From positions 32,050 through 52,049 of the forward strand of contig JAKCEW010000001.1 in the NCBI GenBank assembly GCA_023539445.1: DNA of 20,000 bases, in the 5' to 3' direction. The stretch's first letter is position 1. Every line of letters starts with the position of its first letter. Shown here one piece after another: positions 1 through 20,000 of this stretch. The notes beneath the pieces were generated by a model. That model saw only the letters and a program-made list of their open reading frames with translations, was not told where the DNA came from and did no database searches. The position numbers and the translations under genes were made by a program. This DNA comes from Candidatus Terraquivivens yellowstonensis (lineage in GTDB: Archaea > Thermoproteota > Nitrososphaeria_A > Caldarchaeales > Wolframiiraptoraceae).

Positions 1-123
1 TTATGCCCGGATTTAAACTATAGGATTTTTTCTGAGGGAAAGATAAAATAGGCGCTGTGCCCAAATTGCGTAGTAAGCCTATAACTGGACTCGTGGCGCA
101 AAATTAAAGAACGGTGATAAAAA

Positions 124-1686
124 TTGGCAGAGGTAAAGTTCGAGAAGATATCACCTGCCGACTTCTTCTACCGCAATAGAGATATTGCTGGATTTACAAA
201 CCCCAGCCGTTCCCTTTACACATCCATCAGAGAACTCGTGGAGAACTCTCTTGATGCGTGTGAAATGGGCAGGATTTTACCTGAAATAATTGTCGAGTTA
301 CAAGAGGTGGGTGAAGGTAGCTCCGAAGACGTTAAAATCTTCAGGTTAAGAGTCAAAGATAATGGAATAGGTGTTGATGCGGAACACATACCACATGCCT
401 TTGCGACCGTGTTTTATGGAAGTAAATACGGATACCGTCAATCGCGCGGAACTTTTGGGCTTGGCGGTACAATGGCACTACTATATGGCCAGATTACAAC
501 AAACAGACCAGTGACTGTTATATCCTGTACAAATGGTGACATACATGAGTTCGTTTTAAGGATCGATATCGTTAAGAATGAGCCCATAGTGCTCGATCAC
601 AAAGTTCATACAAATAACGATAATTGGAGGGGTACATTAATAGATTATTATCTTGAGGCTGATTACACTAATAGCAAGGCAAAGATAGTCGAGTACTTCA
701 GAAACACTGCCATTGCAAACCCGAATGCTTCGTTGACATTTATCGACCCCAAAGGCAGGCTATACTACTTCCCAAGGGTTGCCGAAAAAATACCAGAACC
801 TCCAAAAGAGGCATTACCGCATCCAGTAGGAGTTGATGTGGAAACTATGAAGAGGCTGATATCCGTAACAAAGTCTGAAACCCTTTTATCCTTCCTGACA
901 ACCAGCTTCCAACGCGTCGGTCCTAAAACCGCGAGAGAAGTTCTAGAGTTGGCTGGGCTTCCGCATACATTAAACCCAAAAGAACTAAATCATGATCAGC
1001 TTACTGCGCTTGTAGAGGCTATTAAAAGGTATAAAAAATTTAGAGCACCAGACCCGACACCTCTGAGTCCAATAGGCAAGGATTTGCTTGAAGCAGGCAT
1101 TAAGGCAATACTGATGCCAGAGTTTCTTTACGTGGTCCAAAGACCACCACAATCTTACTCCGGCTTTCCGTTTATAGTTGAGGCTGCGATAGCCTATGGT
1201 GGTAAGATACCGCCAAGCGAGAACATACAAATATACAGGTTTGCAAATAAGATACCGCTCCTTTACGATGAGAGGGCCGATGTTGTTTGGAAGGTGGTAT
1301 CTGAAAAAATTGATTGGAATAACTATAACGTTCCGAAAGTTGCGCCGCTTGCTGTTGTCACGCATATATGCTCTCTGAAAGTACCTTACAAGACAGTAGG
1401 CAAGGAAGCAGTAGCTGACAGACCGGAAATCGAACGCGAACTTACCATCGCAATAAGGGAATGTGCTAGAGAGCTCAAACATTATCTGATAAAAGTTGAA
1501 AAACGCACCATTGCGATAAAAAGATTGAGCATATACGCCAAATACCTTCCGAAGATAGCAAAATTTTCAGCAGAAATTATAGACAGAAAAGAGCCCCCTG
1601 ATGTCACGAAACTTCTGAAAAAGATGGGCGTAACTCCTGATATTATGGAGAAAGTAAGATTAGAGGAACAGGAGAGCGTTACGTAG
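124..1686 (+). CDS. top6B: DNA topoisomerase VI subunit B (GHKL ATPase)
   Basis: 520 aa ORF with TTG start and GGTGA Shine-Dalgarno-like sequence just upstream. GHKL motifs RELVENSLDACE, VKDNGIG and GTFGLGGTMALLYGQITTNRP, plus transducer region with QRVGPKTA. Confidence 0.95.
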   Translation: MAEVKFEKISPADFFYRNRDIAGFTNPSRSLYTSIRELVENSLDACEMGRILPEIIVELQEVGEGSSEDVKIFRLRVKDNGIGVDAEHIPHAFATVFYGSKYGYRQSRGTFGLGGTMALLYGQITTNRPVTVISCTNGDIHEFVLRIDIVKNEPIVLDHKVHTNNDNWRGTLIDYYLEADYTNSKAKIVEYFRNTAIANPNASLTFIDPKGRLYYFPRVAEKIPEPPKEALPHPVGVDVETMKRLISVTKSETLLSFLTTSFQRVGPKTAREVLELAGLPHTLNPKELNHDQLTALVEAIKRYKKFRAPDPTPLSPIGKDLLEAGIKAILMPEFLYVVQRPPQSYSGFPFIVEAAIAYGGKIPPSENIQIYRFANKIPLLYDERADVVWKVVSEKIDWNNYNVPKVAPLAVVTHICSLKVPYKTVGKEAVADRPEIERELTIAIRECARELKHYLIKVEKRTIAIKRLSIYAKYLPKIAKFSAEIIDRKEPPDVTKLLKKMGVTPDIMEKVRLEEQESVT

Positions 1687-1691
1687 AGGTT

Positions 1692-2381
1692 TTAAGATTT
1701 TATCCATTCGATGACCTCTTCTGGAGGTCTAACTTTAATGCCCTTTTTCTCGAAAAATTTTGTGATGTTCCTTACGTCTCTTTCTAAAAACACTTCGGCC
1801 AGAGGATGCGAGGTGTAGACCGCCTGAGATAAGTCTATGAAATAGATCGATAAAGTATCCGTAACGAATACATTGTATTGGCTCATATCTGCATGTATCA
1901 AGTCCGCTTTCTGATAAAGCCGCTTTATATTCTCAAGGATCAATGGATAGATCTTCTCATAATCGCTAGGCTCTAATTCAGCTTCTTCCAACGTTGGATA
2001 TCTCGTCCCATCCTTTCCTAGGAATTGCATACCCAGAACGTTATTTTCCACAAAGTATGGTTTCGGTACTGGGACCCCAGCCTCGTATGCTTTTTTCAAG
2101 TTTCCAAATTCGCGCTTTGCCCAGAGGTAGATGAAGTCCCTGAAGTCACTCGGAATTCTTTTAAACCTTGGATCATGCACTACATAAGTCATCCTAGTTT
2201 TCTTAAACTCCGCACTGGTTATCAAGTATATCTTTACAGCCATGAAACCTTCCGGACCTTTTGCGAGATAGATTCTCGATTCCTTTCCAGCACTAATTAC
2301 ACCATAAAACTCTAATAACGCGCCGGCATTCATCAAATCATAAATCGTCATGAGTGTAAGCCTATCAAAAACCTCCTCCAA
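1692..2381 (-). CDS. rio1: RIO1-type serine/threonine protein kinase; true N-terminus probably extends upstream to about 2480
   Basis: LEEVFDRLTLMTIYDLMNAGALLEFYGVISAGKESRIY, LIHADMSQYNVFV and IYFIDLSQAV are RIO1 kinase motifs. The frame stays open upstream with RIO1-like sequence. Confidence 0.93.
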   Translation of the reverse strand: MEEVFDRLTLMTIYDLMNAGALLEFYGVISAGKESRIYLAKGPEGFMAVKIYLITSAEFKKTRMTYVVHDPRFKRIPSDFRDFIYLWAKREFGNLKKAYEAGVPVPKPYFVENNVLGMQFLGKDGTRYPTLEEAELEPSDYEKIYPLILENIKRLYQKADLIHADMSQYNVFVTDTLSIYFIDLSQAVYTSHPLAEVFLERDVRNITKFFEKKGIKVRPPEEVIEWIKS

Positions 2382-2504
2382 AACCTCGTCAAGCTCTGAC
2401 CTTTTGTGTAAGTATCTTTGTTCCTTGTCTACCTTGAATTCCTTTCTCCTAAGCTTTTTCTCAATTTTATCAGAGCTCAGAAAAACTTCACCACATGTAA
2501 ATCC

Positions 2505-2837
2505 TTAACCGGCCTCTAACTTGGCTTTGAGAAAATCCGGCAAGGTGCCTTGCTTGGCCAATTCTATCGCTTGATTCTTCGTAAACCTCCAAAAAATATC
2601 CCCCCTATCCTGTTGAAATTCCCAAGGACTGACCAGTACTAAATCTCCTTCCTTAATCCAGATTCTTCTTTTTAACTGTCCCTTTATCCTACATAATCTT
2701 TGCTTTCCATCAGAGCATTCTACTAGAGCCCTATCGTACCCATACATCTTCACAACAACACCATAAACATCTCCAGGCCCCGGTGTAACCGTTTCTCCTA
2801 AGACGTCAGACTCGGACACTATCTTCCTTTTTCCCAT
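2505..2837 (-). CDS. eif1A: Translation initiation factor aIF-1A
   Basis: 110 aa with S1-like OB fold: GDVYGVVVKMYGYDRALVECSDGKQRLCRIKGQLKRRIWIKEGDLVLVSPWEFQQDRGDIFWRF. Confidence 0.95.
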   Translation of the reverse strand: MGKRKIVSESDVLGETVTPGPGDVYGVVVKMYGYDRALVECSDGKQRLCRIKGQLKRRIWIKEGDLVLVSPWEFQQDRGDIFWRFTKNQAIELAKQGTLPDFLKAKLEAG

Positions 2838-2942
2838 ATTATCATTTTTCTAGGTTAAGGGTCTAATAAACGTTAGCTGACACTTCTTAGGCAAACTCTA
2901 TTAGGAGCGCGTATCCTTCCTAATGAAGGGCGTACGACAGGC

Positions 2943-3680
2943 TTGGAAGTAAATATATTGAAGAGGGGCGTTACTGTAAAATCGCTAGTCGCGGCACTTC
3001 CTGGAATGGGCAACGTAGGAGGCATCGCTGCAGCGTACCTCATAGAGGAGTTGAAGATGGAGCCAATAGCGGAGATACTAGACTATATGCCACCATATGT
3101 CATTCATAAAAACTCTCTCATACAATTTGAAAGGTTTTCTTTCAAATTGTATTGGGGCGGAAAGGATTTTGCTGTCTTTACCGGATTTTATCAACCTCAA
3201 GATCCACATATGTTGTATGAATTGTGCGATGATTTGTTAGATTTGGCGGTCAACTTAGGTGTTAGAAGAATATACACGTTGGGAGCGGCGCATACTGGCG
3301 TATCAGTGTCAGAGCCAAGGGTTTTTTACGCAGTAACAGATGCTAGACTTAACAAGGAGATAGAATCCTATGGAGCCCAGCAAATGAGGGGTGAGGGGTA
3401 CATAACAGGCTTTAACGGTCTATTGCTGGGCTTGGCAGCACAACGCAACATTGAAGGCGTATGCTTTCTCGGAGAGATAGAAAGACCAGACGTGGCGCAA
3501 CCTAAGGCTTCGATAGAAGTGCTGAAAAGGCTCTCCGCCGCTTTAGGCATCGAGTATCTAGACTATACAAAGCTCGAGGAACAAGCAAGGAAGGTTGAGT
3601 TCTACATTAGCTCGCTTAAGCGAGCTGAAGAGTTCAAGCAGCAAAAAACCAGAACGGACATACCACCAGGTGTTATGTGA
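2943..3680 (+). CDS. PAC2-family protein (proteasome assembly chaperone-like, COG2047-type)
   Basis: ALPGMGNVGGIAAAYLIEEL near the N-terminus, GVRRIYTLGAAHTG, and the GEGYITGFNGLLLGLA region typical of archaeal PAC2 proteins. TTG start. Confidence 0.85.
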   Translation: MEVNILKRGVTVKSLVAALPGMGNVGGIAAAYLIEELKMEPIAEILDYMPPYVIHKNSLIQFERFSFKLYWGGKDFAVFTGFYQPQDPHMLYELCDDLLDLAVNLGVRRIYTLGAAHTGVSVSEPRVFYAVTDARLNKEIESYGAQQMRGEGYITGFNGLLLGLAAQRNIEGVCFLGEIERPDVAQPKASIEVLKRLSAALGIEYLDYTKLEEQARKVEFYISSLKRAEEFKQQKTRTDIPPGVM

Positions 3681-3762
3681 AGTGTTTTTGTGAATGTTAA
3701 AGAAAGCTGTGAGACCATCGCTATCTTATTGATCTTGACCGAGTATTAAAGATGTGCAACAG

Positions 3763-3770
3763 TTTATATA
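3763..3770 (+). promoter_or_regulatory. Candidate archaeal TATA box for the downstream aminotransferase
   Basis: TTTATATA about 33-40 nt upstream of the GTG start at 3803. Confidence 0.45.
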
Positions 3771-3802
3771 ATATGAGGAGAAAACAATATACGTGAACGG
3801 AT

Positions 3803-4693
3803 GTGAGTGAGCCATTAGTTTATATCGATGGAAAGTTTTACCCGAAGTCTGAGGCAAAAATTTCCGTTTTTGATCACGGTTTACTTTATGGTGATGGAGT
3901 CTTCGAGGGTATAAGAGTTTACGACGGAGTAATATTTCTGCTGAAGGAGCATATAGATAGGCTATACAACTCAGCAAAGTTCATCAAACTTAACATACCC
4001 ATTTCTAAGGAAGAAATGATAGCCGCTGTCGTCGAGACTGTCAAAAGAAATCGTGCCAAAAATTCCTACATTAGACTCGTTGTAACAAGGGGTATGGGCG
4101 ACTTGGGTCTAGACCCCAGAAAGTGCTCTAAACCAAGCATAATAATCATAGTTGAGCAGATACAGTTGGTGGGCGGGGCGGCTAAAGAGAAAGGTGTATC
4201 CGCAATCATAGCATCAACGAGAAGAGATTCCGTCTCAGCGACTACGCATGAAGTCAAGTCGCTAAACTACCTCAACAGCATACTCGCAAAGCTAGAAGCC
4301 ATTGAGGCTGGTGCCGACATGGCCATAATGCTCGATAGTAGAGGATTCGTTTCAGAGGCGGAGGCGGCAAACCTCTTCATTGTTAGAGACGGCATTATAG
4401 CCACACCACCGACAACTGCAGGCATCTTGGACGGTGTGACAAGAAGGAGGATTATAAGACTAATACGTGAGCTTGGAATGGAGATTGTAGAAAGAGACAT
4501 AACGCCGTTTGAGCTAATTACCGCAACAGAAGTTTTCCTGACGGGGACGGGGGCCGAGATACTTCCGGTTGTTAAAATAAACGGCATACAAATTGGAGAC
4601 GGTGTACCTGGACCGATAACTAAAAAGATAATGCAAGAGTTTGAGAAAATCGTAAGGAGCGGGAAAGAAGGCGTAAAGGTTCAGTTTGAGTAA
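3803..4693 (+). CDS. ilvE: Branched-chain-amino-acid aminotransferase (PLP fold-type IV)
   Basis: YIDGKFYPKSEAKISVFDHGLLYGDGVFEGIRVYDG, catalytic Lys in THEVKSLNYLNSILAKLEA, and ELITATEVFLTGTGAEILPV. Confidence 0.93.
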   Translation: MSEPLVYIDGKFYPKSEAKISVFDHGLLYGDGVFEGIRVYDGVIFLLKEHIDRLYNSAKFIKLNIPISKEEMIAAVVETVKRNRAKNSYIRLVVTRGMGDLGLDPRKCSKPSIIIIVEQIQLVGGAAKEKGVSAIIASTRRDSVSATTHEVKSLNYLNSILAKLEAIEAGADMAIMLDSRGFVSEAEAANLFIVRDGIIATPPTTAGILDGVTRRRIIRLIRELGMEIVERDITPFELITATEVFLTGTGAEILPVVKINGIQIGDGVPGPITKKIMQEFEKIVRSGKEGVKVQFE

Positions 4694-4746
4694 TACTCTT
4701 ATTTTTTGTGAAACACTTTTAATCAACGACTAACATAGCAATATTG

Positions 4747-5877
4747 ATGAAATACTCTGCAGAATTTGAGGATGTTGTAAGAGCCGCGGAAGAGTTTGTA
4801 AATACTAGAACATTAGAGCCTGTAAAAAGCCAAATTCAGCATGCTAGGCTTTACGTGAGCGCTTTTAGGAGCTTAGATGTGTATAGACCCGTAATGGGTT
4901 TAATCCAGAATATTATGGGAACTGGTGAGCTGAAGGGTTGCGAGCAAGATATTAAAGTAATTCTTAGGGGACTTACCTTGCTGTATTCTGCAAGATACCA
5001 TCAAGTGTATCAAGACCATAGAATTTTTCCGTTACTTCATCAATATGTTCAAGCCCTAAAACTCGTTGAGGATGGGCTAGCCTCTGCAAAGGATTATTGT
5101 ACGGTCTTAAAAAACATCCATGAAAATTTTGTAAGCGCAGTCGAGCAAATCACGCTAGGGAATGGCGTATATGTAGTTAATTGGAAGAACGTCCCAGAAT
5201 CTCATTTCACACTTTACCAAAAAGTCGGATTGAAGATTGCCAGGTTGATTGCTAGCGAGCTCATAGGCCTTTACGTCGTTAAGGTTAGGGGTGAGGCGCC
5301 GCTACATTATCATCATTTCCTCGATGAACATCATTTTTTGCCAGAATATATTGAAGGGTTACATTATCTTGACGGTAAAGTATGCAAGACCACACAAACC
5401 GATATTCTCTACATAAAGAGAGGCCAAGTACACGGTTTTAAGAATAAAGGGGCAAACGAAGCGTCATTCGTGTTCATATGTGGTTCTAAGGAAACCGGCC
5501 CATGGGATTTTGTCCAAGATATAGAACTAGTTGATAAAGAATTTCCCGATGTTGGTTCTGATAATATTAATGATATCGGGGGGAGAGACCTATATAATGT
5601 CTTAGAAAAAGTTAGGAACTTTGAGCAAACTTTCCACGAAAGGCTCTCACCGAGCTACATGCGTCTATTCCAAGACGTGGTTAAGGTTTGCGTGGAATAC
5701 GTGCCGCCCACTCAAGACAAAGAGTTGATATGCTTTGTTGTGGAGGGTCACGGCATGGTTGAGATTGGTGGCAAGAACCATGACATAGGACCAGGAGATG
5801 CCTTCTTGCTTCTTTCCCACACTAAAGCAAAAATCTCAAGCCCATCCATGATACTCTATCAGTTTGGATATGAATGA
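4747..5877 (+). CDS. Uncharacterised protein with a helical N-terminal domain and two cupin-like domains
   Basis: First cupin contains GEAPLHYHHFLDEHHF...DILYIKRGQVHGFKNKG. Second cupin contains VVEGHGMVEIGGKNHDIGPGDAFLLLSHT. ATG at 4747 directly follows the TTG used in the track. Confidence 0.7.
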   Translation: MKYSAEFEDVVRAAEEFVNTRTLEPVKSQIQHARLYVSAFRSLDVYRPVMGLIQNIMGTGELKGCEQDIKVILRGLTLLYSARYHQVYQDHRIFPLLHQYVQALKLVEDGLASAKDYCTVLKNIHENFVSAVEQITLGNGVYVVNWKNVPESHFTLYQKVGLKIARLIASELIGLYVVKVRGEAPLHYHHFLDEHHFLPEYIEGLHYLDGKVCKTTQTDILYIKRGQVHGFKNKGANEASFVFICGSKETGPWDFVQDIELVDKEFPDVGSDNINDIGGRDLYNVLEKVRNFEQTFHERLSPSYMRLFQDVVKVCVEYVPPTQDKELICFVVEGHGMVEIGGKNHDIGPGDAFLLLSHTKAKISSPSMILYQFGYE

Positions 5878-5938
5878 AAGTGCTTTTTATTCACCCAAAG
5901 GATAACTTTTAAATATGGTCAATTTTTATTGTTAACAT

Positions 5939-6247
5939 ATGGGTACATCTGAAGATGCATTGGAAGAGTTCAAGCGGGCTTGGATAGATTTCGAGTTGGA
6001 AGAGGCCAACCGGGGTTTCTTGTCACACTTGGTTGCATATGTAATAATCAACGTTTTTCTAGCATTCATAAACCTTTACATATCTCCTCAAATAGTGTGG
6101 TTCATATGGCCCTTGTTCGGCTGGGGCATAGGGCTTGCATTTCATTTTGTCTTCTCACGAAAAAAGTTTGTTGTAGCCGGGTGTGAAAAGAAGATCGCTA
6201 GCATAGAGATGAAAATGCGGGCTAAAAAAGCCTCCGAGAAGCGATGA
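5939..6247 (+). CDS. Small 2TM-domain membrane protein
   Basis: FLSHLVAYVIINVFLAFINLYISPQIVWFIWPLFGWGIGLAFHFVF matches the 2TM-domain pattern: two TM helices with a conserved WPLxGWGIGLxFH. Confidence 0.75.
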   Translation: MGTSEDALEEFKRAWIDFELEEANRGFLSHLVAYVIINVFLAFINLYISPQIVWFIWPLFGWGIGLAFHFVFSRKKFVVAGCEKKIASIEMKMRAKKASEKR

Positions 6248-6288
6248 AACGGCCAAATGTACGTTTATTAAGTAGCTAATGGAAAAAT

Positions 6289-7281
6289 TTGATAACAGGG
6301 GGCAGATGGTCTTTTGTGTCAATTAACCGATCCGGTTCATGGTTCCAAACTAATTCTGACGTAAAAAATCTCAGAGTTTATGATAAAATTCTAAAACTCA
6401 TCGGTAATACGCCCCTTTGTAAGCTTGAAAAAGTGCCCGCGAAACATTGCATAAAGGACAGCGTTAAGATTTACGCTAAACTTGAGTTTTTTAATCCAGG
6501 GGGCTCCATCAAGGATAGGGCTGCCCTTAGCATCATCTTGAGCGCCATAAAGAGTGGAGCGCTAACACCTGACAAAACAATACTTGATGCCACTTCCGGT
6601 AATATGGGAGTATCTTATTCGATGATTGCTGCGGTCCTCGGTTACAGATGCAAGATGCTGGTTCCGGCGAATACCAATGCTAAGAAGGTTGCTCTCATGA
6701 AAGCCTATGGAGCTGAAGTTTTGTATACGAATCCCGTGGATGGATTAGATGGAGCAATTAAAAAAGCCCGCGAGCTATATGAGCAAGATCCTAATGCATA
6801 CTTTTATGCGAACCAATACGACAACGAAGCAAACTGGATAGCACACTACATGACGACGGGGCCTGAGGTGATCAAACAAACTAAGGGAAGATTGACGCAT
6901 TTTATCGCCGGCGTCGGTACGTCTGGAACACTCATGGGAGCCGGTACGAAGTTAAAGGAGTTCAACCCAAATATAAAACTCGTAGAGGTCCAACCAGATT
7001 CACGTTTTCACAAGATCGAGGGGTTAAAACACATGGATACAAGCATTAGGCCGAAGATATACAATGAGAGCCTTAGCGATATGCGTATAAACGTATCCAC
7101 AAACGAGGCTTATGAGATGGTTAAAGAGCTTGCAAGGACTGAAGGGTTACTCGTCGGTATATCGTCCGGTGCCGTGCTTGCCGCTACCTTAAAAGTAGCT
7201 AGAGAGTTAAAGGAGGGGTTGTTGGTAGTTATCTTTCCGGATGGGGGAGAGAGGTACGTTGAAGAATGTTTCTGGGGATAG
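6289..7281 (+). CDS. Cysteine synthase-like PLP enzyme (CysK/CysM family)
   Basis: LIGNTPLCKLEKV, catalytic Lys in NPGGSIKDRAALSII, SGNMGVSYSM, GVGTSGTLMG, VGISSGAVLAA and IFPDGGERY. The true start may lie slightly downstream of the TTG. Confidence 0.93.
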   Translation: MITGGRWSFVSINRSGSWFQTNSDVKNLRVYDKILKLIGNTPLCKLEKVPAKHCIKDSVKIYAKLEFFNPGGSIKDRAALSIILSAIKSGALTPDKTILDATSGNMGVSYSMIAAVLGYRCKMLVPANTNAKKVALMKAYGAEVLYTNPVDGLDGAIKKARELYEQDPNAYFYANQYDNEANWIAHYMTTGPEVIKQTKGRLTHFIAGVGTSGTLMGAGTKLKEFNPNIKLVEVQPDSRFHKIEGLKHMDTSIRPKIYNESLSDMRINVSTNEAYEMVKELARTEGLLVGISSGAVLAATLKVARELKEGLLVVIFPDGGERYVEECFWG

Positions 7282-7311
7282 AAGTTCCAAACCTGACACA
7301 TATCTTAGCGC

Positions 7312-7794
7312 ATGTTCACACGACTTAGGCTTAAGATGGTTATATACTACTTTGGTCTCTTCGTTAAAGAATTGACGCTCATAATAAGCAAAACCAGTCT
7401 GGATGAAGTTATCAAACATGCTTTAGAGACCTATCCCGAAGAATGTTGTGGGCTTCTAGTAGGGAAAAAGGAAGGTGAGAAGAAGGTTGTTATTAAGGTT
7501 GTAAGGAGTAAAAACGTTTACGTGGGGGATAGAAGTAAGAGATACATGATTGATGCATTAGATATATATAATGCGGAAAAGGATGCAGAAAAACATGGGT
7601 TAATGCTTATCGGTGTGTACCACTCACATCCCAATTACCTTGCAAAACCGTCGGCCTACGATGCAGAAGCCGCTTGGTCCTCCATAAGCTATCTAATAGT
7701 TTCCATACGTGATAAGAGGTTTGATGAAGTAACCGCATGGGTTTTTGATAAGAAAAATGAAGAATTTCTTAAGGAAGACATAATAGTTGTTTGA
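7312..7794 (+). CDS. JAMM/MPN+ (Mov34/Rpn11-like) zinc metallopeptidase
   Basis: Complete JAMM motif: PEECCGLLVG (Glu) and HSHPNYLAKPSAYD (HxHx7Sx2D). Confidence 0.9.
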   Translation: MFTRLRLKMVIYYFGLFVKELTLIISKTSLDEVIKHALETYPEECCGLLVGKKEGEKKVVIKVVRSKNVYVGDRSKRYMIDALDIYNAEKDAEKHGLMLIGVYHSHPNYLAKPSAYDAEAAWSSISYLIVSIRDKRFDEVTAWVFDKKNEEFLKEDIIVV

Positions 7795-7882
7795 GTCTTT
7801 TCCATAACCCTTCTCTATTAGATTTTTCACCGTTGAAAACTATGGAAAACTTATTTTTATCTCCAAATCTTATAATAGCCTG

Positions 7883-9373
7883 ATGAGTGGCATACCGATT
7901 TCGCTTGGCTTCAACGCCATGCGCATTATTCTTTCGGGTTCGCAGCCAAGGGCATTACTGAAGAAAAGTTTGGAGAAATGCAGTAAATGCGGTAAGAGAC
8001 CAATAGACATGTTTTTTGATGAATGCCTTGGGATTAAGCAAAAGAAGTGCGTCACGTGTACATCAATCGTTTCTGCGCTTAAGTTCTTTACATTTATCAC
8101 CTTGAAGGCACTGAATACTAACCAAGAGGCATTGGTCAAAGCTTTGAGCGTATCATACTGGAGGAAGGGACTGACTTCAACAATAAAGGGTCTGGCCTGG
8201 TTTGGTGTAACGAAACCTTTTGTCACGGGTGCGCCGCTCTTTGTTGTCTGGAACTTTACGAATAGATGCAACCTCAGATGCAAGCATTGTTATCAAAACG
8301 CCAGTTCAAGCTTACCGGCAGAACTTACAACAAACGAGGCACTTCGTGTTGTTAAGGAACTCTCGGATGCAGACGTTACTTCTATTGCATTTTCAGGAGG
8401 GGAGCCGCTCGTCAGGCAGGATTTCTTCGAAGTCGCAGGGAGTGCGAGAGATAATGGCATGTATGTAACCGTTGCCTCAAACGGCACACTCATAACAAGG
8501 GATGTTGCCAAAAAGCTTGCAAAAACCGTTCATTATGCGGAAATAAGCCTAGACGGCATAAACCCAAGGACGCATGACGAGTTTAGGGGAATTCCTGGTA
8601 GCTGGGATAGGGCGGTTTCTGCAATTAAATATTTAGTGGAAGAGGGCGTTGCTGTGGGTGTTGCCACAACTGTAACCAAACATAACATATCAGAGATACA
8701 AAAAATGGTTGACTTTGTCGAGGGGCTCGGAGCAGATTATTTCATATGCTTCAATTTTATACCGACAGGCAGGGCTACAAAAATCCTAGAAGACGACCCT
8801 ACACCACAGGAAAGAGAAGAGATCTTGAAGTACTTGTATAAGAGGCTGGTTTTCAATATGCTTCAGAATAAAAAGTTGAAAATCTTCACGACGGCGCCCC
8901 AGTTTGCTAGGGTCGGACTCGAGATGAAGGAAAAAATCATGGAGGAAATTTGTACAATCAACTTAACAGCTCCATGTGTTGAGCCCGTAGTTCCTACGAC
9001 TCATTATGCAAACATTCCAGGCATAACACCGGAAGTCGCCGAATTCATTGGTGGTTGCGGCGCGGGCAGAGTTTATGCGGCGATAAGCCCTGAAGGCGAC
9101 GTTCAACCATGTGTCTTTATGCCCATAAAACTTGGCAATCTAAGACATGAAAAATTCGAGGAAATATGGCTCAATTCGAGCGTTCTTAACGAGCTTAGAG
9201 ATAGGAAAAAGCTGAAAGGCGGATGTGGAACCTGTGCATATAAGTTCATTTGCGGAGGCTGTAGGGCCAGGGCCTACGGATATTTCGGAGACTACTTGAT
9301 GCCGGATCCGGGTTGTATTAGGAGAGTTTATGAAAAACCGATCCATACACTACAGCTCCAAATGAGGCTTTAA
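7883..9373 (+). CDS. Radical SAM/SPASM-domain protein with an extra N-terminal Cys-rich region
   Basis: Radical SAM motif CNLRCKHC. SPASM-type cysteines CGAGRVYAAISPEGDVQPC...CGTCAYKFICGGCRARAY...DPGC. N-terminal CSKCG...CLG...CVTC. Confidence 0.92.
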   Translation: MSGIPISLGFNAMRIILSGSQPRALLKKSLEKCSKCGKRPIDMFFDECLGIKQKKCVTCTSIVSALKFFTFITLKALNTNQEALVKALSVSYWRKGLTSTIKGLAWFGVTKPFVTGAPLFVVWNFTNRCNLRCKHCYQNASSSLPAELTTNEALRVVKELSDADVTSIAFSGGEPLVRQDFFEVAGSARDNGMYVTVASNGTLITRDVAKKLAKTVHYAEISLDGINPRTHDEFRGIPGSWDRAVSAIKYLVEEGVAVGVATTVTKHNISEIQKMVDFVEGLGADYFICFNFIPTGRATKILEDDPTPQEREEILKYLYKRLVFNMLQNKKLKIFTTAPQFARVGLEMKEKIMEEICTINLTAPCVEPVVPTTHYANIPGITPEVAEFIGGCGAGRVYAAISPEGDVQPCVFMPIKLGNLRHEKFEEIWLNSSVLNELRDRKKLKGGCGTCAYKFICGGCRARAYGYFGDYLMPDPGCIRRVYEKPIHTLQLQMRL

Positions 9374-9388
9374 AAGATAATGAAGAAT

Positions 9389-9509
9389 GGCTTGCCAGCA
9401 CGTGGCCCTCGCCTGGGCTCTCGCACCAGACTACCTCCACGCGATGGGGGCTTAGCTTCCGGGTTCGGAATGGGTCCGGGCGTCTCCCCCCATCTATGGC
9501 CGGCAAGCC
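9389..9509 (-). rRNA. rrf: 5S ribosomal RNA
   Basis: The reverse complement reads GGCUUGCCGGCC...GCCCGGACCCAUUCCGAACCCGGAAGCUAAGCCCCCAUCGCGUGGAGGUAGU...GUGCUGGCAAGCC. It has the universal 5S core (CCGAACxCGGAAGCUAAGCC) and a perfect 8-bp terminal helix GGCUUGCC/GGCAAGCC. Length is 121 nt. Confidence 0.97.
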
Positions 9510-9531
9510 GAGTTTATCTTGCTAAACCCTT

Positions 9532-9541
9532 TCTAAAAAAT
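9532..9541 (-). promoter_or_regulatory. Candidate TATA-like element for the 5S rRNA gene
   Basis: A/T-rich TTTTTTAG on the minus strand, about 23-32 nt upstream of the inferred 5S 5' end, in the gap after the stop codon at 9543. Confidence 0.45.
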
Positions 9542-9542
9542 C

Positions 9543-9986
9543 TTATGCGGCATTCTCCAGAAAAGAAAGACCTTTGTCCGTTATTCTATATTTAAAGGGC
9601 TTGCCCGTCCTTGTGACGAGCCCTTTTATATAAAGGTTCTTTAAAATTCTGGAGACATGTTCACGACTTCTGTTGAGCTTAATGCTAAGCTCTGAAGATG
9701 AGGAAGGGCCTTCGGTTTTTAAAAGCTCTAATACCCTATAACATGTTTGGTTAAAATCCTCTTCAGCTACTTTTTCAAGGGTATTATGGGTGCCGTTTGA
9801 CACATTCAGCCTGTCCTCTATCCGGCTGAGTGTCTCTTTTATCTTTGCCAGCTCGTTCGTGATTGCGTCATAAGAACTAGGATTTGACGTCACTCCTTTA
9901 TGCATATTAGCTTTGCGTAGCAGAACGTAAAATATCATCGTCTGTGTAACAAACAACGTAACAAAGATAAGGACCAGCGTATCCAT
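9543..9986 (-). CDS. Membrane-anchored winged-helix (MarR/ArsR-like) DNA-binding protein
   Basis: N-terminal TM segment DTLVLIFVTLFVTQTMIFYVLL, coiled-coil-like linker ITNELAKIKETLSRIEDRLN, and C-terminal wHTH VLELLKTEGPSSSSELSIKLNRSREHVSRILKNLYIKGLVTRTGKPFKYRITDKG. Confidence 0.8.
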   Translation of the reverse strand: MDTLVLIFVTLFVTQTMIFYVLLRKANMHKGVTSNPSSYDAITNELAKIKETLSRIEDRLNVSNGTHNTLEKVAEEDFNQTCYRVLELLKTEGPSSSSELSIKLNRSREHVSRILKNLYIKGLVTRTGKPFKYRITDKGLSFLENAA

Positions 9987-9987
9987 C

Positions 9988-10380
9988 TTACTTCTTAACC
10001 TCCGTAAGCTTGATTAGCAATCTAGATATCGCTTCAGGATCTCTGCCGTTTAGAGTCTCAGAAGCCTGCAAGAACCAAGAGTACGTCGGCAACTCAAACA
10101 ATCCAAGGTAGCCTAGTAGCAACACTGTATAAAGTGACTTGGTTATGTTGTCCATTGCCTGTTTCTTTGTCCTTAAAAACGAGCCCTTCGAGACCCCGCG
10201 GAGCTTTGCTTTTTCGTCCACCGTAAGCTTTGCTCCCTTGCTTTCTAGCAAGAGGTCTATGAGTAGCGTCTCAAGCTGTTTCTTGGTAAGGGAACACCTT
10301 TCACTGAGTAGCTTGAATATGACGTCATTCTCCCAATACTGTTTTATCTCATCAAGGAGCGTAACATCCAATTGCATCAC
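9988..10380 (-). CDS. Conserved-looking archaeal hypothetical protein with HTH-like segment, operonic with the wHTH protein
   Basis: 130 aa ORF ending 1 nt before the next start (TAA-G-ATG). Segment LTVDEKAKLRGVSKGSFLRTKKQAMDNI resembles a helix-turn-helix. Confidence 0.6.
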   Translation of the reverse strand: MMQLDVTLLDEIKQYWENDVIFKLLSERCSLTKKQLETLLIDLLLESKGAKLTVDEKAKLRGVSKGSFLRTKKQAMDNITKSLYTVLLLGYLGLFELPTYSWFLQASETLNGRDPEAISRLLIKLTEVKK

Positions 10381-10404
10381 CTAGTTTACGCTTTTGTAAA
10401 CTGG
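10381..10404. repeat. Inverted repeat/hairpin immediately upstream of the 10380 start codon
   Basis: CTAGTTTAC-gctttt-GTAAACTGG: 7 perfect bp (AGTTTAC/GTAAACT), plus one G:U and one C:G pair, around a 6-nt loop. Confidence 0.6.
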
Positions 10405-10574
10405 AACTGCATACATGCGATTAATAATTTTTCCTGTAAAGGTTGGTCCGACAATCTTTTTGTATTACCTAGTCTTGATGCTACATGATGTCATCTTGTT
10501 TCTTGTACACCTCTAGTTTTCAATTAGATAGCAGGGTGTAAAACTTCCAAGTCCATGATATATGGGAGATGCGA

Positions 10575-10586
10575 TGTGACGTCACA
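10575..10586. repeat. Perfect 12-bp palindrome TGTGACGTCACA
   Basis: Read directly; the sequence equals its own reverse complement and lies in a non-coding region. Confidence 0.75.
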
Positions 10587-10731
10587 ACTATGTCCTAGAG
10601 CATTTAACTAAAATTTCTCAACATTGGTGTTTTTACCTATTTTTGAAAAATTGGGACTGTATTGGCTCGGCTCTCATTTTATGGTCGAGTTTTGTCACGC
10701 ACGTAGTTTCGAAGTTGCAGCGTTGTTCATG

Positions 10732-10749
10732 CCTACCTGATCAAGTAGG
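10732..10749. repeat. Imperfect 18-bp palindrome CCTACCTGATCAAGTAGG
   Basis: 16/18 positions match the reverse complement (CCTACTTGATCAGGTAGG). Confidence 0.55.
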
Positions 10750-10883
10750 GTTAAAAATACCAGGAGAACATGTGGAACATACCCATATATTATTGAGCCG
10801 ACCAGAAAGCCTCTTAGAAGGAATGGTGCCGTGATTGACAATTTTGTAAACCAAGGCTTTCATCTTAAATTTGGGGACGTTAG

Positions 10884-12050
10884 ATGTTTAAACGTACCCG
10901 TTTGGGGCGTAGGGACGTGACCGATAGAAAGATTCGAATAAATCAACCCGTAATCGACGAGACTGAGATAGAGGAAGTTTCTGAGGTCCTAAGAACGGGC
11001 ATGCTTACCACATGGCACGGTAGCGGTAATAAGGTCAGCGAATTTGAAAAAATGTTCGCATCATATATAGGTGTTGAGTACGCAATTGCTGTGAATTCTG
11101 GAACAGCAGCCCTCCACACTGCTCTCGCGGCATGCGGTATAGGACATGGTGATGAGGTCATAGTACCTGCAATGACTTTTGTGGCCACGGCAAACGTTGT
11201 GCTCATCCAAGGTGCTAAGCCTGTATTCGTGGACGTAGACCCTGTAACGCTCTGTATGGATCCTGAAAAGTTCCAAAATGCTATAACAGATAACACGAAG
11301 GCGGTAATACCCGTGCACGTTTACGGATGCCCTGCCGAGATGGATGCCATAATGGATATCGCTGAAGATAAGGGGATAGTCGTTATCGAGGATGCCGCTC
11401 AGGCGCATGGAGCACTCTATAAAGGTAGAAAAGCTGGTAGCATTGGCCATATGGGCTGCTTTAGCTTCTTCGCCAGCAAGAACATAACGACTGGTGAGGG
11501 GGGAATCATAACCACCAATGATGCTGAATACGCTAGGAAGTGCAGGCTCTTTAGAACGCATGGCCAAGAAGAAGCACATATGGCTGTGATGCCGGGACTA
11601 AATTATAGGATGACAGAGTTCGCGGCTGCTATCGGTCTTGTACAACTTTCGAAACTTGATAGGTTAAATGCCATTAGAGCAAGGAATGCGGAAATCTTAG
11701 GAAGTTATCTCAAAGGCATACCCAACGTCGTCACTCCGACCTTTCCTTCTTACGTTAAACCCTCATACTACGTTTACACAATAAGGGTTAAGGGCGGATC
11801 TAAAAAGTCAAGAGATGCACTACAGAAGTATCTCATGGAAAACGGTATTGAGGCGACAGTTTATTGGCCAAATCCGGTCCACTTACATCCGCTCTACATG
11901 GGACTTTATGGTTACCAGAGGGGCTTACTGCCCGTATCCGAGGAAGCTTCGGATGAAGTGCTTTCCTTACCGGTACATCCTAAAGTTAGCACCGATGAGT
12001 TACATTACATCGCTGAAAAAATCGGAGAATTCTTCGTAAGCGACTTTTAG
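10884..12050 (+). CDS. DegT/DnrJ/EryC1/StrS-family (sugar) aminotransferase
   Basis: NSGTAALHTALAACGIGHGDEVIVPAMTFVATANVV, IEDAAQAHGALYKGRKAG, catalytic Lys in FSFFASKNITTGEGG, and GLNYRMTEFAAAIGL. Confidence 0.94.
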   Translation: MFKRTRLGRRDVTDRKIRINQPVIDETEIEEVSEVLRTGMLTTWHGSGNKVSEFEKMFASYIGVEYAIAVNSGTAALHTALAACGIGHGDEVIVPAMTFVATANVVLIQGAKPVFVDVDPVTLCMDPEKFQNAITDNTKAVIPVHVYGCPAEMDAIMDIAEDKGIVVIEDAAQAHGALYKGRKAGSIGHMGCFSFFASKNITTGEGGIITTNDAEYARKCRLFRTHGQEEAHMAVMPGLNYRMTEFAAAIGLVQLSKLDRLNAIRARNAEILGSYLKGIPNVVTPTFPSYVKPSYYVYTIRVKGGSKKSRDALQKYLMENGIEATVYWPNPVHLHPLYMGLYGYQRGLLPVSEEASDEVLSLPVHPKVSTDELHYIAEKIGEFFVSDF

Positions 12051-12448
12051 CGTCGCTCCACGATTATTTTATCACCCTCTATCTTTATCCAATCGCCACT
12101 CTTAAATTTGCTAGTATCAACGCAATCGACGGTAGGTATGTCACTTATTATTGCACCGACAGCAACTATAGGTTCGCATCTCTGATTTATTATCGCATTT
12201 GGCGCCACGCCCTTTTTCTTCAACCTGTAGATTATGTAGGAGCCGACGGTCGAGCCCTTTCCATGCGGAAAGACCAGTACCTTTCCAGCTATGCTCTTTC
12301 CTTCCAGCTCATGTCCCTTTTCCTTGATTATTCCCGTATCAGGGTCAACGCCCCCATAGAAGGATATCGGTTGCGATGAAACTAACGCTTCACCTTCGGC
12401 CCTTCCCCCTTTTATGACCCTACCCCTCAGTTCTAAAATAACACTCAT
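12047..12448 (-). CDS. AcnX swivel (small) subunit, DUF126: probable phosphomevalonate dehydratase small subunit. The track start at 12601 is an over-extension.
   Basis: MSVILELRGRVIKGGRAEGEALVSSQPISFYGGVDPDTGIIKEKGHELEGKSIAGKVLVFPHGKGSTVGSYIIYRL. ATG at 12448-12446 overlaps the upstream stop as ATGA. Confidence 0.9.
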   Translation of the reverse strand: MSVILELRGRVIKGGRAEGEALVSSQPISFYGGVDPDTGIIKEKGHELEGKSIAGKVLVFPHGKGSTVGSYIIYRLKKKGVAPNAIINQRCEPIVAVGAIISDIPTVDCVDTSKFKSGDWIKIEGDKIIVERR

Positions 12449-13626
12449 TTGGTCGCTTCCCTGAGGCACTCTTCTGTCGAAAGTAATCTCACGCACAAAT
12501 TGTTTAAGTTTCTTGAATACCATGCCCCTTTGGCCGAGTTCGTAGCGACGGCCGTTACCCCTAAATCCTTTACAGGCGCGACTATCGGGCAGGTATCGCA
12601 TACAACCGTACCTCCAGCAGCTTCTATAACCTGCGTTATGCCCAGCTTATCCGCCTCCAGCTTGACACTCTTCGAGCAGCATAACCAAAGCTTTTTTCTA
12701 ACATTTTTCCCGGCTAAGAATGATGCGATCCTTTTAAGTTCCATGAGTGAAAGATGGGGACAGCCAAGGAATATTAAGTCCGGATCCACTTCACTGGCAT
12801 ACTCTTCCTTGACACTCTTTATATCAGATTCCGTAACAGTGAGTCTCTCCATGGATCTATCTACATACTCTCCAGCTTCCGGTGTTATACCGTCCACGTG
12901 AAACATGGGCACACCACCGACGCTGGCCAACGCCGCGCCCAATGCCTTTAATTCGTCTGGCTCAGCATGAAGTATACCCCTGAAAAGAGGTATACCGTCG
13001 CCGACTAATCTTCCTACGATCATGCCAAGGCAAGCAAACTCAAACTCCCCATTTGGTTGTGGTACCCTAACCTCCACGGTTGGTTGACGGTTCTCTTTGA
13101 GATGTAGACCATAGAAGGGCGTCCTACCAGTTATCGCGGCCGCTAAAGCGCTTATTCCGCTCTCTCTATTTGTCTTAGCACCTATGACTGAATTTGCATA
13201 AACCACCGCCGAGCTCTCACTCCACGCGATGTGGTCGCCCATTCTAGGCTCGTTGCCAACAAGATATGGTGTACATGTACAAGTTATCTTGACGCCCATC
13301 CTTCTATACACATCTATCACCCTTAGCTGATTCTCCGCGAACTCCCTATCAATGCCCATTAAGCTCCATTTGTCCAAATCCATGCCCGCAGGATTAAGTG
13401 TCGTCTGCACGAGAACTCTGCCATCGGATGCAAGTTCTTCCAAAAACTCTAGTCCATCCTCACCCACGTTAGCATAGGATACACCGGATATGTGAGCGCT
13501 CGTAATAGGGACTAACTTCTCAGCGTCGTAAATTTTTCCAAGCGCCACAAGTATTTCCATAGCTTTTTGCGCGGCATATCCGAGCTCGCCGACAAGCATG
13601 CGCTCCTCCTCTTTTGAAAGGTACAT
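12445..13626 (-). CDS. AcnX catalytic (large) subunit, DUF521: probable phosphomevalonate dehydratase large subunit
   Basis: Aconitase-X features ITCTCTPYLVGNEPRMGDHIAWSESSAVVYANSVIGAKTNRE, LWLCCSKSVK and VVCDTCPIVAP. Followed by the DUF126 partner. Confidence 0.93.
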   Translation of the reverse strand: MYLSKEEERMLVGELGYAAQKAMEILVALGKIYDAEKLVPITSAHISGVSYANVGEDGLEFLEELASDGRVLVQTTLNPAGMDLDKWSLMGIDREFAENQLRVIDVYRRMGVKITCTCTPYLVGNEPRMGDHIAWSESSAVVYANSVIGAKTNRESGISALAAAITGRTPFYGLHLKENRQPTVEVRVPQPNGEFEFACLGMIVGRLVGDGIPLFRGILHAEPDELKALGAALASVGGVPMFHVDGITPEAGEYVDRSMERLTVTESDIKSVKEEYASEVDPDLIFLGCPHLSLMELKRIASFLAGKNVRKKLWLCCSKSVKLEADKLGITQVIEAAGGTVVCDTCPIVAPVKDLGVTAVATNSAKGAWYSRNLNNLCVRLLSTEECLREATK

Positions 13627-13659
13627 TTTGATCGCACCAACGGATTATGCGACTTTTAG

Positions 13660-14958
13660 TTACTTTATGTAGTCCTCAATCTTTATACTTTCTTCTCCTG
13701 GTATCTTGGCTTTTTTAAAGAGCTTCGGGTCGGCGTCTAAAGGCAATGTTGCATCTATTCCGGCTTTGCATGTCTTTCGGGTGTACTGGTCGGCAGATGG
13801 GTCCAGAGAGGAGCCATACTCGTTAGGTTTGAGCACTAGGCATTTGTCCATCTGCACCCTTGTCGCCAAGACCCATTCCAGCTCAGCTGGGTCATCGATG
13901 TTTATATCCTCGTCAACTACGAGGACGTGTTTTAGACTACCGTGTCCCTTAAATGCCGCCTCTATGGCCTTTTTTCCGTCATCCGCATGCCTTTTCCTTA
14001 TTTTTACGACGGCGTTAAACCACTTACAACCACCAGGCGTCAATCTAACATCCAAACATTCGCAAACTTTTCCAACCTCCTTGTATATCGCTACCTCTCT
14101 CGGTGTGCCCATTAGGATTTTATGCTCGCTACCTGCCAGCAATACTGCTTGGAATATTGGGTCACGTCTCATAGTTACACACTCTATCTCGATTACCCTC
14201 TGCTTTCTCACAACATCGTATGTGCCCGTTATGTCAATTATTGGACCCTCGTCTGCCCATTCATCCGTTACGACACCTTCCATCACAACCTCACAGTCTG
14301 CGGGCACGAGTAGGTCATTCGTCACACATTTCGTATATCTCATCTTCCTTAACGAATTTGCTATATCTAACTCGCTAACGCCTATCTTCCAAGTAACGGC
14401 CGCAGCTATCATGAAGGCAGGATGGTTCCCGAAAGTTATCGCAACGTTTCTATTGCCCCTACGTATAAATTCATCGAGATGTCTCGGGAGTATTCTTGCA
14501 ACGACCCTGTTCTTATCTATGAGCATTAATCTGTGGAAGCTAGCATTAAAACCATACTCCTTGTCATGAGCGATAATTATGCTGGCGGTAGTATAAGGCC
14601 CACCATCATACTGGCCGAAAAGAAGGAATGGAAACTTTCTCAGGTCAGGGTTTCGATCGATTACTTGCTGACATGGTGCATCTTCAACGATTTCACCCTT
14701 GCTTGGGTTTTCTATGGCATCATTCAGCTTTCTGAGTATATCGTCCTCGCTCACACCTAATGCCTTTGCTAAAATCCTCCTACTACCGCAAATGTTCGCC
14801 GCTAGCTTGAACCCCTCACATTCTTTGATCTTGTGAAAAAGCACGGGCCTTCCGTCGAGCTTCTTCATTATTGCAGCTGCCTCAAATTTCGTCGAGACCG
14901 GTTTTACGATGTTGATGAGCTCTCCTTCCTTCTCAAGCTCGCTCAAGAAATCCCTCAT
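13660..14958 (-). CDS. UbiD-family decarboxylase: probable anhydromevalonate phosphate decarboxylase
   Basis: MRDFLSELEKEGELINIVKPVSTKFEAAAIMKKLDGRPVLFHKIK, NASFHRLMLIDKNRVVARILPRHLDEF and ITFGNHPAFMIAAAV. ATG at 14958-14956 overlaps the UbiX stop as ATGA. The track uses 14967. Confidence 0.92.
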   Translation of the reverse strand: MRDFLSELEKEGELINIVKPVSTKFEAAAIMKKLDGRPVLFHKIKECEGFKLAANICGSRRILAKALGVSEDDILRKLNDAIENPSKGEIVEDAPCQQVIDRNPDLRKFPFLLFGQYDGGPYTTASIIIAHDKEYGFNASFHRLMLIDKNRVVARILPRHLDEFIRRGNRNVAITFGNHPAFMIAAAVTWKIGVSELDIANSLRKMRYTKCVTNDLLVPADCEVVMEGVVTDEWADEGPIIDITGTYDVVRKQRVIEIECVTMRRDPIFQAVLLAGSEHKILMGTPREVAIYKEVGKVCECLDVRLTPGGCKWFNAVVKIRKRHADDGKKAIEAAFKGHGSLKHVLVVDEDINIDDPAELEWVLATRVQMDKCLVLKPNEYGSSLDPSADQYTRKTCKAGIDATLPLDADPKLFKKAKIPGEESIKIEDYIK

Positions 14959-15503
14959 TCTCCCCACCTTTTGTATAAATTGTGCTCAATTCCGAGGATT
15001 TCCAAAATCCTTCCGACTATAAAGTCTATAAGGTCTTGAATGGTCTTTGGTGAGTGGTAGAAAGTTAAAACCGGCGGTAACACGACAGCTCCTGCCCTAG
15101 TTGCCTTGAGCATATTGATGATGTATGGTTCGGCCAAAGGTGTTTCGCGGGGTACTAGAATAAGTTTCCTTCTCTGCTTAAGAGAGACGAGTGCCGCTCT
15201 TACTATCAAGTTTTCTTCCATACCGTTGGCAATTGCGGCAAGTGTCTTCATGGAGCACGGCACGACTACCATGCCATCAACGGGAAAAGAGCCGCTTGAA
15301 AGCGGAGCCTCGAATTCGTCCTCCCGGAAAATTCTGTCTGCATATAACTTTATCTTTTCTAGGTTTGCTTCGGCCCGGACGAGGGCCTCGCCGTTCTTGG
15401 AAAGAATCAAGTAAACTTGATGTTTACCTGCTTTCAAGACTTCCAACAATCTCTCAGCTATTGGTGCACCTGAGGCTCCCGTTATCGCTACAACAACCCT
15501 CAT
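14955..15503 (-). CDS. ubiX: UbiX-family flavin prenyltransferase (prenyl-FMN synthase)
   Basis: MRVVVAITGASGAPIAERLLEVLK, VVVPCSMKTLAAIANGMEENLIVRAALVSLKQRRKLILVPRETPL and AGAVVLPPVLTFYHSPKTIQDLIDFIVGRILE. Confidence 0.95.
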   Translation of the reverse strand: MRVVVAITGASGAPIAERLLEVLKAGKHQVYLILSKNGEALVRAEANLEKIKLYADRIFREDEFEAPLSSGSFPVDGMVVVPCSMKTLAAIANGMEENLIVRAALVSLKQRRKLILVPRETPLAEPYIINMLKATRAGAVVLPPVLTFYHSPKTIQDLIDFIVGRILEILGIEHNLYKRWGE

Positions 15504-15527
15504 GCGATTATTCCCGACGGACGCCAG

Positions 15528-15538
15528 TTAATAAATTT
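15528..15538 (-). promoter_or_regulatory. Candidate TATA box for the ubiX-ubiD-acnX operon
   Basis: AAATTTATTAA on the minus strand, 25-35 nt upstream of the ubiX ATG, in the 43-nt gap after the preceding stop. Consistent with a leaderless transcript. Confidence 0.5.
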
Positions 15539-15546
15539 GAAAAAGC

Positions 15547-17016
15547 TCATGTCGTGAAATCTGACGACAGAATTGTCTCTCCTTTTTTCGTCAAAACGTA
15601 AACTTTCTTTTTTCTTTCTGATGGGCTTCCTTCGTTTACAACTGTTATCAAGCCAGCGGCCAAAAGTTCCTGCAGATGCTGATACATTGACGGTAACGTG
15701 ATTGCCAGACCGAATTTTTGTGTAAGAGTTTTCCATAAAAGATACCCATGACTTGGATGTTTTTGTAAAATTTTTAGTATTAAGCGCTTTGTCCTTCCTA
15801 GTCGACTATCTAACGAGGAGGCGAGCATGAATGCTATAGGAGTCTCCGCGGCCGAGTGCTTTATTAAACTCTTGACTGCTGCTGGATCCTTTAAACCTGC
15901 ACCCGTTATTATGCACACAACTTTGTCGGACCTTTCTATTATTCCGTCTTCTAAGGCAACTCTAAGAGCCGCTATTGTTGAGGCTGCGGCTGGCTCAGCA
16001 AATATGCCCTCACATTTGGCTAAAAGTCTTGTGGCTTCGAGTATTTTATTCTCGGATATTGCTAGAGCATAACCATTCGATTCCCTTAAAGCTTTCAAGC
16101 AAAGTTCCCCTAACATAGGTTGCCTGACTGCTATGTCATGGAACGTCATCCCAAAATCTTTAGGTTTGGCAGGTTTATCAAGATTCTTTCTGAATGCTTC
16201 AACTATAGGCGAGCAACTTTTGGCCTGAACACCTAGAAGTCTTGAATGTACACCGTCAATAAGCCCAACATAGCTTAATTCCCTCAGAGCTTTCCATATC
16301 ATCGATAAATGTCCACCCTCGCCGACGGGCACGACAAAGAACTCGGGAGGGGACCAATGAAGTTGCTCGCAGACCTCATATCCAGTAGTTTTTATTCCTT
16401 CAAGAAAAAACGGGTTTGTCACAGATACTGTGTACTCTCCTTCGCATGGATTCTCCAAAAACTTAAGGGCGTCGTCATATGTCTTAACAAAGTTTATTTC
16501 AGCACCACAAACGACGGCCTGATAAAGCTTACCTAATTCGACGCCTAGTGTTGTATAAATCCTGCAGCTTAAACCGGCCTTTGCTGCATATGCAGCAACC
16601 GAGGCACCCAAGTTTCCCCTGCTCACGCACTTAAGTGCGCGATAACCCATACTCTTTGCCTCTGTTGCCTCGATAGCAACTCCTCTGTCCAAGAAAGATC
16701 CAGTAGGATTTACCGTTTCGTTTTTCAAATACAAGTTCTTGATCCCAAGCTCCTCTCCCAGCCTTTCAGCTTTCTGGAGGAAAGTACCACCCTCACCCAA
16801 AGATATAATAAAGTCGTCTTTCATGAGGGGCATGAGAAACGAGTACTTCCACATACTCGAAGGGGTTTTAGCAAGTTCCTCCCTGCTTATGATAGATGAA
16901 AGTTGATCATAATCGTACTCGATAAGTGCTTGGCCGCCACAACTTGGACACCGAATTGGGTTTTTTCTGTTATCAAAGTGTTTGCCGCATCTTATGCATG
17001 AAAGCCTGAAGCCCAT
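15547..17016 (-). CDS. Threonine-synthase-like fold-type II PLP enzyme homologue (catalytic Lys missing) fused to a C-terminal PadR-like winged helix
   Basis: N-terminal zinc ribbon CIRCG...CPSCGG and TS-like core SLGEGGTFL...NETVNPTGSFLDRG...EGIFAEPAAASTIAALRVAL...TGAGLKDP. C-terminal wHTH LILKILQKHPSHGYLLWKTLTQKFGLAITLPSMYQHLQELLAAGLITVVNEGS...KKVYVLTKKGE. Confidence 0.88.
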   Translation of the reverse strand: MGFRLSCIRCGKHFDNRKNPIRCPSCGGQALIEYDYDQLSSIISREELAKTPSSMWKYSFLMPLMKDDFIISLGEGGTFLQKAERLGEELGIKNLYLKNETVNPTGSFLDRGVAIEATEAKSMGYRALKCVSRGNLGASVAAYAAKAGLSCRIYTTLGVELGKLYQAVVCGAEINFVKTYDDALKFLENPCEGEYTVSVTNPFFLEGIKTTGYEVCEQLHWSPPEFFVVPVGEGGHLSMIWKALRELSYVGLIDGVHSRLLGVQAKSCSPIVEAFRKNLDKPAKPKDFGMTFHDIAVRQPMLGELCLKALRESNGYALAISENKILEATRLLAKCEGIFAEPAAASTIAALRVALEDGIIERSDKVVCIITGAGLKDPAAVKSLIKHSAAETPIAFMLASSLDSRLGRTKRLILKILQKHPSHGYLLWKTLTQKFGLAITLPSMYQHLQELLAAGLITVVNEGSPSERKKKVYVLTKKGETILSSDFTT

Positions 17017-17039
17017 ACGGCCTATATGTAGGTTGAAGG

Positions 17040-17048
17040 TTATATATT
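17040..17048. promoter_or_regulatory. Shared bidirectional TATA element between the divergent genes
   Basis: TTATATATT lies 24-32 nt from the minus-strand ATG (17016) and 23-31 nt from the plus-strand ATG (17071), so it is essentially central in the 54-bp spacer. Confidence 0.55.
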
Positions 17049-17070
17049 TTGTTTTTGAAGGAACTTTGGC

Positions 17071-17790
17071 ATGCAGCGCCGTAGCGTACTCATAGCAAAG
17101 TTAGCGGTCTTTACGTCGTTAGTCGCCGTTGCCACGATGGTCCTATCTATTTACGTACCAGCCACTAGAGGTTACTTCAATTTGGGTGAAACTATGATAT
17201 ACTTCACGGCGCTCACGATGGGGCCCGGAATAGCAGCATTTGCAGGCGGCGTAGGTTCCATGATAGCCGACTTAGCACTAGGTTACTACTATTATGCCCC
17301 TGCAACATTACTCATAAAGGCAGCCGAAGGAGCACTTGTCGGATACCTTATCAAGAAAGCTCCGAAGAAGGGTGGATGGCAGCTTGCAGTGGCGTCTTAC
17401 GCGCTCGTTGCTGGATATTTTGTGCTCATACTTCTAATAGGCATTATGCTGTTTGTTGGTGAGGTTGAAGTTTCTATATTCCCGATTGGTGAAGGCGCGC
17501 AATCGTTCATCTTCACGATCGCACCCTATTCGTGGATCGGTTTGGCGGCCGCAGCTATAGCCACGCCAGTCTACTTTGTTGTTAAAGAAAAAGGCTACGA
17601 AGGTTGGTTAATACTTTCTCTGCTCCTTGGCGGACTTATCATGGTCTCAGGATACTTTGTATATGAGCAGTTCTTTTTGAACGTCGCTGCTTTGGCCGAG
17701 ATACCGGTGAACCTTGGACAGTCGATAATAGGAACAGCAGTCGCGATACCACTCTACAAGGCGTTCAAAAAGCTGTATCGAGTTGGCTAA
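17071..17790 (+). CDS. ECF-type transporter substrate-capture (S) component-like membrane protein
   Basis: Multiple TM segments. N-terminal GYFNLGETMIYFTALTMGPGIAAFAGGVGSMIADLALGYYYYAPATLLIKAAEGALVGYLIKK is characteristic of archaeal ECF S components. Confidence 0.8.
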   Translation: MQRRSVLIAKLAVFTSLVAVATMVLSIYVPATRGYFNLGETMIYFTALTMGPGIAAFAGGVGSMIADLALGYYYYAPATLLIKAAEGALVGYLIKKAPKKGGWQLAVASYALVAGYFVLILLIGIMLFVGEVEVSIFPIGEGAQSFIFTIAPYSWIGLAAAAIATPVYFVVKEKGYEGWLILSLLLGGLIMVSGYFVYEQFFLNVAALAEIPVNLGQSIIGTAVAIPLYKAFKKLYRVG

Positions 17791-20000
17791 GCGTTACGAG
17801 TTGCGTTTCTACTTTCTTTTATGAGCAGTTTAGCATGATATTCTTGTAATGATTTAACGGTAAAGACGCCTTCCTTCTTTATCTTCTCGATCGCCTTAAC
17901 GGCAGCTTGAGCCGCCGCTACTGTTGTTATGTATGGTACTTTGCGTTCCACCGCTGCTCTTCTTATTTGGAACTCATCGTCTTTGGAACCCTTACCTTTT
18001 GGGACGTTTATTATCAGGTCTATTTTGTCAGACTTTATGTAATCAAGTATATCTGGGCGGTCTTCACCGATTTTTGGTACGATTTTAACATCTATACCGG
18101 CAGCTGCCAGAACCTCTGCAGTACCTTTCGTTGCCAAGATGTTTAGACCCAATTCCTTCAACTTCTTAGCCACTGGGATTATGCGCATCTTTTCATCATC
18201 CCTCACACTTATGAAGACGTTTCCTTCGGTTGGCAGGCGCATATCCGCTGCCAGTTCAGCCTTATAGTACGCTATTCCAAAGTCTTTGTCAATCCCCATT
18301 ACTTCGCCCGTAGATTTCATCTCAGGGCCTAGCACAACGTCCACCCCAGGCAACTTTGCGAAGGGAAAAACTGCCTCTTTTACCGCCACATGATCTAACT
18401 CTGCTACTTCTCCTAGACCAAACTCGTTGAGGCGATGGCCTACCATAAGCTTCGCTGCGATCTTTACCAGCGGTACACCGGTAGCCTTGCTGACAAAAGG
18501 TACAGTCCTAGAGGCACGGGGGTTGGCCTCGAACACATAAACTTTGCCGTCCTTTATCGCGAACTGAACATTTATCAAACCTACAACATGAAGCTCCCTT
18601 GCTATTTTGCGTGTATAATCTATCATGGTCTCGATCGTTTCTTTGCTAAGGCTGTAGGGCGGTATAACGCATGCAGCATCTCCTGAATGCACTCCTGCCT
18701 CCTCTATGTGCTCCATGACACCGCCTATGTACACATTTTCTCCGTCAGAGATCGCATCGATTTCGGCTTCTATGGCATCCTCTAAGAATTTATCTATTAA
18801 GACTGGATGTTCTGGTGAGACTTTTATCGCCTCTTTCACATACTTGACTAGGGATTCTTCGTCATATACTATCTCCATAGCCCTTCCCCCGAGAACGTAG
18901 GAGGGCCTCACCAGCACGGGATATCCAAGCTTTCTGGCGACCTCCTTTGCCTCTTCTATACTCATGGCCGTTCCGTAGGGTGGTTGAGGTATCTTGAGTT
19001 TTTCCAAAACCTCAGTAAACCTCTTCCTATCCTCCGCTCTGTCTATGTCATCTGGGGTTGTTCCGAGAATCTTTACGCCTTGCTTCTCCAGAGGTATAGC
19101 CAAGTTTAGGGGAGTTTGACCTCCAAGCTGAACAATGACACCTTCGGGTTTTTCTCTCTCAATTATGTTCATCACGTCTTCAAACGTCAGGGGCTCGAAG
19201 TATAGCTTGTCTGAAATATCGAAGTCCGTGCTTACAGTTTCAGGGTTACAATTCACCATTATAACTTCGTAGCCCTCCTCCTTCAATGCCTTGACGGCAT
19301 GTACACAACAATAGTCAAATTCAATCCCCTGCCCGATTCTGTTAGGTCCTGAGCCGAGTATGATTACCTTCTTCTTTTCGCTCTGCCGTACTTCATCTTC
19401 ATCGTCGTAACAGGAATAGTAGTATGGTGTTTCTGCTTCGAATTCGGCCGCGCACGTATCTACCATTTTATACACAGGCACTATACCCATTCTCTTTCTG
19501 AGCTTCCTGACCATGAGTTCGTCGGTCCCTAACAGAAATGCTATTTGCCTGTCTGAGAAGCCAAGCTTCTTGGCTTTACGAAGCACCTCCTTCGGAATAG
19601 TTTCAATCGTGTACTTTGATAATTCATTCTCCATATCAACTATGTTCTTGATCTTCTGAATAAACCACCTATCAATTTTTGTAAGCTCGTAAATCTCATC
19701 AACACTCATACCAATCTTTATTGCATGTCTAATGTAAAACACCCGTTTATGTGTAGGAATTCTGAGATAATCTCGAATAGTCTTTACATCAGGCATCTCC
19801 TCGTCCTTTCCATCAGCTCCTAGACCATATCTTCCAATCTCCAATGATCTTATTGCCTTCTGTAGAGCCTCTTCAAAAGTACGACCTATTGCCATAACCT
19901 CACCAACGGATTTCATCTGCGTTGTTAGCGTTTTATCAGCCTCAGGGAACTTGTCGAAGGGCCATCTAGGAACTTTGACTACCACGTAGTCTATCGTCGG
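17787..20000 (-). CDS. carB: Carbamoyl-phosphate synthase large subunit, C-terminal part; gene truncated by the window edge
   Basis: KVPRWPFDKF, ILGSGPNRIGQGIEFDYCCVHA, NCNPETVSTDFD, GGQTPLNLA, VRPSYVLGGRAM, EANPRASRTVPFVSK, and the C-terminal MGS-like domain. The reading frame is presumed to continue past 20000. Confidence 0.97.
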   Translation of the reverse strand, partial: PTIDYVVVKVPRWPFDKFPEADKTLTTQMKSVGEVMAIGRTFEEALQKAIRSLEIGRYGLGADGKDEEMPDVKTIRDYLRIPTHKRVFYIRHAIKIGMSVDEIYELTKIDRWFIQKIKNIVDMENELSKYTIETIPKEVLRKAKKLGFSDRQIAFLLGTDELMVRKLRKRMGIVPVYKMVDTCAAEFEAETPYYYSCYDDEDEVRQSEKKKVIILGSGPNRIGQGIEFDYCCVHAVKALKEEGYEVIMVNCNPETVSTDFDISDKLYFEPLTFEDVMNIIEREKPEGVIVQLGGQTPLNLAIPLEKQGVKILGTTPDDIDRAEDRKRFTEVLEKLKIPQPPYGTAMSIEEAKEVARKLGYPVLVRPSYVLGGRAMEIVYDEESLVKYVKEAIKVSPEHPVLIDKFLEDAIEAEIDAISDGENVYIGGVMEHIEEAGVHSGDAACVIPPYSLSKETIETMIDYTRKIARELHVVGLINVQFAIKDGKVYVFEANPRASRTVPFVSKATGVPLVKIAAKLMVGHRLNEFGLGEVAELDHVAVKEAVFPFAKLPGVDVVLGPEMKSTGEVMGIDKDFGIAYYKAELAADMRLPTEGNVFISVRDDEKMRIIPVAKKLKELGLNILATKGTAEVLAAAGIDVKIVPKIGEDRPDILDYIKSDKIDLIINVPKGKGSKDDEFQIRRAAVERKVPYITTVAAAQAAVKAIEKIKKEGVFTVKSLQEYHAKLLIKESRNATRNA

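Follow-up and report, generated by a model that had tools for sequence, protein, structure and literature searches.

The locus analysed here raises the question of what a protein recorded as threonine synthase does once the lysine that anchors its cofactor is gone. The gene (positions 15547-17016, minus strand) lies in a window of 20,000 nucleotides and encodes a protein of 489 aa; its open reading frame gives Pfam matches to PALP (4e-60) and PadR (7e-11) and has homologues of the same architecture. An initial annotation of the window had reported a lysine-to-leucine exchange at residue 109. The minus-strand reading AAT CCT ACT GGA TCT TTC TTG GAC AGA GGA, which translates into NPTGSFLDRG and places the Leu109 codon TTG at 16690-16692 (minus strand), confirmed this exchange, as did an alignment to solved threonine synthases, in which Leu109 pairs with K61, the lysine forming the PLP Schiff base in the Thermus thermophilus enzyme (ThrC). 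The drifted motifs listed alongside are likewise all present (EGGTFL vs EGxTPL, SRGNL vs STGNT and GEGGH vs GNAGN), and the three other PLP proteins of the window do carry their lysine, in the sequences NPGGSIKDR (CysM-like), VKSLNY (IlvE-like) and SFFASK (DegT-like).

The leucine is no miscalled base. A near-identical protein is present in a second assembly, and the same leucine is seen in orthologues at 55-83% identity. A lysine in the orthologues had been set as a refuting test; the outcome was the opposite, and the best 120 homologues carry I, V, L, M, T or S there, with lysine in 0/120. Among representatives of 50%-identity clusters, none of the 62 PadR-fused proteins of the same architecture possesses the lysine, which is replaced by I, V, L or M, whereas all 76 unfused relatives retain it. 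The two groups fall apart in a neighbour-joining tree. The loss of the lysine tracks the fusion to PadR, defines the whole clade and is maintained under purifying selection. The only invariant lysines of the fused clade are K98, K209, K376 and K410, each of which either also occurs in canonical ThrC or lies inside the PadR part. A related PALP-PadR subgroup (P0156, P0168 and P0201) forms its own clade, with R (6), K (2) or S (1) at the site. So far, the fused family is known only from Archaea, namely Aigarchaeota, Bathyarchaeia, Nitrososphaeria and Thorarchaeota.

The 489-aa protein consists of a zinc ribbon, the lysine-less ThrC-like domain, a linker and a PadR-type winged helix-turn-helix (wHTH). 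The N-terminal zinc ribbon (residues 5-30; 16927-17004, minus strand) is formed around C7, C10, C23 and C26. Its Pfam matches in this protein are weak; the cysteine columns are kept in all homologues whose N-terminus is present in the alignment, and since the alignment with lysine-bearing archaeal relatives of the ThrC type begins at residue 3-6, the ribbon is common to them as well. The ThrC-fold domain, a fold-type II PLP domain that we propose to be a ligand sensor (residues 55-386; 15859-16854, minus strand), matches Pfam PALP over residues 71-372 with 204 bits, and ThrC chains from the PDB match the protein by phmmer at 3e-57. AlphaFold models the full protein at a mean pLDDT of 86.8, and the top structures found by Foldseek (2D1F, 6CGQ, 2ZSJ and 1V7C) give TM scores (TMt) of 0.85-0.88 to ThrC. 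The ThrC fold is thus predicted to be intact, in line with the initial annotation, which had counted it among the retained features together with the four-Cys zinc ribbon and the motif TGAGLKDP. A flexible linker (residues 387-405; 15802-15858, minus strand), modelled at pLDDT <50 and not conserved in sequence, leads to the C-terminal wHTH (residues 406-486; 15559-15801, minus strand). This part matches PF03551 (PadR) at residues 413-483 (E 7e-11, 42.4 bits vs a cutoff of 27), is modelled at a pLDDT of about 90 with a helix-helix-helix-strand-strand-helix pattern, and displays the conserved pattern G.TK..IL...GY.iWk...YQHL.EL in the homologue alignment. One-component transcription factors are laid out in this way. 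The earlier proposal of a pseudoenzyme retained for binding or sensing therefore holds in part: the clade-wide lysine loss, the purifying selection and the predicted fold are in its favour, while the picture of a free-standing protein, drawn without the fused PadR domain, gives way to that of a transcription factor, a role that is well supported.

The putative ligand pocket is likewise under selection. F108, N135, the loop G232-x-G234-G235 and T371, which the fused clade conserves at about 85-100%, align with the T. thermophilus ThrC residues F60, N87, G187-G190 and T317, which contact the PLP ring and phosphate. In the same numbering, the K61 position is changed to I/V/L/M and the R160 position to F/L/Y/I throughout the clade; the 489-aa protein has F204, S198 and V199 opposite R160, N154 and S155, three residues that bind the substrate phosphate in the enzyme. 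The PLP-contacting residues have been kept, while the Schiff-base lysine and the arginine for the phosphate of O-phosphohomoserine have been lost. The pocket motifs NPTGSFxDRG, GN, GxGG, EPA and TGxGLKDP are near-invariant across lineages at an overall identity of about 40%. The clade of the window has a glutamate at the first position of the phosphate loop (GEGGH), a residue found in 6/120 homologues; as a glutamate there would disfavour a phosphate group, PLP itself may not be a ligand in this clade.

The initial annotation had not taken in the divergent neighbour of the gene and the operator-like element between the two, and its reading of the locus was incomplete in this respect. The neighbour (17071-17790, plus strand), the proposed target, encodes a 239-aa ECF-type S-component-like membrane protein of PF07155/COG4720 (89.3 bits vs a cutoff of 26.7), whose sole sequence match in the PDB is 4HZU_S (HmpT; E 1.3e-7). 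An S-component homologue is located near the regulator gene in 12/15 fusion loci, as opposed to 0/74 canonical thrC loci. The latter served as negative control and came from a scan of a genome collection with the pattern NPTG[SA]FxDRG, which returned 80 loci, 74 with ordinary thrC and 6 with fusions. The PF07155 gene is adjacent in the window and in L001-L003, L005-L009, L144, L155 and L188, covering four archaeal lineages, and the head-to-head pairing is usual in Aigarchaeota, Thorarchaeota, Bathyarchaeia and Nitrososphaeria; an S-component neighbour is absent in L010, L210 and L211. No EcfT or EcfA gene occurs within the 20-kb window. The downstream mevalonate-pathway genes (UbiX, UbiD and AcnX) were considered as a further part of the system and rejected, as no locus other than the window and its close relative L001 has this arrangement. 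Pfam and NCBIfam searches with other recurrent neighbours, a 426-aa Thorarchaeota protein, the membrane protein of L211, and the aminotransferase and HAD hydrolase of L002 were uninformative.

The only prokaryotic ECF S components described for vitamin B6, PdxU and PdxU2/HmpT, belong to PF07155/COG4720, and B6 transporters are poorly known across prokaryotes (PMC9997740); HmpT binds pyridoxamine (PMC4860826). Specificities within the family are mixed or uncertain, and the initial prediction for HmpT was transport of hydroxymethylpyrimidine (HMP). In the archaeal S components, 4/6 conserved pocket residues of HmpT are identical (matching E41, Y120, N140 and Q143), an aromatic residue is kept at the position of W76, and two changes are consistent, H84 to K and Q87 to E. 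The protein of the window additionally bears an insertion of about 55 aa. An NCBIfam search for a specific S-component name yielded only weak matches to TIGR04002 and FolT.

The two genes are separated by 54 bp (17017-17070). At 17040-17047, a ATATATAA / TTATATAT box lies 23 nt from either start codon and is kept in 11 homologous loci; from this position, we propose that two leaderless transcripts may share it as their TATA box. Between the box and the regulator ATG, at 17021-17032, sits the near-perfect palindrome CCTACATATAGG, the putative PadR operator. It is the only match in the window at up to one mismatch, recurs at the equivalent place in L001 and L003-L009, and also immediately precedes two standalone PadR genes that are unrelated. 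In its conserved form, CCTAYATATAGG, the palindrome occurs 4-40 nt upstream of a start codon in 12 loci and is TATA-like as well. With a perfect TATA sequence inside it, the palindrome could belong to the promoter instead of being an operator. Box and palindrome together make up a 29-bp composite element, ATATATAA-N2-TT-N-A-R-CCTAYATATAGG, which is conserved between the two genes at the equivalent place in 12 loci. With a position weight matrix of this element, the loci score 35-45; the best chance match, in an AT-rich contig without long ORFs, reaches 35.5. The fusion-type loci L002, L011 and L209 lack the motif, and L210 has the palindrome alone, at -43 to -32.

A metagenome scan for TTNARCCTAYATATAGG returned at least 120 loci, mostly chance matches or an unrelated recurrent element. 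Among the matches listed, the full composite motif was restricted to L144, L155, L188 and L197. In L197, a single metagenome contig of 1.5 kb, it is flanked by pdxS and a further ECF-S-like gene. In three other archaeal loci, the region upstream of pdxS gave nothing (L207 and L208) or a weak resemblance (L206), so that the link to pdxS comes from L197; the organisms of these three loci may, however, lack the regulator.

Loss of the catalytic lysine together with the fused DNA-binding domain makes an undescribed archaeal regulator the most likely identity of the protein. Beyond this, we lean slightly towards the view that the "threonine synthase" gene encodes a vitamin-B6-sensing transcription regulator that controls the adjacent vitamin-transporter gene. 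Here, the ThrC-derived fold-type II PLP domain would act as ligand sensor and probably dimerise as ThrC does, so that the two C-terminal PadR winged helices would face the palindrome CCTACATATAGG. Binding there would result in autoregulation and in control of the S-component gene, as the 54-bp region with its TATA box and palindrome would also drive this divergent gene. The ligand would most likely be a B6 vitamer, either PLP or an unphosphorylated form, held non-covalently. With its Schiff-base lysine lost, the fold-type II domain would bind B6 reversibly, so that occupancy would track the free pool, and the regulator would be an archaeal functional counterpart of the bacterial MocR-type PdxR. 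Our confidence is evenly divided on the broader proposal that the family is the first of B6-responsive transcription factors in Archaea, arose independently of MocR/PdxR, and acts through a bidirectional TATA/operator module to control B6 uptake by a PdxU/HmpT-like S component and, in some lineages, pdxS.

A transcription factor that responds to something other than B6 is distinctly less probable in our view, yet it is the alternative to which we give most weight. The sensor descends from threonine synthase, with O-phosphohomoserine as substrate, and this compound, homoserine or threonine would be candidates, as would HMP or a different precursor of thiamine, or some other micronutrient taken up by the S component: PF07155 is named for riboflavin S components, HmpT was first predicted for HMP, and the pocket has the changes H84K and Q87E. 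The phosphate-loop glutamate of the window's clade points the same way. Against such ligands stand the clade-wide replacement of the substrate-phosphate arginine by F/L/Y/I while cofactor contacts are kept, the exchange of N154/S155 for S198/V199 in the 489-aa protein, the neighbourhoods, where threonine or thiamine genes do not recur near the regulator gene, and the position of the operator element next to pdxS in L197. We regard it as improbable that the ThrC-like domain binds nothing and merely serves as a scaffold for dimerisation or stability, with regulation exerted by protein level or partners. ThrC enzymes are dimeric, and neither the catalytic lysine nor the substrate residues remain, as this explanation would have it; near-invariant pocket motifs at about 40% identity, however, are not expected of a mere scaffold.

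Persisting enzyme activity, as threonine synthase or another PLP enzyme with a relocated lysine or non-covalent PLP and with PadR providing feedback regulation, appears very unlikely. NCBI and JGI list the protein as threonine synthase; it exceeds the cutoff of TIGR00260 (thrC; 188.3 vs 167.1) and falls just below that of PRK08197 (300.7 vs 303), and the subgroup of P0168, P0201 and P0156 has K or R at the site. Fold-type II PLP enzymes, however, require the lysine for transaldimination and proton transfer. It is present in none of the 62 + 120 members, the substrate-phosphate arginine is lost, and the only invariant lysines, K98, K209, K376 and K410, are shared with canonical ThrC or belong to the PadR part. 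The unusual residue, taken alone, might suggest an error of sequencing or assembly, or a pseudogene in decay. This is refuted, to a probability we consider negligible, by the intact frame of 489 codons, the near-identical protein in the second assembly, the leucine in the 55-83% orthologues, the synteny and the strong sequence conservation.

We know of no regulator of archaeal vitamin B6 homeostasis, and the literature searched held nothing relevant on proteins that join PALP to PadR, on regulators resembling threonine synthase or on B6 regulators of Archaea. The proposed B6-sensing regulator and its neighbouring S component would be concrete candidates for an archaeal B6 sensor and transporter. 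If true, a PLP-enzyme fold would have been recruited as cofactor sensor a second time and independently, enabled by loss of the covalent lysine. On this reading, the fused family, spread over Thermoproteota and Asgard (Thorarchaeota), would be systematically mislabelled as threonine synthase; given this label and the passed TIGR00260 cutoff, archaeal metabolic reconstructions may wrongly credit organisms with threonine synthase. The 29-bp shared TATA/operator module, kept across phyla, may also offer a compact model for bidirectional archaeal promoters.

Among known proteins, the archaeal zinc-ribbon threonine synthases (PRK08197 / TIGR00260) share the zinc ribbon, the fold, about 40% identity and the motifs NPTGSFxDRG, EGxKT, EPA and TGxGLKDP. 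They differ in having lysine at the Schiff-base site (76/76) and usually arginine at R160, and in lacking PadR. The same three-part architecture is seen in the PRK05638 'threonine synthase', a profile that spans residues 5-484 including the wHTH, and in the PALP-PadR R/K subgroup. The 489-aa protein scores 268 against the PRK05638 cutoff of 421 and is therefore not a member; the subgroup differs by its non-hydrophobic residue at the lysine site, and the one locus examined (L209) is without the motif. PadR-family regulators act as dimers on palindromic operators and regulate their own genes. By analogy with PadR, LmrR and archaeal Phr, with which it has the PadR wHTH in common, the 489-aa protein would probably bind as a dimer to its palindrome and autoregulate. 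Classical members are proteins of 100-180 aa with an N-terminal wHTH and a helical dimerisation/ligand domain, whereas in the 489-aa protein a 380-aa domain of enzyme origin comes first and the wHTH follows at the C-terminus. The neighbouring S component shares PF07155 with PdxU and PdxU2 (HmpT) and differs by H84K, Q87E and its insertion.

The closest functional parallel is provided by MocR-type PdxR regulators, which are absent from Archaea (PMC5320631). Both systems are one-component, combine a PLP-enzyme-fold sensor with a winged helix, and have a divergent target, here a proposed one, with a shared intergenic region. Bacterial PdxR regulons comprise pdxST, pdxK and pdxU, and hence a PF07155 B6 transporter, which would be matched here by the S component and, in one locus, by pdxS (PMC5320631). 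In MocR proteins, an N-terminal GntR wHTH precedes a fold-type I aminotransferase domain that has kept its PLP lysine, while the 489-aa protein starts with a zinc ribbon, continues with a fold-type II ThrC domain that lacks the lysine and ends in a PadR wHTH. With PadR joined to a lysine-less fold-type II PALP domain, the archaeal protein is to be seen as an analogue of MocR/GabR/PdxR and not as a member of that family.

The 489-aa protein encoded on the minus strand at 15547..17016 (open-reading-frame coordinates) bears the database name threonine synthase; it exceeds the NCBIfam cutoff of TIGR00260 (188.3 > 167.1) and narrowly misses that of PRK08197 (300.7 < 303). On the minus strand, the codons AAT CCT ACT GGA TCT TTC TTG GAC AGA GGA read NPTGSFLDRG, with Leu109 at codon TTG (16692-16690), as the initial annotation had claimed. 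In phmmer alignments with solved threonine synthases (M. tuberculosis 2D1F, A. aeolicus 2ZSJ, B. subtilis 6CGQ, T. thermophilus 1UIM; E 3e-57 to 1e-47), L109 faces the Schiff-base lysine. Counted along the 1UIM alignment, the opposing residue is K61, the known PLP lysine of T. thermophilus ThrC. The drifted motifs EGGTFL, SRGNL and GEGGH, the retained TGAGLKDP and four-Cys zinc ribbon, and the lysines of the three other PLP enzymes of the window were likewise found as first described. At 6289-7794, the gene for a CysM-like PALP protein that keeps its lysine (NPGGSIKDR) is followed by one for a JAB/MPN protease, a pairing reminiscent of sulfur-carrier-protein-dependent cysteine synthesis.

The pseudoenzyme proposed in the initial annotation was right as far as it went, but a PadR-type winged helix-turn-helix (wHTH) at residues 413-483 had been overlooked (PF03551, E 7e-11, 42.4 bits, cutoff 27). 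An AlphaFold model built from a family alignment of 42 sequences (mean pLDDT 86.8) predicted both the ThrC-like body and the wHTH confidently, with a disordered linker at residues 387-405 (pLDDT below 50). The top Foldseek matches were threonine synthases (TM 0.85-0.88, target-normalised). Zinc ribbon, enzyme-derived domain, linker and DNA-binding domain follow one another as in a one-component transcription factor. The protein is very probably no threonine synthase: the lysine that defines this enzyme and the arginine for the substrate phosphate were both looked for, and neither is present. We are highly confident that the protein is not an enzyme, and consider it likely that it is a transcription factor acting on a divergent gene pair.

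Among the best 120 homologues from a 5.8-billion-protein collection, all combine PALP and PadR domains and none has Lys at the Schiff-base position, which is occupied by I (53), V (33), L (28) or else M, T or S. Orthologues 55-83% identical to the window protein, in which a lysine would have spoken against the initial annotation, also have Leu. When 1.84 billion cluster representatives were searched exhaustively with HMMER, Lys was found in 0/62 PadR-fused representatives and in 76/76 relatives that lack PadR and are about 410 aa long, and a rough neighbour-joining tree set the Lys-less fused proteins apart from the Lys-bearing ones. Judged by these alignments, the loss of the lysine is not an error and marks a clade. 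Nine of the 76 Lys-bearing relatives, about 615 aa long, have a C-terminal LeuA allosteric (LeuA_dimer) domain instead and form one clade (P0173, P0175, P0177, P0205, P0208, P0223, P0229, P0234, P0237; Pfam, P0173); this is presumably another ThrC fusion, an allosterically regulated enzyme. In a small distinct PadR-fused clade (P0156, P0158, P0168, P0176, P0179, P0196, P0201, P0218, P0252) the position is occupied by R (6), K (2) or S (1); its members may show the same change from enzyme to regulator at an earlier stage or in parallel.

To compare the binding pockets, we used the 1UIM alignment and residue counts over the family, with residue roles as in T. thermophilus ThrC. The cofactor contacts are retained: F60 (ring stacking) corresponds to F108 (always F or Y among the aligned members of the fused clade), N87 (O3' contact) to N135 (N in 53/62, else D), the phosphate loop G187-x-A189-G190 to G232-x-G234-G235 (first two glycines nearly invariant, the third position G/A/S) and T317 (ring N1 contact) to T371 (T in 61/62). 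The catalytic and substrate-phosphate residues are substituted, with K61 replaced by L109 (I/V/L/M in the fused clade), R160 by F204 (F/L/Y/I), and N154 and S155 by S198 and V199 (variable). Motifs such as NPTGSFxDRG, GNLGAS, PFFLEGxKT, EGIFAEPAAA and VCxITGxGLKDP hardly vary, with overall identity at about 40%, and so argue for a pocket that is probably functional for binding rather than decaying. In the window's own clade, the first loop position is Glu (GEGGH) in place of the usual N/T/S (E in 6/120), which may disfavour a phosphate group.

Divergently from the regulator, at 17071-17790, lies the gene for a 239-aa membrane protein, an ECF-type S component (PF07155, 89.3 bits). The pairing recurs in an Aigarchaeota/Nitrososphaerota MAG (locus L001), Thorarchaeota (L003/L004, L006, L144, L155, L188), Ca. 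Pelearchaeum (L005), Bathyarchaeia (L007), Nitrososphaerota (L008) and Nitrosopumilales (L009). At L002 the S-component gene lies upstream on the same strand, at L011 2.9 kb separate the two genes, and three fusion loci (L010, L210, L211) have no S-component gene. A scan that returned fusion loci also returned 74 canonical thrC loci, all of them without such a gene within 5 kb. The S components of the window, L001 and L007-L009 have about 55 aa inserted, which are missing from the Thorarchaeota and Pelearchaeum versions. Just 3' of the Thorarchaeota S-component gene, on the same strand, lies a gene for a conserved 426-aa protein (L003 3879-5159; also L144, L155) without Pfam or NCBIfam match, which may be an operon partner. 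A membrane-protein neighbour at L211 (5225-5878) very weakly resembles PAP2 phosphatases, and L002, with its displaced S component, has a class I aminotransferase and a HAD phosphatase as neighbours (7536-9298); a tie of either to B6 salvage is speculative. Downstream of the regulator, after a 43-bp gap, genes for a UbiX-like flavoprotein, a UbiD-family decarboxylase and the large and small AcnX subunits (12047-15503, minus strand) form a set that matches the archaeal-type mevalonate pathway. We rejected them as part of the conserved unit, the adjacency being common only to the close relative L001 (9517-12973). The ORF at 12047-12601 overlaps that of the AcnX large subunit and thus probably has a more internal start.

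The 54-bp intergenic region contains a composite element, ATATATAA-CC-TT-C-A-A-CCTACATATAGG, at 17047..17019 on the regulator's strand. In the form ATATATAA-N2-TT-N-A-R-CCTAYATATAGG it lies directly 5' of the regulator start codon in L001 and L003-L009. Position-weight matrix scores were 35-45 in 12 loci (plus the duplicate L004); across the 1.5 Mb of DNA fetched, the best match outside these loci scored 35.5, on an AT-rich contig that has no long ORFs, and the second-best 27. The motif was absent from L209 (1.9 kb), the sole locus seen for the R/K/S clade. The ATATATAA box is exactly 23 nt from each of the two start codons, a placing that would suit an archaeal TATA box for leaderless transcripts in both directions. 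Between this box and the regulator ATG sits a palindrome, the sole match in the window at ≤1 mismatch.

The palindrome could possibly be a pure promoter element rather than an operator: it includes a perfect TATA sequence, and at L210 it occurs alone, 32 nt 5' of the ATG. In a metagenome scan with the right-hand part of the element, the matches listed were mostly chance, with at least three further regulator/S-component pairs and at least two standalone PadR genes (Pfam 1e-19, 8e-26) with CCTATATATAGG immediately 5' (L142 445-912 and L146 near 7723-8106, on contigs of 56% and 63% GC); at L146 the palindrome overlaps a TTGACA-type promoter. Its position 5' of two standalone PadR genes supports the palindrome as a putative PadR operator, and suggests a wider operator type. 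At least 26 metagenome loci (e.g. L086, L125, L137, L159, L180) showed a recurrent GTTCAACCTATATATAGGGGG(C/T)TATAA followed by A/C-rich sequence and no obvious ORF; the scan retrieved it solely for its match to the searched pattern.

As to the ligand, we lean slightly towards vitamin B6, the best-supported candidate, since the sensor is a PLP-enzyme fold that has kept the cofactor contacts and lost the substrate contacts. PF07155/COG4720 includes PdxU and PdxU2/HmpT; apart from these and the ABC binding protein P5PA, no prokaryotic B6 transporter has been described (PMC9997740). The sole PDB sequence match of the window S component is HmpT (4HZU_S, E 1.3e-7), whose substrate was identified as pyridoxamine (PMC4860826). 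Four of six conserved HmpT pocket residues (E41, Y120, N140, Q143) are kept in 10-11 of 11 archaeal partners, and in all archaeal versions H84 is replaced by K and Q87 by E; substrate specificities within PF07155 are not settled. On a single short contig (L197), a full composite element (score 42.2) lies between pdxS (SOR_SNZ, 5e-24) and another ECF-S-like gene, and a clear motif was absent at three other pdxS loci. Bacterial PdxR is encoded divergently from its targets and controls pdxST, pdxK and pdxU; Archaea are without the MocR family (PMC5320631), so the role of B6 regulator would be unfilled there.

We therefore propose a working model in which the ThrC-like domains would dimerise and place two PadR wings on the palindrome, occluding the DNA that separates the TATA box from the start of the regulator's own gene. 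The bound palindrome would abut the TATA/BRE region that serves the divergent transporter gene, and a B6 vitamer reversibly filling the Lys-less pocket would alter DNA affinity. Of its elements, fusion of the domains, loss of the lysine, pairing of the genes and the conserved DNA motif are observed; dimerisation, assignment of the operator, the sign of regulation and the ligand are proposed.

The regulator apparently represents an undescribed, widespread archaeal one-component family whose partner is an ECF S component. Literature searches returned no description of it; most subscription papers lay outside their scope, and an earlier mention is possible. The NCBIfam model PRK05638 has the same architecture, but the regulator falls below its cutoff (268 vs 421). 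Compared with classical PadR proteins, it has a bona fide PadR domain in an unlike architecture. It would work like the MocR-type PdxR, yet it is no member of that family: its wHTH family and its PLP fold are different, its domains are arranged in the opposite order and it lacks the lysine.

Follow-up and report, generated by a model that had tools for sequence, protein, structure and literature searches.

Results

Domain architecture of the fusion protein

The window analyzed here, a stretch of DNA of 20,000 nucleotides taken as a whole, contains an intact open reading frame on the minus strand (15547..17016) that encodes a 489-aa protein with matches to both the PALP and the PadR families of Pfam. 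Four parts were distinguished in this protein: from the N-terminus, a zinc ribbon, a fold-type II PLP domain that resembles threonine synthase and is complete, a linker predicted as disordered, and a winged helix of the PadR type. The overall pLDDT of its AF2 model is 87. The N-terminal zinc ribbon of the CxxC...CxxC type (residues 5-29; 16930..17004, minus strand) was recognized in the translation LSCIRCGKHFDNRKNPIRCPSCGGQ. Its Pfam matches are weak in the window protein, and its cysteines C7, C10, C23, and C26 are nearly invariant across the fusion family; the ribbon is also present in the lysine-bearing archaeal-type threonine synthases (ThrC), as the model NF006050 spans residues 4-393.

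The fold-type II PLP-enzyme domain (residues 71-372; 15901..16806, minus strand) matches PF00291 (PALP) with E=4e-60, and the threonine synthases 6CGQ, 2ZSJ, and 2D1F are the top Foldseek matches, with a target-normalised TM of ~0.84. We propose this part of the protein as a ligand-sensing domain. It is followed by a flexible interdomain linker (residues 384-404; 15805..15867, minus strand), in which pLDDT falls below 50 at residues 384-391 and 396-404, and by the PadR-type winged helix-turn-helix (wHTH) domain (residues 408-484; 15565..15795, minus strand). The PF03551 (PadR) match covers residues 413-483 with E=7e-11 and 42.4 bits, the gathering cutoff being 27. A profile constructed from 22 family tails matches more than 50 solved PadR-family structures, with the best match to 5DYM (E=3e-14). 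In the AF2 model, the segment 408-484 has the order alpha1-alpha2-alpha3-beta-beta plus a C-terminal helix, with pLDDT mostly 82-92 (helices 408-419, 424-434, and 441-453; strands 457-462 and 470-475; helix 477-484), which is the predicted topology of a winged helix-turn-helix with a C-terminal dimerisation helix. The recognition helix LPSMYQHLQELLA (15658-15696, minus strand) was located in the translation, and its YQHL is nearly invariant.

Both halves of the architecture had been proposed in the first-pass annotation of this DNA, and both hold: the threonine-synthase-like fold-type II domain is complete, and for the C-terminus the quoted residues are present and the suggested comparison with PadR is positive. 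The two domains, PALP and PadR, occur together in 43 of 43 diverse family members; since the catalytic lysine is also absent family-wide (see below), this architecture is no chance feature.

Loss of the Schiff-base lysine and conservation of the cofactor pocket

Alignment of the translation to 2D1F, 2ZSJ, and 6CGQ places Leu109 (codon 16690..16692, minus strand) at the position of the Schiff-base lysine: the motif NPTGSFKDR of the solved threonine synthases reads NPTGSFLDR at nt 16684-16710. The absence of this residue had been noted at first reading, and it proved to be nearly perfectly linked to the tail across hundreds of homologues. None of 117 close homologues has the lysine. Among representatives at 50% identity, 67 of the 69 with a tail do not have it, whereas 76 of the 79 without a tail do; in a divergent branch, 101 of 107 tailed proteins are devoid of it, as are all 79 genes that were found through the DNA motif alone. 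In total, the lysine is missing in ~95% of tailed homologues and retained by nearly all tail-less relatives. Leu, Ile, Val, Met, or Arg is seen in its place in the fusion family.

The open literature on threonine-synthase active-site residues was searched and no paper listing them was found; conservation of the pocket was judged by a data-driven comparison with the closest archaeal-type ThrCs, not by a literature residue list. Out of the 54 positions conserved in ThrC, 41 are kept in the fusion family, 12 are partly kept, and a single one, the lysine itself, is lost. The kept residues include G232, G234, N135, D110, R111, T371, and G372, and the PLP-phosphate loop is retained in the sensor domain. 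Residues Y165 and D294 are specific to the fusions. An impression that several pocket loops are degraded, gained from bacterial enzymes, was gone against the closest archaeal-type ThrCs. Within-group identity is 0.40 for the Lys-less fusions and for the Lys-bearing ThrCs alike, so the Lys-less domain appears to be under purifying selection comparable to that on the enzymes.

In PLP enzymology, loss of this lysine makes catalytic activity very unlikely, and, judging from its sequence, the fusion protein is very unlikely to convert O-phosphohomoserine to threonine. The earlier description of the domain as inactive stands as far as the loss of the lysine suggests it, and is to be refined in that the loss appears to be one targeted change with the rest of the cofactor pocket conserved. 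Its generality is also bounded by a minor tailed subclade, in which the key position is Lys or Arg and the canonical operator described below is missing; gene context could be read for P0284 and P0274, whereas P0168 and P0201, tailed proteins that retain the lysine, lie on contigs of insufficient length.

Phylogenetic distribution and current annotation

Members of the fusion family were found in Aigarchaeota, Bathyarchaeia, Asgard archaea, Nitrososphaeria, and Thermoplasmata. A cultured host was sought starting from a member of the Thermoprotei branch, and all matches were MAGs. No monophyly is claimed for the tailed group: in a midpoint-rooted NJ tree built from PALP-domain distances, the tailed proteins do not fall into one clean clade, and nearest-neighbour coherence, used in place of the tree, was 67/69 and 74/77.

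The database entry P0001, 100% identical to the window protein, carries the name "threonine synthase", and all named family members encountered are labelled either in this way or as "pyridoxal-phosphate dependent enzyme". The window protein passes the equivalog cutoff of TIGR00260 (thrC; 188.3 bits, cutoff 167.1) and scores 300.7 bits versus a cutoff of 303 with NF006050. NF004170 (PRK05638, "threonine synthase"; an equivalog of 442 positions) is the sole curated model that aligns end to end, over residues 5-484 with the wHTH tail included, and it is the best full-length match of all family members tested. The name of this model implies an enzyme. All fusion members tested score below its cutoff of 421 bits: the window protein with 268 bits, and the others with 202-267. 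In two MAGs, the fusion occurs together with a separate tail-less ThrC that has the SFKDR motif (L012 with L077, and L072 with L060), and threonine-pathway genes do not recur near the fusion, which speaks against its being the enzyme of this pathway. A second PALP gene of the window (6289-7281) was considered as the real ThrC and rejected as CysM-like.

Genomic context of the fusion genes

The gene divergent from the fusion gene (17071..17790, plus strand) encodes an S-component of an ECF transporter from PF07155, the PdxU/HmpT family (E=4e-25). The only solved sequence relative of this protein is 4HZU_S (HmpT/PdxU2), with weak similarity (E=1e-7). Both PdxU and PdxU2/HmpT belong to PF07155 (PMC9997740), and the substrate of HmpT is pyridoxamine (PMC4860826). 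From its sequence, the S-component of the window is a candidate B6-vitamer transporter, and it is the predicted main target of the fusion regulator. The family PF07155 takes in riboflavin and other S-components too.

An ECF S-component gene of PF07155 or a pdxS-pdxT pair adjoins the fusion gene in ~80% of those genome loci whose upstream sequence is long enough, versus none of 29 ThrC control loci. The S-component gene is directly upstream and divergent in 25 loci, and pdxS-pdxT is divergent in 6-7. In total, S-component genes were counted in 31/49 genome loci and 84/102 metagenome loci against 1/32 ThrC controls, PdxS in 7 genome and 5 metagenome loci, and PdxT in 7 genome and 3 metagenome loci, the latter two with 0/32 in the controls; adjoining pdxST is limited to ~8-14% of loci. 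A ThiL/HypE-like gene of the PurM family recurs next to the S-component gene in 17 loci, its product scoring 87 bits with the ThiL model at a cutoff of 184. Thiamine genes are found near three sites, ThiC and ThiW in L166 and YuaJ in L110 and L129. No genes of the threonine/aspartate family were detected among the recurrent neighbours of the fusion loci. Because no threonine-pathway genes recur nearby, the broad list of ligands considered at first can tentatively be narrowed, on the strength of gene context, towards B6 vitamers and away from threonine and phosphohomoserine.

Predicted operator and putative shared promoter

The spacer between the two divergent genes (17017-17070), singled out in the first-pass annotation, contains a conserved palindromic predicted operator. 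This near-palindrome, CCTACATATAGG (17021..17032, without strand), with the half-sites CCTA/TAGG, ends 4 nt before the ATG of the fusion gene and is the sole site with at most one mismatch in the window. The consensus of the family is (G)CCTATATATAGG(C), and the site is conserved across phyla. All 14 exact copies of CCTATATATAGG in 888 kb of loci are located upstream of fusion genes, and a metagenome scan with the DNA motif only returned 102 sites, 84 of which have a Lys-less fusion gene as the next gene. Sites were also found at targets without an adjoining regulator, namely the S-component gene in L015, the ecfAA'T operon in L072, pdxST in L171 and L187, and S-component genes in L102, L129, L166, and L179. 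A Ser/Thr-to-Ala change in the recognition helix coincides with loss of the canonical site.

Upstream of the operator, at a distance of 7 nt, is a TATA-like box, ATATATAA (17040..17047, minus strand); each of the two divergent start codons is ~24-27 nt away from it. Among 28 loci, the spacing between box and operator is 7 nt in 21 and 6 nt in another 2. By analogy with general archaeal promoter geometry, the box probably serves both genes as a bidirectional promoter element. TBP could also bind the palindrome itself, at its central TATATA.

Discussion

Proposed mechanism of regulation

The architecture, the family-wide loss of the lysine, the conserved neighbours, and the conserved site were established computationally. 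Judged by these comparisons, the fusion is most likely a widespread archaeal switch for vitamin B6 uptake and synthesis genes. We assign a probability of about 0.6 to the reading that it is a one-component B6-responsive transcription factor and not an enzyme, that is, a threonine-synthase paralogue with predicted sensing of PLP or B6 that acts at the palindrome on a PF07155 S-component gene or on pdxS-pdxT.

The ligand, the binding of DNA by the fusion protein, and the direction of control are what we infer in the following mechanism. A threonine-synthase paralogue would have lost its Schiff-base lysine (Leu109 here) while its cofactor pocket stayed otherwise preserved; reversible binding of PLP or a related B6 vitamer without catalysis is therefore probable. 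Dimerisation, known from threonine synthases and PadR proteins, is probable for the enzyme-like domain as well, and the palindrome would then be contacted by the pair of PadR winged helices at the C-termini of the dimer. This palindrome is placed 7 nt from the presumed shared TATA-like box inside the 54-bp spacer. At its own gene, the palindrome would lie between the TATA box and the start codon, and autorepression is expected because this is the usual location for archaeal repression. At the divergent target, the palindrome would be just upstream of the BRE/TATA, so that basal factors may be either blocked or recruited. With the PdxU/HmpT-family S-component as the putative target in this window and pdxS-pdxT in other lineages, B6 uptake and synthesis would be tuned to cofactor supply, as with bacterial PdxR.

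Alternative explanations

By the annotations of NCBI and JGI, the protein would be an enzymatically active threonine synthase extended at its C-terminus; all database names, the passed TIGR00260 cutoff, and the NF006050 score (300.7 versus 303) point the same way. This is extremely unlikely, given that the catalytic lysine is Leu here and absent in ~95% of the family, that two MAGs encode an SFKDR ThrC besides the fusion, that the added segment is a genuine PadR wHTH, and that the regulon-like neighbours and the operator are both absent at ThrC loci. It is also quite improbable that the enzyme-like domain is a dimerisation scaffold without a small-molecule ligand, or that the palindrome belongs to the basal promoter, as a specialised element not bound by the fusion. 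A scaffold-only role is disfavoured because it would not need cofactor-pocket residues conserved as strongly as in active enzymes. As to the promoter element, the TATATA core is TATA-like and its spacing to the second TATA-like box is fixed; however, the exact 12-mer is confined to fusion loci within 888 kb, and the GCC/GGC flanks together with the covariation of helix and operator argue for a specific dimeric reader.

The sensor might still recognise an amino-acid-type ligand carried over from threonine synthase (threonine, O-phosphohomoserine, or a PLP-amino-acid adduct) and couple B6 supply to amino-acid metabolism: Lys-less mutants of PLP enzymes bind external aldimines tightly, and the whole pocket save the lysine is conserved, including the substrate-side S-x-G-N loop. 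We regard this as unlikely in view of the recurrent neighbours, which are all B6- or transport-related and include no threonine/aspartate-family genes. Rather unlikely, too, is the same architecture and operator in the service of thiamine-precursor salvage, with HMP or HMP-P as the ligand. HMP-P chemically resembles PMP and PNP, and HmpT, whose substrate is historically ambiguous, was originally predicted as a hydroxymethylpyrimidine carrier. Such salvage could also account for ThiC/ThiW beside the L166 site, the YuaJ-type thiamine transporters in L110 and L129, and the PurM-superfamily gene by the S-component gene in 17 loci. However, thiamine genes are present in just 3 of 151 loci versus PdxS in 12, and pdxS directly abuts the site; the PurM-like protein stays under the ThiL cutoff (87 versus 184 bits), the measured ligand of HmpT is pyridoxamine, and the sensor is derived from a PLP enzyme with its PLP-phosphate loop retained.

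Significance

For the B6-responsive transcription factor, the idea of an archaeal analogue of MocR/PdxR, raised in the first-pass annotation, gains support from the linkage of tail and lysine, the coexistence with ThrC in two MAGs, the neighbours of PdxR-regulon type, and the conserved palindrome. A bolder joint reading, to which we give somewhat less than even odds, is that the fusion is the first archaeal vitamin B6 regulator, pan-archaeal from Asgard to Thaumarchaeota, which would have arisen independently of PdxR from a PadR wHTH and a threonine-synthase paralogue. With removal of the lysine as the sole change, a cofactor once bound covalently, PLP, would have become a reversibly sensed ligand; one palindrome by a shared bidirectional TATA box would repress the own gene and control the divergent target, and the regulon would mark missing parts of B6 salvage, namely an S-component similar to PdxU and, as a candidate vitamer kinase, the PurM-superfamily protein.

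No description of the fusion, of its operator, or of any archaeal B6 regulator was found in the open literature searched. The family would fill a gap, as PdxR (MocR) controls B6 homeostasis in bacteria and is reported absent in Archaea. If it is a regulator, it would represent a clean natural case of an enzyme becoming a sensor by a single targeted residue loss. The analysis supplies a testable operator and regulon for major uncultured lineages, Asgard archaea included, and points to candidate archaeal genes for B6 transport and salvage, which were flagged as poorly known by a 2023 comparative study (PMC9997740). It also exposes a systematic misannotation of the family as an enzyme; therefore, reconstructions of threonine prototrophy from MAGs can be distorted.

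Comparison with known regulatory systems

Archaeal-type ThrCs (NF006050; TIGR00260) share with the fusion ~37-43% identity over residues 1-385, the same fold, and the N-terminal zinc ribbon, and 53 of the 54 conserved positions are kept or partly kept; the fusion differs in its added C-terminal PadR domain and in its B6 and transport gene context. Like the short single-domain PadR proteins (LmrR, 5DYM, 4ESB), the fusion has a wHTH with one C-terminal helix, and its palindromic site suits a dimer. In known PadR proteins, ligands bind where two wHTH domains meet in the dimer or in a small domain at the C-terminus, whereas the fusion has an enzyme-derived domain of ~390 aa ahead of the wHTH, presumably giving both sensing and dimerisation. 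An ATGT-N8-ACAT type of PadR operator is known, from which the predicted operator GCCTATATATAGGC differs.

The riboflavin regulator RbkR is an archaeal one-component regulator that combines a vitamin-pathway enzyme domain with an HTH (PMC5397151). RbkR and the thiamine regulator ThiR are similar to the fusion as archaeal one-component proteins with an enzyme domain and an HTH that control biosynthesis and transporter genes. Their domains are unrelated to those of the fusion, and the kinase of RbkR is still active, whereas the fusion appears catalytically dead.

In bacteria, PdxR regulons are made up of pdxST, pdxK, and pdxU; Archaea are reported to have no MocR regulators (PMC5320631). In common with MocR-type PdxR, the fusion has a wHTH joined to a domain derived from a PLP enzyme, matching types of associated genes, often divergent (pdxS-pdxT and a B6 transporter of PF07155), and likely autoregulation. 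The DNA-binding domain of PdxR is an N-terminal GntR domain, whereas that of the fusion is a C-terminal PadR domain, with no GntR match; the sensor of PdxR is of fold-type I (aminotransferase), whereas that of the fusion is of fold-type II (threonine synthase, PF00291); and MocR proteins keep the Schiff-base lysine that the fusion has lost. The archaeal fusion is an independent invention and not a homologue of PdxR.

Domain architecture of the fusion protein

The first-pass annotation had proposed a ligand-sensing regulator composed of a PLP-like domain and a PadR winged helix-turn-helix (wHTH), and its coordinates and quoted sequence proved correct: the gene at 15547-17016 (minus strand) is an intact open reading frame encoding 489 amino acids. 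The N-terminal part of the protein contains a CxxC...CxxC zinc ribbon (residues 5-29), and is followed by a fold-type II PLP-enzyme domain (residues 71-372; full-length Pfam match to PF00291, E=4e-60), a linker that is disordered in the AlphaFold2 model (residues 384-404), and a PadR domain (residues 413-483; PF03551, 42.4 bits versus a Pfam gathering cutoff of 27). A profile of 22 family tails matched more than 50 solved PadR-family structures, with 5DYM as the best match (E=3e-14), and the AlphaFold2 model (43-sequence alignment, mean pLDDT 87) displays an alpha1-alpha2-alpha3-beta-beta winged helix with a C-terminal helix over residues 408-484. The Foldseek neighbours of the large domain are the threonine synthases 6CGQ, 2ZSJ, 2D1F and 1UIM (target-normalised TM ~0.84). 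Thus, both the C-terminal PadR wHTH and the complete threonine-synthase-like domain are borne out, as is the claimed absence of the Schiff-base lysine: alignment to solved threonine synthases, which share the motif NPTGSFKDR, places Leu109 (codon 16690-16692, minus strand) at this position in the NPTGSFLDR of the window protein.

Loss of the Schiff-base lysine across the family

Absence of the lysine is a trait of the whole fusion family and not of the window copy alone. Both Pfam domains are present in all 120 closest database homologues, and lysine occurs in none of the 117 motif-matching proteins among them, being replaced by Ile (53), Val (32), Leu (26), Met (3), Thr (2) or Ser (1). We also searched 1.8 billion representatives clustered at 50% identity exhaustively and sorted the best 150 by alignment: 67 of 69 proteins with the PadR tail lack the lysine, and 76 of 79 tail-less relatives possess it, the three exceptions being truncated or fragmentary sequences that group with the tailed proteins. 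The lysine is likewise missing from 101 of the 107 tailed proteins in a branch of greater divergence (Arg 41, Met 27, Ile 23, Val 4, Leu 3, other 3, Lys 6), and it is found in none of the 79 readable downstream genes at the 102 loci that were identified solely from the DNA motif.

A tailed subclade (database entries P0168, P0201, P0269, P0274, P0276, P0279, P0284 and P0285; loci L031, L044 and L047) differs at the Schiff-base position, where it carries Arg in ~47 clusters and Lys in 8. Its recognition-helix N-cap is Ala rather than Ser/Thr, the canonical palindrome is absent, and a PF07155 gene lies downstream and co-directional instead of divergent; the subclade may preserve an ancestral state or an intermediate one, or it may use a different operator.

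The domain was compared at 54 positions for which conservation reaches 85% or more among the nearest lysine-bearing threonine synthases. The fusion family keeps 41 of them, partly keeps 12 and has lost one, the lysine itself; the fusion proteins still have the Gly-rich loop (G232, G234), N135, D110, R111 and T371-G372. Averaged over pairs, identity is 0.40 within the fusion group and 0.40 within the enzymes, hence the lysine-less domain is under purifying selection comparable to that of the enzymes. The loss is a single targeted change in an otherwise preserved pocket, not decay, and such conservation is hard to square with a domain that serves as a scaffold only. The database reading of the protein as a threonine synthase fails as well: it passes the TIGR00260 cutoff (188.3 versus 167.1 bits) but is missing the defining lysine. 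Since this NCBIfam equivalog model ('thrC') accepts a lysine-less protein, the misannotation is uniform, with every named homologue (P0001-P0380) labelled 'threonine synthase' or 'pyridoxal-phosphate dependent enzyme'. A second equivalog model, NF004170 ('threonine synthase'), aligns over the wHTH tail, so that its seeds may themselves be regulators. The fusion protein is very probably not the threonine synthase of the cell; a tailed lysine-less copy and a tail-less SFKDR enzyme occur together in two metagenome-assembled genomes (MAGs; loci L012 and L077, L072 and L060). An internal contrast is provided by the second gene of the PLP-enzyme family in the window (6289-7281), a CysM-like protein that keeps its lysine (GGSIKDR).

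Screening a single genome for each GTDB species showed that the closest named relatives of the window protein belong to Ca. Terraquivivens (Aigarchaeota; 76-79% identity). The fusion was also found in Bathyarchaeia, Thor-, Hermod-, Heimdall- and Promethearchaeota, Nitrososphaerales, Nitrosopumilales, Brockarchaeota, Hadarchaeota, Methanomethylicota, Thermoplasmata and Thermoproteales.

Genomic context and the proposed link to vitamin B6

The divergent neighbour of the window gene (17071-17790, plus strand) encodes an ECF-transporter S-component (ECF-S; PF07155, E=4e-25). Among 49 fusion loci, the same membrane-protein family is immediately upstream and divergent in 25, and in 6-7 others this slot is held by pdxS-pdxT, both above NCBIfam equivalog cutoffs. 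In total, ECF-S or pdxS-pdxT occurs at ~35 of 44 fusion loci having more than 1 kb upstream and at none of 29 control loci with lysine-bearing threonine synthases. Pooled genome and metagenome counts at fusion-site loci are 31+84 for ECF-S, 7+5 for PdxS, 7+3 for PdxT and 9+8 for a PurM/AIR-synthase-like protein; in 32 controls they are 1, 0, 0 and 0. A PF07155 gene also follows the lysine-retaining tailed proteins P0284 and P0274, therefore the association with the transporter extends to the tailed family as a whole.

Only three B6 transporters have been characterised in prokaryotes, and PdxU and PdxU2/HmpT among them belong to PF07155/COG4720 (PMC9997740). Among solved structures, the window S-component shows sequence similarity only to 4HZU chain S (E=1.3e-7), which is HmpT/PdxU2 and from which pyridoxamine was extracted as the ligand (PMC4860826). 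In bacteria, PdxR regulons are made up of pdxST, pdxK and pdxU (PMC5320631).

The PurM/AIR-synthase-superfamily protein (PF00586 and PF02769) is encoded beside the ECF-S or fusion gene at 17 loci (L015, L021 at 4108-5118, L029, L030, L032, L033, L044, L047 and others) and at none of the 32 controls. Its scores fall short of the HypE (101 versus 252 bits) and ThiL (87 versus 184 bits) cutoffs; speculatively, it could represent an ATP-dependent enzyme of vitamer salvage that has gone unrecognised.

Directly 3' of the window fusion gene, the minus strand also encodes UbiX (14955-15503), UbiD (13660-14967) and the AcnX large subunit (12445-13626) and swivel-domain protein (12047-12601). We take this set to match the modified archaeal mevalonate pathway, that is, phosphomevalonate dehydratase and anhydromevalonate-phosphate decarboxylase with its prenyl-FMN supplier; it is not conserved beside the fusion in the other lineages compared. 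The CysM-like cysteine synthase gene is followed by one for a JAB/MPN-domain protein (6289-7794, plus strand), a pairing reminiscent of sulfur-carrier (CysO-type) cysteine biosynthesis. With IlvE (3803-4693) and a DegT-type aminotransferase (10884-12050), four PLP-fold proteins are encoded inside 20 kb.

Predicted operator

Across phyla, the upstream regions have the pattern ATATATAA-N7-(G)CCTATATATAGG(C) in common. In the window, the TATA-like box ATATATAA lies at 17040-17047 (minus strand) and the palindrome CCTACATATAGG at 17021-17032, 4 nt before the fusion ATG. The 54-bp divergent spacer (17017-17070) has one TATA-like element, which lies ~24-27 nt away from each start codon; this arrangement points to a single bidirectional TATA box that drives two leaderless transcripts.

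The exact 12-mer has 14 copies in 888 kb of loci, all located in the 250 nt that precede a fusion gene; the count expected from shuffles is 0. Allowing one mismatch, 26 sites are near a fusion gene and 5 elsewhere; one of the latter (L015) precedes a displaced ECF-S gene by 30 nt, and three lie within coding sequence, in keeping with a chance expectation of 2.4. The fifth belongs to the Heimdallarchaeota MAG locus L072, in which an ecfA-ecfA'-ecfT operon (7540-9991) just 3' of the fusion gene has its own near-consensus site, CCTAAATATAGG, ~140 nt upstream, and the energising module may be part of the regulon in this lineage. At 21 of 28 loci, exactly 7 nt separate box and palindrome; from palindrome end to start codon, the median distance is 11 nt. 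The pdxS-linked palindrome variants are two copies of CCTTATGTATAGG (L018, L020) and CCCATATATGG (L025, L027).

As a protein-independent check, metagenome contigs were scanned with the composite DNA pattern alone. A fusion-like gene is directly downstream of 84 of the 102 sites, and the divergent upstream gene encodes ECF-S at 69 and PdxS at 5. Stand-alone sites lacking an adjacent fusion gene are located at pdxS-pdxT (L171, L187) or ECF-S (L102, L129, L166, L179), thus the site tracks the targets and not the regulator alone. Two metagenome loci (L136, L167) carry the motif with identical flanks among ORFs that by eye resemble phage structural genes, with no fusion, ECF-S or pdx gene nearby; these copies are probably unrelated matches.

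All loci with a recognisable site encode Ser/Thr at the recognition-helix N-cap ([ST][VIM]YQHL), and 7 of 7 loci without a site encode Ala. This pattern, which is confounded by shared ancestry, fits a PadR domain that reads the palindrome.

Proposed mechanism and alternative ligands

We conclude that the fusion protein is a regulator and not an enzyme (probability about 0.9). It is quite likely that the palindrome is its operator and that ECF-S and pdxST form its regulon, and we favour, with moderate confidence, a B6 vitamer as its ligand. The protein would act as a dimeric one-component regulator whose enzyme-derived domain holds the vitamer, most likely PLP; since the lysine is gone, binding would be non-covalent. 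The two PadR wHTHs of the dimer would bind the palindrome. Relative to its own gene, the palindrome is flanked by the TATA box on one side and the start codon on the other, which is the classic archaeal repression position, at which recruitment of RNA polymerase is blocked; hence the fusion protein is expected to repress its own gene. For the divergent ECF-S or pdxS gene, the palindrome abuts the BRE side of the seemingly shared TATA box, so the effect on the target could be repression or activation. Of these elements, the domain architecture, lysine loss, neighbouring genes and site are computational findings; the ligand, the binding to DNA and the direction of control are inferences.

An amino acid or a PLP adduct is a less likely, though conceivable, ligand for the sensor. 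A thiamine/HMP ligand and regulon has some support from ThiC and ThiW near the site in L166, YuaJ/ThiT-type transporters near the L110 and L129 sites, and the recurrent ThiL/HypE-like PurM-family gene; however, thiamine genes are present in 3 of 151 loci versus 12 of 151 for pdxS, and the PurM-like protein is under the ThiL cutoff. In L166, L129 and L110 the thiamine genes sit on the far side of the operator sites, and their presence may reflect vitamin-gene clustering or a wider regulon.

Comparison with known regulators

In the openly accessible full-text literature, no description of the fusion, its operator or any archaeal B6 regulator was found. The family is widely distributed and wrongly labelled, and a defined operator and ligand set make it open to direct testing. 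MocR regulators are reported to be absent in Archaea (PMC5320631). The fusion protein functionally resembles the MocR-type PdxR but shares neither its domain families, nor its domain order, nor its lysine, and is therefore an analogue rather than a member. By sequence and fold it belongs to the PadR family, in which its enzyme-derived sensor is unprecedentedly large. We rate it as an enzyme-derived one-component vitamin regulator, a design paralleled by the archaeal RbkR and ThiR.
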